Of a stretch of DNA of 64,000 bases, positions 1-64,000 are shown piece by piece. The notes beneath the pieces are model-generated. The model was not told the origin of the DNA. It made no database searches and saw only the letters and a program-made list of their open reading frames with translations. This DNA comes from Deltaproteobacteria bacterium (GTDB lineage Bacteria; Myxococcota_A; UBA9160; UBA6930). The stretch lies in the NCBI GenBank assembly GCA_029261795.1, contig JAJDAP010000034.1, positions 9,858 through 73,857 of the forward strand, read 5' to 3'. Position numbers and translations under genes: made by a program. Within the stretch, counting starts at the first letter, position 1, and each line of letters opens with the position of its first letter.

Positions 1-67
1 GTGTAACGAGCGCAAGAGCCCCGAGGAGCCCGGCACACCAGGCCCATCGCTCAAATCGATTCGACAA
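1..67 (-). CDS. Partial CDS (5' end only, runs off the left edge); signal-peptide-like N-terminus MSNRFERWAWCAGLLGALALVT
   Basis: TTG at 67-65 preceded by GGAGGGG RBS (72-78 on minus) and by an ECF-type motif at 101-126; hydrophobic N-terminus; not in ORF track because truncated. Confidence 0.5.
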   Translation of the reverse strand, partial: MSNRFERWAWCAGLLGALALVT

Positions 68-100
68 GTCACCCCTCCATCGCAGTCCCTAGCAATGGTT

Positions 101-126
101 TACGGAAGAGTGGCGGGATCGTGACC
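101..126 (-). promoter_or_regulatory. Putative ECF promoter copy 1: GGTCAC-N16-CGTA
   Basis: Minus strand reads GGTCAC gatcccgccactcttc CGTA; -10 ends 34 nt before the TTG at 67. Confidence 0.75.
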
Positions 127-161
127 GCTACCGAGACGACTCGGCACGAACTGAGCCGGGA

Positions 162-878
162 TCAGGTTCCGGAGAAAAACGCCCGAGCCTGGATGGCGCT
201 GGTGACACCCAGGTAGCCGCCGGCAGCCGTCCCGGCGATCCAAGCAGCGAAGACCCAGACTGAGTTGTCTACCGATTGGAGAGCTACGCCGGGCAACAGC
301 AGGAGGAACATCGCCGCTGCGGGAATCATCGGCCGGGCCAACTGACCGCGCCCGACGCCCAGCACCAAAAATACGGAAGCCGCGCCGATCAAGAGCGTCG
401 CGACCAGACCGAAGCAGAACGCACTCGCGGGTAGGCCGGCGACGTCGAAGATCCGCCTCCCCAGATCGGTTGCGGTCCACCAGTTCAGAAAGTGCTGGTC
501 CGCGCACGCGGCCCCGCATATTCCAGCAATCCCGAGACCCAGGAGTGCCACAGAGGCGGAATGCGAGAGGGGTAGCGAAGGCGTACGCACTCCGAGAAAC
601 GCAATCGCGAAGCTCACGACCAGCAATCCGGCCCATACCATACTGAAGACCGTGACATGCCACGGTGGGTGGTGATCAAAGGGGTGTCCCGAGAGCAGCA
701 GCGTGACGCCGATCGCACCAACGACGCCCGCGACTCCTGCCGCAACCAGCAGCCGAGCCGTGCGACCGCCCCGGAGTTCGACATCGCTCCTGATCGCCGA
801 GAGGATGCCCGAACGGACACCGTCTCGAACCTCGGACCGGCGGCTGTCCTTCTCCATTCGCGAACCTACCTCGGTCAC
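162..878 (-). CDS. Multi-pass membrane protein, putative anti-sigma factor / metal sensor
   Basis: Directly downstream of the ECF sigma gene; about 6-7 hydrophobic segments; motifs HPFDHHPPWH and CGAACADQH; GTG start. Confidence 0.65.
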   Translation of the reverse strand: MTEVGSRMEKDSRRSEVRDGVRSGILSAIRSDVELRGGRTARLLVAAGVAGVVGAIGVTLLLSGHPFDHHPPWHVTVFSMVWAGLLVVSFAIAFLGVRTPSLPLSHSASVALLGLGIAGICGAACADQHFLNWWTATDLGRRIFDVAGLPASAFCFGLVATLLIGAASVFLVLGVGRGQLARPMIPAAAMFLLLLPGVALQSVDNSVWVFAAWIAGTAAGGYLGVTSAIQARAFFSGT

Positions 879-899
879 GGCCCGGTCTGAACGGGACGG

Positions 900-1481
900 C
901 TATCCAACCGGGAGCCCGAAGGCTCCATCTGGTCCCACCGACGCACGCAGCCTTCGGATCGCACGGGAGGCTGTCTTCTTGACGGCATCGACGGACTTGC
1001 CAAGATGGTTTGCAACCTCCGCGTATCCGACTCCATCGACCTTGGCGGCGAGCAGAACGTAACGCTCTTCGTTCGAGAGGAATTGCAGCAGTTGCATCGA
1101 CTGTTCGCGATCCGCCACTTCCCCCTCAGCGTTGCGTTGCTCAGCCCTCGGCTCACGGTCCTCGATCGAGAACTCATGGTGGCGAAAGGCACGTCGGTGG
1201 TCATCGACGAGTAGCCGGTTCGCGATCTGGAAGAACCAGGGGGTGAAAGGCCGATCGGAGTCATATCGATCCCGCGCCCGATGGATGCGCAGGAACAACT
1301 CCTGGTAGAGATCCTCGGCGCGCTCGGAAGATCCGGTTCGTTTGAGGAAGAAGGCGTAGGCCCGTGGTTCGTAGCGCCGAAACAGTTCGTCGAACGCGTC
1401 GCCGTCGCCGTCGCCGTAGTGCGCCATGAGCGTTTCATCTGACAGATCCCTCTGCTGCGCGAATCGTGCTGTATCTGACAT
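900..1481 (-). CDS. ECF (sigma-70 group 4) RNA polymerase sigma factor
   Basis: DETLMAHY..DAFDELFRRY, AEDLYQELFLRI, PFTPWFFQIANRLLVD (sigma2), YAEVANHLGKSVDAVKKTASRA (sigma4 HTH); start moved to ATG 1481 with AGGAGG RBS. Confidence 0.93.
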   Translation of the reverse strand: MSDTARFAQQRDLSDETLMAHYGDGDGDAFDELFRRYEPRAYAFFLKRTGSSERAEDLYQELFLRIHRARDRYDSDRPFTPWFFQIANRLLVDDHRRAFRHHEFSIEDREPRAEQRNAEGEVADREQSMQLLQFLSNEERYVLLAAKVDGVGYAEVANHLGKSVDAVKKTASRAIRRLRASVGPDGAFGLPVG

Positions 1482-1643
1482 ACGACCTCCTCTCGCGAAC
1501 GGTGACGAGAAAACGGCGATGCACATTGCGTGCCGCTGTGTGTAGCCCGCGCCCGCGAGCGCAGGGCGTTCGTAGGTGCGTCAGTTTGGCATAAGCCAAT
1601 GACCGGCGTGGCTTTCTGACCCATTCCTCGCCGCGGGGACGCA

Positions 1644-2870
1644 ATGGTGCAGGTTCTGCGCTCGCGGAACGGTAAGGTGGCGATCGACCGCCCTGGAGAC
1701 CCCGAATTGCAGCTGCACTGGCTCCTCGCCGTCGTCCTCATCACCGCCAAGCTGTTTGGAGTGGCGGCCCGCCGTTGGGGATTGCCTGCCGTCGTCGGAG
1801 AGATTCTGGCCGGCGTCGTGCTAGGCCCTTCTCTACTCGGCCTGCTCGAGATCCCGGGGTCCGATGGGAACGGCGATGCCCTGTCGGGGCTCGCACAGAT
1901 CGGGCTCTGCGTGCTGCTCTTCCGCGTGGGGCTCGAGACCGACCTCGACCAGGTCCGGCGTGTGGCAGGGTCGGCGGTGATCCTCGCAGGGGTCGGAATG
2001 CTGCTGCCCTTTGTGCTGGGGGTGTTGGGGGCTTCAGCCTTCGGGGTCGCCCTGCTTCCCGCTCTCTTCATCGGCGCAACCCTTACTGCCACGAGTATCG
2101 GGGTGACCGCCTCGGTGCTCGAAGAACTCCGAGCTGGTGGCACCCGGGCCGCCGCGCTGATCCTGGCAGCGGCCGTCATCGACGACGTGCTCGGTCTCGT
2201 TCTACTGGCCGCACTGATCGGGGTTGGCGCGGCACCGGGCAGCGCCGGGATCGAGGTCGGGATCGCGGTCGCCCAGGCCGTGGGGTTCCTGACGGCAGCG
2301 CTCTGGCTGGGGCCGCCCTTGGCCCGAGCGTCGGACCGTCTTGCCCGCTGGACTCGTTCGCAGAGCATCATCCTTCCGCTCGTCTTCGGCGCTCTTCTGC
2401 TGACGGCGGCCGCAGCCAAGGCCGCAGGGATGGAGATGATCATCGGCGCCTACGCCGCCGGGCTCGCGCTGGTCCGGCACCCGGAGCGCGCATGGCTCGA
2501 GACGAAGCTCGAAGCCGTGATCGAACTATTCACGCCGATCTTCTTCGTACTCGTCGGAAGCTCGATCGCCCTGGAGACGTTCGCGATGGGAACGCCTGCC
2601 GGTCGCACCACTGTGGGATTGGCCGCGCTTCTCTTCAGTGCCGCCATCCTCGGGAAGCTGCTGGCACCGCTCGCGATTCGCAACCTCGACGTTCCAGTCT
2701 TGGCGGTCGGCAGCGCCCTCGTGCCGCGAGGTGAGGTCGGGCTCATCTTTGCACAGGTGGGCCTGAGCGAAGGTGTCCTGAGGCCCGACCTGTTCTCCGC
2801 ACTGACGTTGGTGATCACTGCCACCACACTGGTCGGCCCCGTGATGCTCCGCAGGCTCTGGCGCTCCTGA
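1644..2870 (+). CDS. Cation:proton antiporter, CPA2/NapA-KefB-like family
   Basis: About 12 TM segments; GEILAGVVLGPS, LLFRVGLETD, TATSIG, AAVIDDVLG, LVPRGEVGLI motifs. Confidence 0.9.
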   Translation: MVQVLRSRNGKVAIDRPGDPELQLHWLLAVVLITAKLFGVAARRWGLPAVVGEILAGVVLGPSLLGLLEIPGSDGNGDALSGLAQIGLCVLLFRVGLETDLDQVRRVAGSAVILAGVGMLLPFVLGVLGASAFGVALLPALFIGATLTATSIGVTASVLEELRAGGTRAAALILAAAVIDDVLGLVLLAALIGVGAAPGSAGIEVGIAVAQAVGFLTAALWLGPPLARASDRLARWTRSQSIILPLVFGALLLTAAAAKAAGMEMIIGAYAAGLALVRHPERAWLETKLEAVIELFTPIFFVLVGSSIALETFAMGTPAGRTTVGLAALLFSAAILGKLLAPLAIRNLDVPVLAVGSALVPRGEVGLIFAQVGLSEGVLRPDLFSALTLVITATTLVGPVMLRRLWRS

Positions 2871-2900
2871 GCGACGCGCCCCGAGACCCGATCGCGATCG

Positions 2901-2927
2901 GGTCACCTCCGAGCGCGCGAGGCCGTA
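2901..2927 (+). promoter_or_regulatory. Putative ECF promoter copy 2: GGTCAC-N17-CGTA
   Basis: GGTCAC ctccgagcgcgcgaggc CGTA; 72 nt before ATG 2999; -35 overlaps the right arm of a perfect 20-bp palindrome (2885-2904). Confidence 0.72.
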
Positions 2928-2998
2928 CTACATGGCAGGCGCGAAGGTGGCGGTCGCACGGAGCGTATCGGGCACAAGCGCAAGCAAGGAGATGACAG

Positions 2999-3349
2999 AT
3001 GAGAACCGTTATCGCACTAGCCCTGTTCGTGGGGGCCGTGGCCCTGGTGCCGGCCTTCGCACTCGCGGGGAGCGACTCCCGGTCGGTCGAGCAGTTCGCA
3101 GTCGAGAAGGCGGAGACGCCGGAGGAGCACGCGGACCTGGAACGGCACTACCGCTCGTTGGCGGAAGAAGCGCGCGGACACGTACGCCACCACGAGAAGA
3201 TGGGAAGCTCCTACCGAATAGGCAAGCTGCACAACCGGCAGCGTATGGAGCGCCACTGCAAGAAAATCGCCGAGAGCTACGCCAGCACGGCCAAGGAATA
3301 CGAGGCACTCGCCGACCTCCACAAGGACGAGGCGAGGCAGAGCGAGTAA
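2999..3349 (+). CDS. Small secreted His-rich helical protein, putative periplasmic metal-binding protein
   Basis: Sec signal (..VPAFA); 8 His, 2 Met and 1 Cys in the mature part (EHADLERHY, GHVRHHEKM, MERHC, LHKD); AAGGAG RBS. Confidence 0.7.
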   Translation: MRTVIALALFVGAVALVPAFALAGSDSRSVEQFAVEKAETPEEHADLERHYRSLAEEARGHVRHHEKMGSSYRIGKLHNRQRMERHCKKIAESYASTAKEYEALADLHKDEARQSE

Positions 3350-3374
3350 TCACTCCATCAGTGAGGTTCATGTC

Positions 3375-3818
3375 ATGCGCCTTCTCGATGAGCTTCAGAA
3401 GTTCCTGCACCCGGAGCACATCCTGTCGAAGGATCGGAGCGGCGCGCTCGCGGACAACGAGATCCAAGCTGCGACCGCACTCCTGCTTCTCGAGGCCGCT
3501 CACGGAGATGAGGAATTCGTCTGGCGGGAACACCGCTTGATCGTCCAGGGGCTAGAGCGCGCGTTCGGACTGGCTAGACCCGAGGTGCTCCAGCTGCTCG
3601 AGCGTTCCGAAGAGATCCGGCCCCCTACGGTCCGCCTCGCGGACGTCACCCAGGTGATCATGGATCGCTACGACGAGACTCAGCGGCAGGAGATCGTTCG
3701 ACTCCTGTGGGCGATCGTAGATGCCGACGGAGTCGCCACGGAGTGGGAGAAGGTATTCGCCACGCACGTGGCGCAAGCGCTTGGGATCAGCGACGAGGCA
3801 GCAGCCCAAGGTCGCTAG
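3375..3818 (+). CDS. terB: TerB-family protein
   Basis: AATALLLLEAAHGDEEF..E, LWAIVDADG...WEKVF pattern typical of TerB-like folds. Confidence 0.8.
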   Translation: MRLLDELQKFLHPEHILSKDRSGALADNEIQAATALLLLEAAHGDEEFVWREHRLIVQGLERAFGLARPEVLQLLERSEEIRPPTVRLADVTQVIMDRYDETQRQEIVRLLWAIVDADGVATEWEKVFATHVAQALGISDEAAAQGR

Positions 3819-3894
3819 GACGCGACCCCAGCCGGCCAACTCTTCGTCCGGTATGCGTCGGCGGCAGACCTTGGCGATGACCCCGCGGCCCTTT

Positions 3895-4473
3895 CTAGCC
3901 GCGCGACGGCCGCCCGTGGAGACAGACTGAGAAGTAGTGCCCGAGTGCAATGCCGATGAACCCGATTCCCGCGAGCCCTTCCGCAGCCGCCACGACCTTC
4001 CCAAGCCTGGAGATCGGCGCTAGATCGCCATAGCCCACCGTCGTGATCGTCATGACGCTGAGATAGAGGGACTCGAAGAATAGGTCATGCAGACGCTCGA
4101 TGTGCACACCAAGCGTCACCGGATCGGCCGACCAGAGGAGCGGCAGCCCGACGAAGCTCGCCTCGGTGCTACTCGCCTGCGCGATCGCGTAGCTGCTCGC
4201 GAAAAGCACGATCAGGGCGCCATAGGCCTCCAGCAAAGCGGATAGTTGGAATCGGAGCCGTCCGCTCAGGATCCAGCGCAGCGTCCAGATCACTCCGGCG
4301 CACGGGACGACCACGCCAAGTACGAAGAGCCCGCTGAGGATCCATGGCGAAGGAACAGCGGCCTCCGCCGCGGAGCCGTGCATGCGCAATGAAATGACGA
4401 GCAGCAAACCAAGGTAAGGCGTGAGGCTCGCCGTCAACGTCGGCACAACAATCTGGAGGTGACTTGAATTCAT
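3895..4473 (-). CDS. Two-TM potassium channel pore protein (Ion_trans_2), no RCK domain
   Basis: Selectivity filter YLSVMTITTVGYGDLAP followed by inner helix; extra N-terminal TM segments. Confidence 0.88.
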   Translation of the reverse strand: MNSSHLQIVVPTLTASLTPYLGLLLVISLRMHGSAAEAAVPSPWILSGLFVLGVVVPCAGVIWTLRWILSGRLRFQLSALLEAYGALIVLFASSYAIAQASSTEASFVGLPLLWSADPVTLGVHIERLHDLFFESLYLSVMTITTVGYGDLAPISRLGKVVAAAEGLAGIGFIGIALGHYFSVCLHGRPSRG

Positions 4474-5189
4474 TGGCTCCTGCTTCCTTCTTCACGCAAT
4501 CCATCTGACGATCCAGTATGCAGTTGCGTCCCATGGCGGAGCCGAGAAACGGCGATGGGAATCTGCGCGGCAAGCTGCCTAGACCCCCAACGCGCGAGTT
4601 CAGTGACGGAGAGCCAACGCGTGCCGCCTCCGGGGTAGCGAAGGGCGCGCCACGGGCTCTCGAAGAATGGGACCTGTTGCTCCGAGAACTGCCCCGACCA
4701 CAGAAGAAGCCCCTCCGAACCTCCGTGTAGGGTGGCCCGGAAGCCGACTCCGGCCGCCCGTTGGGGCCGTGTCAGCGCGTTCCTCGGCGACCAGTGCGTG
4801 ACCTCGACCACCAGGAGCGCATCGACGCCGAGACGTTCCGCGGCAACGCGGGCGAGCCGGGCCGCATCACGGTGTAGGTCGGAGGACCGCGTGAGATTGG
4901 CGAGGGTGCCGCGCGTATCCTTGGCGGGCACCACGTCGACCCCTCGTTCCATCAGGGCCTCAGCGAGATAGTGGCCGACGTGTACGGCGGCCTCAGCGTA
5001 GCGCGCCGGGTCGATGGCGGACCGCCTCTCCACCTCGGGCGCAAGCGTCACCGAGGCCACTGCGACGCGATATGCCGACCCTTCGCGTCTCGCAACAGAC
5101 TGGCTTGCCGGAGCCCACGGCGCGCAGGCCAGCGCGCCGGTTGCTGCCAGGATGAGCACGCTCGAAACGCGCCGACTGAGTCCCACCAT
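4470..5189 (-). CDS. Hypothetical lipoprotein
   Basis: Lipobox ..GALAC at residue 22; GAGGAG RBS; ATGA overlap with the K+ channel gene. Confidence 0.7.
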   Translation of the reverse strand: MVGLSRRVSSVLILAATGALACAPWAPASQSVARREGSAYRVAVASVTLAPEVERRSAIDPARYAEAAVHVGHYLAEALMERGVDVVPAKDTRGTLANLTRSSDLHRDAARLARVAAERLGVDALLVVEVTHWSPRNALTRPQRAAGVGFRATLHGGSEGLLLWSGQFSEQQVPFFESPWRALRYPGGGTRWLSVTELARWGSRQLAAQIPIAVSRLRHGTQLHTGSSDGLREEGSRSQ

Positions 5190-5226
5190 GTTCTCCTCGG
5201 TCTACCGGTCTCTTGTGGCCCTGTAC

Positions 5227-5252
5227 TACGGGAGCGGCGTCGCCCTGTGACT
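5227..5252 (-). promoter_or_regulatory. Putative ECF promoter copy 3: AGTCAC-N16-CGTA
   Basis: Minus strand AGTCAC agggcgacgccgctcc CGTA; 38 nt before ATG 5189. Confidence 0.75.
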
Positions 5253-5327
5253 TCGAATGTCGTGGGGGAGCGTCCGCGGCGTCGCCTCTGCAGGCCGGTC
5301 GGCGGGTGCCGGCTGCACTTTTTCTCC

Positions 5328-5354
5328 AGTCACCAGATCGACCCGGATGCCGTA
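5328..5354 (+). promoter_or_regulatory. Putative ECF promoter copy 4 (mtrAB): AGTCAC-N17-CGTA
   Basis: AGTCAC cagatcgacccggatgc CGTA; 63 nt before ATG 5417. Confidence 0.78.
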
Positions 5355-5416
5355 GTACGCGTTGCAGCGGAGTTTGCAGTCCCGTGGGACGCAGCGGCGA
5401 GAAGGGCGATGTCACG

Positions 5417-6373
5417 ATGAACAGCTTGACAGCCTCCAAGCGAACGAGGATTGCCACACTCTGCGTAGGGTCGTTCGTAGCGGCCCTCGTGGCCTGCGTC
5501 AGCGTGGTCTGGACCCCGCTGGGGCCCCGCCGCACGGCCGACGTCGCAAACGCGGAACCCATCGGTGCTCCTGTCTGCGCGGCCTGTCACGAGCAGGTGC
5601 ATGGACAAGAGTCTCCGGCTCCCTTCCACGCGGACTGCGAGAGCTGCCATGGACCGGGAAGCCTTCACGCCGCGAGTGGCGACACTCAGCTCATCCGCTT
5701 CCCGGGTAACGACGACTGTCTCGCGTGTCACACGGAGGGCGTGGCCGAGCACATGGAGTGGGGGACCAGCGAGCACGCCCGCGCTGGGTTGTACTGCTCC
5801 GACTGCCACAATCCCCACAGCGGTGAGGAGAGCGAGCTCCGGCCCTTCGAGCAGGTCGCCCTCCCACGCATCGATCTCGAGTCCGCCCTCTGCGTCGAGT
5901 GCCACCGGGACGTGGCGTCGCGCCTGAAGTTTCCTTCGCACCATCCCGTGGCCGAGGGGGCGCTGGGATGCACCAGCTGCCACAACGCTCACGAAGACCG
6001 GCGCGTCTCGTTCGGTGATCGCAACGAGCGTTGTGCGACCTGCCACCAGGACTACATGGGCCCCTGGGTATTCGAGCACCCGCCGGTCGTCGAGGACTGC
6101 ATGACCTGCCATAACCCTCACGGCGCCGTTACCGAGAATCTCCTCGAGACGATCCAGCCCGTGATCTGTCTCTCCTGTCACTCCCTCCCGGACAGCCGAC
6201 ATCACACCACGGGCTCGTCCGGAATCCCCGGCCAATCGACCATCAGTGGCGACTACCCGACAGCGCCCGGGACGACCATCGGAACGCAGGAGGCCAGAGC
6301 CTTCTTGCGCCGGTGCACCGACTGCCATAGCGCGGTCCACGGATCCTATACCGATGAACACCTACGTCACTAG
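5417..6373 (+). CDS. mtrA: Decaheme c-type cytochrome, MtrA/DmsE/MtoA/PioA family
   Basis: Exactly 10 CXXCH (CAACH, CESCH, CLACH, CSDCH, CVECH, CTSCH, CATCH, CMTCH, CLSCH, CTDCH); GPWVFEHPPV..C..CHNPHG family signature; N-terminal signal with possible LVAC lipobox; start moved to ATG 5417. Confidence 0.93.
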   Translation: MNSLTASKRTRIATLCVGSFVAALVACVSVVWTPLGPRRTADVANAEPIGAPVCAACHEQVHGQESPAPFHADCESCHGPGSLHAASGDTQLIRFPGNDDCLACHTEGVAEHMEWGTSEHARAGLYCSDCHNPHSGEESELRPFEQVALPRIDLESALCVECHRDVASRLKFPSHHPVAEGALGCTSCHNAHEDRRVSFGDRNERCATCHQDYMGPWVFEHPPVVEDCMTCHNPHGAVTENLLETIQPVICLSCHSLPDSRHHTTGSSGIPGQSTISGDYPTAPGTTIGTQEARAFLRRCTDCHSAVHGSYTDEHLRH

Positions 6374-8483
6374 AGCCGCCATCCTCGCCGGCTACGTCCT
6401 CATTGCGACGCCGTTGCTGGCGGACGATCTGACACCGCGAGGCGATGTCACCGTGGGCATCCAGCTCTACCGCCCGGAGGGCCCATTCGAGCGCGACGAC
6501 ACGGCCTCGTTCTTCGACAAGTACCGGTACCTCAAGAACAAGGGCACCGATCTGCCGTTCTTCGTCGATCTGACGCACCTCGACCTGGGCCTCGTCCGCG
6601 ACGACGGAACCTACGCAGTTCGCTTGCAGCGCTGGAGCCCCGGGTGGTCGAACGATCGTGCCGAGCTGGAGGGGGGCTGGCCGGGAGTGTCGCTGCTGGC
6701 CGACTATCGTCGCTATCGGAGCGACGAGCTCCGTTTGTTCTCGAGTCCGACCGGCGTCGGCAGCGCATTCGCCAGCGTGTTCAACGACGACACGTCCGCG
6801 GACGACCGCTTCTTCGTGCGACGAACGAGTGCGGGGCTGGCGGTTCGCGTGCGTCCCGCAGGCTTCGACCACCCATCCGACCTCCTGAAGGAACTGGAGT
6901 TCTCCTCGCGATACGAGCACCGGAGCGGCCAGCGCCAGGATCGCTACGTGCTGAGCGGTTCCCAGGAGCGCGGTGCCGGGGGTCTCAATACGTCCCGCTT
7001 CCGGGCGTTCACCCGGGACATCGACCAGGACGTCACCAGCATCGGGACGCGGATCGTTTCGACTCCCTGGGATCTGCTCACCAGCGCTATCGAGTTGGAG
7101 TTCGAGAGTTTTCGCGAGCGCGCTCCCACTACCACGCTCGGCGCGGGAGAGCCGGGGAGTATCTCGGCCTTCGATCCGGTCGGTATTCTCGCCGGATTCC
7201 AGGATCCCCTGAAGTCACTGCGCGCTTTCAACTACGTCCCTGACACGGATCGCCTGTACGCGTCGCTGCGCGTCCGGCCCCATCTGGGACCGGTTCAATT
7301 CCACGGCGGCGCGTCTGTCACGCGCTTGAAGCAGGCGGGGAGTCGCGCGCCGGAGCAGATCGCCTTTGGCCTCGATGACAATTCGGTCACGACCTATTCG
7401 ATCTACGGCGCTGGCGAGTTTCCGCTGACCGATCAGTTGGCCCTCAACGGGTACGCGAAGTTCTGGAAGCGCCGCAACGCACTCGATTCGGGCAACATCC
7501 TATTCTCCAAGGATCAGACGGACGCCTTCCTCGAGCAGCTGCGCGAGGTGAAGAACGGCCTGGAGCTTCGCGCCACACCGATGGCGGGAACGGACCTGAC
7601 GCTGGGATATCGGGGACGCTTCGTCCGGCGCGACCTCGAGTTCCAGAAGAGCACCCGTTCCGTGGCGCCCGAGTTCACGATCATCGGTGAGGACACCACG
7701 ATACACACCGGCTACCTGGGCTGGAACCTTCGTCTGGTACGGAGCCTCCAACTCTCCGGGGAGGCGGGTTACGAGAACGGCACCGAAATCGGGTACCCGC
7801 GAGAGCTGGAGCGCGCGTACTACGCGAAGGCCCGAGTCTCCTACGTGCTGCCCCGCCCCGTCCCGATGACGCTCACGGCGTCCGGCCGCTTCCTCGACGG
7901 CGAGAGCGACGAGATCGAGCTACTGGGCGAATCAGCGGGAGCGCGGCGCAAGCAGTTCGAGGTGAGACGCTGGAACTACGACGTGACCTTGACAGCGGTT
8001 CCCAAGGAATCGCTCGTGGTCTTCGGCTCGTTCACCCAGCACCGCAACGAGGAACGGTTCGCGCACCTGCGCTCCAATATCCGCCGGTTCGAGGGACCGG
8101 TGCCGGCGAGCATCCTGAACTTCTTCATCGATTCGGTCCCGCAGTACGAAAGCGACGTACTGAGCGTCACCCTTGGTGGCAGCTACCAGATCAGCAAGAC
8201 ACTCGAGGCATCCCTGGCGACCACGGTCACCAGAACCCGCGTCGACATCGCGGGCGGAGGTGGAGCCGCCCGCGCCCTCGACGAAGTCAATCAGATCCGG
8301 AACCAGATCACGAGCATCGAGTGCGGCCTGTCCTATCGAGCCACCCGGCAGGTTCGGCTAGACCTGGGATACCGGTTCGACCGATTCCACGACGATGTCC
8401 GACTGGAGGCACTCGACTTCAGCACGCGCGAGCACACACTCTCGGTCAGCGTGACGATGGACCTCGATGCGCTGACCCCCTGA
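6354..8483 (+). CDS. mtrB: Outer-membrane beta-barrel porin, MtrB/PioB family
   Basis: About 709 aa, Sec signal, alternating amphipathic beta-strand pattern throughout, overlaps the 3' end of mtrA; family call rests mainly on size and synteny. Confidence 0.82.
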   Translation: MNTYVTRAAILAGYVLIATPLLADDLTPRGDVTVGIQLYRPEGPFERDDTASFFDKYRYLKNKGTDLPFFVDLTHLDLGLVRDDGTYAVRLQRWSPGWSNDRAELEGGWPGVSLLADYRRYRSDELRLFSSPTGVGSAFASVFNDDTSADDRFFVRRTSAGLAVRVRPAGFDHPSDLLKELEFSSRYEHRSGQRQDRYVLSGSQERGAGGLNTSRFRAFTRDIDQDVTSIGTRIVSTPWDLLTSAIELEFESFRERAPTTTLGAGEPGSISAFDPVGILAGFQDPLKSLRAFNYVPDTDRLYASLRVRPHLGPVQFHGGASVTRLKQAGSRAPEQIAFGLDDNSVTTYSIYGAGEFPLTDQLALNGYAKFWKRRNALDSGNILFSKDQTDAFLEQLREVKNGLELRATPMAGTDLTLGYRGRFVRRDLEFQKSTRSVAPEFTIIGEDTTIHTGYLGWNLRLVRSLQLSGEAGYENGTEIGYPRELERAYYAKARVSYVLPRPVPMTLTASGRFLDGESDEIELLGESAGARRKQFEVRRWNYDVTLTAVPKESLVVFGSFTQHRNEERFAHLRSNIRRFEGPVPASILNFFIDSVPQYESDVLSVTLGGSYQISKTLEASLATTVTRTRVDIAGGGGAARALDEVNQIRNQITSIECGLSYRATRQVRLDLGYRFDRFHDDVRLEALDFSTREHTLSVSVTMDLDALTP

Positions 8484-8513
8484 ACGCCGCTCGCGCGAGT
8501 CCGTAGCGGCGGG

Positions 8514-10040
8514 TCACGATCCTCCATCGGGACGCTTCGCGGGAAGCACCTCGTAGACGATCGCGGTACAGAAACTCAGCATGATGCCCGCGATGAAGAT
8601 CAACGGGCTGTAGGGAAGCACGGGGTCCTGGTAGACCTCGGCGCCCACCCCCGCGGAGCCGGCGAAACCGACAATGGCGAGTGTCAGCCCGACCGCGAGC
8701 GTCGCCCCCGCGATCCACGTTCGGCGCGTCTCCGACTCAGGGGCCTCGTCTGGCGCCCCGTCTTCAGGATGCGCGAGCGGCACGATCGGAAAGATCTTGG
8801 CGAAGAGCAGGAACGCCAGGCTCGCCAACCCGAACAGGCCCGCGACCACACTGAGCTCCACCCAGTTCGGAACGTAGTGGCCCTTCGCGTAGGGGAGCAG
8901 CATCCCGTCCGTCTGCGATGGGACGACGATCAGCAAGCGTTTCAGGATCGCACCGACGTTGATCACGGCTGCTGCTGCCACGTACCAGCCGATCCGCGTC
9001 GTCCGGCTCAGGAACCGCCAGAGCAGCAGACCGAACCCAAGCGCCAGGGTGCCTACCGTGGACCAGAACATCCAGGCGTACGAGCCGGACACCAGCGAGT
9101 GCTCGAGCGCGCGTTCGGCCGTGGGTGCCGCGTAGCCCGCGGTCAGCTCCTCCACGCCCATCAGGTAGAGATAGGCGAGCGTCAGGACACACTGGAAGTT
9201 CCCCAGGGTCCGGAACGCGGCCGCCTCGATCACGTCCTCCAGATGCATGAGCTTTCGGGCGGAGGCTGCAATGAGGGTCAGCATGGCCAGGCCCGAGGCC
9301 CCTGCGAGAACCACGAAGCTCGGCGCCTGGAGCGCGCTGAACCAGCCCGGCCGACCCGCCACGATCCCGAACACGAAGCCGAGCGTCGAATGGGCAACGA
9401 CCAGGAGCGGGAGGATGAGCAGGGAGAGCCAGAAACTCACCACGCGGTGCCGCGCCGCCTCGGCATGCGTGCCGCGGAACCCGCTTCCCCACAGACGGTG
9501 GAGCCACCTCCAACGCGAGGGAACGCTGGCGCACGTCGCCGCACACGCGCGGCCCGCGAGGAAGAAGTAGACGAGACTGGCGAACAGGTAGCCGGCGACG
9601 ACCAGCGTGAACGTTCCGAAGAAGGGTGATGACGGCCTCGCGTAGAGCGGGAGGTACAGCAGGCCATGCAACGGCCGGCCGAGATCGGCCATGATGGTCA
9701 TCCCGCCCATCAACAGCGCAATGATTGTGAGGAACTCGGCCATCCGCGTGAGTGGCCGGAGTTCCGGTAGTGGAAACAGCCGTACCAGCGCCGCCGCGCT
9801 GATCCCGGCAAAACTCACGCCCACGAAGTAGATGTCGAATGCGACGTAGAGCCCCCATGCCGCGCCGCCCTGGCCGATCGTGCGAAGACCGGTCGCGACC
9901 AGTCCCTCGCGAAGCTGAACGGAATAGGCCCACGCGCCCCACAGCGCCAGCGATGCGGAAACCCCGACGGCGGCCAACCAGTATCGGCCCGGGCGATCGA
10001 GCCCGAGGGCGTCCCTGCGTTCCTGGGTAGTTTGCTCCAC
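8514..10040 (-). CDS. NrfD/PsrC-family quinone-interacting membrane subunit (QrcD/ActC-like)
   Basis: WGLYVAFDIYFVG, MADLGRP..., SSPFF, HSTLGFVFG...RPGWFS, Y.PNWVEL motifs; about 10 TM plus 2 extra C-terminal TM. Confidence 0.9.
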   Translation of the reverse strand: MEQTTQERRDALGLDRPGRYWLAAVGVSASLALWGAWAYSVQLREGLVATGLRTIGQGGAAWGLYVAFDIYFVGVSFAGISAAALVRLFPLPELRPLTRMAEFLTIIALLMGGMTIMADLGRPLHGLLYLPLYARPSSPFFGTFTLVVAGYLFASLVYFFLAGRACAATCASVPSRWRWLHRLWGSGFRGTHAEAARHRVVSFWLSLLILPLLVVAHSTLGFVFGIVAGRPGWFSALQAPSFVVLAGASGLAMLTLIAASARKLMHLEDVIEAAAFRTLGNFQCVLTLAYLYLMGVEELTAGYAAPTAERALEHSLVSGSYAWMFWSTVGTLALGFGLLLWRFLSRTTRIGWYVAAAAVINVGAILKRLLIVVPSQTDGMLLPYAKGHYVPNWVELSVVAGLFGLASLAFLLFAKIFPIVPLAHPEDGAPDEAPESETRRTWIAGATLAVGLTLAIVGFAGSAGVGAEVYQDPVLPYSPLIFIAGIMLSFCTAIVYEVLPAKRPDGGS

Positions 10041-10042
10041 GG

Positions 10043-10903
10043 TCAGTGGCGCCTCTCACGTCGAAGATGGAAGACCTTGGGCTTCGTGCCGAGGTGCTCG
10101 AGCAGCTGGTCGGCGCGCGGGCTCGTCGCCGCGAGAGCCACCCGGCTCCCCGGATCGTTCAGGTCGCCGAAGACGATGGCCTCGGCGGGGCACGACTCGG
10201 CACAAGCCGGCAGCGACTGGAAGTCGGTATCGGACAGGCTGACCCCGTCGACCCTGGCGCTTTCTGTCACCGAACGGATCCGGTGGGAGCAGAACGTGCA
10301 CTTCTCCACGACGCCGGCGGGACGCGTGGCAACGTCGGGGTTCAAGGTGTTGAGGTGGCTGGTCGGCCACTCGGGGGCATCCCAGTTGAAGAAGCGGACG
10401 CCGTAGGGGCACGCGACCTCACAGAAGCGGCAGCCAATGCAGCGGTCGTAGATCTGGGCGACGATTCCGTCGCCAGTTTGATAGGTGGCGCCAACCGGGC
10501 AAACCGGAACACAAGGCGGGTCTTCGCAATGCAAACAGGGCAGCGGAAGCATTTCTGGAGCTGATTCGCTCCCCTCGGAACGGTCTTCGAGCGGCAACAG
10601 GTTCATCCACAGGATGTCGGTTCCGTCGCTCTCTTCGGCGCTGCCGGTGGCCGGTACGTTGTTTTCCGTGCGGCACGCCACCACACAGGCTCCGCAACCC
10701 GTACAACGATCGAGATCGATCGCCATGCCCCATTTTCGCTTCTCGTCATCCGTCGCGACGGTCCTCTCCCGCTCGGGCGAACCCGCCAGCGCGCGTCGCG
10801 GGGAGGACATCAGGAACGCCCATAGTGCGCTCGCTGCGACGAGCGCCGAAACCACGAAGCGATGGGCGAACGCCCGGCGCGTCAGATTGCGGGGGATCAT
10901 CAT
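10043..10903 (-). CDS. 4Fe-4S dicluster electron-transfer subunit (NrfC/QrcC/DsrO-like)
   Basis: Four cluster motifs CTGCGACVVAC, CLHCEDPPCVPVCP, CIGCRFCEVACP, CTFC..CAESCP; Tat-like TRRAF. Confidence 0.93.
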   Translation of the reverse strand: MMIPRNLTRRAFAHRFVVSALVAASALWAFLMSSPRRALAGSPERERTVATDDEKRKWGMAIDLDRCTGCGACVVACRTENNVPATGSAEESDGTDILWMNLLPLEDRSEGSESAPEMLPLPCLHCEDPPCVPVCPVGATYQTGDGIVAQIYDRCIGCRFCEVACPYGVRFFNWDAPEWPTSHLNTLNPDVATRPAGVVEKCTFCSHRIRSVTESARVDGVSLSDTDFQSLPACAESCPAEAIVFGDLNDPGSRVALAATSPRADQLLEHLGTKPKVFHLRRERRH

Positions 10904-10907
10904 TTCC

Positions 10908-13277
10908 CTACGCCCTCCGGATCCGCACGTTTACACCCTGCAGCACCGGCGTCCCGACGAACGGATCGAGTTCGTGTGGGATCAACTCCATGACGTTGGC
11001 CCCCCTGCCAAGTGCGAAGCGGCCCCATGCCGTGTGGCCGCCGCCCTTCGCGATCCGTACGACATCGGGGTGCACGCCCGCCCGAACGGCCACCGGCAGC
11101 TCGATCGATCCCAGGGGGCTCTCGATCCGCACCCGATCGCCCGCCGCAACGTGGGCCTGATCGGCGGTGTCGGGATGGAGGAATGCGGTGGTCTGCCAGG
11201 CGCGGTCACCAGGCTCGGTCACGAGTTCCTGCAGCACGGGAAGGTTGGCGCCGCTGCCTTCGGCGTACGAGCCGGGTTGGTACGGCTCGAGCAGCAACGG
11301 GAAGTCCGGGCTCGAGTGCTTCGCGGGATCGGCGAAGTGCGGCAGGCACGCAAGCTCGCGATCGATCCCGACTCCGGATTCGCGAAGCCAGCTTTCGCCG
11401 AAGCCCTGCCAGAGTCGGAGGGAGAAGAACTCGAACCTGCCGGAGGGGGTGCGAATCGACTCCTGGCGAGGGGAACCAGGGTCCTCCCAGAACCCGCGGC
11501 GGAACAATGCGCGCAGGAAGTGCGGCACGCTTCCTTCGATGATCGACCCGCGCTGCGCCTCATGGATCCCGCTGAGTCGTTCAAAGAGTGCAGCACGGAA
11601 GTCAGGCCATGGAAACGCTTCAGCGACCTTCCCACCCATCTGGCGCGCCAGTTCCAACACGACATCTGCACTCGGCCGGGTGTCGTGGAGCGGTTCCACC
11701 AGCGGTTGGCGAACGCCCTGCACCGGAAAACCGACGCTAGGCGCGGAGGCAGCGTCCTCCCAACGTTCGAGATAGCTGTGATCCGGAAGCACGAGATCCG
11801 CGATCTCGGCAGTGGTCTCGTCCAGGAACGGCGAGAAGCTCACGACGAACGGGACGCGTGCGAGCGCGCGACGCCAGCGCGCTGGGTCCATTCCGGAATA
11901 GCAGGGGTTCGAGTAGTAGAGGAACAACGTGTCGATGGAGCCGGCTGGTTGCGCGAGCAGGGCGTCCGCAAGGTCGTCGATGCCGCGCGATCCCAGCGGC
12001 CGGGACGACGTGGCGATTCCCGGTCGCTGCAGACTCGCCTGCGCGAGGTCGTCCAACTCCAGCGAAGGCCAATCGGCCGTGGGCGGGTCGCTCTGGACAA
12101 GGAGTCCACCAGGACGATCAATGGCACCGAGGAGCGCATTCAGTGCATGTACCGCCATGGCGGTGTGGAGTGCACCGCGCTCGCGGGTTCCGACCCCCCG
12201 AGACACCACGAAGGACGGCCCATTGGCGGCGAGTTCGGCCGCCAAACGCTCGACCGTCTCCGTCGGAATCCGGCAGCACTCCGCGACGCGCTCAGGGGAG
12301 TAGTCGCGCACCAGGAGGTCCCGGAAGCCCCTATGCGTACGGCCCTGGTCATCGGTCCAGTTTTCGAACCCGAAGGCGCGCCCGGCAATGAAGTCGCGGT
12401 CGTAGAGACGGTCGCGTACCAGCACGTGCGCGAGGCCCATGGCGAGCGCACCATACGAGCCCGGGGCAATCCGGACCCACTCGTCAGCATTCGCCGCGGT
12501 GCGAGAGTACGACGGCTCTACCTGGACGATCGTGCCTCGCTCGGCTCCGCGGTGAGTGCGGTAGTGCACCGTCGAGCGCGCTTGATGCACGGACTGGCAG
12601 GACTCCTCGAGAAGAGGAGCTCCCAGGCTCAGGACGTAACGGGCTCGTGGCCAGTCATACGCTGGCGTCTCGCGGACGCCTTGCATGGCGTAGAGGGCGC
12701 TGGCCGTTGCGCCGTCCTTGCGCAGGGACACATCCAGGAATGTCGGTGTTCCGAAACTTCGGGCGAAGCGCTCCCAGAGGTCGCGGATCATGCCACGCTC
12801 GCGGCCACAGACGATTGCGAGCCTGTCTGGACGCCCCCTCGAACGCAGGGCTCCGAGGCGAGTGGCCAGACCCGAGAGCGCCTCGTCCCACGAGACCTCC
12901 GCAAGCGCTCCGCCTTGTCGTCGCATCGGTCCGCGGATCCGATCGGGGTCGTACAGAACGTACGGGGAGGCCAACCCGCGCGGCCCGATGCCACCAGGAT
13001 GGACTGGGTTGCCCGGCTGGCCGCGAACGGAAACCACCCTGCCTTCGACCACTCGCGCGGAGATGCCACAACCGGCCGGACACTGCGCACACGCGGTCGC
13101 AATCGTCTTCTCTTCATGCAGGTTCCATCGCTCTGCGCCGGGCACCGACGGTTTCTCGAGCGAGTAGGGATCCTGGCTCGAGCACGCTGCGAGCGGGGCT
13201 CCGGCGACGACACCGGCTCCCGCCCTCAGGAAATTCCGGCGTCCGGCATCGTGCGGGCGTCCCTTCGGCCACGTCAT
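10908..13277 (-). CDS. Molybdopterin oxidoreductase-family (DMSOR/CISM) large subunit, QrcB/ActB-like, probably non-catalytic
   Basis: Tat GRRNFL; CAQCPAGC; YDPDRIRGPM; EPSYSRTAANADEW..I.PG..GALA; ADLVLPDHSYLERW; HPDTA C-terminal domain; start ATG 13277 overlaps the upstream stop. Confidence 0.88.
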   Translation of the reverse strand: MTWPKGRPHDAGRRNFLRAGAGVVAGAPLAACSSQDPYSLEKPSVPGAERWNLHEEKTIATACAQCPAGCGISARVVEGRVVSVRGQPGNPVHPGGIGPRGLASPYVLYDPDRIRGPMRRQGGALAEVSWDEALSGLATRLGALRSRGRPDRLAIVCGRERGMIRDLWERFARSFGTPTFLDVSLRKDGATASALYAMQGVRETPAYDWPRARYVLSLGAPLLEESCQSVHQARSTVHYRTHRGAERGTIVQVEPSYSRTAANADEWVRIAPGSYGALAMGLAHVLVRDRLYDRDFIAGRAFGFENWTDDQGRTHRGFRDLLVRDYSPERVAECCRIPTETVERLAAELAANGPSFVVSRGVGTRERGALHTAMAVHALNALLGAIDRPGGLLVQSDPPTADWPSLELDDLAQASLQRPGIATSSRPLGSRGIDDLADALLAQPAGSIDTLFLYYSNPCYSGMDPARWRRALARVPFVVSFSPFLDETTAEIADLVLPDHSYLERWEDAASAPSVGFPVQGVRQPLVEPLHDTRPSADVVLELARQMGGKVAEAFPWPDFRAALFERLSGIHEAQRGSIIEGSVPHFLRALFRRGFWEDPGSPRQESIRTPSGRFEFFSLRLWQGFGESWLRESGVGIDRELACLPHFADPAKHSSPDFPLLLEPYQPGSYAEGSGANLPVLQELVTEPGDRAWQTTAFLHPDTADQAHVAAGDRVRIESPLGSIELPVAVRAGVHPDVVRIAKGGGHTAWGRFALGRGANVMELIPHELDPFVGTPVLQGVNVRIRRA

Positions 13278-13795
13278 TGGTGGCACGCCAGGCATTCGAG
13301 CGTGGCTCCGTATTGCGTGTGACACGACATGCAGTCCTCCATTGACTGCATCGACGCATCCGGTCGGCTGTAGGGCCGGGGCATCCGGGCGACGTCCACA
13401 TGGCACTCACCACAGGACATCTCGGCGAGCGACACATGCACTCGGTGGGAGAAATAGACGTGGCCGGGGTAGCGATTCACCTGGACGAACGGGATCTGCT
13501 CGCCGCGTGCGGCGTACCCGCTCACCTTGGCCAGCTCCGGCCGATCGGACGGCCCAGAATGGCATTGTGCGCAGACCCGGATGGAAGGCAGGCCCGCGTG
13601 GCGGTTGGTCCCCGCGCTCCCGTGGCACGCTGCGCACTCTAGCTGTACGTCGCCGACGTGGAGTGAATGATCGAAGGCGACGGGTTGCACGACCGCGGCT
13701 GGTCCCTCGCACGCTCGAGCAACTGCAAGGCCCACAACGAGAAAGGTTGCCGCAGACAGACCCGCGATCAGTGTCGGGAGGCGGATTCGCTCCAT
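13274..13795 (-). CDS. Membrane-anchored pentaheme cytochrome c (QrcA/ActA-like)
   Basis: 5 CXXCH (CAACH, CAQCH, CGECH, CMSCH, CLACH); FDHSLH and FSHRVH distal His motifs; N-terminal TM; GGAGG RBS (TTG 13798 is an alternative start). Confidence 0.9.
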   Translation of the reverse strand: MERIRLPTLIAGLSAATFLVVGLAVARACEGPAAVVQPVAFDHSLHVGDVQLECAACHGSAGTNRHAGLPSIRVCAQCHSGPSDRPELAKVSGYAARGEQIPFVQVNRYPGHVYFSHRVHVSLAEMSCGECHVDVARMPRPYSRPDASMQSMEDCMSCHTQYGATLECLACHQ

Positions 13796-13833
13796 CAACG
13801 ATCACCTCCCGGCTCGATCACGAACGATGAACC

Positions 13834-14235
13834 TCAGTCGGAGCCCGGCGAGGACTCGTCGGGCGTCTTCCCGAGCTCGGAGAGATAGGCCACGATCGAG
13901 TCGAGTTCTGCCTCCGTTCCCGTGAAGCCCATGGGATGCTTCCTTCCGTCCAGATCCACCTCCTTGCGAAGGAACGCAACGATCCACTCGGATTGATGCC
14001 GGTCGCCCACGAGGGAGAGGTCGGGGGGACCATTCGACGCGTCCTCCTCTCCGAACGGATCGTCTGCAACAGCAGGCGACGAGCCGAGCTTTTCGACCCC
14101 ATCCGTGGCAATGCCGTGGCAGAGGTTGCAGCGCTGCTGCAGGAACTTGTCCCTACCCTCCTCCGCGGCGGCAGGGGCCGCCGTGAGCAGAGCCGCGAAG
14201 GCAACCCACAACCCGCATGCAATGAGCTTCCACAT
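13834..14235 (-). CDS. Periplasmic monoheme cytochrome c
   Basis: Sec signal ..PAAA; CNLCH; PDLSLVG; HPMGF candidate Met ligand; GGAGG RBS before ATG 14235. Confidence 0.85.
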   Translation of the reverse strand: MWKLIACGLWVAFAALLTAAPAAAEEGRDKFLQQRCNLCHGIATDGVEKLGSSPAVADDPFGEEDASNGPPDLSLVGDRHQSEWIVAFLRKEVDLDGRKHPMGFTGTEAELDSIVAYLSELGKTPDESSPGSD

Positions 14236-14279
14236 CTTCCCTCCCCGAGCGAATCGCTCCATGGAGATCCTGCCGTGTA

Positions 14280-14306
14280 TACGGCACGAGCGTGCCGGAA
14301 GTGACT
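14280..14306 (-). promoter_or_regulatory. Putative ECF promoter copy 5 (cytochrome/Qrc-like operon): AGTCAC-N17-CGTA
   Basis: Minus strand AGTCAC ttccggcacgctcgtgc CGTA; 45 nt before ATG 14235. Confidence 0.78.
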
Positions 14307-14314
14307 CCGATAGG

Positions 14315-14341
14315 AGTCACCAGATTTCCCTGGCCCCCGTA
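14315..14341 (+). promoter_or_regulatory. Putative ECF promoter copy 6 (gdhA): AGTCAC-N17-CGTA
   Basis: AGTCAC cagatttccctggcccc CGTA; 20 nt before TTG 14361; shares AGTCACCAGAT with copy 4. Confidence 0.78.
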
Positions 14342-14360
14342 TTGTGGAGTGGAGAACTCC

Positions 14361-15635
14361 TTGGACGCACCCATTCGATCGACTGACGAGACACTTTGCC
14401 ACTGTCAGGAGGACCAGGCGCACTTCCTCGAGCGCGCCTTCGAGCAGCTGGGGCTCGACGACTCCCGGCGCCGGTTGCTCCTTCATTCCTTCCGTGAGAT
14501 ATCCGTGCAGATCCCGCTCGAAGTGCAGCGCAACGGACAACGCGAGGTCGAGACATTCACGGGCGTCCGCGTGCAGCACAACCACGCGAGGGGTCCGTTC
14601 AAGGGAGGGCTTCGTTTCCACCCACTGGTGGAGCAGGGAGAGGTTCGCGCGCTCGCGCAGCTGATGACCTGGAAGTCTGCGTTGGCCGACATCCCGTTCG
14701 GTGGTGCCAAGGGCGGGATCGCGGTGGATCCTCGCCAGCTGTCCACTGGTGAACTGGAAACGTTGACCAAGCGGTTCACCCAGAAGATGGCGCCCGTGAT
14801 CGGCGTCCACCGGGACATTCCTGCTCCGGATGTCGGCACCAGCCCGCAGGTCATGGCATGGATCTTCGAGGAGTACAGCAAGACGAACGGTCACACGCCC
14901 GCGATCGTCACGGGCAAACCTGTCGAACTGGGGGGAGCCGAGGGCCGCCTCGAAGCGACCGGCCACGGTGTTGCGTTCCTCACCGCGCGGGCGTGTCTCG
15001 GCCGCGACATCGACATCGCGGGAGCTCGTGTTGCTGTTCAGGGGTTCGGCAACGTGGGCATGCATACCGCGCGGCGTCTCGCCGAACTCGGGGCACTCGT
15101 GATCGCGGTCTCGGATGTCGACGGCGGCGTCATCTGCGAATCCGGCATCGATGTCCTCGAGGCAAGCGCCCATGTCGCCGAGTGCGGAAGCCTCGCGGGA
15201 TTTCGCGGAGGGGACCCGATTACCAACGCGGAGTTGCTTTCGCTTCCCTGCGACGTCCTGATTCCGGCCGCCCTCGATGGTTCGATCAACTGTGACAACG
15301 AGCCGGGCGTCCGCGCCGGGCTGGTCGTCGAAGCCGCGAACATGCCGGTCACCCACGGCGCGGACGCAGCCCTGAAAGAGAGGGGAGTCGAAGTAGTTCC
15401 GGATGTGCTCGCCAACGTCGGAGGCGTCGCGGCCTCCTACTTCGAGTGGGTCCAGAACCTGCAGCAGTTGCCGTGGAGCCGGGATGCACTCCTAGGTCGC
15501 CTCGAAGAGCACCTGGCTCGTGCCTTCGACACAGTGATCGCATTGCGAGAACATCGCGGTGTCGACCTTCGAACGGCCGCCTATGAGCTGGCCGTAGCGC
15601 GCGTGCTGCGCGCCGTCGAACTTCGCGGATTTTGA
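14361..15635 (+). CDS. gdhA: Glu/Leu/Phe/Val dehydrogenase (glutamate dehydrogenase)
   Basis: RVQHNHARGPFKGGLRFHP, MTWKSA, PFGGAKGG, DIPAPDVGT, VTGKP, QGFGNVG, EAANMP, SYFEWVQN; TTG start with GGAG RBS. Confidence 0.93.
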   Translation: MDAPIRSTDETLCHCQEDQAHFLERAFEQLGLDDSRRRLLLHSFREISVQIPLEVQRNGQREVETFTGVRVQHNHARGPFKGGLRFHPLVEQGEVRALAQLMTWKSALADIPFGGAKGGIAVDPRQLSTGELETLTKRFTQKMAPVIGVHRDIPAPDVGTSPQVMAWIFEEYSKTNGHTPAIVTGKPVELGGAEGRLEATGHGVAFLTARACLGRDIDIAGARVAVQGFGNVGMHTARRLAELGALVIAVSDVDGGVICESGIDVLEASAHVAECGSLAGFRGGDPITNAELLSLPCDVLIPAALDGSINCDNEPGVRAGLVVEAANMPVTHGADAALKERGVEVVPDVLANVGGVAASYFEWVQNLQQLPWSRDALLGRLEEHLARAFDTVIALREHRGVDLRTAAYELAVARVLRAVELRGF

Positions 15636-15711
15636 GGGTTCCAAGGACTGCGACGCAGCCACAAGCCGGTAACCCTCGAAGTTCGTGGCCCCGACTCGAT
15701 CCCGCGCGATG

Positions 15712-16380
15712 CTATTTGGCTGGCGCTTGGTCCGGGGGCGCCCGGAAGACCGCCAGGGTCGCCATCCCAGCGGCAGAGACGCTCATCCGTTCCAGGTTCG
15801 GGAGAGTTCGAATCGGCTCACGGTCGACAACGCGATAGGAGAAGGGGTTGCCGATTGCAGTGACGACCGCGAGCAGGAGCCTGGAGCGGGGCGGGGTAAA
15901 GAAGACGAAGACGGCCGTTCCTCCCGGCGCCAGCTTTCGCAACGCATCGCGAACGGTTGCGTCCGGCGTATCGAGGTGCGAGAGGAGCCAGCTGGAAACG
16001 ACGAAGTCGAAGGTGCCGCCGACGGCCTGCAGGTCGGTCGCGTCGCCGATGCGTAGCTCGATCCTGTCGTCCGCTTGCGCTCGGGCTCGAGCTCGCACCA
16101 GCATCTCTTCGCTCGAGTCGATCCCGAGGTAGGAACCGAACCCGCGGGTCCAGCGGAACAGGCGTTCGATGTTGATCCCGGTACCAGGAGCCAGCTCGAG
16201 GATTCGCGATTCGGCACCGATCCGCTCTCGAAAGAGCTGGTCGAGATCTTCCTCGATGGGACGAGTCCAGCGACCCCAGACGGCTCGGAACGCGTCATAG
16301 AAGCGCGCGAACCAGCTGTACACACGGCGGACTCGGTCCAGCTGGGGAGGGTTCACGGTTGCGTTGGTCCCGTTCGTCAT
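15712..16380 (-). CDS. Class I SAM-dependent methyltransferase (UbiE-like)
   Basis: ILELAPGTG motif I, GIDSSEEML, FDFVVSSWLLSH, LAPGG. Confidence 0.85.
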   Translation of the reverse strand: MTNGTNATVNPPQLDRVRRVYSWFARFYDAFRAVWGRWTRPIEEDLDQLFRERIGAESRILELAPGTGINIERLFRWTRGFGSYLGIDSSEEMLVRARARAQADDRIELRIGDATDLQAVGGTFDFVVSSWLLSHLDTPDATVRDALRKLAPGGTAVFVFFTPPRSRLLLAVVTAIGNPFSYRVVDREPIRTLPNLERMSVSAAGMATLAVFRAPPDQAPAK

Positions 16381-17039
16381 GGGAGTTGGTGCCTCGCCGG
16401 CTGCGCAGCGCGCTTCCAGCTGGGAATCCAGCGAGGCGTCACACGGGCGTACTCGGCGTAGGCCGGACCGAACTCCGTGCGCGCCTCCTCCTCTTCACGC
16501 AGTGCGAATCGCACGTACATGTGAACGAGGATTGGAAACATCACGAGCGTGATCAGTGTCGGCCACTGGAAGAGGAAGCCGGCAAGGATCGCGATGAATC
16601 CCACGTACTGGGGATGACGAATGCGCGAATAGGCTCCGGTCGTGGCGAGTCCACCTTCGCGTTGGGCGCGGTAGAGGATTGGCCAGGCGACCGAGAGCAG
16701 CCAGAAGCCACCGCCGATCAGGACATAGCTGAGCACATGGAAGGGATCGAAATGGGGGTCGCCCTCCCAACCGAGAAGCGTGTGCCAGAGATGGCCAGCT
16801 TCATGCGAAAAGATGTCGAGTTGTGGGAAGTGCTGCCCGAACCAGCCGGAGAGCAGATAGATGGTGAGCGGGAAGCCGTACATCTCGACGAACAACGCCA
16901 CGAGGAATGCGGAGAAGGCCCCGAACGAACGCCAGTCACGTGAGCTCTGCGGCTTCGCAAAACTGAAGGCGAACAGGATGAAGATGGCCGCGTTGAGCAC
17001 GACCACGGACCACAGGCCGTAGGCCGATTCGTGACTCAC
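16377..17039 (-). CDS. Isoprenylcysteine carboxyl methyltransferase (ICMT/PEMT)-family membrane protein
   Basis: FVEMYGFPLTIYLL, TTGAYSRIRHPQYVG, EEEE..FG.AY.EY; family commonly found beside copper-resistance genes. Confidence 0.88.
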   Translation of the reverse strand: MSHESAYGLWSVVVLNAAIFILFAFSFAKPQSSRDWRSFGAFSAFLVALFVEMYGFPLTIYLLSGWFGQHFPQLDIFSHEAGHLWHTLLGWEGDPHFDPFHVLSYVLIGGGFWLLSVAWPILYRAQREGGLATTGAYSRIRHPQYVGFIAILAGFLFQWPTLITLVMFPILVHMYVRFALREEEEARTEFGPAYAEYARVTPRWIPSWKRAAQPARHQLP

Positions 17040-17296
17040 GGTTCCTGGCCTGGCTGCGAGGCGTCACCCCCAGTGGCGTGCGATCCGGGACCCTTGTGCC
17101 CGCGGTGCATGAACACGTGCATCAGTGGACAGATCGCGAGAATCATCCATGGCAGATACGCGATCACGTGTGCCCGGTGCTCGGCCCACAGGAAGTAGGC
17201 TGCGGCAGCCGCAAACACACCAAAAGCGATGCGTCTGGAGAGCGCGCCGTCCGCGCCGGGCTCCTGGGTCACAGGGCTGGACCGCAGCTCATCCAT
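17036..17296 (-). CDS. DUF2933-family small membrane protein
   Basis: AEHRAH...LPWMILAICPLMHVFMHRGH signature; start moved to ATG 17296. Confidence 0.85.
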   Translation of the reverse strand: MDELRSSPVTQEPGADGALSRRIAFGVFAAAAAYFLWAEHRAHVIAYLPWMILAICPLMHVFMHRGHKGPGSHATGGDASQPGQEP

Positions 17297-17334
17297 CGGG
17301 TCCCCGGAAATCTTTGTTGCCCATCGTCCGAGAC

Positions 17335-17361
17335 TACGGCGCACGCCCCCGGGTGGTGACC
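17335..17361 (-). promoter_or_regulatory. Putative ECF promoter copy 7: GGTCAC-N17-CGTA
   Basis: Minus strand GGTCAC cacccgggggcgtgcgc CGTA; 39 nt before ATG 17296. Confidence 0.78.
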
Positions 17362-17365
17362 GATC

Positions 17366-17391
17366 GGTCACGATTCCGGGTCTTGAACGTA
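17366..17391 (+). promoter_or_regulatory. Putative ECF promoter copy 8 (cus operon): GGTCAC-N16-CGTA
   Basis: GGTCAC gattccgggtcttgaa CGTA; 46 nt before GTG 17437; shares GGTCACGAT.CCG with copy 1. Confidence 0.78.
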
Positions 17392-17436
17392 GAACGCACT
17401 GCGCTTGCAAAGCAGCTCGCCCGATCGAGGAGTCAA

Positions 17437-17709
17437 GTGGCACAATTCATTGGGGATATCGCTTTCCTGTTCGAACTGGGCCTCGTTGCGGTGGGGATCG
17501 TGCTGATTCATTTTGGACGCGAGCGCTCGGCCGGCATGCTCAGGACCGCGGGGTGGATCCTCGTCATAGGTGCCTTGGGCACCGCGATCTGCACTAGTGT
17601 CTTCTGGTTCCGGTACCTGCAGGCGGGCGACTTCGACCGGGCCGAGGCGGCTCCGTTCGTGGAGTTTGACCACGACCTCGATTCCCCCGGCATCGCGCTG
17701 CTCGGATGA
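17437..17709 (+). CDS. Small 2-TM hypothetical protein heading the cus operon
   Basis: GTG start with AGGAG RBS; two hydrophobic helices and an acidic C-tail; 90 aa. Confidence 0.6.
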   Translation: MAQFIGDIAFLFELGLVAVGIVLIHFGRERSAGMLRTAGWILVIGALGTAICTSVFWFRYLQAGDFDRAEAAPFVEFDHDLDSPGIALLG

Positions 17710-17757
17710 CGATGTGTGGTGCTCGCACGCGGCGACACAACACCAAGAGGCGGCGAG

Positions 17758-19068
17758 ATGAAGACAGACACGAGCAATGCGACCGGAAGGAAGCCGCTCC
17801 TGACCCTGGCGTTGCTGGGTGGATGCCTGTGCCTGATTGGAGCGGCAGATCCGCCGTCCGAAGCACCGCCGGACCCTTTGCCACTCTCCTGGTGCTTGGA
17901 GCGTGGCGAAGTCGCGAACCCTGATCTGGAGATTGCGCAAACGATGGCGGAGGCCGCCGACGCGCGCGTGTACCCGGCCGGCGCGCTCCCTGACCCTCGC
18001 TTCCGCTACGAACTCAGCAATGTGCCCACGGGAGATCTCGACCTCGACTCAACGGCTCTTTCTGGTCAGCAACTCGGCCTGAACCAACGCGTTCCCTTCC
18101 CCGGACTCCTCGGGAGCCAACGAAGGGCGGCGCGATCCGCCGCCAACGCCTCGAAGGAGACAGCCGGCGACGAGTCCCGGCGAATCGCCGCCGCGGTCGA
18201 GCAGGCTTGGGTCGAACTCGGGTTCGCCCAACGCGCCCTCGAAGTCACGATCGAGAACATCGACCTGCTACGCCAGCTCGCACAGATAGCAGAGGCCAAA
18301 TACCGCGTCGGAGTTGGGCTCCAGCAGGATGTGATCCGTGCCCAGGTTGCGATTACCGAACTCCTGGACGAACGCCTTCGGCGGCGGGCTTCGATCCGCT
18401 CGTCCGAGGCGCGCCTCAGTGGCTTGCTCGACCTTGGGCCCGAAACGCGGCTTCCACGAACCGCTTCTCTTCGCGAGGCGACTCCACTCCCTGAGCTGGC
18501 GTCTCTTCTCGCGGAGCTGGAATCCACGAGTCCGCGCCTGCGCGCTGCGGCCCAACGCGTCGATGAGGCAGAGCATCGGAAGCGGGTGGCGCAGCTCGAG
18601 GGCTACCCCGACTTCGACCTCGGTCTTGGCTACCGCGTGCGGCGCAAGGTCCCCGGAGATCCAGTCGGTGGAGACGATTTCCTCGGCGCGAGCGTCACGA
18701 TTCGGTTGCCGGTCGACCGGCAGAAATGGAACTCGCAGGTTGCCGAACGGGACGCTCTGGTGCGGAGCAGCCGCGCAGGGTACCGACGGTTGCGCGCTGC
18801 GTTGCGCGACGTGCTTCGAAGTCGCCACGCAGACCTCGACCGCGCGGACCAGGAGATCGCACTTCTCGAGGGAGGGCTCGTGCCCCAGGCACGTCAATCC
18901 CTGGATTCGAGTCGTTCTGGCTATGAGGTCGACAAGGTGGACTTCCTGAGTCTGATCGACAGCCAGGTCAGGTTGCTCAACGCGCAGCTCCGCCTGGAGC
19001 GTGCGATAGCCGATCGCCGCGCGGCGTTCGCCGGGGTAGAGGCCACAATGGGAGTGAACCTGCGATGA
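17758..19068 (+). CDS. cusC: TolC-family outer membrane factor (CusC-like)
   Basis: Signal peptide; NPDL, ALPDP, YRVGVGLQQDV, GYEVDKVDFLSLIDSQ OMF repeats; first of a CBA trio. Confidence 0.88.
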   Translation: MKTDTSNATGRKPLLTLALLGGCLCLIGAADPPSEAPPDPLPLSWCLERGEVANPDLEIAQTMAEAADARVYPAGALPDPRFRYELSNVPTGDLDLDSTALSGQQLGLNQRVPFPGLLGSQRRAARSAANASKETAGDESRRIAAAVEQAWVELGFAQRALEVTIENIDLLRQLAQIAEAKYRVGVGLQQDVIRAQVAITELLDERLRRRASIRSSEARLSGLLDLGPETRLPRTASLREATPLPELASLLAELESTSPRLRAAAQRVDEAEHRKRVAQLEGYPDFDLGLGYRVRRKVPGDPVGGDDFLGASVTIRLPVDRQKWNSQVAERDALVRSSRAGYRRLRAALRDVLRSRHADLDRADQEIALLEGGLVPQARQSLDSSRSGYEVDKVDFLSLIDSQVRLLNAQLRLERAIADRRAAFAGVEATMGVNLR

Positions 19069-20549
19069 CCGGCGGACGCTGGATCCTGACGATCACACTG
19101 GTAGCCGCCGCAGCCGTCGGCGGCTGGTGGCTGGGGAAGAGCAGCGACAACGCAACCAGCGCGGCCGCCGCGGACGGTCCTTGTCCCGGAGGCGCGAACG
19201 CCCTCTACTGGAAGGCACCGATGGACCCGACCTACGTCCGGGACGCGCCCGGCAAGAGCCCGATGGGTATGGACATGGTGGCGGTGTGTCCGGGCGGCGA
19301 GTCCGCAGACGCAGAGGGCGGCGTCCGGATCGAGCCGGGCCTCGTGCAGAACATGGGCGTGCGCGTCGAAGCTGTCGTCCGTCAGGACCTCGCGCGCAAG
19401 GTGCGGACTGTCGGTCGCGTCGCCTATGACGAGCGCCGGGTCGACCACGTGCATACGAAGATCCAAGGCTGGATCGAGCGTCTCTTCGTCGAGTATGAGG
19501 GCGAACCCGTACGTCGCGGCCAACCGCTCCTCGAAATCTACTCGCCGGAACTCGTCTCGACCCAGGAGGAACTCCTGCTTGCGGCGCGCTACCGCGACTC
19601 GACTCGCGGGAGCCAGTTCGAGGATGTTTCGCGCGGAGGCGAGGATCTTCTGCAAGCCACGCGTCGACGGCTCGAGCTCTGGGACATCTCGAAGCGCGAC
19701 ATCGACCGCCTTCTCGAAACCGGAGAGGTGCGCAAGAACCTCACGCTATATGCGCCGACCGAGGGCGTCGTGACGCACCTCATGGTTCGAAAAGGCATGG
19801 AGGTCGGACCCAACAACAATCTCTACACGATCGCCGATCTCTCTCGCGTCTGGGTGTATGCGGATGTCTACGAGTACGAGCTTCCGTGGGTGCGAGAGGG
19901 GCAGAAGGCGACAATCGACCTGAGTTACCTGCCGGGTCGCAGCTTCGAGGGATCGGTGACCTATGTCTACCCGTTCCTCGACCCGAAGACGCGCACAGCG
20001 CGCGTCCGCGTCGAGCTCGACAACGCGGATCTGACGCTCAAGCCGGACATGTTCGCCAACGTCACCATCGAGACGACGACGCGCGAGGGCGTCCTCGCCG
20101 TTTCCGAAGAGGCGGTGATCCGCTCTGGGAGGCGCACCCTCGTCTTCGTGGCTATGGGCGAGGGACGCTTCTCACCTCGCGAAGTGACGCTCGGGATCGA
20201 CTCCGGCGACGGTTGGGTGGAGATCCAAGACGGTCTCCGCGAAGGGGATCGGGTCGTCACATCCGGCCAGTTCCTGATTGACAGCGAAAGCAAGCTCCAG
20301 GAAGCCGTCCAGAAGATGCTCCGGACGGAGCCCTCCGCGGAAATGGGCGCCGACGACGATTCGGCCCCCGTCGATCCGCCCGATATCGGCAGCATGGATA
20401 TGGGCGGGGAGGGAACTCCGGAGATGCAGGATCCGCATGCGGGGCACCAGATGCCCGAACCCGACGCCGATATGGATGCTCACACCGGCCACTCAATGGG
20501 CGGGCCGACCTCGGCAGCGCCCGCGCGCGAAGAAGGAGCCGGGGAGTAG
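19065..20549 (+). CDS. cusB: RND periplasmic adaptor, CusB-like, with N-terminal Met motif and C-terminal His/Met tail
   Basis: YWKAPMDPTY...PGKSPMGMDM; IYSPELVSTQEE; YPFLDPKTRT..R; LKPDMFAN; FLIDSESKL. Confidence 0.92.
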   Translation: MTGGRWILTITLVAAAAVGGWWLGKSSDNATSAAAADGPCPGGANALYWKAPMDPTYVRDAPGKSPMGMDMVAVCPGGESADAEGGVRIEPGLVQNMGVRVEAVVRQDLARKVRTVGRVAYDERRVDHVHTKIQGWIERLFVEYEGEPVRRGQPLLEIYSPELVSTQEELLLAARYRDSTRGSQFEDVSRGGEDLLQATRRRLELWDISKRDIDRLLETGEVRKNLTLYAPTEGVVTHLMVRKGMEVGPNNNLYTIADLSRVWVYADVYEYELPWVREGQKATIDLSYLPGRSFEGSVTYVYPFLDPKTRTARVRVELDNADLTLKPDMFANVTIETTTREGVLAVSEEAVIRSGRRTLVFVAMGEGRFSPREVTLGIDSGDGWVEIQDGLREGDRVVTSGQFLIDSESKLQEAVQKMLRTEPSAEMGADDDSAPVDPPDIGSMDMGGEGTPEMQDPHAGHQMPEPDADMDAHTGHSMGGPTSAAPAREEGAGE

Positions 20550-20552
20550 CGC

Positions 20553-23500
20553 ATGCTGCGACGAATCATCGAGGGCTCCGCGCGAAATCCGCTTCTCGTC
20601 GGCCTGGCCACCGTCGCGCTCATCCTATGGGGCGGCTACGCCACCTACAACATGCCGCTCGACGCGATCCCGGACCTCTCCGACGTCCAGGTGATCGTCT
20701 TCACCGAATTTCCGGGCCAAGCACCCCAGGTCGTCGAAGACCAGGTCACCTACCCGCTCACGACATCGATGCTTGCGGTGCCGTTTGCCAAGACCGTGCG
20801 CGGTTATTCGTTCTTCGGCTTCTCGTTCGTATACGTGATCTTCGAGGACGGGACCGATCTCTACTGGGCGCGCTCGCGGGTGCTCGAGTACCTGAACTTC
20901 GTCGCGGGGCGTCTCCCACCCGGTGTCACGCCTAGCCTGGGCCCCGACGCGACGGGCGTGGGTTGGGTCTATGAGTACGCGCTGATCGATCCGACCGGCA
21001 AGCACGACCTCGCCGAGCTTCGCTCGCTCCAGGATTGGTACCTCCGATACGAGCTTCAGACCGTCTCTGGCGTGGCCGAGGTCGCCTCGATCGGCGGCTT
21101 CGTGCGTCAATACCAGGTCGAAGTTGAGCCCAACGCGCTCGCCGCCTATGGCATCTCGCTCTCGGCAGTGCGCCATGCGATCCAACGCAGCAACAACGAC
21201 GTCGGTGGGCGGCTCGTCGAGATGGCCGAGTCCGAGTTCATGGTCCGGGGACGGGGTTACATCAAGTCGATCGACGACCTCGAACAGATCGCCATCGGGA
21301 CCGACGGGCGCGGTACACCCGTCCTGCTTCGCGACGTGGCGAACATCCACACGGGGCCGGAGCTTCGGCGGGGCCTCACGGAGCTGAATGGCGAAGGCGA
21401 GGTGGCCGCCGGAATCGTCGTGATGCGCTTCGGCGAAAACGCGCTCGAAGTCATCCAAAACGTGAAGGCCAAACTCGAGACGCTCAAGGCCGGCCTGCCG
21501 CCGGGCGTCGAGATCGTCGAAGTGTACGACCGCGCGGACCTCATCGAGCGCGCCGTCGACAACCTGCAAGAGAAGCTCCTCGAGGAGGTCGCGATCGTCG
21601 CGCTGGTGTGCGTGCTCTTTCTCTTCCACCTGCGCAGTGCCTTGGTCGCCGTCCTGACGCTTCCGCTCGGCATCCTGGTCTCGTTCACCGTGATGTATCA
21701 CCAGGGACTCAACGCCAACATCATGTCCCTCGGCGGAATCGCCATCGCGATCGGTGCCATGGTCGATGCAGCCGTGGTGATGGTCGAGAACGCGCACAAG
21801 CACCTGGAGCGCGACGAAGGGAAGAAGCCGCGATCGGAGATCCTGATCGAGGCCGCAGCCGAGGTGGGTCCCGCGCTCTTCTTCTCGCTGCTCATCATCA
21901 CCGTCTCCTTCCTGCCCGTCTTCAGCCTCCAGGCCCAGGAGGGACGACTCTTCACTCCCCTCGCCTTCACCAAGACCTACGCGATGGCGGGTGCTGCATT
22001 CCTCGCCATCACGATAGTGCCGCTCCTGATGATCTGGTTCATCCGAGGCAACATCGTTGCCGAACACCGCAATCCACTGAACCGCTTCCTGCTCTGGCTC
22101 TACGCACCCGTCATTCGCTTCGTTCTTCGTTACAAGGTCTCGGTATTGCTGGGTGCCCTCGCCCTGCTGGTCGTGACGGTGCTGCCCCTCCGACAGTTGG
22201 GCTCGGAATTCATGCCCCCGCTGAACGAGGGCGATCTTCTCTACATGCCGACCACCCTGCCCGGGATCTCGATCACGAAGGCGCGCGAGATCCTCCAGCA
22301 GACCGACCGCATGATCCGCCAGTTCCCCGAGGTCCATCACGTCTTCGGCAAGATCGGCCGGGCCGAGACCGCCACTGACCCTGCACCACTGTCCATGATC
22401 GAGACCACGATCATGCTCAAACCGCCCGATGAGTGGCGGCCCGGAATGACCATCCAGAAGCTCATCTCGGAACTCGACAAGGCGGTGCGATTGCCCGGCG
22501 TAACGAACGCCTGGACGATGCCGATCAAGACACGCATCGACATGCTCTCGACCGGGATCAAGACGCCGGTGGGGATCAAGGTTGCCGGCCCCGATCTCGA
22601 GATCCTGCAGGATCTCGGTGAACAGATCGAAGCGATCCTCCAGAACGAGCCCGGCACCCTGAGTGTCTTCGCCGAGCGCGTCGTCGGTGGCAACTACCTC
22701 GACTTCGAGATCGATCGGCGCGAGATTGCCCGTTACGGACTCACCGTTGGCGACGTGCAGGACGTGATCCAGTCCGCGATCGGCGGCCGCAACGTCACGT
22801 TCACCGTCGAGGGGCTCGAGCGCTACCCGGTGAACCTTCGGTATTCGCGCGAGCTACGCGACAACCTGACGATGTTGCGCCGCGTGTTGGTGCCCACACC
22901 GACGGGAGCGCAGGTTCCTCTCTCGCAACTTGCCACGCTCGAGATCAAGAAGGGCCCCCCGTCGATCAAGAGCGAGAACGCCCGACTCAACGCCTGGATC
23001 TACGTCGACCTCGACGGTGTCGATGTCGGGACCTGGGTCAACCGGGCGAAGGTGACCCTCGAGCAGGAACTCACGTTGCCGGCGGGCTACAGCATTGCCT
23101 GGAGCGGGCAATACGAGTACATGGAGCGCGCGGCCGAGCGCCTTCAGATCGTCGTCCCGATCACGCTCGGGATCATCTTCCTGCTGCTCTACCTCAACTT
23201 CCGACGACTCTCGGACGCCTTGATCGTGATGTTGACGCTCCCGTTCGGATTGATCGGCGGTGTGTGGCTGCTCTGGTCGCTCGACTACGACCTCAGTGTC
23301 GCGGTGGGTGTCGGCTTCATTGCCCTGGCAGGTGTCTCGGCAGAATTGGGCGTGATCCTTCTCGTCTTCCTCGAAGAAGCCGTCTCCCGCTTCGAACGCG
23401 AAGGGCGCCTCCGCACAAAGGCCGACCTGCTCGCGGCGGTACGCGAGGGCGCGGGCCTCCGCGTACGACCGATCATGATGACGGTGACGTCCACGATCGC

Positions 23501-23681
23501 GGGCCTCCTTCCGATCATGTGGGGATCCGGGACCGGCTCCGAGACGATGCGTCGCATCGCCGCACCCATGGTGGGGGGACTCCTGTCGGCAACGGTGCTG
23601 ACGCTGGTCGTGATCCCGGTCCTCTTCTCGCTGGTGCGCGGCTCGAAGCTTCCCGACGCGGAGACCGCGCAGCCCGACTGA
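20553..23681 (+). CDS. cusA: Heavy-metal RND permease CusA/SilA (Cu+/Ag+)
   Basis: LDAIPDLSDVQV, AMVDAAVVMVEN, Met-triad contexts LLYMP / PLSMIET / RIDML, R.RP.MMT, RIAAPMVGG. Confidence 0.95.
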   Translation: MLRRIIEGSARNPLLVGLATVALILWGGYATYNMPLDAIPDLSDVQVIVFTEFPGQAPQVVEDQVTYPLTTSMLAVPFAKTVRGYSFFGFSFVYVIFEDGTDLYWARSRVLEYLNFVAGRLPPGVTPSLGPDATGVGWVYEYALIDPTGKHDLAELRSLQDWYLRYELQTVSGVAEVASIGGFVRQYQVEVEPNALAAYGISLSAVRHAIQRSNNDVGGRLVEMAESEFMVRGRGYIKSIDDLEQIAIGTDGRGTPVLLRDVANIHTGPELRRGLTELNGEGEVAAGIVVMRFGENALEVIQNVKAKLETLKAGLPPGVEIVEVYDRADLIERAVDNLQEKLLEEVAIVALVCVLFLFHLRSALVAVLTLPLGILVSFTVMYHQGLNANIMSLGGIAIAIGAMVDAAVVMVENAHKHLERDEGKKPRSEILIEAAAEVGPALFFSLLIITVSFLPVFSLQAQEGRLFTPLAFTKTYAMAGAAFLAITIVPLLMIWFIRGNIVAEHRNPLNRFLLWLYAPVIRFVLRYKVSVLLGALALLVVTVLPLRQLGSEFMPPLNEGDLLYMPTTLPGISITKAREILQQTDRMIRQFPEVHHVFGKIGRAETATDPAPLSMIETTIMLKPPDEWRPGMTIQKLISELDKAVRLPGVTNAWTMPIKTRIDMLSTGIKTPVGIKVAGPDLEILQDLGEQIEAILQNEPGTLSVFAERVVGGNYLDFEIDRREIARYGLTVGDVQDVIQSAIGGRNVTFTVEGLERYPVNLRYSRELRDNLTMLRRVLVPTPTGAQVPLSQLATLEIKKGPPSIKSENARLNAWIYVDLDGVDVGTWVNRAKVTLEQELTLPAGYSIAWSGQYEYMERAAERLQIVVPITLGIIFLLLYLNFRRLSDALIVMLTLPFGLIGGVWLLWSLDYDLSVAVGVGFIALAGVSAELGVILLVFLEEAVSRFEREGRLRTKADLLAAVREGAGLRVRPIMMTVTSTIAGLLPIMWGSGTGSETMRRIAAPMVGGLLSATVLTLVVIPVLFSLVRGSKLPDAETAQPD

Positions 23682-23758
23682 GCTCGAGGCTTCCTCGTCC
23701 ATCTCGGATGCATCCGCATGCTTTCGAAGCGTTTCTGGGATGCGCTCTAGCCCCGGGG

Positions 23759-24412
23759 CTAGGCCCTTGGCGCCTCCCATTGGGAACGCTTCGGCACGAT
23801 GAAGGTGCCCTCCGCTTCGCAGAAGATCTCGCCGTCGGCGGCGAGTGCGCTCCGGGTCAGCACCTTGCGTTCGCCCTCGGCCACGTGGCTGACCTCGAAG
23901 CTGAGATCCCGCAGCAGCGGGGTGCCTCGCAGGTAGCGCACGGCGAGGGTCCCGGTCATCGCCGGTACCTGGGCGTAGAGGTTGTGCTGGCCCAGGATCT
24001 GATCGAAGAAGTGCGCGATATAGCCCCCGTGGACGCAACCAGGCGGGCCTTCGAAGGTGATCCCGAAGCGGACGGTTCCTCGCGTCACGCCGTCTTCGTG
24101 GCGGATCTCGAGATCCGGGCGCACCGGGTGGTAGCTGCCCATCACCACGCCGGTCATGAAGAACGGGCGCTGTCCCGCGGGTTCGGGCCCCATACGCGGC
24201 ATGACGTCGTCGAGGTCATGGGCCCGAAGGCGCTCGGTCAGGGCGTCGATGCGGCCACACTCCTCGCCTACGGCCCGAGCAGATGCGTCGGAAAGCTCGG
24301 CGATTCGGGCGGCGGTCTCGATCAGGCCTCGGAGGCTCTCGGCCAACTCGATCAGGGGTTCGGGAGGCTTGTTCCCTACGGGGCTCATCCCGGGTGAGGT
24401 GGAATCTGTCAT
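23759..24412 (-). CDS. PaaI/hotdog-fold thioesterase
   Basis: FEGPPGCVHGGYIAHFFDQILG, MTGTLAVRY..TPL; start moved to ATG 24412. Confidence 0.85.
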   Translation of the reverse strand: MTDSTSPGMSPVGNKPPEPLIELAESLRGLIETAARIAELSDASARAVGEECGRIDALTERLRAHDLDDVMPRMGPEPAGQRPFFMTGVVMGSYHPVRPDLEIRHEDGVTRGTVRFGITFEGPPGCVHGGYIAHFFDQILGQHNLYAQVPAMTGTLAVRYLRGTPLLRDLSFEVSHVAEGERKVLTRSALAADGEIFCEAEGTFIVPKRSQWEAPRA

Positions 24413-24431
24413 GGCAGCGGTGTAGCGAAAA

Positions 24432-24450
24432 TCGCCTTTCGGAAAGGCGA
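24432..24450. other. Perfect 9-bp inverted repeat TCGCCTTTC-G-GAAAGGCGA flanked by A tracts (terminator-like on the minus strand)
   Basis: Seen directly; followed by TTTT on the minus strand, about 20 nt upstream of the thioesterase start. Confidence 0.4.
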
Positions 24451-24655
24451 AATAAAGGCGAAACTGTGTGACCGGAACTGTCACACCGCATCTGTTCAAT
24501 GACGCTTGCCAAGGGCCACCCCCCAGCCCGAGGTTTCGTCAGGAAGACCGCTGGCCACCCCCTCAAAACGGATCAGCGCTTCCAGACGAGACCCCGGGCT
24601 TGGTTCTCGGTCGACGGACAACCGACGGCATTCACGAGGAAAACGAGGAAATCCC

Positions 24656-24982
24656 ATGAGAACCCACCTTCACAGCAATCAACCCGGTCAGCTCCCCCAG
24701 CATCAGCGTCAGCGTGAGGAGCCGAACGCTTTTCTTGCCGAACTGCCCGCCGCGACGCGTACGGTGAGCCGATGCGTTGTCTGCGGTTTCACCGAGGTGT
24801 TCACCGACGAGGTCGTCGACCGGGGCTGGGTACTGCTCGCCGAATGTCCCCATTGCGATCACCGCTGGACCCAGGCTTTGGCAGGCCCGCTCTCGGTCAG
24901 TGCGCCAGCGCCTCGCGCGACCGCGGCGCCGGCGCAGATTCCAGCGCCGGTTCGTCGCCGCCGAGCGCCGGTAGCGGCCTGA
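24656..24982 (+). CDS. Small zinc-ribbon protein (CVVC...CPHC) with Pro/Ala/Arg tail
   Basis: ATG 24656 with GAGGA RBS; two CxxC pairs 21 residues apart; 16 nt upstream of the ArsA pair. Confidence 0.6.
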   Translation: MRTHLHSNQPGQLPQHQRQREEPNAFLAELPAATRTVSRCVVCGFTEVFTDEVVDRGWVLLAECPHCDHRWTQALAGPLSVSAPAPRATAAPAQIPAPVRRRRAPVAA

Positions 24983-24998
24983 CGGATACCCTCCCGGT

Positions 24999-26246
24999 GT
25001 GAGGCTTCTTCTTTACACCGGGAAGGGCGGCGTCGGGAAAACCACCACGGCGGCTGCCACCGCGTGCTTTGCTGCCGAGTGCGGCCGCAGGACGCTGGTG
25101 GCCTCTGCCGATGCGGCTCACAGCCTGGGCGACGTCTTCGGGATCGGTCTCTCCAAGCGAGGAAGCGAAGCGGAGCCGCCCGGGTCCGAGACCTGCGACG
25201 CGCCACACCGGCTCGGTTCCGAGCCGACCACGCTGGCTCCGGGCCTCGATGCGGTCGAAATCGATCCGCGCGCCGAACTCGATCGGCATTGGGGAACGAT
25301 CCGGACCTACCTGGTGAGCCTGATGCGCCATCAGGGCATCGAGGAGGTCGTGGCGGACGAGTTGGCGTTGCTACCCGGTGCGGAAGAGATCACGACGTTG
25401 CTCGCCGTGCGAAGCCTGGCCGAGCGAGGGGACTACGACCTCGTCGTGGTCGACTGTGCGCCCACGGGCTCGGCCCTGCGCCTGCTCACGGCGCCCGACG
25501 TGATTCGCCGGGCATTGCGCTGGGCGCTCCGGCTCCAACGGGGAATGGCCGCGGTGGCGACGCCGCTGGCGCGCGGGCTGGTCGCCGTCCCCTTGCCCGG
25601 CCAGGAAGTCTTCCGCGATGCCGAGGAGCTGATTTACAGCCGGCTCGGTGAACTCCGCGCGTGGCTCACCGCCGAAGAAACACACATCCGCCTGGTCGCA
25701 ACGCCCGAGCGCCTGGCCACCGAGGAGGCGCTGCGTGCACACACGGACCTGGCGCTGTTCGAGTTGCCCTGCGACGCCGTGATCGTGAATCGGCTACTTC
25801 CCGCGAGCGCGGCCGGCGAGCCGTTCTTCCGGGAGTGGGCGCGAAGTCAGTCCGATCACCTGGAAGCCTTGCGGGCGGCGGTGGCACCGCTCCCGGTGCT
25901 CGAAGCGCCGCTGCGTGAAGACGAGGTCATCGGCTGCGAAGCACTGGCACGACACGGCCGCGAACTCTTTGGCGACGAGCCGCCCGACGCCGTGCTCTGC
26001 GAGTCGCCGGGCCTCCGCTTCGAAGCGACGGCTGCCGGAGTCTCGGTCCACATGCCGCTACCGCATGTGTCCGCCGCGGATCTCGACGTCGTGATGGTCG
26101 ATGGAGAAGTCCTGGTCCGTACGCCCGGGCGGCGCCGGGCGTTGCCATTGCCCCGCCATCTCGCTGCCTTCGATCTCGTTCGTGCCCGGCTGGCCGAAGG
26201 CACCCTGCGTCTGGATCTCGTCAACGCCCAGGAAAAGGGCCCGTGA
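24999..26246 (+). CDS. ArsA/Get3-family ATPase (copy 1) with C-terminal HSP20-like domain
   Basis: GKGGVGKTT deviant Walker A, SADAAHSLGD, LPGAEE, VVDCAPTG, NR; C-terminal beta-sandwich-like extension. Confidence 0.88.
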   Translation: MRLLLYTGKGGVGKTTTAAATACFAAECGRRTLVASADAAHSLGDVFGIGLSKRGSEAEPPGSETCDAPHRLGSEPTTLAPGLDAVEIDPRAELDRHWGTIRTYLVSLMRHQGIEEVVADELALLPGAEEITTLLAVRSLAERGDYDLVVVDCAPTGSALRLLTAPDVIRRALRWALRLQRGMAAVATPLARGLVAVPLPGQEVFRDAEELIYSRLGELRAWLTAEETHIRLVATPERLATEEALRAHTDLALFELPCDAVIVNRLLPASAAGEPFFREWARSQSDHLEALRAAVAPLPVLEAPLREDEVIGCEALARHGRELFGDEPPDAVLCESPGLRFEATAAGVSVHMPLPHVSAADLDVVMVDGEVLVRTPGRRRALPLPRHLAAFDLVRARLAEGTLRLDLVNAQEKGP

Positions 26247-27400
26247 GGGTCATCCTGATCACGGGCAAGGGAGGGGTCGGCAAGACCAGCCTCGCGGCGG
26301 CCACCGCCCTCGAGGCGGCGCGCCGCGGCCACCGCACGTTCCTGCTCTCGGCGGATCCCGCGCATAACCTCGGCGACGCCCTCGATCGTCGCGTCGGCGC
26401 CGGCACGGTTTCCCTCGCGCCCGGCCTTTGGGCGCGCGAGGTCGCGGTCCTCGACGAACTCGACCGAAGCTGGTCGGAGATCCACACCTTCCTGCGCGGC
26501 TTGCTTCGCGAGAGTGCCAATCCCTTGATCGCCGACGAGTTACTGACGTTCCCTGGCCTGGAAGAACTCGTCGCACTCCGAGCCATTCGCGAAGTCGAAG
26601 CGACGGGCGAATTCGATTGTTGTGTCGTCGATTGCGCACCGACGGGGGCGACGCTCCGCATGCTGCGTTTCCCGGATGCGCTGCGGCTGTTCATGGATCA
26701 CTTCTTCGAGATGAAGCGAAAGGGCGTCCGCGCGATCCGTCCGCTGCTGGAGCGGCTTCACGCCGATGGGATGGTCCCCGACGAATCGGTCTTCGATGCC
26801 GTCGAGCGCCTCGTCGCCGATGTCGACGCCGTGCGACGCATCCTGATCGATGGCACGCGCACCAGCGCGCGGCTGGTCGTGAACCCGGCCCGGCTCGTGG
26901 TGGCAGAAACGCGCCGCACCTTCGCCTATCTCTCGCTCTACGGCATCGCGACCGATGCCGTGCTGGTGAATCGCGTGTTGCCCGAGGCGGCCAGCCACGG
27001 TTTCTTCGCGCGCTGGGCAGAGCGCGAACGCGAAGAGCTCGAGGCGATCGAGGCCTCGTTTCCGTTGCCGCGTCTCGCGGTACCGCTCCATGAGCACGAA
27101 CTCCGAGGCCAGGCCGATCTCGCTTCCCTCGGCGAGCGTGTCTACGCTGGCCGCGATCCCGCCGAGCTCTTCACGAGGTCTCGTCCGATCCGGCTCGAGA
27201 AACAGGCGGGGCGTACGCGGCTCGAGATCGATCTTCCCGGCGCGTCGAAGGAAGAGCTCGAACTGGTCGAGCTTGGCCATGAGATCGTGGTTCGCGTGCG
27301 CGACATGAGTCGGATCGTCGCCCTGCCGGAATCGGTCGCAGGGCGGCGGGTCGAACGGGCGCGGTTGGAAGCCGGCGTCCTCGTCATCGAGTTCGCCTGA
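26243..27400 (+). CDS. ArsA/Get3-family ATPase (copy 2) with C-terminal HSP20-like domain
   Basis: GKGGVGKTS, SADPAHNLGD, FPGLEE, VVDCAPTG, VNRVLP; IDLPG..K..L...R...LP...A.L..GVL.IEF. Confidence 0.9.
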   Translation: MRVILITGKGGVGKTSLAAATALEAARRGHRTFLLSADPAHNLGDALDRRVGAGTVSLAPGLWAREVAVLDELDRSWSEIHTFLRGLLRESANPLIADELLTFPGLEELVALRAIREVEATGEFDCCVVDCAPTGATLRMLRFPDALRLFMDHFFEMKRKGVRAIRPLLERLHADGMVPDESVFDAVERLVADVDAVRRILIDGTRTSARLVVNPARLVVAETRRTFAYLSLYGIATDAVLVNRVLPEAASHGFFARWAEREREELEAIEASFPLPRLAVPLHEHELRGQADLASLGERVYAGRDPAELFTRSRPIRLEKQAGRTRLEIDLPGASKEELELVELGHEIVVRVRDMSRIVALPESVAGRRVERARLEAGVLVIEFA

Positions 27401-27403
27401 TCG

Positions 27404-28249
27404 ATGGCCGAAGCGCGCCAGAGATTCCATCGGGATCGCCCGACCGCGCCGCCGGCACGGATCATCTCGCTGGTCCCGAGCCTGACCGAAGCGCTCTTTG
27501 CCCTGGGCCTGGGTGACAGGGTGGTCGGGGTCACGGAATGGTGCGTGCACCCGGCCGAGGGTGTTCGCGACGTGGCCAAGGTGGGTGGAACCAAGACCCC
27601 GGACCGGGCCGCGATCGAGGCTCTGGCGCCCGAGCTCGTCATCGCCAACCACGAGGAGAATCGGCGCCGGGATGTCGAATGGCTCGAAGGCCGCGGCCTG
27701 CGGGTCTGGGTCACCGATCCGCGCACGGCCGCGGATGGCGTTGCGTTGCTGGCAGAGCTGGCCCAACTCGGCGCCGACCCCCAGCGTGCGAGCGCCGTCT
27801 GCGCGCCGGTCCAACAAGCCTTGCGCGAGGCGCAGGCGGCGCGCCCGAAAACCACGGCCCGGACCTTCTGCCCGATCTGGAAGGGACCCTGGATGACAGT
27901 GGGGGGAGACACCTACGCTCACGATCTGCTGGTGCTGTGCGGCGCCCGGAACGTCTTTGGCGAAGCTTCCGATCGCCGCTATCCGATCGTGAGCGAAGAC
28001 GAGATCGTGGCCGCCCAGCCCGAGGTCGTGCTGCTGCCGGACGAGCCCTACGCGTTCGGTCCCCGGGACGCCCAGGCCTTGGGCGGGCTTCCGATCCCGG
28101 CGGCCGAGAGTGGTCGCATTCACCTGATCGACGGTACCCTGGTCTCGTGGTACGGTCCCCGAATCGGCCTAGCAATCGAGGAGTTGCGGTCGCTCTTGCG
28201 AGTGGATCGCGAGCGCGACGAGTCTCGAGAGGACACGGCCGGGGGGTGA
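27404..28249 (+). CDS. Helical-backbone metal receptor (BtuF/cobalamin-binding-like), no clear signal peptide
   Basis: RIISLVPSLTEALFALG, VVGVTEWC.HP, KVGGTK, ANHEEN, PDEPY.F, IDG.L.SWYGPR. Confidence 0.82.
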   Translation: MAEARQRFHRDRPTAPPARIISLVPSLTEALFALGLGDRVVGVTEWCVHPAEGVRDVAKVGGTKTPDRAAIEALAPELVIANHEENRRRDVEWLEGRGLRVWVTDPRTAADGVALLAELAQLGADPQRASAVCAPVQQALREAQAARPKTTARTFCPIWKGPWMTVGGDTYAHDLLVLCGARNVFGEASDRRYPIVSEDEIVAAQPEVVLLPDEPYAFGPRDAQALGGLPIPAAESGRIHLIDGTLVSWYGPRIGLAIEELRSLLRVDRERDESREDTAGG

Positions 28250-28253
28250 GGCG

Positions 28254-29552
28254 TTGCAGGGCAGGAAGGCCATCGGGGCTTCCCTCGTCGCACAGGCGGC
28301 AGGGAGGACGGCCCGACGAGTAGCGGCGTGGTTCGCCGCGTGTGTACTGATCGTGGGGGTTTCGGCCAACGCCGAGACCTTGACGAAGGTTCGCATCGGC
28401 AACCATCCGGACAAGACACGCGTGGTGTTCGAGACCGACGGTCCCTCGGCTCACCGCATCGTATCGAGCGGTCCCAGTGAGATCGTGATCCGCCTCGACG
28501 CAGACGCGGTTCCGGAGGCCATCGCCGGCAACGGGAAGCCCTTGCTCTGGGTGCGCATCGAGCCCCGCATCGACGGCACCGACGTGCGACTCCAACTCGC
28601 GCGCTCCGTCGATACCAAGGAGATGGTCCTTCAAGGGCCGGACCGAATCGTCTTCGATCTGATTACCGGCGCGCCAGCGGTCGCTGCCGTCGTTCCGGCA
28701 CCGACCCCAGCGCCGGCGCCGATCGAGCCGGAGCCCGAGGTGACTGCCGAGCCGGTCTTCGAGCCGGAGCCGCTTGTCGAACTCGCCGAAGCCGAGGTGG
28801 CGATCGAACCCGTGCAAAGCGCGGACGAAGCCTTCGAGGAGCCCGCGCTCGACGAGCCCGCCGCCATCAGCCCGACGCCGACACCGGTCGAGGCGACGGA
28901 TCGCGCCGGCACGAAGCCCGCAGCTTCGGCGCCGCCGGCGCGTTCCCGTGGACCACTCGCCATTCTCAGCAACCCCATGGTGATGGGCGCTGCCGGCGTC
29001 GTGGTGTTGTTGATCGTGTTCTGGGCGGCTCGTCGTCGTTCCCGTTCCAGCTCCGACGAAGCCGACGAAGCCGACGAAGCGGACGAACGGGAAGCGGGTT
29101 CGGACATGACGGATCCGGCCGACGAGACCACCGGTTCGATCGGCGCCGCATTCGCCCAATCCGAAGCGCCCGAGGCAGCGGAGGCAGGTTCCGACGGTTC
29201 GGTCTTCGATGTCAACGAAGCCGAAGTGGCGAGCGCGGACGATCCCAACGACGATCTGCCCGGCATCCCGGGCACCCCGATGGCGTCGGTGCCCGTCGCT
29301 GCCGCTGCACCCCTTGATACCAGTGAGCTTGGAGACGAAATGGCTGCCATCGTGAAGGAGCTAGAGCGCCGCATGGTCCACCTCGAAACGCGACTCGAGG
29401 AAGTGGTGGACGCCAAGGAGCGGCTCGAGCGCCAGGTCTCGGCTCAGACCGAGGAACTCCGCGTGCAGCGTGCGGCCATTGCACGGACGCAACGCGTACT
29501 GCGCGGCATCTCCCGCCCCGAGGACGAAGCCAGCGAGCCGGTTCCCAAATAG
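28254..29552 (+). CDS. AMIN-domain membrane protein with Pro/Glu linker and C-terminal coiled coil
   Basis: VRIGNHPDKTRVVFE...PDRIVFDL AMIN-like domain; one TM; acidic low-complexity region; heptad repeats at the C-terminus. Confidence 0.7.
   Translation: MQGRKAIGASLVAQAAGRTARRVAAWFAACVLIVGVSANAETLTKVRIGNHPDKTRVVFETDGPSAHRIVSSGPSEIVIRLDADAVPEAIAGNGKPLLWVRIEPRIDGTDVRLQLARSVDTKEMVLQGPDRIVFDLITGAPAVAAVVPAPTPAPAPIEPEPEVTAEPVFEPEPLVELAEAEVAIEPVQSADEAFEEPALDEPAAISPTPTPVEATDRAGTKPAASAPPARSRGPLAILSNPMVMGAAGVVVLLIVFWAARRRSRSSSDEADEADEADEREAGSDMTDPADETTGSIGAAFAQSEAPEAAEAGSDGSVFDVNEAEVASADDPNDDLPGIPGTPMASVPVAAAAPLDTSELGDEMAAIVKELERRMVHLETRLEEVVDAKERLERQVSAQTEELRVQRAAIARTQRVLRGISRPEDEASEPVPK
29055..29087 (+). 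repeat. In-frame 9-bp tandem repeat GACGAAGCC (about 3.7 copies) encoding DEADEADEADE
   Basis: Seen directly. Confidence 0.8.
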
Positions 29553-29597
29553 CCAGCCGGCAAGCCAGCGCGCGAGCCAGCGTCCGGATCAGCCAGC
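29528..29597. repeat. Five AGCCAGC heptamers at a convergent gene junction
   Basis: Copies at 29528, 29551, 29563, 29575, 29591; the central three have an exact 12-nt period. Confidence 0.65.
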
Positions 29598-30431
29598 CGA
29601 CGGCGGCCCTGCCTTCCGCACGGCCAGCAGCGCGCCCTCAGCCCCGGCGTACTCGCCCTCCGGGAGCGAGATCGGGTTGAAACCCCTCACCTGGGCCATC
29701 CGCTCGATGCTTTCCCAACAAGCAGGGTTGTCGCGCAAGGTCCCCCCGCCAAAGACGATGTCGTGGATCCCTCGCCCCCCGGCGATCGCGGCACACAAGA
29801 TCGAGATGTTCTCGCCCACCAACACCGTGAGCGCCTGGGCGAGATCCTCGGGTCGCTGCGGAAGTGCTTCGATGACCTGGTTGCCCCCGAAGTTCGAGGC
29901 GGTGAAGCCGCGCGGGATGTCCGGATAGAGGTCGGCGATCTCGAGGTCGATTCCGAAGCGATTTCCGCGCGACGCAAGGCTGCTGATTTCGTCGTGGTCC
30001 GAGGTCCCGAGCAGGAGCTGTCCGAGGCCGCGCAGGGTGCCGCCGCCGAGCGCGCAACCGCCGGCGCGTTCCGCGGGACCCTCGGTGACCGCAATGGCAG
30101 AGGTTCCCGTGCCGACGGAAACGACCAGGTAGGGTCGCTCGATCCGGAATTCGGCCATCTCCAGCAGCAGCGCGGCACCGTTTGCCCAGGCCTGGAACTC
30201 CTCGAGGAACCGGGTCGGAAATTCGGGCTGCAGCCGCTTCGCCCAGGCCGCTCCGCCGGCCCCGGTGGTGCCGATTCCGGTGGGCGCGAGGGCTCGGATC
30301 CAGGCGATCAACGCGGCCTCTTGATCGACCGAGAGCCGGCGCAGCTCCCGGCCCGAAGGCAAATCGGCGCCGCGAACCACGATCTTGGTACCGCTCGCGC
30401 CGGCGTCGATCCCGACCCAGGGTCCGCTCAT
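29589..30431 (-). CDS. coaW: Type II (Fumble/CoaW-like) pantothenate kinase
   Basis: GIDAGASGTK (phosphate 1), EFQAWANG, LVVSVGTGTS, GGCALGGGTL.GL, DL.IADLY, ASNFG, GGG.L, YAGAEGA. Confidence 0.8.
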   Translation of the reverse strand: MSGPWVGIDAGASGTKIVVRGADLPSGRELRRLSVDQEAALIAWIRALAPTGIGTTGAGGAAWAKRLQPEFPTRFLEEFQAWANGAALLLEMAEFRIERPYLVVSVGTGTSAIAVTEGPAERAGGCALGGGTLRGLGQLLLGTSDHDEISSLASRGNRFGIDLEIADLYPDIPRGFTASNFGGNQVIEALPQRPEDLAQALTVLVGENISILCAAIAGGRGIHDIVFGGGTLRDNPACWESIERMAQVRGFNPISLPEGEYAGAEGALLAVRKAGPPSAG

Positions 30432-30543
30432 TCCGCTCTCCGTTCGGTCACGCCCGTCACTCGGTGCGCGCTGTCACTTTGATACCCTTCCGGGCAACCG
30501 CTCGGGCTCCCTCGCTTTCGAGGGCCGTCGGGCTACGGCGATC

Positions 30544-32280
30544 ATGTATACCCAGTTCTTCGGGCTTCGCGAAAAGCCCTTCTCCTTGAGCCCCGATCCC
30601 CGGTACCTGTACCTCTCGGATTCCCACCGCGAGGCGCTGGCCCACCTGCTCTATGGCATCGAGCAGGGCGAGGGCTTCATCGCCATCACCGGCGAGGTCG
30701 GCACGGGCAAGACCACGCTATGCCGGACGCTACTCGAGCGGATCGAACCCGGCACCGAGGTCGCGTTCATCTTCAATCCCCAGCTCAGCGGCTTCGAGTT
30801 GCTGCAGTCCATCGCCGCCGAACTCGGCCTCGAGACCGAGGACCGCAACCGGCGCGAGATCAACGAAGCGCTGAATCGTTTCCTGCTGGCGAAGCGTCGC
30901 GAAGGGCGCCGGGTCCTGCTGATCATCGACGAGGCCCAGGTTCTGGAGCGCGAGGCGCTCGAGCAGGTTCGGCTGCTGTCGAATCTCGAGACCAGTACAT
31001 CGAAGCTGATCCAGATCATCCTGATCGGCCAGCCCGAGCTCGATACCGTGCTCGAGGCGCCGGACCTGCGTCAGCTTCGCCAACGCATCACCGTGCGCTG
31101 GCGGCTCCAGCCACTGACGCCGGCGGAATCGCGCGAGTACGTGCGTCACCGCATCCGGATCGCCGCCGGCGAACCCCGCGAGCTCTTTACCGAGGGAGCG
31201 CTGAGAGAGATCCATCGGCACTCCCACGGTGTCCCGCGCCTGATCAACTTGTTATGCGATCGCTCCCTGCTGGCCGGTTTCGGCGCGACGGCGCACCAGG
31301 TCGGCCTCGGGCTCGTTACCCAGGTGGAGCGCGAGCTCCGGGTGGGCGGCTCCCACGATTCCCTGACAGACGACGCCTATCATCGAAAGTCTGCCTGGAA
31401 GCGCGTCTCGGACTGGCTCGGCAAGGGGACCTGGCTCGCCCCGGCGGCCACCGTGGCCGCGGTCCTGCTGGCGGTGATCTTGATTCTCGCCTCGGTGGCA
31501 CCCGATGTCCTGGGGCTCGAATCGCCGACACTCGATCCCGAAGTGGGGGCTCCGCCGCAGGTCGCTGCCGACGCCGAGGCAACACCGCCGGCCGCGCTCG
31601 CGCCGGTCGAGTCTCCCCCGCCGACCCGGAGCCCCGCCGTCCAACCAGACCTGCGCACGGCGCTCTCGAGGGTTTCACCGGCGGCCGCCACGGCGCGCTC
31701 GCTGGATGGCGTGCTCTCCGCCTGGGGCGTCCAGCCGCTCGGTGCAGAATTGCTGTCGACCCGTGAGGCCGAGTCCACCCTCGCGGCCGAGGGTTTTTCG
31801 GTCCTCGAGGTGAAGGGCTTGTCGCTTGCTGAACTCGCATCGATCGACCGGCCGGCGTTGCTGATGCTTCGCGGCCTCGACGAGGCATCGCGGCTGGTGT
31901 TGCTGACGCGGATCGAGGGCGTGACGGCCCACCTGCTCGGGCTCGAGGGTGTCTCCGAGGTCCCAGTCGACGAGTTGCTGGGCCAATGGGACGGCGCAGC
32001 GAAGATTCCGTGGCGAGACTTCGCGTCATTGCCCGAAACACTCCGGTTGGGGATGAGCGGCGATTCGGTCCAGTGGCTCCAGCGCGCGCTCGAAGATGTC
32101 GGCGTCTACGCCGGTGAGTTCAGCGGCAACTTCGACGCCGAGACCGAAGCCTCCGTCCGCACGTTCCAGGCCAGGGTGGGGCTCCACGATGACGGACACG
32201 TGGGCCCCCTCACCAAGATTCGCCTCTACGAGATTCTCGAGCGCTACGGCGACGAGCCTCGGCTTCGGTCCGGCTCATGA
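30544..32280 (+). CDS. exeA: ExeA/GspA AAA ATPase with C-terminal peptidoglycan-binding domain
   Basis: MY.QFFGL.EKPFSL.PDPRYLY, GEVGTGKTT, IIDEAQ, LRQLRQRI, G.PRLIN.LCDR; V..FQ...GL..DG.VGP.T PG-binding motif. Confidence 0.92.
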   Translation: MYTQFFGLREKPFSLSPDPRYLYLSDSHREALAHLLYGIEQGEGFIAITGEVGTGKTTLCRTLLERIEPGTEVAFIFNPQLSGFELLQSIAAELGLETEDRNRREINEALNRFLLAKRREGRRVLLIIDEAQVLEREALEQVRLLSNLETSTSKLIQIILIGQPELDTVLEAPDLRQLRQRITVRWRLQPLTPAESREYVRHRIRIAAGEPRELFTEGALREIHRHSHGVPRLINLLCDRSLLAGFGATAHQVGLGLVTQVERELRVGGSHDSLTDDAYHRKSAWKRVSDWLGKGTWLAPAATVAAVLLAVILILASVAPDVLGLESPTLDPEVGAPPQVAADAEATPPAALAPVESPPPTRSPAVQPDLRTALSRVSPAAATARSLDGVLSAWGVQPLGAELLSTREAESTLAAEGFSVLEVKGLSLAELASIDRPALLMLRGLDEASRLVLLTRIEGVTAHLLGLEGVSEVPVDELLGQWDGAAKIPWRDFASLPETLRLGMSGDSVQWLQRALEDVGVYAGEFSGNFDAETEASVRTFQARVGLHDDGHVGPLTKIRLYEILERYGDEPRLRSGS

Positions 32281-33095
32281 GCACGATCCTCAGAGCGCTG
32301 CGCCGCGTCGAGAACGCGCATGACGGAGAACATTCGAAGTCGGCCCTGCGGGCGAAGCCGGCCCTCGAGGGGGACTGGCTAGGAGAAGGGACCGCTGAGC
32401 CGCCGCCGGAGCCGAGTGGCAGGGGCGCGCAGTCGCCCCGCTCGGTGTTGGCGGTGTGGCCCTGGATGCTCGCCGGCTTCGCCGGGCTCGGGCTGATCGG
32501 AAGCGGTGTGTGGTTGTGGATCGAGCGGGCCGCCGAACCGATGCCCGTGGCCCAGGAACCTGTCGTGGTCGCGACAGCGCCGGTACTTCCCCGAGAAGCT
32601 GTTCCCGCAGCACGCGCACCGCTGCCGGAACCGGATCCGCCCGCGCCGGACATGACCCTGGTTCAGCAGCGTCTGCGCGAGGCTGCGGAGGCTCGACGCG
32701 CTGAAGCGGCGCCGGCAGTTGCCCCGATCACGCGGGAATCTCCGCCTCCTGTGCCGCCTACGCCCGCGGCGGCCGCGCCGGAGCCGGAGCCAGTGCTGGC
32801 GCACGTCGCACCCGAACCCGCGCCGCCGCGTTCGAAACCGGCCCCCAGGCCGCCCGACGCAAGGACGCCTGCCCCGCTCGTAGAGGTCATCCCGGCTCCT
32901 CCCGAGATCCGCGTGGAGCGCACCCGTTGGCACCCGACCGCGCAGAAGCGCACCGCGCGGGTCTGGGTCGCAGGTGTGGTTCACGACGTGCGCGAAACAG
33001 ACCAGATCGACGGGCTGCGGGTCAGCGAGATCCGGCCGTCCACGGTCGTGTTCATCCACCAGGGTATTCGAATCGAGCGAAAGCCCGGAAGTTAG
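32277..33095 (+). CDS. exeB: ExeB/GspB-like protein
   Basis: MSTILRALRRVE start, single TM, Pro-rich linker, C-terminal domain ending ..V.EI.P..VVF; coupled to exeA. Confidence 0.8.
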   Translation: MSTILRALRRVENAHDGEHSKSALRAKPALEGDWLGEGTAEPPPEPSGRGAQSPRSVLAVWPWMLAGFAGLGLIGSGVWLWIERAAEPMPVAQEPVVVATAPVLPREAVPAARAPLPEPDPPAPDMTLVQQRLREAAEARRAEAAPAVAPITRESPPPVPPTPAAAAPEPEPVLAHVAPEPAPPRSKPAPRPPDARTPAPLVEVIPAPPEIRVERTRWHPTAQKRTARVWVAGVVHDVRETDQIDGLRVSEIRPSTVVFIHQGIRIERKPGS

Positions 33096-33101
33096 GCGGC
33101 G

Positions 33102-34547
33102 CTAGCGCTTGCCGTCGGACGGACCGGAGTCCGATGGCTGGGTGATCCGCGCGAGGACGGCGGTCGTCACCCGCACAGCGCGCTCGAGTTCGACCAGCGG
33201 GATGCGCTCGTCGAGTCCGTGCATGGTGCCACCCAACTCCGCGTCGACCTGCACCGGGAGGAAGCCGTAGGCGGGAACACCGCGCGCTCGAAAGAACAGC
33301 GAGTCCGTCGCGCCGTTGGCCTGGACGGGAACCGTCACGCCGCCGGGCAGGGATCGTTCCATCTCGGCCTCGATGGCTGCGAAGATCTCGTGCTCCGCAG
33401 GCGACGCCGGAATGACTGGCGGTAACCCTCGCTCGGGTAGCACGATCTCGACTTCGGGGTCATCGATCACCGTCTCGAGCATCCGAATGAACGCGGCGGC
33501 ATCGGTATCGGGGAGCAAGCGGATATCGAGGCGGGCTTCCGCGCGCCTCGGAATGACGTTGTGTTTCAGCCCGCTCTTCAGGACCGTGATCGAGATCGTG
33601 TCGCGCACCATGGCGTTGAGCGTCCGAGACGCTGTCAGGCGATCGCCCGCCAGTAGCTGCACCAGCGGATTCCCGGCGTTGCGCGCCACGAACGCGGCGA
33701 GAGGAGGCAGCGTCTCGGCCAGGCGTTGCATCGCGAGGCCCACGCCGGGCGTGATCCGGATCGGCGTCTCCCATTCGGAGATACGAGCCAGCGCGCGGAT
33801 CAATCGATCATTCGCGCTGTCCGCGACCGGTGTCGAACCGTGCCCGCCTTCGCCGTGCGTCACGAGTGTGAGCCAGAGCGAGCGCTTCTCACCGGTGGCG
33901 ATGCTGTGGACGATGCGGCCGGCGGCCTCGGGTAGCGAGGTCGAGGCCCCGCCTTCGTTCCAGACCGCGACGGGTGGCCCCAGCAGATCCCAGTGGTTCT
34001 CGATCAGCCAGATCGCGCCGGCGCCGTCGACTTCTTCGCCCGCCGTCGCCGCGAACACCAGATCGCGTCCCCGAGGCCGGCCGCTTTCGTGGAGCAACGC
34101 GAGCGCCTCGACGAAGACGACACCGTGGCCCTTGTCGTCGAGGGCGCCGCGACCGAAGACGTGGCCGTCGCGAATCGCGCCGGAGAACGGCGGGAAGGCC
34201 CAGGCCTCCGGATCGGCGGGCACCACATCGAGATGCGAGAGCAGCAGGATCGGCCCGCGACCGTCCGGATGCGTGGCCGGGAGCCGGGCGACGACATTGC
34301 CACGCCCCGGAGCACCTTCCAGCACCTGGTTCTCGATGCCTCGCCCGGTCAGTGCGTCCGCGAGCAATCGCGCGGCAGGTGTCTCTCCGCCGGGTGGATT
34401 GACCGACTCGATACGGATCATTCCCGACAGCAGTTGGGCTGCCCGATCGCGCGCCGCTTGCCAGTCTTCGCCTCTCGCCGGGGCGCCCGCCGCGAGACAG
34501 AACGTCAGGCCCAGCAAGGCCCCGTTTCGCAGCCAGCAAAGTCTCAT
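33102..34547 (-). CDS. M20/M25/M40-family metallopeptidase, exported
   Basis: SHLDVVPA, GRGALDDKG, GEE, NEGG, HGG.ST, GATDS, MHG.DERI; signal peptide. Confidence 0.9.
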   Translation of the reverse strand: MRLCWLRNGALLGLTFCLAAGAPARGEDWQAARDRAAQLLSGMIRIESVNPPGGETPAARLLADALTGRGIENQVLEGAPGRGNVVARLPATHPDGRGPILLLSHLDVVPADPEAWAFPPFSGAIRDGHVFGRGALDDKGHGVVFVEALALLHESGRPRGRDLVFAATAGEEVDGAGAIWLIENHWDLLGPPVAVWNEGGASTSLPEAAGRIVHSIATGEKRSLWLTLVTHGEGGHGSTPVADSANDRLIRALARISEWETPIRITPGVGLAMQRLAETLPPLAAFVARNAGNPLVQLLAGDRLTASRTLNAMVRDTISITVLKSGLKHNVIPRRAEARLDIRLLPDTDAAAFIRMLETVIDDPEVEIVLPERGLPPVIPASPAEHEIFAAIEAEMERSLPGGVTVPVQANGATDSLFFRARGVPAYGFLPVQVDAELGGTMHGLDERIPLVELERAVRVTTAVLARITQPSDSGPSDGKR

Positions 34548-34569
34548 GCGCGCAGGCTATCGCACCCGT

Positions 34570-35475
34570 TCAACGAAGCTGGATGGTGCCGTTCGAAGCG
34601 CGCAATCGAATCGGGGTCCCGCCCCGACCGAGGGTCCCCTTCAGGCGCCCGGTGCGCTCCTCCGAACTTCCCGAAATCTCCCGGGCGGTACGGATGATGC
34701 CGTTGTCCACGCGGATGTCGACGTCGCCGTCGACATCATCGGGAAGGCTGAGTGAGATGCGGCCGTTGCTGGTGACGAGCACGCAGCCGTGCTTGCCGAG
34801 GTCCTCGAGTTCGCAGCGGATCGTTCCGTTGGAAGTGGCTGCGTCGACGGAGCCCCGATGCTCGCCCAACTCGATCTTTCCGTTCGAGGAACGCGCCAGC
34901 AGGCGCCCGCAGGTGCACTCGGTGTGGACCTTTGCGTTCGAGGTCTGGATTTCGACATCGCCGATCACGTCGGCTACCCGGATCGGTCCGTTGCTCGAGT
35001 GAAGTCGCACCGCCGCGCGAAGCCCCGAGATGCAGATGCGGCCGTTGGCGGCCGTGATGCCGACCTGGGTTCCGCGAGGCACGCGCACATCGAGGTCTGC
35101 GCGGCCGCGTCGGTTCCAGCGGCCCGGAATGTCGACCTCGACTTCGAGTGCGCCGGTACTGTCTTCCCGGTGCAGCACGCGAATCTCGCCGACGAGCGCC
35201 TGGGCGTGCTCTTCGCTTTCTGCCCGAGCCGATTTCCGCACGCCGATCTCGATATCGGTCCGCTCTTCTCCGATGACCATGGTGCGGCCATTGGCATTGT
35301 CGATACGCAGCGCACCAGCCGGTGGAGCGTCGAGCCGCAGGGTCTCCTCTCCCTCGGCTCGTTCACTCCAGGGGATCCCCGATAGGAGCGAACGAAAGAA
35401 TCCGCCGATCCCGCCGGATTCGAGCTGCGCTTCACATTCGATGTCGTCGTCTTGTTCGTATTCGTCGCGCATCAT
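34570..35475 (-). CDS. DUF4097 beta-strand repeat (adhesin-like) protein
   Basis: Repeating [ST][SA]NG.I units (AANGRI, SSNGPI, TSNAKV, SSNGKI, TSNGTI, TSNGRI, ASNGTI). Confidence 0.85.
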   Translation of the reverse strand: MMRDEYEQDDDIECEAQLESGGIGGFFRSLLSGIPWSERAEGEETLRLDAPPAGALRIDNANGRTMVIGEERTDIEIGVRKSARAESEEHAQALVGEIRVLHREDSTGALEVEVDIPGRWNRRGRADLDVRVPRGTQVGITAANGRICISGLRAAVRLHSSNGPIRVADVIGDVEIQTSNAKVHTECTCGRLLARSSNGKIELGEHRGSVDAATSNGTIRCELEDLGKHGCVLVTSNGRISLSLPDDVDGDVDIRVDNGIIRTAREISGSSEERTGRLKGTLGRGGTPIRLRASNGTIQLR

Positions 35476-36296
35476 GCGCTTACTCCGCCGGCGCCGGCCG
35501 CGCGCACGTGATGGAGCAGGCGCTCCAGCACGGCACCGCCCGGGCCCTGCAGACTGAGCGTGGCTACCGCGGTTAGCTCGCTCTCATAGGGGTTGATTTC
35601 AATGATGGCGCCACCCTTCCGCAGTACTTCCAACGGGAAGTCGGCGGCGGGAAACACCGTGGCGCTGGTGCCGGCCACCAGCATCACGTCGCAGTGCTCG
35701 ACAGCGGCATAACAACCGCGCAGCACTGCCGGTGGGATCGGCTCTCCGAACGAGACCGTATCCCCCTTGACGATTCCGTCGCATGCAGGGCAATGCGGCG
35801 GAAGATCCGCTTCGTCGATCTCGAAGGTCTTTGGATCGAAACGCGTGTGACACTCGAGGCAGCGGAGCCAGTAATGGTTGCCGTGGATCTCGAGAAGATT
35901 CTGCTGGCCGGCCTGGAGATGCAGGTCATCGACATTCTGGGTGATCAGCGCATCACAACAGCCAAAGGCCTCGAGGGCGGCGAAAGCGTCGTGTCCCAGA
36001 TTCGGTTTTGCGGCCTCGAAGGTTTCTTTCAGGCCCTTGGCCCAACCCTCGGTGGGGTTGAGTCGTTCGCGCCACGCCTTGGCGGGCTCGCGAAGGAAGC
36101 GTTGGTAGCCATCGAGCGGCGGTTCGCCGTGCTTCGTCCAGAGGCCGCCGGGACCGCGGAACGGGGGGATGCCGCTCTCGACCGAGAGCCCGGCACCGGT
36201 CAGCGCGACCACGGACCGTGCGCCCGCTACCAGGGCAGCAGCCTGCTGGATCGTGGCGTCGAACTCGGGCGTCATCTGGAAGTCGGTGGCCGGCAT
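35472..36296 (-). CDS. cobB: NAD-dependent deacylase, sirtuin (SIR2/CobB)
   Basis: ALTGAGLSVESGIP.FRG, ITQNVD.LH, EIHGN, CxxC...CxxC, VSFGE, GTSA.V.PAA, EIN; start ATG 36296 (the ORF track extension is spurious). Confidence 0.92.
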   Translation of the reverse strand: MPATDFQMTPEFDATIQQAAALVAGARSVVALTGAGLSVESGIPPFRGPGGLWTKHGEPPLDGYQRFLREPAKAWRERLNPTEGWAKGLKETFEAAKPNLGHDAFAALEAFGCCDALITQNVDDLHLQAGQQNLLEIHGNHYWLRCLECHTRFDPKTFEIDEADLPPHCPACDGIVKGDTVSFGEPIPPAVLRGCYAAVEHCDVMLVAGTSATVFPAADFPLEVLRKGGAIIEINPYESELTAVATLSLQGPGGAVLERLLHHVRAAGAGGVSA

Positions 36297-37078
36297 CAGT
36301 GCATCCAACCTCCGTCGCGATCGCGTTCTTCGCGTCGGCGCGCGCGCGCTGCTTCGTTGCGTTGTTGGCGCGATTTGTTCTCTTCGTCCTGAACGACGCG
36401 CAGGTTCCGGCGCATCTTGTAGCGGCGGTAGCGGAGCTTCAGCTGATCGAGGCTCACGGCGCGGGTGATGCCCATGCGCCAGAGCAGGGTCCAACCGACG
36501 AGCACGCCGCCGAGGTGGCCGATGTGACTCACACCGGCGCGCGGTGACAGGATCTCCATGAAGAAGAGCAATGGGATCAGGTAGAGCGCCTTCAACGGAA
36601 TCGGCGGGAAGATCAACATGAGTGTGCGGTCCGGCCACATGAGAGAGTGGGCCAGCAAGACCGCGTACACCGCTCCCGAGGCGCCCAGGGTGGCCATGAA
36701 GTACGAAGCCGAAGTTGGATCCATGGCGTAGAAGAACGCCGGAACCGTGGCGATGATGAAGCCCGCGCCGATGCCCGACGCCATGTAGAAGGAGAGGAAG
36801 CGTCGCGTCCCCCAATGCGCGGCGACTTCGGAACCGAACATCCACAGCATCAGCATGTTGCCACCGAGGTGCCAGAGACCGCCGTGGGCCCACATGTAGG
36901 TGAAGGTCTGCCAGATCGCGCCGTTCTCCCAGACGCTGCTCGGTCGCACCACGAGATCGTCGGTGATGCCCGCGTAGGTCTGCAGCAGGAAGATCGCCAG
37001 GTTGGCGAGCATCAGGCCCTTGATCACATCGGGGGTGACCGGGGGGCCGATCCGCATCTGCTGTCCACGTCCGTACAA
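36296..37078 (-). CDS. Rhomboid-family intramembrane serine protease
   Basis: WQTFTYMWAH...HL..NM, GASGAVY, SHIGHLGG; TTG 37078 with AGGAG RBS. Confidence 0.92.
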   Translation of the reverse strand: MYGRGQQMRIGPPVTPDVIKGLMLANLAIFLLQTYAGITDDLVVRPSSVWENGAIWQTFTYMWAHGGLWHLGGNMLMLWMFGSEVAAHWGTRRFLSFYMASGIGAGFIIATVPAFFYAMDPTSASYFMATLGASGAVYAVLLAHSLMWPDRTLMLIFPPIPLKALYLIPLLFFMEILSPRAGVSHIGHLGGVLVGWTLLWRMGITRAVSLDQLKLRYRRYKMRRNLRVVQDEENKSRQQRNEAARARRREERDRDGGWMH

Positions 37079-37263
37079 AAGGGTCTCCTGTTTCCGGTTT
37101 CGCCCACCCCCGTTTGCCTTTGGAGCCAGGGGGTCAGGCGGCTCCGACCTCGTCAATGCCGATCCGACACCAGAGCGTGTCGGCAGGCCTTGCAAGGCGG
37201 CGGGAAGGGCGCGCGAATCCCGCAGTACCCCGAAGCGTAAGCAGGGGGGGTGGGGGAGTCAAC

Positions 37264-37289
37264 GCAGCGCCCTGCAGGCAGGGCGCTGC
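37264..37289. terminator. 11-bp GC-rich hairpin GCAGCGCCCTG-CAGG-CAGGGCGCTGC, possible terminator after the LLM gene
   Basis: Perfect inverted repeat 34 nt past the LLM stop; U-tract weak. Confidence 0.4.
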
Positions 37290-37322
37290 CGTGGGCCTCC
37301 GCATGACGCAGCTGGACGTGGT

Positions 37323-38258
37323 TCATGACGCAGGGGCCAGGGCGTCGAGCGCGCGGCAAGCCTCGGCGAATTCGAGCCCGGTCACGTCGACGACCGGCAA
37401 GTCGAGTGCAAGTCGCTCTCGGAGTGCCGTCAGGCGCTCGCGACAGGCCGTCTCGCCACCGTTCAGGAAGGTCTGCTGGAGCGTGTCCGCCGCGAAGGCT
37501 CCGAACCATGGCGCGAAGCGGCGGTACTCGGCCAGGGTGCGGGGATCGTCGCGGGCGTATTCCGGCCGGGCAAAGATCCAGAGCGAACGCTCGATCTCGA
37601 GCGGCGAGCGGCCAGCCGCTGCGCAGGCACGGGCCATCGTCTCGCTGGCCGCGGCCACCGCCGCCTCGATCGGGGGCAGGTTGATGTTCCAGGCGTCTGC
37701 CCGCCGCGCGATCACCTCGAGCGTTCGCGCCGCGGACGCGCCGATCTCGAGGACCGGGGGCTTCGGCAGCGCTGGCCTGACGCGGGCGCCATTCAGTTGG
37801 ATGTAGCTGCCGTCCACCGTGACGGCGTCGCCGCTCCAGAGTGCCCGCAGGGCGGCCACGGACTCATCGAGCCAGGCCACCCGCTCGGCGTGCGGCGGAA
37901 AGGCGAAGCCGGCTCGGGCATCACCGGGCTGTCCGCCGACGGAAACCAGCAAGCGTTGGCGGCCGGGCGCAATGCGTTCGAGCGTCGCGACCGCCTGGGC
38001 GAGGCGTTGCACGTTCCAGTGATGGACGAGCCGAATCGACGCGATCTGGATGCGCTCGGTGCGTAGCGTGATCGCGGTCTGGGCCGTCCAACCATCGAGC
38101 ACATCGGCCTCGTCGAGGCTCGGCACGCCGGTCACGTCGCCATCGAGGTAGGCCGCTTCGTAACCGAGTCGCTCGGCATGGCGGACCAATGCGAGCAGTT
38201 GCTCGAATGGCAGCTGATGCCAGATCGCGGCGAACGCCAGCCGCGGCAGCGAGCTCAT
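37323..38258 (-). CDS. LLM-class flavin-dependent oxidoreductase
   Basis: AE.LGY...., DGWT...AI...T.RI, ATLERI.PGR, LR.LWSG..V...G, A.R.ADAWN; start ATG 38258. Confidence 0.85.
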   Translation of the reverse strand: MSSLPRLAFAAIWHQLPFEQLLALVRHAERLGYEAAYLDGDVTGVPSLDEADVLDGWTAQTAITLRTERIQIASIRLVHHWNVQRLAQAVATLERIAPGRQRLLVSVGGQPGDARAGFAFPPHAERVAWLDESVAALRALWSGDAVTVDGSYIQLNGARVRPALPKPPVLEIGASAARTLEVIARRADAWNINLPPIEAAVAAASETMARACAAAGRSPLEIERSLWIFARPEYARDDPRTLAEYRRFAPWFGAFAADTLQQTFLNGGETACRERLTALRERLALDLPVVDVTGLEFAEACRALDALAPAS

Positions 38259-38773
38259 CCGAGCCGCCCCAGGTGTCGCGCGGCGTGCAGCAGCGCGAGG
38301 GCACTCTTGGCATCGGAGATTTCGCCGGACCAGACGAGTTCGAGCGCGCGCTCGAGCGAAGTCGGGACGACCTCGATCACTTCGTGTTCTTCGAGCCGTT
38401 GTTCGACGGTCTCGAGATCGAAGGCGGCGAACAGATGGATGCGCTCGTCGGTGAAGCCGGGGGTGGTGAAGATGGTGATCAGATGCTCCAACCGTCCCGG
38501 CCTTCGACCGGCCTCTTCCTCGAGTTCCTTGGCGGCGCAGACTTCCGGCGAGTCGCCGTCGAGCTTCCCGGCCGGGATCTCCCAGATCGTGCCCCCGGCA
38601 GCATGGCGGTATTGGCGGATCAAGAGCACGGTGTTCTCGTCTTCGAAGGGAACCACCGCGCTTGCGCCCACGTGGCGGAAGATCTCGAGTTCGAAGGGCT
38701 CCTTGCCGGGCAGGTCCACGCGCTCGGCCTGGAGGTCGCCGGCGCGTCCGCGATGGATCAAGCGTGCGCTCAT
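38255..38773 (-). CDS. NUDIX hydrolase (ADP-ribose pyrophosphatase-like)
   Basis: RQYRHA, WEIPAGK..G......A.KEL.EEAG Nudix box, TTPGF.DE, I.DAKS. Confidence 0.9.
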   Translation of the reverse strand: MSARLIHRGRAGDLQAERVDLPGKEPFELEIFRHVGASAVVPFEDENTVLLIRQYRHAAGGTIWEIPAGKLDGDSPEVCAAKELEEEAGRRPGRLEHLITIFTTPGFTDERIHLFAAFDLETVEQRLEEHEVIEVVPTSLERALELVWSGEISDAKSALALLHAARHLGRLG

Positions 38774-39441
38774 TTCGCCTTCCCGCGTTTCGCGGCGCCG
38801 GCCGGATGGGGACAGAGATCCCGCAAGACGCAGGCGTCACAGAGCGGTCTTCGCGCGTCACAGACCTCGCGGCCATGCTCGATGACGCGGTGTGAATAGA
38901 CCGTCCACTCCGGCTCGGGGATGAGCGCCATCAGGTCGCGCTCGATCTTCACCGGGTCTTCGTTTCCGGTGAGTCGGAGCCTGCCGTTGACGCGTTTCAT
39001 GTGGGTATCGATCGTGAGGCCGGGCGTCTCGAAACAGTTCCCGAGCACCACGTTGGCCGTTTTCCGTGCGACACCACGGAGTGTCACGAGTTCGTCGAGG
39101 GTTCGAGGCACCTCGCCGTCGAACTTCTCGACGATGTCACGACTGGCCGACTGGATGCTCTTGGCCTTCTGTCGGAAGAAGCCCGTGCTCTTGACCAGGG
39201 CCTCCACATCCTCGGCTGGGGCATCGGCCAGGGCCTGGGGCGTGCCGAGCTTCGGGAAGAGTTCGGCCGTCACCTGATTCACCCGCTGGTCCGTGCACTG
39301 GGCCGAGAGGATGGTGGCGACCAACAACTCGAAGGCGTTCTCGTGGTGGAGGGCGCATTTCGCGTCGGGGTAGGCGGCGCCAAGCGCTTTTCCGATCTGG
39401 AGGGCGCGCGATCGTTGTTTGGCTCGACTCTCTCGCGGCAT
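38770..39441 (-). CDS. nth: Endonuclease III
   Basis: ELLVATILSAQCTD, HhH L.GV.RKTANVVL, IDTH, C-X6-C-X2-C-X5-C cluster motif. Confidence 0.95.
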   Translation of the reverse strand: MPRESRAKQRSRALQIGKALGAAYPDAKCALHHENAFELLVATILSAQCTDQRVNQVTAELFPKLGTPQALADAPAEDVEALVKSTGFFRQKAKSIQSASRDIVEKFDGEVPRTLDELVTLRGVARKTANVVLGNCFETPGLTIDTHMKRVNGRLRLTGNEDPVKIERDLMALIPEPEWTVYSHRVIEHGREVCDARRPLCDACVLRDLCPHPAGAAKRGKAK

Positions 39442-39490
39442 GGCAGACGAGGTTACGTCATTCTTCTCGGCCCGAGGAGGTCGAGCACGG

Positions 39491-40144
39491 ATGGCACATC
39501 TCGAAGAACGCATGGTGGCGATCGCGCGGCTCGCAGTACCGGACGAATCACTCGAGGGGGTGTTCCGGCCCGGCGCCGCAGAGAACCAGGCGGGCACCCT
39601 GATCGCGCCGCCGCATCCGCTCTACGGCGGGAGCATCGAGTCTCCGGTGGTGAACGAGCTGTCCTGGGCCTCGGCCAAGAGCGGGATCGCTTCGGTCGCA
39701 TTCAACTGGCGCGGCGTCGGCGCCTCCGCCGGCGCTCCGAGCGGTGATGCCGTCGACGCCGACGAGGACTACGCGGCTGCGTTGGCCCATCTCGGCGAGA
39801 CGGTTCCCGGTTCCCTCATCGCGGCCGGCTACTCGTTCGGATCCGCCGCAGCGGTGCGCGCTGCCGAAGCGAACGCCAGCGGCCGCATCGATCGGGTGAT
39901 CCTGGTGGCGCCGCCGCCGGCCCTGATCGATCCCGATCGCATCGCCGAACTCTCCCAAGCGGTTCTGGTCATCGCCGGAGCCGAGGACACGCTGGTGCCC
40001 AAGGACGTGGTTTCGGCGGCACTGCTCGACGCGCCGGGGCTCACCCTGGAAGTGATTCCTGCAGCGGATCACTTCTTCATGAGCGGTCTCGGCACCCTCG
40101 GCCAGATCACTCAGGCCTGGCTGGCTCGAGAAGCAGCCTGCTAG
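39491..40144 (+). CDS. Alpha/beta hydrolase
   Basis: PHPLYGG, FNWRGVG.S.G, GYSFG nucleophile elbow, G.ED, ADHFF. Confidence 0.88.
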   Translation: MAHLEERMVAIARLAVPDESLEGVFRPGAAENQAGTLIAPPHPLYGGSIESPVVNELSWASAKSGIASVAFNWRGVGASAGAPSGDAVDADEDYAAALAHLGETVPGSLIAAGYSFGSAAAVRAAEANASGRIDRVILVAPPPALIDPDRIAELSQAVLVIAGAEDTLVPKDVVSAALLDAPGLTLEVIPAADHFFMSGLGTLGQITQAWLAREAAC

Positions 40145-41409
40145 CGATCACTCGCGCGAGGCAGGGTCACGCGGAAGACGGAGCCGCCATTCTCGCCGTC
40201 GAAGATATCGATGCGGCCTCCGACGTCTTCCACCAGCCGGCGCGAGATTCCGAGGCCGAGGCCACCCGGGCGCTCCGCGCCCTTGCTCGAGAAGAAGGGT
40301 TCGAAGAGCCGCTCGCGAAGCTCCGCGGGCACTCCTGGGCCTTCGTCGCGAACCTCGATGGCGATGTCTCCCTGGCTGGCGCGGGCTTCGAGGCGGACCT
40401 GGCCACCATCCGGGGTCACGTCGAGGGCATTGAGCGCGAGATTGAGCAACACCTGGCGCAGGGCATCGGGGCCGAGGCAGGGGCGCGGCAGATCCGAGGC
40501 CGCCTCGGCAGCGAGGGAAACGCCACGATCGCTGGCACGAAAGGCGAGCAGCTGGCCGAGGCTCTCGAAGGCGTCGCCGACATCCGTGCCCTTGGCGCGC
40601 TCGGCAGCCTCGCCGGCGTCGATCGGGCCCGCCGCCGGCGTTCGTGCGTGTTCGAGCACCACGTTCAACAAGCGTTCGATGCGCCGGACCTCTTCCAGCG
40701 CGACCTGATAGAACTCGCCTTGGAACTCTTCGTCATCGCCGCGCTCGGGGAGCAGCTGCATGAAGGTCTTGACCGAGACCAGCGGGTTGCGGATCTCATG
40801 CACGATTTCAGCCACCAGGCTCCCCAACGAAGCGAGGCGGTCGAGGCGTTGTACTTCGTGATCGAAGTGCCCGAGGCGTTGCACGGTGCTCTCTGCGGTC
40901 GCGGCGGCATTCAGACTCGAGGCGGCGGCCGCGAGCGCGGCGAGCGTACGAGGTCGCACCGATCCCGGCCGCTCCGCACCGCCGATCAACAGGATTGCCG
41001 TCGTCTCCGACCCACCGCGCGAATCGTCCCGGATCAGTGGCGCGGCCGCGGCGAAGCCGTGCTCGGATGCCAGCGAGCGCAATGAATCGGGCAGGTGCAC
41101 GTCGCCCAGATCGACCGGACCTTCGAGCTGACTGAGGGTGGTCAGCGCGCTCTCGTCGGGCGCGAGCAGGGCCGAGCCTTCCAATCTCGCAGCCAGCACA
41201 GCAGCCGAGCCAGCGCGATCGCGACCCCAGGCCGCGACCCGGGACGCGCCGGTTTCCTCGGCAAGTCGGGCGATCGCGCGCGCGAGCCTGCCCTGGAAAT
41301 CCCGGGCGTTCGCGAACGCGGCACCCCGGCGAGCCGCGGATACCGCGCGCGCCGGCTGGACAGACGGTCCTCTCTCCCCCACCGCCACGTTGCTACCGTG
41401 CCAACGCAC
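40141..41409 (-). CDS. Cytoplasmic sensor histidine kinase (start uncertain)
   Basis: H-box VHEIRNPL, N-box NL.LNA.D, G1 DEGPG, F-box FEPFF, G2 GLGLGIS; no TM; no adjacent response regulator. Confidence 0.85.
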   Translation of the reverse strand: MRWHGSNVAVGERGPSVQPARAVSAARRGAAFANARDFQGRLARAIARLAEETGASRVAAWGRDRAGSAAVLAARLEGSALLAPDESALTTLSQLEGPVDLGDVHLPDSLRSLASEHGFAAAAPLIRDDSRGGSETTAILLIGGAERPGSVRPRTLAALAAAASSLNAAATAESTVQRLGHFDHEVQRLDRLASLGSLVAEIVHEIRNPLVSVKTFMQLLPERGDDEEFQGEFYQVALEEVRRIERLLNVVLEHARTPAAGPIDAGEAAERAKGTDVGDAFESLGQLLAFRASDRGVSLAAEAASDLPRPCLGPDALRQVLLNLALNALDVTPDGGQVRLEARASQGDIAIEVRDEGPGVPAELRERLFEPFFSSKGAERPGGLGLGISRRLVEDVGGRIDIFDGENGGSVFRVTLPRASDR

Positions 41410-41431
41410 CTGCTGTCAACACGTGAGCCCC

Positions 41432-42100
41432 ATGTCCCTCCAATTTGCCTTGTTCGATCTCGACGGCGTGATCGTCGATTCCCGTGTGCCGATCGCACGC
41501 TGCATGAACCATGCACTCGTTGCTGCAGGCTATGCGGCGGAGCCAGAAGCACGGCTCCATCGCTTGATCGGCCCGCCGCTCGATGCCGCGTTCCGCCAGA
41601 TCCTGGCTGCGCGGGGAGAGACCGAGGTGCCGAGCGACGCGCTCGTTGCCCTCTATCGTGAACGTTATGCAGCGGTCTCACTCACGCATACCGAGCGAAT
41701 GCCCGGAATCGAGGCGGCATTGGACGGGCTCCCGGAGCAGCTCCGCATCGGGGTTGCAACGGCGAAGCCAGGCGAGTTCGCCCGGCCGATCCTCGAAACC
41801 CTCGGACTCTCGGAGCGCTTCGCCGTCATCCAGGGTCCGCCCCTCGAAGGCTCGCACCTCGAACCGAAGTCCGAGACCGTACGCAGGGCCCGGACGGCGC
41901 TCGGCTGCGACGGCGAGCCCGGCGCCATGATCGGCGATCGTGATATCGACGTGGAAGCGGGCCGCGAGAACGGGCTCACCACCGTCGCCGTCGGCTGGGG
42001 AATCGGAAAGTGGGCCGAGTTCGAGCGCGTCTCACCCGATCACTACGTGGAGACGCCGGCGGAGCTGGCTGCGCTGCTGGGCGAACTCGCCGTTCGTTAG
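41432..42100 (+). CDS. HAD-IA hydrolase (phosphoglycolate phosphatase-like)
   Basis: FDLDGVIVDS, IGPPL, ATAKP, K, MIGDR..D; start ATG 41432. Confidence 0.9.
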   Translation: MSLQFALFDLDGVIVDSRVPIARCMNHALVAAGYAAEPEARLHRLIGPPLDAAFRQILAARGETEVPSDALVALYRERYAAVSLTHTERMPGIEAALDGLPEQLRIGVATAKPGEFARPILETLGLSERFAVIQGPPLEGSHLEPKSETVRRARTALGCDGEPGAMIGDRDIDVEAGRENGLTTVAVGWGIGKWAEFERVSPDHYVETPAELAALLGELAVR

Positions 42101-42106
42101 TCCGGG

Positions 42107-44653
<2,547 letters not shown>

Positions 44654-44869
44654 TGCCTTGCGTCGCTGCGCTGCACCATCCCCCCTGGGTGACCGCCGGA
44701 TCCGCGAGGGTTCCGAGCCGGACGCTTGGCGCAAGCTAGGAGACAGGCCGAAGATGGCAAGCCAGCGCTCGCTGGTTTTCCATCGACGGGAGCCCGTGCC
44801 GCCCCGACCGGTTCTGCGCTACGAATCGCCGGCTTGCGGTCCCGTTTCCGTCCGCCCAAGGAGAGTCCC

Positions 44870-45829
44870 GTGTCCGAGCGCCGAGTGATGGCCTTCGTGA
44901 TGGATCCGATCGAGGCCGTCGACATCGAGGCCGATACCAGCTTCGCCCTGATGCTCGAGGCGGGTTCGCGCGGGTTCGAGACCCTCTACGTGGCGCCCGA
45001 TGACATCGGCGTCCGGCCCGGTTCGGGGCCGATCGCGATCGCGCGGAGCGCCGAACTTCGTCGCCGGGCCGGCGATTTCCTGACGCTCGGCGAACCGCGC
45101 GAGGTTGCCCTCGACGATGTCGACGTGGTCTGGCAGCGCAAGGATCCGCCCGTCGACGAATCCTATGTCCGGACCACCCAGATGTTGGCGCTGTGTCAGC
45201 GCGCCCTCGTGCTGAATCGACCCGAGAGCGTGCTCGCCTCCAACGAGAAGCTCTACGCGTTGAACTTCCCCGAGCTGATGCCGGCGACCCGGGTCGCCCG
45301 CACGATCGCTGATCTCGAGGCGTTCCTGGCCGAGCTCGACGGCGAGATGATCGTCAAGCCGCTCGACGGGAAGGGCGGCGAGGGCATCTTCCACATCCGT
45401 CGCGGCGATCCCAATGTGCGCACCATCCTGGAAATCAGCAGCGCCTTCGAAACCCGCTGGGTGATGGCCCAGGCCTACGTGCCCGAGGTGCGGACCGGCG
45501 ACAAACGCATCTTGCTGATCGATGGCGAGCCGCTCGGTGCCGTGTTGAGGGTGCCCGCCGACGGGGAGAGCCGCGCCAACTTCCATTCCGGCGGTCAGGC
45601 TTCGAAGGTGGGCCTCGATGCCAGCGATCACCGCATCGTCGATGCCGTGGCGTCGCGCTTGAAGGCCGAGGGTCTCTTCTTCGTCGGGATCGACGTGATC
45701 GGAGATCGTCTCACCGAGATCAACGTGACGAGCCCCACCGGGATCCAGGAAATGAGTCGCCTCGACGGGGTCGACTACTCCGCCCGTGTGCTGGAGGCGG
45801 TGGAGGCGAAGCTCTCGGCGCGTCAGTGA
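44870..45829 (+). CDS. gshB: Glutathione synthetase
   Basis: AFVMDP, RKDPP.D..Y, NEKL, KPLDG.GG.GIF, GDKRILLIDG, RAN.H.GG, GIDVIG..LTEINVTSPTG; GTG with AAGGAG RBS. Confidence 0.95.
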   Translation: MSERRVMAFVMDPIEAVDIEADTSFALMLEAGSRGFETLYVAPDDIGVRPGSGPIAIARSAELRRRAGDFLTLGEPREVALDDVDVVWQRKDPPVDESYVRTTQMLALCQRALVLNRPESVLASNEKLYALNFPELMPATRVARTIADLEAFLAELDGEMIVKPLDGKGGEGIFHIRRGDPNVRTILEISSAFETRWVMAQAYVPEVRTGDKRILLIDGEPLGAVLRVPADGESRANFHSGGQASKVGLDASDHRIVDAVASRLKAEGLFFVGIDVIGDRLTEINVTSPTGIQEMSRLDGVDYSARVLEAVEAKLSARQ

Positions 45830-45833
45830 CCGA

Positions 45834-46562
45834 CTAACGTCCTTCTCGCTCTCGGCGCTCGCGGTCGAGGTTCTCGAATTTCTCGCCGCCGACGACGATG
45901 AACAGGGCCTTCGCACTTGCGGTCCGCAACTCGCCCACCTTGACTTCCGCCGTCATGAAGAGCCGCCGGCCTTCGACACGCTCGAGCCTGGCCGTCATCT
46001 CCAGTTCCTGAAGGATCGGCGTCGGGTGGTGGTAGTTCATCGTCAGGCGTCCGGTCATGCCCGCTTGCCCCGAGAACGTCGTCGCCATGCCCAGGAGCTC
46101 GTCGACGGCGGCGGCCAACAGGCCGCCGTGTACGATGCCCGGGCCCCCCTCATGGACGCGGCCAAACGCGCCCCGCCCGCGCGCGACCTGGGCCTCCGCG
46201 TCGATCGCGAATTCGAATGGCGGCGCCAACGGGTTCGCGAAGCCCACGATCGGGCTCACGTAGAGGAAGTCGGCCATTCCGGCCATCGAATCCCCGGCCC
46301 CGACCTCTTCCTGGGCGCCGGCCTCGCGATCTTTGGCGCCGGCCTCGCGCTCTTGAGTGCCCGCATCGGCGAGTGCCGCCGACACGGTCCGGAGCGGCGC
46401 CAGGATCGAGCGCAGCGTGGCCTCGTCGGCGTTGCTCCTCGGCAGTTCCTCGAGGATCCGACGCACCAGGTCGGCGGCTTCGTGCTTCAAGGGCCAGGTT
46501 CCGCCGGCGTCCGCACTCGCCTGCCGCTCCTGAAGCCAGCTGCCGTCACCAATCTCGGCCAT
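45834..46562 (-). CDS. PaaI/hotdog-fold thioesterase
   Basis: SPIVG.ANPLAPP, EGGPG.VHGG..AA..DE.LG, MTG.LT..Y..PTP. Confidence 0.85.
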   Translation of the reverse strand: MAEIGDGSWLQERQASADAGGTWPLKHEAADLVRRILEELPRSNADEATLRSILAPLRTVSAALADAGTQEREAGAKDREAGAQEEVGAGDSMAGMADFLYVSPIVGFANPLAPPFEFAIDAEAQVARGRGAFGRVHEGGPGIVHGGLLAAAVDELLGMATTFSGQAGMTGRLTMNYHHPTPILQELEMTARLERVEGRRLFMTAEVKVGELRTASAKALFIVVGGEKFENLDRERREREGR

Positions 46563-47464
46563 CAGTCGTCTTCCTTCAATTGGGGCAGGGTCTCGAAGGG
46601 CGTTCCCGAGAAGTCCGGCCGCAACGGGAAGCCATCGTAGCTGGCCGTTCCGCCCGGGCAGGTGATGGGCCAGAAGCGACCCTTCTGTTGCGATTCGCCG
46701 CCGTCGACCCGGATCGTCTGGCCGCGCACGTGGTTGGCCGCGGGAGAGAGCAGGAATACGACGGCGGCGGAGACCTCGCTCTCCGTCCCGAGTCGCCCCG
46801 CCGGTATCGTGGGTACCGCGTCAACGGTCTGCTGTTGCACCGCTCCCGGGTAGGTGACCATCCCGCTCGACAGGATCGTGCCCGGGGCAACGCAGTTGAC
46901 CCGCACGTCGTCTTGCGCCCATTCGAGCGTCATCGACAGCGCCATGTTCTCGATGCCGGCACGCGCTGCCGACATGTGTGCGAGACCCGGATAGCCGGTC
47001 CAGATGTCGGCCAGCATGTTCACGATGGCGCCGCCGTTCTGCTTCATCCAATGTCGATGCGCCGCAGTCGAGACCAGGAACGTCCCGTTCAAGTTGAGAT
47101 CGATCACCGTGCGCCAGGCATTGGGGGACATCTGTTCGATCGGGGCGAAGAACTGGCCCCCGGCGTTGTTGAAGAGCCCATCGAGCCGGCCATGCCTCGC
47201 GACGATCTCGGTGACCGCGGCGTCGACGCGCTCGGCGTCGCGAATGTCGATCTCGATGACCGAGCACTTGCCGCCGGCTTCGGCGATCTCGGCCGCGGTT
47301 CCCTCGAGCGATTCGAGCGTACGTCCGCCGACGACCACCTCGGCGCCCAGCGACGCCAGCTCGTGGGCCGTACAGCGCCCCAGGCCACTACCTCCGCCGG
47401 TAACGAAAACGACCCGGCCCTCGAACAGATCGGGCCGGTAGATGCTCTGATAGGGCTTGGTCAT
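46562..47464 (-). CDS. SDR oxidoreductase (trans-2-enoyl-CoA / 2,4-dienoyl-CoA reductase-like)
   Basis: VTGGGSGLG, NNAGGQF, NLNGTF, H..AARAG, RVNCVAPG, IP.GRLG. Confidence 0.9.
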   Translation of the reverse strand: MTKPYQSIYRPDLFEGRVVFVTGGGSGLGRCTAHELASLGAEVVVGGRTLESLEGTAAEIAEAGGKCSVIEIDIRDAERVDAAVTEIVARHGRLDGLFNNAGGQFFAPIEQMSPNAWRTVIDLNLNGTFLVSTAAHRHWMKQNGGAIVNMLADIWTGYPGLAHMSAARAGIENMALSMTLEWAQDDVRVNCVAPGTILSSGMVTYPGAVQQQTVDAVPTIPAGRLGTESEVSAAVVFLLSPAANHVRGQTIRVDGGESQQKGRFWPITCPGGTASYDGFPLRPDFSGTPFETLPQLKEDD

Positions 47465-47634
47465 GAGATCTCCTGTGAGGGCCGGGATCATCGCAAAGGC
47501 CCGCCGACGTCGCAGCCGGCGCACGTGAGCGCGCTAATGTAGACGCTTCGAACCCGGACTGGTGACCGATGCACACGAAGGCCGACGAAATCTCACTGCC
47601 CGCCCGCTTGCCAGCCAGGAAGCGACGCTAGGCG

Positions 47635-48423
47635 ATGGCGGCGCTACCCGGGCCCTTCAAGACCCTCGAAGTCGAGCGCGAGGGTCCGGTTCTGCGGGTC
47701 TGGCTGAATCGGCCGGAGCGTCGCAACGCAGTGGCCAACACGATGCTCGAAGAGGTCGGCGACTGCTTTCGTGCGGTGGAGCGCGACTTCGAGACCCGCA
47801 TCGTGGTGCTCGGGGGGCGTGGCCTTTCGTTCTGCGCGGGTATGGACCGCAAGCCGGCCGCGGATTACGACGCTGCACGGCAGCCCGAAACCCCCCGCGC
47901 GCGACGTTTCGAAGCCCATCTGGGTCGGCGCGCCGCCCGCGCCATCGAAGATTGCGAAGCCCTGACGATTGCCCGGGTTCATGGCCACGCCATCGGCGGC
48001 GGCTTCGTCTTCGCGCTGGCCTGCGACTTCCGCGTGGCCAGCGACGATGCGCGCTTCTCGCTTCCGGAAGTGGATCTCGGCGTGCCGCTCTCCTGGGCCG
48101 GGGTCCCACGTCTGATCCAGGAAGTCGGCATGCCTCGCGCCCGCGAGCTGCTGTTGCGCTGCCGGGAGATCGATGCCTCGACCGCCGAGCAATGGGGCGT
48201 GCTCCATTCCGCGGTACCGGCGGCCGGACTCGACGCCGAAGTTGGCCGGTTCATCGAAGATCTGCTCGCCAAGCCCGAGACCGCGGTCCACATGACCAAA
48301 ACCCAGCTGCGAGGTTATGCGCGCTTGGGGACGTTGGGCGATGCCACTGAAGCGGATGGCGATCTGATCTCCGAGGCGGCGCGAGATCCGGCGTTCAGCG
48401 CCCGGATGCGCGGCGAGTTCTAG
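47635..48423 (+). CDS. Enoyl-CoA hydratase/isomerase family protein
   Basis: LNRPERRNA, FCAGMD, HGHAIGGG..LA.ACD.R, F.LPE..LG. Confidence 0.9.
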   Translation: MAALPGPFKTLEVEREGPVLRVWLNRPERRNAVANTMLEEVGDCFRAVERDFETRIVVLGGRGLSFCAGMDRKPAADYDAARQPETPRARRFEAHLGRRAARAIEDCEALTIARVHGHAIGGGFVFALACDFRVASDDARFSLPEVDLGVPLSWAGVPRLIQEVGMPRARELLLRCREIDASTAEQWGVLHSAVPAAGLDAEVGRFIEDLLAKPETAVHMTKTQLRGYARLGTLGDATEADGDLISEAARDPAFSARMRGEF

Positions 48424-49874
48424 AGGGGAACCAGTTCCGGGTCCCGGATCTCGCGGCCGCGCAGCTTGCCCTTTTCGTATACCGACGTGACGTCCATCTC
48501 GCCGTCGTTGTTCCGGTCCTCGTCGCGCTGCTTCAGATAGGTGCGGCCCTCGACCTGCTCGTAGGTTTCGAAGACGTCCCGGGTGCCTTCGCCGTCCGCG
48601 TCGCGTTCGATGCGCGCGATCACCTCGTCTTCGCCTTCCACCTGGAACGTGGTCCAGGTGTCCATCGCGCCATCCTTGTCAGCATCTTCTTCGGTGTGGT
48701 CGAGCTTTCGGTCCTGGTAGTAGACGATCCGGTCGAGGGCGCCGTTCGAGTCACCGTCGTGGCGTTCGAGGATCAGGCTGCCCGATTCGTAGACGTAGAA
48801 CGCGTCGCGGGTGCCGTCGCTGTCGCGGTCGACCTCGCGAAGCGCCATGCGCGCGTCCGGCCCATAGTATTGCCATTCGTCCGGAGTGCCGTCGCCGTCG
48901 TTGTCCTCTCGGACTTCGGCGATGAGCCCGGCTTCGTAGATCGTCCAGGCATCGATACGGCCGTCGTAGTCGCGGTCCGTCTCCTTGCGCAGGATCACGC
49001 CGGAATCGCCGTCGTGATAACGCACTTCTTCCGGCGCGCCGTCCCGGTCGGCATCCAGGCTCCGGTTCAGTACCTGGACCGAGCGTTCGTTCTCCCAGCG
49101 CCCCGGCTCGATCGTTTGATAGGTCTCTTCGTAGATCGAGGGCGGTAGCTCGCGTTCCTTGGGTGCGCTCGGTGCGACGCGCGGGTCCGTTTCGAGGGCG
49201 GTGGCCACGTGACCGCTGCTCGTCTGGGTTCCGGCGGAGGCGATCTGCTTGCGGGCTTCGCGGCGGTCGATCTCCTTCAGCAGCTCCTCCTGCCGTCGAA
49301 GCTCCTCTTCGATCGCTGTTTCGAGCGTCTCCTGCTGGGCGACTTCCCGGCCGAGTTCGCGTTCGAGTTCACGCTCCATATCATCGTCGCGCCCGCGCTC
49401 GTCTCTTCCTCTCGGCGGACCGCGCCGCCCGCCGCCTCCGCCAAGGGGTACGTCGCCAGTCACGGCACCGTAGATCCCGAAGATCAGGGCGCCGGCTGCG
49501 GCGCCGTAGGGTCCGCCGATCGAGCCGCCCATGATCCCGCCGATGACCATGCTGTCCATCGCGCTCGCGGCGCGGCTTCGAGCGTCCTCGCTGTCCTCGG
49601 ACTTCTGGGGCTGCTTCGGATCCGGATCCCAGTCGTCATCGCCCTTCTTGGTCGGTTCCGTCGGATCCGCCGGGCCCGACGATGGGGAGGTCGTGTTGGC
49701 GTCGGCTGTCTCCGTGGCCTCGTCGGTTGTCTCGCCTTCCGTTTCCGTGGCTACGGGGCCCTCGCCCTGGCCCGCGTCCGGTGCGCTGGTGCCGGTACTG
49801 GCGCAGCCGCTCGCAAAGGTCAGCGCGCCCAGGATCAAACCGAATCGGAGCCATCGATCGAGCGTCATTCGCAT
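48420..49874 (-). CDS. Lipoprotein with glycine zipper, coiled coil and eight DxDxDG-type repeats
   Basis: Lipobox ASGC; GGIMGGSIGGPYGAAAG; EAAAK-like helix; repeats DADRDG, DRDYDG, DNDGDG, DRDSDG, DGDSNG, DADKDG, DADGEG, DRNNDG. Confidence 0.8.
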   Translation of the reverse strand: MRMTLDRWLRFGLILGALTFASGCASTGTSAPDAGQGEGPVATETEGETTDEATETADANTTSPSSGPADPTEPTKKGDDDWDPDPKQPQKSEDSEDARSRAASAMDSMVIGGIMGGSIGGPYGAAAGALIFGIYGAVTGDVPLGGGGGRRGPPRGRDERGRDDDMERELERELGREVAQQETLETAIEEELRRQEELLKEIDRREARKQIASAGTQTSSGHVATALETDPRVAPSAPKERELPPSIYEETYQTIEPGRWENERSVQVLNRSLDADRDGAPEEVRYHDGDSGVILRKETDRDYDGRIDAWTIYEAGLIAEVREDNDGDGTPDEWQYYGPDARMALREVDRDSDGTRDAFYVYESGSLILERHDGDSNGALDRIVYYQDRKLDHTEEDADKDGAMDTWTTFQVEGEDEVIARIERDADGEGTRDVFETYEQVEGRTYLKQRDEDRNNDGEMDVTSVYEKGKLRGREIRDPELVPL

Positions 49875-50441
49875 GACATTCCCCAAGTGTCTCCCCGGGC
49901 ACGCGGGCAGACAGCAGTGGCCCCGACCGCCAGCGAGGCGTCCGGGCCTGAGTGCATCGTAGTGCCAAAGGGTCGAAGCGCAATCGGCGCAAGCCCGCGC
50001 CGAGACCGTTGCGGCAACTCGTGCGCAGTTACCAAAGATCGACCGCGTTCCAGGGACAGCGTGGTCGGTTCGAGCACCTGAAGATTCGGCTGCCGGCCGC
50101 AGCCGCGGCCCAAGAGCCCGAAGTCGCGGCCGATGAAATCGGAAACGTGCACGCAGAAACGAGCGACCGTTTCGCTTCGTACAGCTCCAGGCATCTCGAT
50201 TCCCCTTGCTGTTCTCGCCACGAGAACAGCGCGCCGCGCTACGCCGAAGTTCTTCGGCGCGACATGGCGAAGTACGTGCGGCATGTGGCCTGGGGTTTCA
50301 TCGGGCCCGGCGTTGCTTCCGCGATCGATGCGCGGCAAGGCTCGCTCCAGCGCCCCTTGCTCCCCCGGGGAAAAAGTGCTATCCGATCACCTGCGTGTGG
50401 ATCGCCCCATCTCCTTTGGGCCGCCCCACGTACTCCTTACG

Positions 50442-51245
50442 ATGTGCACACTCATCGTCCTCCACCGCTGCTTCCCGGACGCGCAGCTGGTGGTCGCTGC
50501 GAACCGGGACGAGTTCCTGGACCGCGCAGCGGAAGGTCCGGCGCTGAGGTCGGCGAACGGCCGAAATTGGCTTGCCCCGCGGGATATTCAAGCCGGTGGG
50601 ACCTGGCTGGGCTTGGGTGACACGGGCGTGTTCGTGGCACTGACCAATCGCCCGATCGAGGAATTGGATGGAAATCGTCGCTCTAGAGGCCTGCTGGTGA
50701 GCGACACGCTCGCGAGCTGCCGGACCGCCAAGGAAGCCGCCCAGGCCCTGGGGGAGTTGCCTGCACGGGCCTACAACCCCTTCAACATGCTGGTTGCCGA
50801 TGGTCGGACCGCTTTTGCCATCGTCTATGAGGAAAAGCCCCGCGTCACCGAGCTCGAGCCAGGGGCACATGTCATAGGGAACGCGGATCCGAACGACCGC
50901 GCACACCCGAAGGTCGGCCGCGTCCTCGCAGAAGCCCAGCGGGTGGCCGCGGGTTCATCCGAGAACGCGCTCGACGCACTCGCTGAGCTCTGTCGGAACC
51001 ATCAGGAGCGCGACCCTGATGCGCCGATGGACGCGCGACGCGGCGATACATGCGTCCATCTGGGTTCGTACGGAACCCGCTGCTCCACATTGCTTCGCAA
51101 AGCGACCCGACCCGAGCACGATGTGCTGCTCTGGGCCGAGGGGCCGCCTTGCGAGAACGATTACGAAGAACGAACGGAACTCCTCCGGGAGCTGGATCGA
51201 ACGACCGGCAGCTCGGAAGAGACAACGACGAGGAACGTGGCTTGA
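50442..51245 (+). CDS. NRDE/TANGO2-family protein
   Basis: MCTL...VAANRDEF..R, GGTWLG, ALTN, SRG.LV, YNPFN, YGTRCST. Confidence 0.92.
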   Translation: MCTLIVLHRCFPDAQLVVAANRDEFLDRAAEGPALRSANGRNWLAPRDIQAGGTWLGLGDTGVFVALTNRPIEELDGNRRSRGLLVSDTLASCRTAKEAAQALGELPARAYNPFNMLVADGRTAFAIVYEEKPRVTELEPGAHVIGNADPNDRAHPKVGRVLAEAQRVAAGSSENALDALAELCRNHQERDPDAPMDARRGDTCVHLGSYGTRCSTLLRKATRPEHDVLLWAEGPPCENDYEERTELLRELDRTTGSSEETTTRNVA

Positions 51246-51571
51246 GGCGAATCGGTAGCAACATCCGCAAGCAGAACCAGGAAGCGAAGCAGAACCGGCT
51301 GAGCAAGAACATCATCCGATACAACGACGGCGAAAAGCCGAAGAACGACTATCCCAAGCGGATCGTGTCGCCTTCAGCCCCCTCCGCGTGCTGCAAGGAT
51401 GACGAGAACAAGACCACGGTCGGCACCGTGCGTGAGGTGGACGGCTTCAAGTTCGCCTATCGCATCTGCGACACCTGTGGCCACGCTGTCCGCTACTTCT
51501 ACCCCGCGGTAGAGGGCACCAGCGAAGAGGTGAAGACCTACCGGAAGTGGAAGAGTTACATGGTCCAGTAG
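51242..51571 (+). CDS. Small basic hypothetical protein with CC...CxxC
   Basis: TTG overlapping the NRDE stop, GAGGA RBS; strong GC3 bias; followed by a terminator. Confidence 0.65.
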   Translation: MRRIGSNIRKQNQEAKQNRLSKNIIRYNDGEKPKNDYPKRIVSPSAPSACCKDDENKTTVGTVREVDGFKFAYRICDTCGHAVRYFYPAVEGTSEEVKTYRKWKSYMVQ

Positions 51572-51590
51572 GGCAGTCCCGACGATCAAG

Positions 51591-51627
51591 ACGAGGCGGT
51601 CCGTTCGCGGGCCGCCTCGTTTCGTTT
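51591..51627 (+). terminator. Rho-independent terminator
   Basis: 13-bp stem ACGAGGCGGTCCG / CGGGCCGCCTCGT (one G-U) with TTCG tetraloop, followed by TTCGTTT. Confidence 0.75.
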
Positions 51628-51646
51628 CGGGGCCGTTGGAGGGGTC

Positions 51647-52957
51647 GTGGAGCTGCAAGAAGCCGAGGACTGGCTGGAGGGCCTGATCAACGTCGAGCGT
51701 CTGCCCGACTTCGGGCAGGCACGTCTCGGACTCGATGCGATTCGAGTGCTACTCGCCAGGGTCGGGGATCCGCAATCCGAGCTGCGCGTGTTTCATGTCG
51801 CTGGCTCGAAGGGGAAGGGCTCCACCGCGTTGCTAGCCGAGTGCGTTCTCGGAGAACTCGGCGTGCGCACCGCGACCTTCACTTCGCCGCACCTGATGCG
51901 CTGGACCGAGCGCTTCCGGATCGATGGCGTCGAGGTGGCGGATGTCGCACTGGCTGCCGTGCTGACGCGTCTGCGTCCGCACGTCGATGTACTGCGCGAT
52001 GGTCCCGATCCGCCGAGCTTCTTCGACGCCACCACGGCTGCGGCCTTCCTGCTGTTTGCCGAGGCCGGCGTCGACTTCGCGATTTTCGAGGTGGGGCTCG
52101 GTGGGCGCCTCGATTCGACGAACGCCTGCGAGCCGGCGCTCACCGCGATCACGTCGATCGAACTCGAGCACACCGAGAAGCTCGGAGCGACACACGCGGC
52201 GATCGCCGCTGAGAAGGCCGGGATCGCCAAGGCTGGCGTTCCGCTGGTGGTCGCGAATCTCTCCCGCGAGGCCCTGGACGTGGTCGAGGCTCGTGCTGGC
52301 GAGGTCGCAGCGCCCCTCGTCCGATTCGGTCGAGACTACACAGTAGAGTGTCTGAAGGCGGATTCCGATGGCTCCCGTTTTCTCTGGCGAGACGGCGAAG
52401 CCTCTGCGGAGTTCCGACTGGCTGCTCTCGGCGAGCATCAGGTCGAGAACGCGGCGCTCGCGCTCTCGGGCATCCGGCGCCTCGGGATCGCCGACGACGC
52501 GAACTTGATCGAGGCGGCCGAGCGCGCCTTCGCCAGGGTCCGTCTGCCGGGACGGATCGAGGTGCTCGGGCGCGAGCCCTGGCTGGTGGTCGACGGGGCT
52601 CATACGGCGGCTTCTGCCCGGGCGCTGGCCACAGTGCTCGCGGGGATCGAACGGGAGCGCGCCCATCTGGTGCTCTCGGTATCGCTCGGGAAGGATCTCG
52701 CCGCGATCTGCGAGGCACTCGCGCCCTTCGCCGACGACGTCACGGTGACCCGTGCCGAGCCCGTCCGTTCCCACGCGCCGGACGAGATGGTCGCGGCCAT
52801 CCGGTCCGCGGCACCGGCTGCCTCGATTCGCGTGGAACCCGATCCGCGGCTCGCCATCGAGCAAGCCGCAGCCGCGCTCGGTCCGCGAGACCTGCTCTGT
52901 GCCACTGGCTCGATCTATCTGGCGGGTATCGCGTGCCAAGTGTTGTCGCCCGCGTGA
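51647..52957 (+). CDS. folC: Bifunctional folylpolyglutamate/dihydrofolate synthase
   Basis: HVAGSKGKGST, FTSPHL....ERF, FEVGLGGRLDSTN, IA.EKAGI, G.HQ.ENA, PGR.E, DGAHT. Confidence 0.95.
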   Translation: MELQEAEDWLEGLINVERLPDFGQARLGLDAIRVLLARVGDPQSELRVFHVAGSKGKGSTALLAECVLGELGVRTATFTSPHLMRWTERFRIDGVEVADVALAAVLTRLRPHVDVLRDGPDPPSFFDATTAAAFLLFAEAGVDFAIFEVGLGGRLDSTNACEPALTAITSIELEHTEKLGATHAAIAAEKAGIAKAGVPLVVANLSREALDVVEARAGEVAAPLVRFGRDYTVECLKADSDGSRFLWRDGEASAEFRLAALGEHQVENAALALSGIRRLGIADDANLIEAAERAFARVRLPGRIEVLGREPWLVVDGAHTAASARALATVLAGIERERAHLVLSVSLGKDLAAICEALAPFADDVTVTRAEPVRSHAPDEMVAAIRSAAPAASIRVEPDPRLAIEQAAAALGPRDLLCATGSIYLAGIACQVLSPA

Positions 52958-54228
52958 GCGAAGCCGAAGAGCGTTACCGCGCCGAAGTCCGCCGCGATCT
53001 GCCGCGCAACTACGCAGCCCACATCGGCCACGGAATGTTAGGCCAGACCGGTTTTCGGCTGATCCAGGCGCCTACCTTCATCGAGGCATTCGTCGTCTCG
53101 ATGGGCGGAACGCCGCTGGCGCTCGGCGCGATCCGGGCCTGTCAGTCGTTCGGGATGTTCCTGTCGCCGATCCTGGGCGCCACCTCGATCGAGCATCGCC
53201 CTAGGGTGCTACCGGCCGGGCTGCTGATCGGCGGATTGATGCGGCTCCAGGTGCTCGGAATCGCCCTGGCCGCGTTCTTCCTGACCGGCGCAGCGGCCCT
53301 CTACACCGTCGGCGTCCTGTTGGCCCTGTTCGGGTTCTTCATGGGGATGCAGGGTGTCGTCTTCAGCTTCCTGATGTCAAAGGTCATTCCAATCGAGCTG
53401 CGCGGCCGATTGATGGGCTTGCGCCAGTTGCTAGGCGGTATAACCGCCGCCGCGGTGGGGCGTGTGGGCGGCGAGCTGGTCGAGAGCGGTGCCTTCGGAA
53501 ACGGCTTCGCGACGACCTTTGGCCTCGCTTTCGTCCTCACCACGCTCGGTCTGTTGATGCTGCTCTTCATGAAGGAGCCAGTTCCACCGGGCCGCCGCGA
53601 AGCGGCACGGGTGGGCCAGCGGCTGCGCGAGCTACCCGCGCTTCTGCGCAGCGACGCCGACTTCACCCGCTACTTCCTGGCGCGCGCTCTCGCCGTGATG
53701 GGCCGCATGTCGATGCCCTTCTATGTGCCCTTCGCGAACGAGCGGCTTCATATCGGCGGCAGTGAACTCGGAGAGCTGACCTTCGCCTACGTATTCTCGA
53801 TGAGCGCCTCCAACCTCGCCTGGGGCCTCATTGCCGATCGGACGGGCTACCGCCTCACGTTCATCGCCGCGCTCTGTGTCTGGGTCGGTTCGGTCTTGTT
53901 GTTGATGGACGCCGGGAGCTTTGAGCTCATGATCGCCGTGATGGCCGGGCTCGGTGCGGGCCAGGGCGGCTTCATGATGTCCTCCCAGAATCTCGTGCTC
54001 GAATTCGGCTCGCGCCAGAACCTGCCGATGCGAATCGCGGTCGCGAACTCGGCGTCCGAGTTGGTCGGTGTCATCGCACCCTTGTTAGGCGGCGTGCTGA
54101 TCACGGTCTACGGCTACGCCGAGGTCTTCTGGACCGGAATCGCGTTCCAGCTCGCCGCGATCTCCTGGGTATGGATCTTCGTCCGCGATCCACGTCATCG
54201 CGCGCCGTCCACGGGCGGGGGCACCTGA
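52954..54228 (+). CDS. MFS transporter
   Basis: About 12 TM in two halves; RGRLMG.R and G..ADR.G loop motifs; GTG start overlapping the folC stop. Confidence 0.85.
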   Translation: MSEAEERYRAEVRRDLPRNYAAHIGHGMLGQTGFRLIQAPTFIEAFVVSMGGTPLALGAIRACQSFGMFLSPILGATSIEHRPRVLPAGLLIGGLMRLQVLGIALAAFFLTGAAALYTVGVLLALFGFFMGMQGVVFSFLMSKVIPIELRGRLMGLRQLLGGITAAAVGRVGGELVESGAFGNGFATTFGLAFVLTTLGLLMLLFMKEPVPPGRREAARVGQRLRELPALLRSDADFTRYFLARALAVMGRMSMPFYVPFANERLHIGGSELGELTFAYVFSMSASNLAWGLIADRTGYRLTFIAALCVWVGSVLLLMDAGSFELMIAVMAGLGAGQGGFMMSSQNLVLEFGSRQNLPMRIAVANSASELVGVIAPLLGGVLITVYGYAEVFWTGIAFQLAAISWVWIFVRDPRHRAPSTGGGT

Positions 54229-54244
54229 TCCCCAAACGACGAGA

Positions 54245-54296
54245 CGCCCGGGGAGGCTCCTCGTCGAAACGAGGGGAGGGGTAGCCAGCCCGGGCG
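54245..54296. other. Long interrupted hairpin after the MFS gene (possible terminator or structured RNA)
   Basis: CGCCCGGG/CCCGGGCG outer stem, GGCT/AGCC middle stem, CCTCGT-CGAA-ACGAGG apical stem-loop. Confidence 0.45.
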
Positions 54297-54590
54297 CCAA
54301 GTCATTGGGTTCGTGAACCCCTACTAGAGCAAAGCCCGTGCCAGAAACGTGGTGAATTCGACACGTTCCGGTAACACCCCGAAATTCAAAGCATTTCAGC
54401 GCGCTCGAGGGCGGGTGGCGGCTGCCAGCCAGGACTCTGCCGCAAGCGGAGTGACACAATTTGGGTCACTCCGGAGCCGTCCTGCAGGTCTGGCTCCGCT
54501 GGCTTGCCGGTTGGCCGCGCTGCAGTGCCGAGGCGGCCCGGCCCGCGCGCCGGGCCCGGACGCACCTGAAGCCAGGGCGCGCCCGGCGAC

Positions 54591-54791
54591 GTGGAGGACG
54601 AAGTTCGCGCCGCGCTCAGCGATCCGATCAAGCAGTTCGAACGCGGTCCCATCAGCGTGGGCGCGCGAGATTCCGAGCGGGTCTCGGCGCCATCCTTCAT
54701 CGTCGAAGACGGGAACTATCTGAGTGCGCGCTGGCCGGGAGACGCCTACGCGTTCTCACGCCGATTCATCGCGAAACTCGAAAGCGTCTGA
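54591..54791 (+). pseudogene. C-terminal remnant of a DJ-1/PfpI-family protein
   Basis: VEDEV.AAL....F.RGP....D......F.VEDGNYLSARWPGDA..F resembles the PfpI C-terminus; in-frame TGA at 54567 and no N-terminal catalytic half. Confidence 0.55.
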
Positions 54792-54855
54792 TCCTGGTCG
54801 GGGTTGCCCGCGAGCGGCTCGCCGCGGCCGCGTCGGACCGTCATACTGAGCGGCC

Positions 54856-57495
54856 ATGAGCCCTGTGCCCTCGGTGGCCCGCCATGAGCATGCGGGGCGT
54901 CTCGAACCGATCCGGCTAGGACTGCGTTACTCGGCCGACAGTCCGCCCGAGCGAAACGAGCAGGGTGTGATCGGCCCGATCGCGCTGGCCGAAGGGCCGC
55001 TCAGCCCGGGCACTCAACGCTTCGGCCCCTTCGAGATCGCGGTCTCGTTGGATGCGGGCGACGATACCGCCGCCATCGACACGGTGGTACGCAACCTGGC
55101 CGACGCGCCGCTTCATATCGAATCCTTGCTGGTGGGTTTCCGCTGGCACGACGTCGATGAGACCGCTGTACGCTTCTTGCGCCACGGTTGGCAGTCCTGG
55201 TCGAATAGCGTCGGCCGGGAACTCGACAGCGAGGGCGAGGTTCCGTTCCCGAGCGGGCCCTGGCTCCGCGGATTGCATCATGGTGTGGGCGCGCCGCCCG
55301 AGGATCGCGCTGGCTGGCACGAATCGGATCTGGTTTCGGTCGCCGAGGATGCCGAAGGCCGAGTCTGTCTGGCCGGCGTGATCGAACGCGGTCTGGGAAC
55401 CGGCCTCGTGTATTGGCAGCGAGATGCGCACGGCATTCGCGTCGAAGTGGAGATTCGCCTCGAGATCCCTTTGGCGCCGCGTGCCTCGATCCAACTCGAG
55501 CGCGTCCACCTTGCGCTGGGGCGCGACGTGAACCGCTTGCTCGAGAACTACGCTCACGAACTCGGTCAAGCGAACCAGGCCCGGACCAGCGGGCCGTTCC
55601 AGGCCGGCTGGTGCAGCTGGTACCAGTTCTTTCATGCCGTCAGTGAAGACGACCTGCTTCGCAATCTGGAGGCGCTGACCGCTCGCCGCGCAGAGATTCC
55701 CATCGACGTGGTCCAACTCGACGATGGCTATCAGTACGCGGTCGGCGATTGGCTCGAAACCAACGAGAAGTTCCCGCGCGGACTGGCACCGCTGGCGCAG
55801 GAGATTCGCGCTGCGGGTTTCCGCGCGGGCATCTGGACGGCACCCTTCTGCGTCGCGCCAGAGAGCCGCCTGTTCGAGGCACACCCCGAATGGTTGTTGC
55901 GACAGTCGGGCGCTCTCCACCGGGGACTGATCCATCCCGCTTGGAGTGCGTCGGGTGACATCCACGTGCTCGACACCTCTCGCGAAGAGGTAACGCGCCA
56001 CGTGATGCGGACTTTCGCGGGGCTGGCCGGCATGGGCTTCAGCTATCAAAAGCTCGACTTCCTCTACACCGCAGCCATGCAGGCCGACGCCGCCGATCCT
56101 GCGGTCACCAGGGCGCGGCGGCTTCGCCGGGGCCTCGAAGCGATTCGCGATGGTGCTGGCGATGAGGCCTTCTTGCTCGGATGCGGATGTCCACTGGGGC
56201 CCGCCGTCGGCATCGTCGACGGTATGCGCATCGGCGCGGACACCGCGCCCCACTGGGACGTGAACGCCGACGCGATCATCCCGGGGCTGGAACCGGCGCT
56301 GCCGGCCGTCGCGAATGCACTGCGCGGAATCCAGACGCGGGCCTTCATGCACCGCCGACTCTGGCAGAACGATCCCGATTGCCTGATGGTGCGCACCCGA
56401 GACACCGATCTCTCATCCGATGAAGCGACCAGCCTGGCCGGTGCGATCGCGTTGAGCGGCGGCATGGTCATGGTGTCGGACGATGTCGCCGGGCTCAGCG
56501 ATGTCGAGATGAGCCGCATCCGCCAGGTCATCGCCCTGGCCCGCGAGATCGACGCCGGTGGTGAAAGCGGGGCAACCCGGGCACTCGCTCTCCTCGAAGA
56601 AGGCGGGCCGGGAGGCTTGCTTGCACGGAGCCCCTCGGCCGTGCTCGTGCAACTGACGAATCGTTCGGACGAGACGGCCTCCGTCGAAGCCTCGCTCGCC
56701 GCATCGATTCCCGAGCGCGGTCCGTTGCCACCGGAGCCGCTGTTCGGAACTCGAGACCCCGAGCCCCGCGATGATGGCCTGCTTCGCGCAGCGCTTCCGC
56801 CGCATGCGTCGTTGCTGGTACGTGCCACCGGCGCGGTGCAGCTCGCGGTCTTCTGTGACTACGACGGCACCTTCGCCGTCCAGGATGTCGGCTCGACCCT
56901 GGCGATGCGTTATGCCGGCGAGCGACGCCAGGAACTCTGGTCGCGGCTCGAGGCCGGCGAGTTCACGCCGTGGTCCTACAACATGGAGCTACTCGATGGC
57001 CTGCAGCTGCCCGAAGAGACCCTCGACGCGTTCTTGAAGACCGTCGAGCCGATGCCGGGCGCCCACGAACTGGTCGCCTGGTGCGAAGCCTACGCGATTC
57101 CGTTCCGAATCCTGTCGGATGGCTTCGACCGCAATCTCGATCGACTCCAGGAATTGCATGGCGTGCGCTTCGCCTACGACGCCAACCGGCTCTGGTACGA
57201 CCACGGCGCCTGGCGCCTGGCACCGGGCTCGCCGGACCCGTCCTGTGGCTGCGGCACCGGCGTCTGCAAAGCCGCGCGGATTCGCGAACTCCGCGCGCTC
57301 CACCCACGCGCCACGGTCGTACACATCGGCAATGGCCGGGTGTCCGACCTATGTGGCGCCCGCGCCGCCGACGTGGTGTTCGCGAAGGACTCGCTCGCGG
57401 AGGAACTCGAGATCCAGGCGGTCGCCTACGAGCCCTTCGAAGATCTGCACGAGGTGCTACTGGGCCTCGAGGCCCTGAGGCGTCAGCTGACTTAG
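54856..57495 (+). CDS. Fusion of a GH36 alpha-galactosidase and a C-terminal HAD-IB phosphatase (MtnX-like)
   Basis: GWCSWY, VQLDDGY, GIW.APF, KLDFL (nucleophile), RIGAD (acid/base), W.NDPDC; from 56836 FCDYDGT, LSDGF, CK, IGNG.SD..A. Confidence 0.85.
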   Translation: MSPVPSVARHEHAGRLEPIRLGLRYSADSPPERNEQGVIGPIALAEGPLSPGTQRFGPFEIAVSLDAGDDTAAIDTVVRNLADAPLHIESLLVGFRWHDVDETAVRFLRHGWQSWSNSVGRELDSEGEVPFPSGPWLRGLHHGVGAPPEDRAGWHESDLVSVAEDAEGRVCLAGVIERGLGTGLVYWQRDAHGIRVEVEIRLEIPLAPRASIQLERVHLALGRDVNRLLENYAHELGQANQARTSGPFQAGWCSWYQFFHAVSEDDLLRNLEALTARRAEIPIDVVQLDDGYQYAVGDWLETNEKFPRGLAPLAQEIRAAGFRAGIWTAPFCVAPESRLFEAHPEWLLRQSGALHRGLIHPAWSASGDIHVLDTSREEVTRHVMRTFAGLAGMGFSYQKLDFLYTAAMQADAADPAVTRARRLRRGLEAIRDGAGDEAFLLGCGCPLGPAVGIVDGMRIGADTAPHWDVNADAIIPGLEPALPAVANALRGIQTRAFMHRRLWQNDPDCLMVRTRDTDLSSDEATSLAGAIALSGGMVMVSDDVAGLSDVEMSRIRQVIALAREIDAGGESGATRALALLEEGGPGGLLARSPSAVLVQLTNRSDETASVEASLAASIPERGPLPPEPLFGTRDPEPRDDGLLRAALPPHASLLVRATGAVQLAVFCDYDGTFAVQDVGSTLAMRYAGERRQELWSRLEAGEFTPWSYNMELLDGLQLPEETLDAFLKTVEPMPGAHELVAWCEAYAIPFRILSDGFDRNLDRLQELHGVRFAYDANRLWYDHGAWRLAPGSPDPSCGCGTGVCKAARIRELRALHPRATVVHIGNGRVSDLCGARAADVVFAKDSLAEELEIQAVAYEPFEDLHEVLLGLEALRRQLT

Positions 57496-57567
57496 CCTTC
57501 GATCCTGCTCCGCGAATCGATGAGGCTCAGCACCGCGGGGCGAACGCGCCGTGTTAGGCTTGGAGGG

Positions 57568-58347
57568 ATGGTTGCTGCAATCCCTCGGTTCCGCTCTGGC
57601 GCTATTCTGGTTGTGCTGTTTGCCTTCGGCTGTCAGTCGCCGCCTCCGACCTATCAGACCTTCCTGGCGCCCGGCCATGCCGGAGCCCCGGGTGTCGAGC
57701 GGGTGTTGCTCCTTCCGATGAATCTCAGAGCGCACCTGCCGGACTTCCTGCTCGATGCCTCGCAGGCGTCCAGAGATGCCCTGGTTCGCCGGCTCGAACG
57801 GGCTGAGCGAAGTGTCGAGCGTCTTCGTCTTTCTGCCGCTCGCGACGCCTGGCGGTTGTCCGTGGCAGCGGTGGGACCGTTGACCGACGAGGGGGGAGAG
57901 CTGATCCCGGAGCGGATGGATCTGTTGTATGCCGACCTGGCGCGTAGTCTTTCCAAGGACCACCGCTTCGATGTGATGATTCTTCCTTCCCTCGTTGTCC
58001 GGGAGGCGGCGGCCAGTGGTCGGGTCGGGCGTTGGGACGGCGTCAGCGAAGAGATGAAGTGGATCGTCGACAAGAAGGCGCCCGGGGTCACTCCGGAGAA
58101 TCTCTTGATGACCGGTGCCACGCGAGGCCTGTCGCTCCGGCTCCGTATCTACACTCCCGCTGGAATCCGCGTTTTCGAGGCGCGCCAGGGGCTCGAACTC
58201 GTCGACCAGATTCGCTTGAACGGGCGCTACTACCGAGCGGAGGTCCGCGGCGATCTGTGCACGGATCCCGGGCTCATGGACGCGCGCTTGGACGATGCCC
58301 TCGACCCGTATCTACCTCACCCGCCGGAACCGGAAACCGAGTCGTGA
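57568..58347 (+). CDS. Hypothetical lipoprotein
   Basis: GGAGG RBS, ATG 57568, lipobox FAFGC; alpha/beta pattern. Confidence 0.65.
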   Translation: MVAAIPRFRSGAILVVLFAFGCQSPPPTYQTFLAPGHAGAPGVERVLLLPMNLRAHLPDFLLDASQASRDALVRRLERAERSVERLRLSAARDAWRLSVAAVGPLTDEGGELIPERMDLLYADLARSLSKDHRFDVMILPSLVVREAAASGRVGRWDGVSEEMKWIVDKKAPGVTPENLLMTGATRGLSLRLRIYTPAGIRVFEARQGLELVDQIRLNGRYYRAEVRGDLCTDPGLMDARLDDALDPYLPHPPEPETES

Positions 58348-59903
58348 CCGATACCCCAAGCATGTCAGTTCTACTCCTTCTCGCCTTGCTCGGGGCGGCG
58401 TTCGGGTGTGCGACCGAGGGTGGAGGCTCCGTGCCCGCGATCGGCGCGCGGCCGGTTTCGGATCTCGGTCTCGAACTCGAAGCGTGGCATGTCGTCGAGA
58501 CTCCCGACTTCACGCTGCTGAGCAACCAGACGCCGGGCGAAGCAGAACGCTCGGCGAGGCGCTTGGCCCGCTTCGCCGATGCCGTACGCGAATTGATTCC
58601 GGATGCTTCGGTGTCGTCGCGGGCAACCGCGCTCATCTTCGCCCTCGAGAAGGGGCGTCAGTACCGGGTGTTCGGTCCGAAAGGTTCGGCCGGCTATATG
58701 CAGCCGAGCCTTCGCGGCACCACGATGGCATTGAGCATGCAAAGCCGAGATCAGGCAGTTCCGATCTTGTATCACGAGTTCACGCACTATCTGATGCAGA
58801 ACGAGCGTGGGCATGACTACCCGCTCTGGTATCACGAGGGGCTCGCAGAACTCTTGAGTACCGTCGTCGTCCGAGAGGATCTCGCGACACTCGGCCTCGT
58901 TCCGGCTCAGCGCCGGGCGGCTCTCGTCTCCGGTGACCCGATTCCCACGGAGACGCTGCTCGCAGCGCGTGTCTATTCGGCGGTTGACGACGTGTACCAG
59001 TTCTATGCCGACGCCTGGTTGCTCGTTCACTACCTGCACCTCCACGAATCCGGGATTCCCCAGAAGCTCTCCCGCTATCTCCGAGCGCTGACGCGAGGGG
59101 CGAACCCGGTGACCGCCTTCGAGGAGAATTTCGCGCTCGCGATCGACGAACTCGCACCCGCCTTGGACGCACACCGCGAGCGCGTGTTACGTCGCTATGT
59201 CCGGGTTCTCGAGATCACGGTTCCCGAGCGGGAACACGAGATCGAAGCGCGCCCCGTTCCGGTTGCTGAACTTGCGGCGGTGCTCGGCGAGCACCTGATC
59301 GAACGGGGCCGAAGCCGTGCCGCGGGCGCGTTGCTTCGATACGGCTTGGCGCAAGCGCCGGAAGATCCCGCGTTGCTGGTCCAACTCGCTCTCGCCGAAG
59401 CTGCTCAGGGAGACTTCGAAGTGGCAGAAGCCAGGGCCCACAGTCTCATCGCAAAGAGCGATTCGGCACCCGCACACGCGACCCTCGGCTGGGTGTACGC
59501 GCTACGCGCAGATTCACTCGAAGAGGGCGACACGCAGAGTGGTGAACGGCAGCTGGCGTTGCGGCAGGCGCGGGAATCATTCGAGGCCAGTCTGGCCCGC
59601 GATCCGGATGATGCTTCGATCTGGTACGGGCTCGCGCGTACCTATCTGGAAGAGGAAGTCGACCCGGGCCCCGGAATAATTGCACTCGATCACTCGTTGG
59701 AAGCGCTCCCCTGGAGCGTCGAGATCCATCTCCTTGCGGCGGCGTTGCGGGCCCGCCAGGGAGAGTTCGAGACGGCACTCGAACACGCGACGATCGCGTC
59801 GAGCCTCGCGACGAACGAGGCCGAGTCTGAGCGTGCCGTCGAGCTGCTGCGCTCGATCCACGAAGTCAGCGAGAATGCACCGAAGGAAGATGCCGCCCCG
59901 TAG
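58344..59903 (+). CDS. Lipoprotein with gluzincin-like HEXXH domain (DUF1570-like) and TPR repeats
   Basis: Lipobox AFGC; LYHEFTHY...PLWYHEGLAE; C-terminal TPR-like helical repeats. Confidence 0.75.
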   Translation: MTDTPSMSVLLLLALLGAAFGCATEGGGSVPAIGARPVSDLGLELEAWHVVETPDFTLLSNQTPGEAERSARRLARFADAVRELIPDASVSSRATALIFALEKGRQYRVFGPKGSAGYMQPSLRGTTMALSMQSRDQAVPILYHEFTHYLMQNERGHDYPLWYHEGLAELLSTVVVREDLATLGLVPAQRRAALVSGDPIPTETLLAARVYSAVDDVYQFYADAWLLVHYLHLHESGIPQKLSRYLRALTRGANPVTAFEENFALAIDELAPALDAHRERVLRRYVRVLEITVPEREHEIEARPVPVAELAAVLGEHLIERGRSRAAGALLRYGLAQAPEDPALLVQLALAEAAQGDFEVAEARAHSLIAKSDSAPAHATLGWVYALRADSLEEGDTQSGERQLALRQARESFEASLARDPDDASIWYGLARTYLEEEVDPGPGIIALDHSLEALPWSVEIHLLAAALRARQGEFETALEHATIASSLATNEAESERAVELLRSIHEVSENAPKEDAAP

Positions 59904-59931
59904 GATCCCCGGCGGCGGCGGGATCGCTTCG

Positions 59932-60141
59932 CTACTTCTCCAACACGACCGCGAGCCAGCCGGCGACGTAGCAGTGGCCTTCGGCGTCGCTCTCGCCGCC
60001 GGCGCCGTAGCCGGCACCCGCACCGAGCGGCGTCATCGTCTGGATGTGCCAGCCATCCTCGAGGAATTCCTCGAGGTGCTCCTGCACCTCCATGTCGTCG
60101 TCGTCGTCGTCGGAGAGAAAGATCGTGACGAGTTTTTGCAT
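59932..60141 (-). CDS. Small acidic protein (DUF4177-like)
   Basis: 69 aa MQKLVTIFLSDDDDDDMEVQEHLEEFLEDGW...VLEK; LEE...DGW pattern; GC3-biased codons. Confidence 0.55.
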   Translation of the reverse strand: MQKLVTIFLSDDDDDDMEVQEHLEEFLEDGWHIQTMTPLGAGAGYGAGGESDAEGHCYVAGWLAVVLEK

Positions 60142-60197
60142 CGACGGGATCCTAACAGACGAAGCAGGCGCTGGGTCGCGTCCCGCGCTCGCACGAA

Positions 60198-60542
60198 TCA
60201 ATCGAGTGGGTCCCGGAACTCCTGTTCGTAGTCGTCGAGATCCTTCGCCCAGTCTTCCTGGGGCATCACGATCCACAGGACCACGTAGATGATGGCGCCG
60301 ACGCCGCCGAACAAGAGCGTGGCCAGTGCGAAGGCCAGCCGGACCACGGCGGTCGGGACGCCGAACTCCTGGGCCAGGCCGCCACACACGCCCGCGATCA
60401 TGCGGTCCTTCGAACTTCGGTACCAATCGCCGAACGAGACGCGTCGCGCGCCCAGATTCGAACTGCAGAAGCGGCACTTGATGGCCTCGGAACGAACTTC
60501 TTCGGCGCAGTAGGGACAGAGCTTGGTGGCACTGGAATTCAT
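60198..60542 (-). CDS. pspC: PspC-domain protein with N-terminal zinc ribbon
   Basis: CPYCAE...CRFC; YRSSKDRMIAGVCGGLA..FG....VRL.F......G...Y..LWIVMP. Confidence 0.9.
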   Translation of the reverse strand: MNSSATKLCPYCAEEVRSEAIKCRFCSSNLGARRVSFGDWYRSSKDRMIAGVCGGLAQEFGVPTAVVRLAFALATLLFGGVGAIIYVVLWIVMPQEDWAKDLDDYEQEFRDPLD

Positions 60543-60991
60543 GAGCGGGCCTCGTTGGCAGCGTCCTGGGCAGAGGCGCGGAGGACGCGTTGATGAGCAA
60601 AGAACGGAAGCGATCCGTAGGTCAGGGAGAGCAGGGTCACGGCGCCAACCAGCCAGGCGCCCGCGGCCGCCGCCGCGAGCCCGGCCGGCAGCCACGCCAG
60701 CCACTCGGGCAGGTGCTCCCAGACGAACGAAAGACACACGATCGTGGCTGCTGCGATGGGCGCTGTCAGCGCGAGCAACCGCACGAGCTCCGTCTTGAAA
60801 CCCTTCGGTAGCGTCGGGCGCTCGGTTTCGGCCGCATGGCGACGCTGCGGTGCGAGCAGTTGGCCTCGCGCTCGTCGCATCGTGCGCTCGACGAGATGAT
60901 CGGGCGCGTCCGGGACACGGAACGTATCGAGATCGGGCCCCAGCGCCTCGAGGGCGCGCCGGATCTCCTCGTCGCGTCGGTCGAATGTCAT
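60539..60991 (-). CDS. Putative 2-TM anti-sigma factor
   Basis: ATGA-coupled to the ECF sigma gene; P..AP..L...TM.R motif; two TM segments. Confidence 0.6.
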   Translation of the reverse strand: MTFDRRDEEIRRALEALGPDLDTFRVPDAPDHLVERTMRRARGQLLAPQRRHAAETERPTLPKGFKTELVRLLALTAPIAAATIVCLSFVWEHLPEWLAWLPAGLAAAAAGAWLVGAVTLLSLTYGSLPFFAHQRVLRASAQDAANEARS

Positions 60992-61566
60992 TCGCTCACT
61001 CCCTCGTCTTCCATCAGCTGTCGCAACGACTTCACGGCGGTATGCATCCGGCTCTTGACCGTGCCCTTCGGGATGCCGAGGACATCGGCGATCTCCGCCT
61101 CGGAAAGGTCCTGGTAGTAACGGAGCAGCAGGACTTCGCGCTGCTTCTCCGGCAGCGTGAGCACGCGCGCTCGCATGGTGTCGGGTTCCCGGATCTCGGG
61201 TTCCGCACTCGGCGGCCGCGTGGCGATGCTCTCGCGGGTGAAGGCTTCGACCGCGCGTCCGCGTGCCGACAGGCGGCGCCAGCGGTCGCGACACAGGTTG
61301 TTGGCAATCTGGAACAGCCAGGTCGAGAAGCGACGCTCCGGGTCGAAGCGGTCGCGGGCGCGCACGACGCGGATCCAACTCTCCTGGAAGACATCGTCGG
61401 AGGCGTCGCCGACCCGCCGGACCAGGAAGCCATACAGTGGCGCCCGCCAGCGATCCATCAGGAGCGCGAGTGCTTCGTCGCTGCCGGTCTGTACCTGGAC
61501 CATCAGGTCTTCGTCCGAATCCACGGGAGGCGACGGTATCAGAGTGGCAAGGGCCATCATTGCCAA
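60988..61566 (-). CDS. ECF sigma factor (sigmaW/RpoE-like)
   Basis: SDEDLM, DVFQESWIRV, RFSTWLFQIANN.CRD, LP..QRE..LLRYYQDLS.AEIA..LGIP.GTVKSR. Confidence 0.93.
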   Translation of the reverse strand: MAMMALATLIPSPPVDSDEDLMVQVQTGSDEALALLMDRWRAPLYGFLVRRVGDASDDVFQESWIRVVRARDRFDPERRFSTWLFQIANNLCRDRWRRLSARGRAVEAFTRESIATRPPSAEPEIREPDTMRARVLTLPEKQREVLLLRYYQDLSEAEIADVLGIPKGTVKSRMHTAVKSLRQLMEDEGVSE

Positions 61567-61597
61567 CGCTGCATCCGCCTCCAGGTTCGCCTCATGG

Positions 61598-61623
61598 TAC
61601 GGAGCGCCACGAGAGAGGGTTCA
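61598..61623 (-). promoter_or_regulatory. Putative autoregulatory ECF promoter TGAACC-N16-CGTA
   Basis: Minus strand TGAACC ctctctcgtggcgctc CGTA, 32 nt before the sigma start; close to the B. subtilis sigmaW consensus TGAAAC-N16-CGTA. Confidence 0.7.
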
Positions 61624-61710
61624 GTGGCTTGCGGCCGGCGGCGACGCCGGGCCGAAAGCGGTATAACCCGCCGTTCCGGGACGCTGGGGGGCGCTCGGGG
61701 AGGTTCAACG

Positions 61711-63060
61711 ATGTCTGACCGGCCGCACGGCCCCAAGGTGGTAGTGCTCGGCGCCGGCCTCTCCGGCCTTTCCGCGGCGCACCACCTCGTGGCGGCTGGG
61801 GCAGAGGTGACACTGCTCGAACGCGGCCACCGCCCGGGTGGGCGAGCGACCAGCGACGAGCGGGACGGCTTCGTGATCGACTCTGCGCCGCATCTGGTCA
61901 GTGCCCGCGATCGCGATCTCCATGCGCTGGTTCGTGGGGCCGGACTCGGCGCGCGTATGCTGCCGCTCCGGCCGGCCGCGCTGGCGCAGGTTCGCGCCGG
62001 CCAGGTGGAAGCCATCGAGCCCACCGGGACACGCGGCGTGCGATCGATTCCTGGCCTCCGCTGGCACCAGGGGATCCGGGTCCACCGCCTGGGCCGGTTG
62101 CTGCGAAAGTTCGAAGACATCCTGAAGCCGGAAGCGCCGGAGCAGGGCGTGCGGATGGACGATCGGAGTATCGCCGACTTCATTCGCAGCTACTTCGGGC
62201 CCAGCGTCCTCGAGCGTTGGGTCGAACCGCTGGTCGCCGCCGACGCCGGCGGTGCGGATGTTCACGAGACCAGCCGCGAACTCTTCCTGCTCCATCAGGT
62301 GCAACGTGCCTTCGTGCCAACCGGAACCCTGCGCGGTGGAATCGGCGTGCTCGCGGATACACTCGCCGCCGGGCTCGACGTGCGGCTGGAGCACGCGGCG
62401 AGCAGCGTCACGGAAACGGCGAGCGGTTTCGAGGTGGTGGCGGCTCATTCCGGTGGCGAGGATCCGATCGCGGCCGACGCCGTCGTGTCGACGCTTCCCG
62501 CCGGCGCGGCGCATCGTGTCCTCGGCCCGGTCCTGGTTCCCGCCGAGCGCGATGTGCTCGGCGCAGGCAGGACGTCGCCCGCGATCGTGGCTTCGATCGC
62601 ACTCGACACCGCATTGCTTCCCAAGGCGACACGTCTTCGCGTACCCGCAGGTGAGGGCGGGATCGCGGGCGTCATCGCGATCGAGCCCGGCGGCGACCGT
62701 GGCCCTGCCCCCGACGGCAGCCAACTCGCCACTGTCGTGGCGCGTTCGGCGTGGAGTCGCGAGCACCTGGAAGCCGCCGACGAAGTGATCGAGAAGGCCC
62801 TGGTGGGTGCGCTCGAACGCCTCTATCCCGGCGCCGCTGGCTCGGCGCGGTTCGTGGTACTGCGGCGCCACCGGGAAGCCCATCCCCGTTTCGATGTCGG
62901 GCGCTACCGCTCGCTCGCGAACCTGGCGCAGGTCGAAGCGGACCGAACGGCCAACGGTCGCCGACTCTTCCACGCCGGCGATCACACCAGCGCGCCGACA
63001 CTCGAGGGTGCGGTGGGTGCCGGGCGCCGAGCCGCGATCCGCTGCCTGGAATCGCTCTAG
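61711..63060 (+). CDS. FAD-dependent oxidoreductase (HemY/protoporphyrinogen oxidase or amine oxidase-like)
   Basis: VVVLGAGLSGL.AA..L, LE....GGR, G..ID.APH, GG..L...L, FHAGD....P.LEGAV.AG; GGAGG RBS. Confidence 0.82.
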   Translation: MSDRPHGPKVVVLGAGLSGLSAAHHLVAAGAEVTLLERGHRPGGRATSDERDGFVIDSAPHLVSARDRDLHALVRGAGLGARMLPLRPAALAQVRAGQVEAIEPTGTRGVRSIPGLRWHQGIRVHRLGRLLRKFEDILKPEAPEQGVRMDDRSIADFIRSYFGPSVLERWVEPLVAADAGGADVHETSRELFLLHQVQRAFVPTGTLRGGIGVLADTLAAGLDVRLEHAASSVTETASGFEVVAAHSGGEDPIAADAVVSTLPAGAAHRVLGPVLVPAERDVLGAGRTSPAIVASIALDTALLPKATRLRVPAGEGGIAGVIAIEPGGDRGPAPDGSQLATVVARSAWSREHLEAADEVIEKALVGALERLYPGAAGSARFVVLRRHREAHPRFDVGRYRSLANLAQVEADRTANGRRLFHAGDHTSAPTLEGAVGAGRRAAIRCLESL

Positions 63061-63066
63061 CGGACG

Positions 63067-64000
63067 CTAGTCGAGGTACACGAGCGTCACGCCAGCGCCG
63101 CCCTGCTTCGCGGGCGCGGGTTCGAACCGGGTGACGAAGGGCAGGCCGCGCAGGTGGAGCGCCACGGCCTTCTGTAGCGCGCCGGTACCGACCCCGTGGA
63201 TGACCTCGACGATCCCGCGGCCGGAGCGGACGGCGTCGTCGAGACTCTTGGCGAGGGGTTCGTCGATTTCGTCGGCGCGCAGGCCGCGCAGATCGACCCG
63301 GGCGGAACTGGCCGGCGCGGCATCGACCTGGAAGGGCGTGTGTTGCGGGCTGACAGGCGCTTGCCTCGGGACCGGAGAAACCGGCGAGACCTGATTGGCC
63401 GTGAGCGTCAGCTTGGCTGCACCGACCTGGATCGTGACGCGACCCCGACGATCGGGCAGCGTGACCAGCTTTCCGGTCCGGCCGCCGGGCACGCCGACCG
63501 TGTCACCGGCATGGGCGTGTTGCCAGTCCATCGTCCGCTTGGCATGCGCGGGAGTCTTGCGGATCTGTTCGTCCTGGACGCTGCGCGCCTGATCTTCCAG
63601 GTCGAGGAGTTTCTCGCGGGCGCGCGCGGCGTCCTGGGCCGTGCCCTTCTGCTGAAGGTCCCGGATCACGCCAGCGACTTCGCCGTGGGCTTCCTTGAAA
63701 GCGCGATCGAGATCGCCACGCATCTCCTCGAACAACTTGTCCCGGCGCTCTTGCAGGCGTTCGAGCTTGCTGCGGTACTCGTTGCGGCTGGCTTCACTCT
63801 CGGCCCGAAGCCGCGTCGCCTCGCTGCGCTCCCGTTCGAGAGCGGCGCGGCTGGTGGAGAGCTCGGTCAGCATGCGATCCAGGCGCCGGTCCTCGTGTTC
63901 GAGCAACCCGTTGGCGCGGTCGAGTACCTCGGCGGGCATCCCCATCCTGGCGGCGACGGCGGTCGCCGATGACGAGCCGGCCGCGCCTAGCTGGAGACGA
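63067..64000 (-). CDS. mutS2: Endonuclease MutS2, C-terminal part with Smr domain (5' end beyond the window)
   Basis: G.SSA..VA.RMG.P...L.RA, coiled coil, KOW-like region, VDLRG...DE, VIHG.GTG.L, GG.G.T. Confidence 0.92.
   Translation of the reverse strand, partial: RLQLGAAGSSSATAVAARMGMPAEVLDRANGLLEHEDRRLDRMLTELSTSRAALERERSEATRLRAESEASRNEYRSKLERLQERRDKLFEEMRGDLDRAFKEAHGEVAGVIRDLQQKGTAQDAARAREKLLDLEDQARSVQDEQIRKTPAHAKRTMDWQHAHAGDTVGVPGGRTGKLVTLPDRRGRVTIQVGAAKLTLTANQVSPVSPVPRQAPVSPQHTPFQVDAAPASSARVDLRGLRADEIDEPLAKSLDDAVRSGRGIVEVIHGVGTGALQKAVALHLRGLPFVTRFEPAPAKQGGAGVTLVYLD

Follow-up and report, generated by a model that had tools for sequence, protein, structure and literature searches.

A molybdoenzyme-like lipoprotein lacking the molybdenum ligand and the fourth FS0 cysteine in a Qrc/ACIII-like operon

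The stretch of DNA analyzed here, 64,000 nucleotides in length and hereafter called the window, carries on its minus strand a five-gene operon encoding a monohaem cytochrome c, an ActA/QrcA-like pentahaem cytochrome (A), a large subunit with a DMSO-reductase-family fold (B), a four-cluster FeS protein (C) and an NrfD-type membrane subunit (D). The operon and its surroundings comprise the following features:

14280..14305, minus strand: motif resembling an ECF-type promoter, 18 nt ahead of the start codon of the monohaem gene
13834..14262, minus strand: monohaem cytochrome c, 142 aa, operon gene 1, with one CXXCH and a signal-like helix
13274..13798, minus strand: A subunit, pentahaem cytochrome of 174 aa with five CXXCH and a membrane helix at its N-terminus; Pfam cytochrome c7
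10908..13277, minus strand: B subunit gene, encoding a 789-aa Tat-exported lipoprotein of DMSO-reductase-family fold, no Mo ligand
10043..10903, minus strand: C subunit, FeS protein with a Tat signal and 16 Cys in four ferredoxin-type groups
8514..10040, minus strand: D subunit, NrfD-type membrane protein of 508 aa with about 10 hydrophobic helices (hydropathy profile)
5213..8483, plus strand: convergent neighbours outside the operon, a decahaem MtrA/DmsE-like cytochrome and a large beta-barrel-like protein

The operon genes are tightly spaced, with overlaps or gaps of 2–4 nt; the stop codon of A overlaps the start codon of B, a single promoter-like motif lies ahead of the first gene, and the next gene downstream of D is on the opposite strand. 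The window contains 10 copies of the motif GTCAC-N16/17-CGTA, compared to 0.33 expected. The monohaem cytochrome matches Pfam Cytochrom_C (23.6, cut-off 21.3), and A shares 31–33% identity with ActA and 30% with QrcA. The C subunit is homologous to QrcC and ActB2, is 46.5% identical to a true QrcC and reaches 199.5 bits with NCBIfam DsrO (cut-off 200), while D matches Pfam NrfD (85 bits) and stays under the cut-off of NCBIfam DsrP (69 bits) and HybB (55 bits). Among the convergent neighbours, the decahaem cytochrome matches the NCBIfam GSU2203-family decahaem (215 bits) and DmsE (183 bits) families; the matches of the beta-barrel-like protein to MtrB/PioB are weak.

The reading frame of B extends from the ATG at 13275–13277 to the stop codon at 10908–10910 on the minus strand, and reading all 789 codons revealed no internal stop and hence no selenocysteine codon. 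B belongs to the DMSO reductase (MopB) superfamily, as it contains the Fe4S4 (PF04879; 34.9, cut-off 22.7), molybdopterin (PF00384; 89.4, cut-off 24) and dinucleotide-binding (PF01568; 46.3, cut-off 26.8) Pfam domains, and the AF2 model (pLDDT 86, pTM 0.88) displays the complete four-domain fold of ArrA and PsrA. The best sequence matches are ArrA (6CZ7; E = 8e-61) and PsrA (2VPW; E = 1e-47), in agreement with the structure comparison, which gave a VIA Z of 38.8 for ArrA (rmsd 2.4 Å over 709 residues) and 34.9 for PsrA. For B, the ESM Atlas adds only the name 'Molybdopterin oxidoreductase', with Myxococcota as the commonest phylum. The sites relevant for the function of B are, all on the minus strand:

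13182..13241: twin-arginine motif Arg13-Arg14, then a lipobox ending at Cys32 (read from the translation)
12978..13091: FS0 region with Cys63, Cys66, Cys70, Asn90 (position -8), Gly98 in place of the fourth Cys, and Arg100
12708..12755: former Mo-ligand segment, residues 175–190, with Lys187 at the ligand column and Asp188-Gly189 matching the post-ligand Asp-Gly
12597..12599: Cys227, a clade-specific invariant Cys; Arg in canonical relatives
12453..12455: Tyr275, in the place of the guanine-binding Asp of Pro-Gly-Thr-Asp

A first-pass annotation had proposed that B lacks the Mo-ligating residue, and the alignments bear this out. In pairwise alignments, the ligand Cys maps to Lys187 of B with ArrA and to Asp188 with PsrA. 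This conflict was settled by canonical relatives from the same family (36–40% identical), which carry the motif His-Ser-Ser-Ile-Cys-x-Asp-Gly: in a MAFFT alignment, their ligand Cys falls on Lys187, and Asp188-Gly189 corresponds to the Asp-Gly pair following the ligand. None of the canonical ligands Cys, Sec, Ser or Asp is therefore found at the Mo column of B, which is T, G, S, N, R or K in different members of the clade. As other branches of the DMSO-reductase family do coordinate Mo through Asp, Asp188 was considered as well; it was rejected as the ligand in our main reading since its counterpart in canonical relatives is the Asp two residues past the ligand and since no more than 17 of the 30 clade members retain it.

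Key contacts to the pterin dinucleotide are lost, too. Instead of the Asp of Pro-Gly-Thr-Asp and the Arg of Asp-Pro-Arg, B has Tyr275 and Ser256. Residue 275 is Asp in all 18 canonical and all 13 group-2 relatives but in 0/30 clade members, where Tyr (16), His (5), Ser (4) and Asn (2) are commonest. In the 18 canonical relatives, 230 columns reach an invariance of at least 90%; the clade keeps no more than 111 of them at 80% or more. Not one clade member retains, among others, the ligand Cys, the Asp located two positions past it, His195, Arg227, Asp275, Arg361, Asp509 and Arg675. From these losses we infer that Mo or W is absent from B. Nevertheless, B retains more of the 230 columns (148) than true QrcB (134) or ActB (86–99), which argues against a simple decay of the cavity, and the clade gained the invariant residues Glu203, Cys227 and Glu507 in segments that line the cofactor site of canonical enzymes. 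These three residues could reflect a new function instead of a passive scaffold.

At the FS0 site, catalytic enzymes have four Cys (or His and three Cys), whereas B has three Cys and Gly98, which is followed by Pro-Arg-Gly. As first suggested from the sequence, the fourth Cys has been replaced: in pairwise HMMER alignments, the fourth Cys of both ArrA and PsrA falls on Gly98. All 29 clade members taken from genomes carry this Gly, as do 102 of the 120 homologues from databases, and the first three FS0 Cys are kept in 28/28 clade members. The recurrence of Gly98 across clade and homologues, together with the variable ligand column, argues against chance or sequencing error as the source of Gly98 and of the ligand loss. 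The exchange is accompanied by a second one: residue 227 is Cys in 30/30 clade members compared to Arg in 18/18 canonical relatives, and Gly98 is paired with Cys227 in 101 of 102 database homologues (131 of 132 sequences overall), while all sequences with the canonical fourth Cys carry Arg or Ile at 227. The only Cys kept clade-wide are the lipobox Cys, C63, C66, C70 and C227. Cys644 was tested as a disulfide partner of Cys227 and rejected, as it is missing in a Kofleriaceae subclade and present in some Cys98/Arg227 sequences. Position -8, Asn90 in B, switches among Cys, Asn, Ser and His at least 14 times and is Cys in 45 of the 102 Gly98 homologues. Since Cys63, Cys66 and Cys70 are invariant, the old FS0 site of B probably still binds a metal cluster.

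B falls into a clade with 100% support comprising members from Planctomycetota, Myxococcota, Fibrobacterota, Acidobacteriota and Binatia; the Gly98/Cys227 lineage counts more than 100 sequences from at least five phyla. A literature search yielded no paper describing this clade, a widespread yet unstudied branch. Of the clade, 90% retain the lipobox Cys32, as do 4/4 sampled ActB, whereas canonical relatives and true QrcB lack it. The B-C-D gene order is kept in essentially all 80 related loci, a frame common to canonical, partly degenerate and fully degenerate members. In contrast, an A-type cytochrome lies upstream in 26/30 clade loci and in 0/18 canonical relatives. Additional co-oriented cytochromes with 7–25 haems were found in 17/30 clade loci, while 15 of 17 canonical loci had no ORF with at least four haem motifs. 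In the free tree, the clade of B lies beside the canonical relatives, and true QrcB forms a separate clade with 100% support. The free trees thus favour a loss of the Mo ligand independent of QrcB, but a tree constraining both clades together was not rejected by the AU test (log-likelihood difference 19.4, p = 0.131), which leaves this independence unestablished. In one Desulfobacter MAG, a true QrcB occurs alongside a member of the wider family of B.

Altogether, B is very probably a non-catalytic, lipid-anchored, large periplasmic scaffold or relay subunit of a five-gene, Qrc/ACIII-like membrane complex. Its ancestor would have been an ArrA/Psr-like molybdoenzyme that always occurred together with a four-cluster FeS protein and an NrfD-type, quinone-interacting subunit. 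In the lineage of B, the Mo-ligating Cys and key pterin-dinucleotide contacts would then have been lost and the pentahaem ActA/QrcA-like cytochrome gained upstream; with the ligand and the dinucleotide contacts gone and a cytochrome recruited, B presumably no longer reduces a substrate at molybdenum. The first-pass annotation had preferred an electron-relay or scaffold role over that of a terminal reductase, and the latter is indeed very unlikely considering the lost Mo ligand and dinucleotide motifs, the Qrc/ACIII-like operon and the pentahaem gene directly upstream. By analogy to ACIII and Qrc, electrons may pass between the quinone pool (at D), the FeS wire of C and a haem wire formed by A and the monohaem cytochrome. 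In this arrangement, B would serve to keep the periplasmic module assembled and attached to the membrane.

What the FS0 site of such a subunit contains can be read in several ways. One tentative possibility is that FS0 is still a [4Fe-4S] cluster, with Cys227 in domain III having taken over as fourth ligand from Cys98 of the FS0 loop, which would make B a relay in a five-cluster wire. The near-perfect coupling of Gly98 and Cys227 fits this ligand swap, as do the small number of Cys kept clade-wide, the fixation of position 98 as Gly instead of mixed residues, the retained Tat motif, and the missing coupling to Cys644, which leaves Cys227 without a disulfide partner. However, the switch arose once, on one branch, and the coupling thus represents a single evolutionary event. 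The AF2 confidence is low at residues 221–250, and the loop with residue 227, in this fold a dinucleotide-phosphate loop, may lie more than 10 Å from FS0; furthermore, the toggling of position -8 points to a further possible ligand. In favour of the swap, the FS0 cluster of arsenite oxidase touches a domain-3 helix 41–53 residues past the ligand position (PMC3758308), which by numbering corresponds to residues 228–240 of B, immediately past Cys227. An extension of this idea, which we regard as conceivable rather than probable, is that B contributes a fifth, active redox centre or has acquired a new site for a metal or a substrate, with FS0 re-wired via Cys227 beside the emptied pterin cavity. 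Here, the cavity would have gained the invariant Glu203 and Glu507, and the site would end the FeS wire of a cytochrome-rich, ECF-sigma-controlled complex. The first-pass annotation had instead suggested a [3Fe-4S] cluster on Cys63, Cys66 and Cys70, as in AioA, where a motif of three Cys and Ser binds such a cluster (PMC3758308). The three invariant Cys and the non-ligating fourth position of B fit this pattern at the level of sequence, but we consider a [3Fe-4S] cluster somewhat doubtful, as it leaves the invariant Cys227 and the strict Gly98 unexplained, and the frequent Cys at position -8 would bring back four Cys in almost half of the Gly98 homologues.

Two further readings concern the cofactor content of B as a whole. 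B might be entirely cofactor-free, with a structural or Zn-binding Cys triad, given that B1 is devoid of a cofactor in solved structures of ACIII (PMC5928083, PMC7439408), that QrcB is described as cofactor-free (PMC13059093) and that two QrcB-type sequences without any FS0 Cys indicate that the site is dispensable in the QrcB lineage. This appears unlikely for B in light of the conservation of C63, C66, C70 and C227 across at least five phyla at 40–55% overall identity. At the other extreme, B might still be a Mo/W enzyme with an unusual ligand (Asp188 or none) and a periplasmic substrate: B has an intact fold that most resembles ArrA, the conservation of Asp188 is reasonably good, and AioA manages without a protein ligand to Mo (PMC3758308). 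We consider this highly improbable, because the guanine-binding Asp275, Arg256, Arg227 and Arg361 and other canonical-invariant residues of the cofactor segments are lost, Asp188 aligns two past the ligand and not on it, and the consistent pairing with multihaem cytochromes sets the clade apart from its canonical relatives.

A non-catalytic scaffold or relay role of B has consequences for genome annotation. To our knowledge, QrcB, ActB and NuoG are the cofactor-less molybdoenzyme-like subunits known so far, and B would represent a further, well-delimited lineage. Proteins of the clade are labelled 'molybdopterin-dependent oxidoreductase' or 'selenocysteine-containing dehydrogenase' in databases, and such labels would mislead metabolic reconstructions, for example by false calls of polysulfide, thiosulfate or arsenate respiration. 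The Gly98/Cys227 pair provides a simple sequence marker of the degenerate clade and, in addition, a testable hypothesis of FeS-ligand relocation. Moreover, the B-C-D family offers a natural series for the transition of a catalytic subunit into a scaffold after recruitment of a multihaem cytochrome. The abundance of large multihaem cytochromes in the neighbourhoods points to a function in electron transfer, either periplasmic or extracellular.

Among the systems sharing the molybdoenzyme fold, the catalytic Mo-bisPGD subunits ArrA and PsrA have the same partner types, a four-cluster FeS protein and an NrfD-type protein; B lacks their Mo-ligand Cys, fourth FS0 Cys and dinucleotide-binding Asp/Arg, and its locus gained a multihaem cytochrome. 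The C-terminal domain of Nqo3/NuoG in complex I has lost the cofactor as well, and some species keep the FS0-equivalent cluster N7 in a structural role. In contrast to B, this domain is cytoplasmic, derived from formate dehydrogenase and without an NrfD partner, and the sequence relation to B is weak (23–30 bits). AioA shares with B the three Cys and a non-Cys residue at FS0 (PMC3758308), but keeps its Mo-bisPGD, partners with a Rieske protein and is distant (VIA Z 29, 17% identity).

The closest parallels in architecture are QrcB and the B1 domain of ActB, both described as cofactor-free, non-catalytic subunits (PMC13059093, PMC6303296, PMC5928083, PMC7439408). The likeness to these proteins proposed at first holds for the missing Mo ligand but not for the fourth Cys: four FS0 Cys are kept in 4/4 sampled ActB and in 9 of 12 QrcB-type proteins from Desulfobacterota (one lacks the first and two lack all of them), and the exchange of Cys98 for Gly is specific to the clade of B. 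In this sample, 11 of 12 exceed the NCBIfam cut-off, with one of the two FS0-less proteins over and the other just under it. With QrcB of the QrcABCD menaquinone reductase of Desulfobacterota, B shares the Tat signal, the fold, the missing Mo ligand and the gene order of multihaem cytochrome, B, four-cluster FeS protein and NrfD-type subunit. True QrcB differs from B in having no lipobox, no Cys227 and usually all four FS0 Cys. B scores 298 bits with NCBIfam QrcB (NF041783; cut-off 440), compared to 456–970 bits for true QrcB from Desulfobacterota genomes. Its partners likewise stay under the Qrc cut-offs (86/180 for QrcA, 261/400 for QrcC, 26/570 for QrcD), so that B is not encoded with QrcA, QrcC and QrcD equivalogs, although the architecture matches. 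With ActB B1 of alternative complex III, B shares the molybdoenzyme-like character without Mo ligand, the N-terminal lipobox Cys, and the pentahaem ActA-type and monohaem cytochrome partners; the comparison with solved ActB chains gave VIA Z values of 32.0 and 29.7. However, ActB is a fusion of B1 to the four-cluster B2, whereas here the two are separate genes (10908–13277 and 10043–10903), and in place of ActC, ActD, ActE and ActF the operon has a single NrfD-type gene, with nothing resembling ActD or ActF. In the C subunit, all 16 Cys are present and the [3Fe-4S]-type motif of the ActB FeS module is missing. The host genome also encodes a separate full-length ActB of 1034 aa, which does show this motif, with Thr at the corresponding Cys position. 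B is thus neither a true QrcB nor an ActB.

The subunit under study, here called B, has the fold of the DMSO-reductase family and is encoded in a minus-strand operon with the gene order monohaem cytochrome c, A, B, C, D. Its reading frame, which encodes 789 amino acids without an internal stop, exactly matches the coordinates of the first-pass annotation.

14280-14305, minus: promoter-like motif copy, 18 nt 5′ of the operon's first ATG
13834-14262, minus: monohaem cytochrome c, first in the operon
13274-13798, minus: A, pentahaem cytochrome, 174 aa, with membrane helix; stop overlaps the start of B
10908-13277, minus: B, ATG 13275-13277, stop 10908-10910
10043-10903, minus: C, Tat-signal FeS protein, 16 Cys in four groups
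8514-10040, minus: D, NrfD-type protein, 508 aa, about ten helices
6246-8483, plus: beta-barrel-like gene, convergent to the operon
5213-6373, plus: decahaem MtrA/DmsE-like gene, convergent to the operon
5329-5354, plus, and 17367-17391, plus: further copies of the promoter-like motif

Among NCBIfam models, the core subunits A–D score highest with QrcA, QrcB, QrcC and DsrP/HybB/QrcD, respectively, in every case far under the equivalog cut-offs. A shares 31–33% identity with ActA proteins and 30% with one QrcA; C matches one QrcC at 46.5% identity and the ActB2 domain of the same genome at 38%. In the translated N-terminus of B, a twin-arginine motif (Arg13-Arg14) precedes a lipobox whose last residue is Cys32, and all three Pfam domains of DMSO-reductase-family catalytic subunits were detected above their cut-offs. 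As modelled by AF2 (pLDDT 86.1, pTM 0.88; low confidence limited to the signal peptide and residues 221–250), the overall fold is intact, with ArrA (Z 38.8), PsrA (Z 34.9) and solved ActB chains (Z 29.7–32.0) as top structural matches.

The first-pass annotation had proposed that B lacks the fourth cysteine of FS0, the FeS site near the N-terminus of these subunits, as well as the Mo-ligating residue. HMMER alignments with ArrA (6CZ7, E = 8e-61) and PsrA (2VPW, E = 1e-47) identified Cys63, Cys66 and Cys70 as the first three FS0 ligands and placed Gly98 at the fourth. For the ligand Cys the two alignments differed, ArrA pointing to Lys187 and PsrA to Asp188; this ambiguity is settled by the closer canonical relatives (family members with the ligand Cys and four FS0 Cys), whose motif His-Ser-Ser-Ile-Cys-x-Asp-Gly aligns its Cys to Lys187 and its Asp-Gly pair to Asp188-Gly189. 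Since the alignments at both sites agree with the proposal, both of its halves are real. The loss extends further into the protein. Of 230 columns with ≥ 90% invariance across 18 canonical relatives, B keeps 148 and its clade 111 (at ≥ 80%), compared to 134 in one true QrcB and 86–99 in ActB B1 domains. Among the columns that no clade member retains are those of the ligand Cys, of the Asp two positions beyond it, of His195, Arg227, Arg361, Asp509 and Arg675, and of the Asp in the Pro-Gly-Thr-Asp motif (Tyr275 in B). Several of these columns presumably fall within dinucleotide- or pterin-binding segments of the fold.

A database search returned 1289 homologues of B (E ≤ 1e-10), mostly unnamed or generically named, the closest foreign one being 54–56% identical. 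Scanning species-representative genomes yielded 80 loci from many phyla, essentially all with conserved B-C-D synteny, and a motif table together with a 95-row tree allowed us to divide the family into three groups. In the canonical relatives (group 1), both the fourth FS0 Cys and the ligand Cys are present and no cytochrome gene lies upstream; Chloroflexota, Methylomirabilota, Nitrososphaerota and Thermoplasmatota are among their hosts. Group 2 is intermediate: the cytochrome is present and the FS0 motif intact, with an altered ligand segment. Group 3 is a 30-row clade including B (100% support), in which the fourth Cys is Gly in every member, the ligand Cys is gone and the A cytochrome lies upstream of B in 26/30 loci. 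Its hosts are Planctomycetota, Myxococcota, Fibrobacterota, Acidobacteriota and Binatia, and the rows nearest to B are one 'delta proteobacterium' MAG and one Binatia MAG.

Two further observations concern other branches. Archaeal canonical members from Nitrososphaerota/Caldarchaeales, including a Wolframiiraptoraceae MAG (loci L041, L047, L058, L061, L065), retain the ligand Cys together with all four FS0 Cys and have ArrA as their top-scoring model (415 bits, far short of the 1600-bit cut-off); we regard them as uncharacterised Arr/Psr-like enzymes, possibly tungsten enzymes. Two Anaerolineales loci (L049, L052) carry two B-C-D modules each. In one module the Mo-ligand column is Ser; the B of the other (L049 second module, 16394-18370) groups with ActB (100% support), is encoded separately from the FeS subunit and is a naturally split ActB.

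All members of the Gly clade share Cys63, Cys66 and Cys70 and have Gly at position 98. The residues fixed specifically in this clade comprise the lipobox Cys32, Gly98, Glu203, Pro205, Cys227, Ala373, Glu507 and Ala563. Column 227 is Arg in 18/18 canonical relatives vs Cys in the clade. Among 120 database homologues, Cys227 is present in 101/102 Gly98 sequences; in each of the 17 that retain the canonical Cys98, residue 227 is Arg or Ile and Asp275 is conserved. Cys32, Cys63, Cys66, Cys70 and Cys227 are the only cysteines conserved clade-wide; coupling of Cys644 to Cys227 was looked for and not found. An attractive reading is a [4Fe-4S] cluster completed by Cys227, because FS0 of AioA touches a domain-3 helix 41–53 residues past the ligand position (PMC3758308), which by simple numbering would correspond to residues 228–240 of B. 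A [3Fe-4S] cluster remains a candidate as well, with AioA as precedent, where the motif consists of three Cys and a Ser (PMC3758308), and so does a site without any cluster. Eight positions ahead of Gly98, at Asn90 in B, 100/102 Gly98 sequences carry Cys, Asn, Ser, His or Asp, and this position changes state at least 14 times on a FastTree tree.

If it works like ACIII and Qrc, the complex would link the quinone pool to periplasmic cytochromes via D, C and A, in one direction or the other. The genomic setting points to cytochrome-based electron transfer over substrate reduction. Additional co-oriented cytochromes with 7–25 haems occur in 17/30 clade loci, and in 15/17 canonical loci every ORF has fewer than four haem motifs. 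In Kofleriaceae and other Myxococcota (L032, L037, L053, L059), co-oriented cytochromes with 24–25 CXXCH motifs lie directly 5′ of the pentahaem A gene, and in L029 ORFs with 9, 13, 24 and 10 haems surround the module. In the window, the decahaem and beta-barrel-like ORFs as listed overlap by 128 nt; the true start of the latter is probably further downstream. The motif GTCAC-N16/17-CGTA occurs ten times in the window (0.33 expected by chance), all between 101 and 23488, with copies 5′ of the Qrc-like operon, the decahaem gene, a glutamate dehydrogenase gene and Cus-type efflux genes. This set looks like a local ECF-sigma regulon and, the motif being common to the neighbouring efflux genes, one may speculate that the operon is under metal-stress control.

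Our literature search found no paper on the Gly98/Cys227 clade. According to one review, QrcD is confined to Deltaproteobacteria (PMC8076601); Qrc goes unmentioned in a survey of the MopB superfamily (PMC10100899), and a Planctomycetota MAG study saw ACIII-like clusters, with the Mo-fold subunit not analysed (PMC10732223). What is new is the delimitation of a clade of Gly98/Cys227 lipoproteins, and the tie of this clade to large multihaem cytochromes.

QrcB and the ActB B1 domain are reported to be cofactor-free (PMC13059093, PMC6303296, PMC5928083, PMC7439408), and the first-pass annotation had likened B to both. Screening 61 Desulfobacterota genomes yielded 11 QrcB above the cut-off and one just below. 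The ligand Cys, a lipobox and a Cys at column 227 are absent from all 12. The likeness thus extends to the missing Mo ligand and stops short of the fourth FS0 Cys: all four FS0 Cys are kept in 9/12 QrcB-type proteins (L089:1501-3726, L099, L101-L106, L108) and in 4/4 sampled ActB, which also have a lipobox (L001:1369-4473, L090, L091, L096). The highest-scoring QrcB (970 bits, L098) has Ser at the first FS0 Cys, and two others (L100, L107) have none of the four. A complete four-Cys FS0-type motif is therefore present in most of these proteins despite their cofactor-free description. One of the four ActB, a full-length fused protein of 1034 aa, belongs to the window's own genome (G000 contig C35:31297-34401 = L001:1369-4473); it contains a Cys group of the [3Fe-4S] type, and its gene is preceded by one for an ActA-like pentahaem protein. 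With this locus and the Qrc-like operon in one genome, the organism has both ACIII and a Qrc-like complex. One Desulfobacter MAG combines a group-2 family member, true QrcB (540 bits) and ActB. In a 38-row tree, ActB, QrcB and the B family form three separate clades, with the Gly clade adjoining the canonical relatives. On this topology, cofactor loss in the Gly clade independent of that in QrcB is favoured, and no more than favoured, because joining the Gly clade and QrcB in one group is not rejected by an AU test (p = 0.131).

Follow-up and report, generated by a model that had tools for sequence, protein, structure and literature searches.

The two palindromes in the window (the whole stretch of 64,000 nucleotides that was analysed) are probably a by-product of promoter geometry: at each of them, two independent promoters of one ECF sigma factor stand back to back, and both would be co-induced. 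The layout is tidy but fairly ordinary, and nothing here shows the action of a switch. The motif, its spacing and orientation, its link to orthologues of the sigma factor, the distribution of the gaps and the changing partner genes were all observed directly.

Position and geometry of the palindromes

Palindrome 1 (GTGACTCCGATAGGAGTCAC) has arms of 8 bp around a centre of 4 nt, and palindrome 2 (GTGACCGATCGGTCAC) is a perfect 16-mer; both were found where a preliminary description had placed them (Table 1). Each arm contains one GTCAC pentamer aimed at the flanking gene, which forms the -35 element of a bipartite motif consisting of GTCAC, a spacer of 16 or 17 nt (N16/17) and the -10 element CGTA. 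The distances of 4 and 8 bp given in the same description hold when measured from hexamer to hexamer and correspond to 6 and 10 bp between the pentamers. The 6-bp gap is the tightest among all genomes examined. The two CGTA elements are separated by 54 bp at site 1 and 49 bp at site 2, with predicted start sites about 77 and 72 bp apart, respectively. Both sites carry exact promoter cores on both strands with non-overlapping elements, which fits a back-to-back divergent pair. A third divergent pair, likewise described before, is present as well.

The four genes at the two palindromes all face outward and are each preceded by a plausible ribosome-binding site, and a separate gene caller, run on other assemblies, gave identical starts. 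No relative of the 90-aa protein was found in the genome-contig collection searched. The intergenic region of site 2 is identical at every base in four independent sample assemblies and is therefore no assembly artefact; exact protein matches came only from identical contigs of the same sample series (runs SRR15505513, -16, -17 and -18) and bear on the assembly, not on conservation. Neither a sigma-70-like promoter nor an Rfam family was found in the two intergenic regions, which measure 125 bp at site 1 and 140 bp at site 2.

Table 1. Palindromes, predicted promoters and genes in the window, numbered from its first letter.
Feature	Position	Strand	Remarks
Single motif copy	101..125	-	downstream of the anti-sigma-like gene; predicted for a porin-like gene left of the window
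Six-helix membrane protein, candidate anti-sigma factor	162..878	-	238 aa; immediately follows the sigma gene in every case
ECF sigma factor	900..1481	-	Sigma70_r2 and r4_2 domains
Motif copy at the sigma gene	1481..1506	-	GTCAC-N17-CGT[ATG]; covers the Shine-Dalgarno sequence and the start codon of the sigma gene
Single motif copy	2902..2927	+	upstream of a His-rich periplasmic 116-aa protein (2999-3349) and a TerB-domain gene
Third divergent pair	5227..5354	.	77 bp between pentamers, 75 bp hexamer to hexamer; no palindrome
Third pair, minus copy	5251-5227	-	TACG 5227-5230, GTGAC 5247-5251; predicted for lipoprotein-like and K+ channel genes
Third pair, plus copy	5329-5354	+	GTCAC 5329-5333, CGTA 5351-5354; predicted for multihaem cytochrome and outer-membrane protein
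Cytochrome c gene	start 14235	-	site 1
Predicted ECF promoter, cytochrome c and Qrc/ACIII-like operon	14280..14305	-	GTCAC 14305-14301, 17-nt spacer, CGTA 14283-14280; predicted start near 14272
Palindrome 1, GTGACTCC-GATA-GGAGTCAC	14301..14320	.	-35 pentamers GTGAC 14301-14305 and GTCAC 14316-14320, back to back, 10-bp gap; outward TACG 14280-14283 (N17) and CGTA 14338-14341 (N17)
Predicted ECF promoter, ELFV/glutamate dehydrogenase	14316..14341	+	GTCAC 14316-14320, 17-nt spacer, CGTA 14338-14341; predicted start near 14349
ELFV/glutamate dehydrogenase gene	start 14361	+	site 1; TTG start codon
DUF2933 gene	start 17296	-	site 2
Predicted ECF promoter, DUF2933 - ICMT-like - methyltransferase operon	17335..17360	-	GTCAC 17360-17356, 17-nt spacer, CGTA 17338-17335
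Palindrome 2, GTGAC-CGATCG-GTCAC	17356..17371	.	back-to-back -35 pentamers, 6-bp gap; outward TACG 17335-17338 (N17) and CGTA 17388-17391 (N16)
Predicted ECF promoter, 90-aa membrane protein and cusCBA-like RND efflux operon	17367..17391	+	GTCAC 17367-17371, 16-nt spacer, CGTA 17388-17391
90-aa membrane protein gene, then cusCBA	start 17437	+	site 2

The motif and its link to an ECF sigma factor

The genome of 5.74 Mb contains 44 copies of the motif, ten of which lie within the 64-kb window, where about 0.5 would be expected. Nine of these ten sit in the first 17.4 kb, each with an N16 or N17 spacer, and the motif copies all face start codons located 19-70 nt downstream. If the motif occurred at its background frequency (about 3e-6 per bp and strand), chance would produce approximately 0.002 divergent pairs at gaps of up to 13 bp in the whole genome; two were observed. 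Across the orthologue loci, the spacer is N17 in 50 cases and N16 in 36. The bases upstream of GTCAC show no conservation, which rules out an extended -35 motif as the source of the longer palindrome arms. A position weight matrix of the flanks, used for grading the four promoters, held about 3 bits in the flanks and gave no discrimination. A literature search yielded nothing useful on the motif itself or on interference between lambda PR and PRM.

The ECF sigma factor encoded in the window is, based on the distribution of the motif, most likely the factor that reads it. Motif density is 0.21 per kb at 35 loci with an orthologue of the sigma factor and 0.33 per kb at 80 orthologue loci from metagenomes, compared to 0.013 per kb at 49 unrelated ECF loci of similar G+C content and 0.006 per kb in the rest of the genome. 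Compared to unrelated ECF genes, the sigma orthologues of Myxococcota MAGs and metagenomes thus have the motif at about 17-26 times the density in their surroundings. It also has the properties of an ECF promoter: the spacer is fixed at 16-17 nt, and the copies are located upstream of genes, directed towards them and clustered with the sigma gene. The identity of the sigma factor to characterised ECFs is low, and its best solved relatives are SigE and SigL (E ~1e-11). Its six-helix membrane partner has no match in Pfam or NCBIfam, and none to DUF1109. The sigma gene itself carries the motif in 57 of 99 orthologue copies, placed over the Shine-Dalgarno sequence and start codon and not upstream of them; such a position would be unexpected if the promoter were simply autoregulated, and it weighs against the promoter model.

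Divergent pairs in related genomes

Divergent pairing is the rule in this regulon, and the two pairs of the window form the compact end of a continuum. The gaps between the pentamers of divergent pairs are 6, 7, 8, 8, 10, 11, 11, 13, 19, 20, 21, 25, 26, 29, 29, 32, 40 ... 271 bp, and the centre-to-centre distances in the tight pairs are 11, 12, 13, 13, 15, 16, 16 and 18 bp. No divergent pair with a gap below 6 bp was found, even with one mismatch allowed, and the gaps show no helical phasing. A single -35 pentamer serving both strands (GTSAC with CGTA on either side) was found neither in the genome nor in any of the loci. Taken with the shared sigma factor predicted for both promoters and the changing partners described below, the pile-up of gaps above the 6-bp minimum looks like compaction down to the closest spacing that leaves both promoters functional, and not like a conserved switch.

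The partners of a given promoter change between genomes. The cus promoter is paired with DUF2933 here (gap 6), with a K+ channel gene in locus L017 (7) and with a peri116-like gene in L111 (8), and in L109 it adjoins the upstream region of the sigma gene (8). The glutamate dehydrogenase (GDH) gene is placed behind the motif in relatives too; its promoter is paired with cytochrome c here (10), with a saccharopine-dehydrogenase-like gene in G031 (11) and with peri116 in L021 (55).

Proposed mechanism

It is proposed that the sigma factor is freed from its membrane partner, probably under copper, metal or redox stress. The holoenzyme would then bind to each arm, resulting in outward transcription of the cytochrome c/Qrc-like operon and GDH at site 1, and of the DUF2933 operon and the 90-aa protein together with cusCBA at site 2. 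Two promoters that diverge with almost no DNA between them would by themselves produce a sequence that reads GTGAC..GTCAC. The hard minimum of 6 bp may correspond roughly to the distance at which the region-4 domains of two sigma factors would touch. The paired promoters would be co-induced and would not alternate. Dependence on the sigma factor, bidirectional and simultaneous firing, the start sites and the inducing signal are predictions of this model.

Alternative explanations

It is unlikely that the pairs act as a balancing switch by mutual occlusion, in which holoenzymes could not share the abutting -35 elements and firing in one direction would block the other. With pentamers and predicted starts this close, the upstream contacts of one polymerase would land on the opposite promoter, and the lack of pairs under 6 bp indicates that steric limits matter in this range. 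Competition between polymerases is also known at bidirectional promoters, but only under strong activation of one of the two directions (PMC12825309), and the documented cases have overlapping -10 elements with starts about 18 bp apart, which is a different geometry. Moreover, both promoters of each pair would use the same sigma factor, their genes all belong to one stress island, and neither the gap nor the helical phase is conserved. The partner genes differ among genomes, giving a switch no comparative support, and cus, the key efflux operon, is the commonest gene set in tight pairs, so that throttling it by pairing would be costly. In this reading, the blocking would set a ratio within each pair (cus versus DUF2933, the Qrc-like operon versus GDH) or cause individual cells to alternate between the two directions.

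It was also considered that abutting promoters aid each other and that tight pairing was selected for this reason, which seems quite improbable. Such help could come from twin-domain negative supercoiling behind each polymerase or from direct contact between the two sigma region-4/flap modules, which face upstream. A supercoiling link is established for ilvY/ilvC and dmp Pr/Po (PMC4469952, PMC5175336), tight pairs are over-represented (8 in the 8-bp bin of 6-13 bp versus about 10 at 14-40 bp), and they recur with new partners. However, a deletion bias down to a steric floor predicts the pile-up of short gaps equally well, and the missing helical phasing speaks against a specific protein-protein contact.

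One property of both window palindromes is left unexplained by the promoter model: their symmetry extends 3 bp per side past the -35 pentamers, compared to none of the six other tight pairs (p ~0.023 per site and ~0.014 for two of eight tight pairs, judged post hoc). The resulting 8-bp arms would suit a dimeric transcription factor that binds the palindromes beside or instead of the sigma factor, with CGTA being incidental, and the stem-loop of site 1 is more stable than that of shuffled sequence (z = -4.7), whereas that of site 2 is no better. Such a factor is nevertheless highly improbable. The extra symmetric bases are GGA at one site and TCG at the other, the CGATCG hexamer of site 2 is 4.6-fold over-represented genome-wide, and the tight pairs of relatives are not palindromic past GTCAC. 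From one site to the other, the spacing of the half-sites changes by 4 bp, and in relatives it is 7, 8, 8, 11, 11 or 13 bp, with further distances beyond this range. Since the gaps vary, helical phasing is absent and the partners change, a dimeric regulator of fixed geometry is unlikely. GTGAC..GTCAC is not enriched elsewhere in the genome, where counts of the palindrome are in line with those of a reversed-orientation control, and GTGAC-N6/N10-GTCAC with CGTA on both flanks occurs at these two sites only. Apart from the ECF sigma factor and the anti-sigma-like protein that accompanies it, neither the island nor its immediate surroundings encode a DNA-binding regulator, and no HTH regulator besides the sigma factor was found at positions 1-34.5 kb of the window. 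The proposal of the preliminary description that two outward-facing -35 elements explain the palindromes better than an operator is thus supported, as the half-sites always occur with CGTA at N16/17.

Cruciform extrusion is unlikely, given that the stems reach no more than 8 bp at site 1 and 6 bp at site 2, with stabilities of -8.4 and -4.9 kcal/mol per strand. An origin from repeats or mobile elements was ruled out, the palindromes being unique in the genome.

Significance and comparison with known systems

For an uncharacterised ECF sigma factor from uncultured Myxococcota, the analysis yields a clean regulon defined by sequence, which would comprise cus-type efflux, multihaem and Qrc-like electron carriers, a GDH gene and DUF2933. 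An apparent operator probably turns out to be promoter geometry. The floor of 6 bp with the pile-up just above it gives a usable estimate, drawn from natural sequences, of the minimum distance between two back-to-back ECF holoenzymes; this spacing rule may interest builders of compact ECF-based circuits, but it opens no new mechanism. There is a small chance that -35 elements abutting at 6-13 bp are a selected coupling device and not mere compaction, and that the extra symmetry marks a further recognition event. If coupling were true, holoenzymes on a unit of about 75 bp might touch, exclude or supercoil-activate each other and thereby fix cus efflux relative to its partner operon, either as a ratio or as a pattern among cells.

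The lambda promoters PR and PRM are back-to-back divergent promoters. Back-to-back promoters represent the most common configuration of divergent promoters (PMC5175336). The ilvY/ilvC pair and the Pseudomonas dmp Pr/Po pair likewise have one promoter on each strand, without overlap and with the upstream ends turned towards each other; however, they combine sigma-70 with sigma-70 or sigma-54 with sigma-70, and their coupling was shown by experiment, whereas a single ECF sigma factor would serve both promoters here, with -35 elements within 6-10 bp. The bidirectional promoters described by Warman, Grainger and colleagues (PMC12825309; bioRxiv 10.1101/2020.01.31.928960) also combine symmetric elements with compact divergent transcription and possible competition between polymerases. 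Their two directions share a pseudo-symmetric -10 element, with a distance of about 18 bp between the starts, and only one polymerase can bind at a time. The pairs of the window are instead symmetric at their -35 elements, with -10 elements about 60 bp apart and no common element; overlapping -10 elements with starts about 18 bp apart were found at neither site.

A parallel in promoter form is the Caulobacter sigma-F/NrsF system (ECF16-type; PMC3511200), which likewise couples an ECF sigma factor to a six-helix membrane partner and controls a small, heavy-metal-linked local regulon. The membrane partner here, however, lacks a DUF1109 match, the predicted regulon consists of cus, multihaem cytochromes, the Qrc-like complex and GDH, and tight divergent pairs are unreported for sigma-F. 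The experimentally defined sigma-F site is GTAACC-N16-CGAA (PMC3511200), and both it and the motif of the window share a very similar form, GTnAC ... CGnA at N16.

The palindromes and their motif

Both palindromes were found at the positions given in the preliminary description (see table), and from each of them the motif GTCAC-N16/17-CGTA runs outward in both directions, with 17, 17, 17 and 16 nt between GTCAC and CGTA in the four arms. The flanking genes diverge as had been described. Site 1 lies between a c-type cytochrome gene, the first of a molybdopterin/4Fe-4S/NrfD operon, and a gene for an ELFV-family glutamate dehydrogenase (GDH); site 2 lies between a DUF2933 - ICMT-like - methyltransferase operon and a gene for a 90-aa membrane protein, which is followed by cusCBA-like efflux genes (cus). 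A third, wider divergent pair was likewise borne out at 5227-5354. The start codons of the flanking genes agree with an independent gene caller in other assemblies, four sample assemblies carry the site-2 intergenic sequence in identical form, and neither intergenic region contains a sigma-70-like promoter or a match to an Rfam family.

Positions of the palindromes, the sigma factor and membrane protein genes and divergent promoter pairs (L, loci around sigma orthologues; G031, genome of a relative; pair positions are those of the two pentamers)
Feature	Locus	Position	Strand	Gap (bp)	Remark
Palindrome, site 1	window	14301-14320			GTGACTCCGATAGGAGTCAC, sequence match
Outer elements, site 1	window	TACG 14280-14283; CGTA 14338-14341
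Palindrome, site 2	window	17356-17371			GTGACCGATCGGTCAC, sequence match
Outer elements, site 2	window	TACG 17335-17338; CGTA 17388-17391
ECF sigma factor gene	window	900-1481	-
Six-helix membrane protein gene	window	162-878	-		directly after sigma gene; no family match
cus / DUF2933	window	17360/17367		6
cus / K+ channel gene	L017	7318/7326		7
cus / peri116-like gene	L111	5728/5737		8	cus genes 77-80% identical
cus / upstream region of sigma gene	L109	1309/1318		8
cus / anti-sigma-like paralogue	L049	5806/5818		11
GDH / cytochrome c	window			10
GDH / saccharopine-dehydrogenase-like gene	G031			11
GDH / peri116	L021			55

The motif is a genuine signal and a local one. The 5.74-Mb assembly contains 44 copies, ten of which are located in the 64-kb window and nine of these in its first 17.4 kb. 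The other 34 apparently lie mostly in coding sequence; they look like background, since their three-base periodicity is the one found whatever the spacing. Around orthologues of the window's ECF sigma factor, the motif occurs at 0.21 copies per kb in genome loci (106 in 497 kb, 35 loci) and 0.33 per kb in metagenome loci (147 in 440 kb, 80 loci), compared with 0.013 per kb (9 in 709 kb) in 49 loci around unrelated ECF genes of similar G+C content. Because the motif is close in form to the experimentally defined sigma-F site of Caulobacter, GTAACC-N16-CGAA (PMC3511200), GTCAC and CGTA are read as the putative -35 and -10 elements of this sigma factor.

The sigma factor and its own motif copy

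Orthologues of the sigma factor and the adjacent membrane protein (47-72% identity) are present in MAGs of uncultured Myxococcota and "Deltaproteobacteria" and in metagenomes. The pair of sigma factor and candidate anti-sigma factor was not found in the one same-genus genome searched, and within the family and order its occurrence is patchy, which suggests that the island has been gained and lost.

One motif copy (window 1481-1506, minus strand), of the form GTCAC-N16/17-CGT[ATG], covers the Shine-Dalgarno sequence and the start codon of the sigma gene itself. Of 99 non-redundant sigma genes from the orthologue loci L014-L035, L039-L051 and L103-L182, 57 have this copy in exact form, and in 53 of the 57 the spacer contains a Shine-Dalgarno-like stretch. 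In all 16 genes checked, the ATG shares the sigma reading frame; an invariant Met follows after 8-19 codons. At the Asp and Leu that precede this Met, codon choice is biased, at 57:29 for GAT (Asp) and 62 of 86 for CTC (Leu). A transcript begun at this copy would be without the first ATG, and the copy might be an internal promoter for a short sigma isoform or a site whose blocking exerts negative feedback. L109 has two copies ahead of the sigma gene (1318 and 1496), of which one covers the start codon as usual and the other lies around 180 nt upstream, back to back with the cusC promoter.

In relatives, the gene that normally diverges from the sigma gene encodes peri116, a His-rich periplasmic protein of 116 amino acids, with pentamer gaps clustering at around 110-165 bp (mode ~131; e.g., L025 9826/9944, L142 3401/3533). 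In the window, peri116 (2999-3349) has shifted to around 1.4 kb from the sigma gene, on the far side of a Na+/H+ exchanger gene.

Spacing and partners of divergent pairs

Divergent pairs are the norm in this regulon; above a floor, their spacing varies freely. Roughly half of the motif copies belong to such pairs, 44 of 86 in the first set. Measured from pentamer to pentamer and pooled from the window, relatives' genomes and metagenome loci, the gaps are 6 and 10 bp in the two tight pairs of the window and 7, 8, 8, 11, 11, 13, 19, 20, 21, 25, 26, 29, 29, 32, 40, 48, 55, 77, 78 and 92 bp in further pairs, followed by a broad group at 104-188 bp formed by the sigma gene and its divergent neighbour. 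None of the pooled pairs is closer than 6 bp, even with one mismatch tolerated in one partner, and no pentamer serving both directions was found. Measured from centre to centre, the two pentamers of a tight pair are 11, 12, 13, 13, 15, 16, 16 or 18 bp apart, with no helical phasing. Partner genes are not conserved between genomes; among the eight tightest pairs (gap of at most 13 bp), five include the promoter of a cusC-type efflux operon, each time with a new partner. L018 (4243-4301) holds two convergent, face-to-face copies with 8 nt between the CGTA elements, an arrangement that could reflect chance or an antisense pair.

Operator or paired promoters

The palindromes do not behave as an operator. 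A dimeric regulator of fixed geometry cannot fit half-site gaps of 6, 7, 8, 10, 11 and 13 bp. Beyond sites 1 and 2, the genome contains no further CGTA-flanked palindrome, GTGAC..GTCAC is not commoner than its reversed control, and neither the island nor the next 10 kb encodes a regulator. The variable gaps, the missing enrichment and the missing regulator gene uphold the earlier interpretation of outward-facing -35 pairs.

The sole feature left unexplained by the promoter model is that the symmetry of both palindromes runs three bases past GTCAC, upstream of which no base is conserved. Its chance is ~0.023 per site by an empirical estimate for this genome and ~0.014, post hoc, for two of eight tight pairs. 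The site-2 filler CGATCG, at 17361-17366, is 4.6-fold over-represented in this genome (9013 copies vs ~1964 expected from base composition). The extra symmetry is probably due to chance; a small weight is left for an additional factor, and cruciform formation is unlikely because the stems comprise just 8 bp (site 1) and 6 bp (site 2). A tandem CGATCGCGATCG (window 2887-2901) directly precedes the -35 element at 2902.

Possible coupling of the paired promoters

Firing of the paired promoters, their dependence on the sigma factor and the inducing signal are inferred. Assuming that ECF transcription starts around 9 nt past the A of CGTA, paired start sites would be separated by ~77 bp at site 1 and ~72 bp at site 2, and the second -35 pentamer would lie at about -45 to -49 and -41 to -45, respectively, relative to the first promoter. 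At class II promoters, the helix-turn-helix domains of activators adjoin region 4 of sigma. By analogy, it is plausible that two region-4 domains could also adjoin each other, but each polymerase of a tight pair would lose its upstream contacts.

The gaps pile up right above 6 bp and then stop, and cus is the gene set found most often in such pairs. Both observations fit compaction by deletion, which would proceed to the smallest spacing with both promoters still functional. Supercoiling-mediated stimulation, documented for back-to-back promoters (PMC4469952, PMC5175336), is a possible form of coupling. Polymerase competition, shown only at promoters with a common -10 element and there only under strong activation of one direction (PMC12825309), is another. 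A conserved switch between the paired promoters does not fit the gap distribution and the recurrence of cus; moreover, with the same sigma factor inferred for both promoters, alternation would have no obvious purpose.

The 6-bp floor and the recurring tight pairs are new, if modest, comparative observations. Sites 1 and 2 are predicted back-to-back divergent promoter pairs, a known class, within a newly delineated ECF regulon, and differ from bidirectional promoters in the sense of a shared -10 element.
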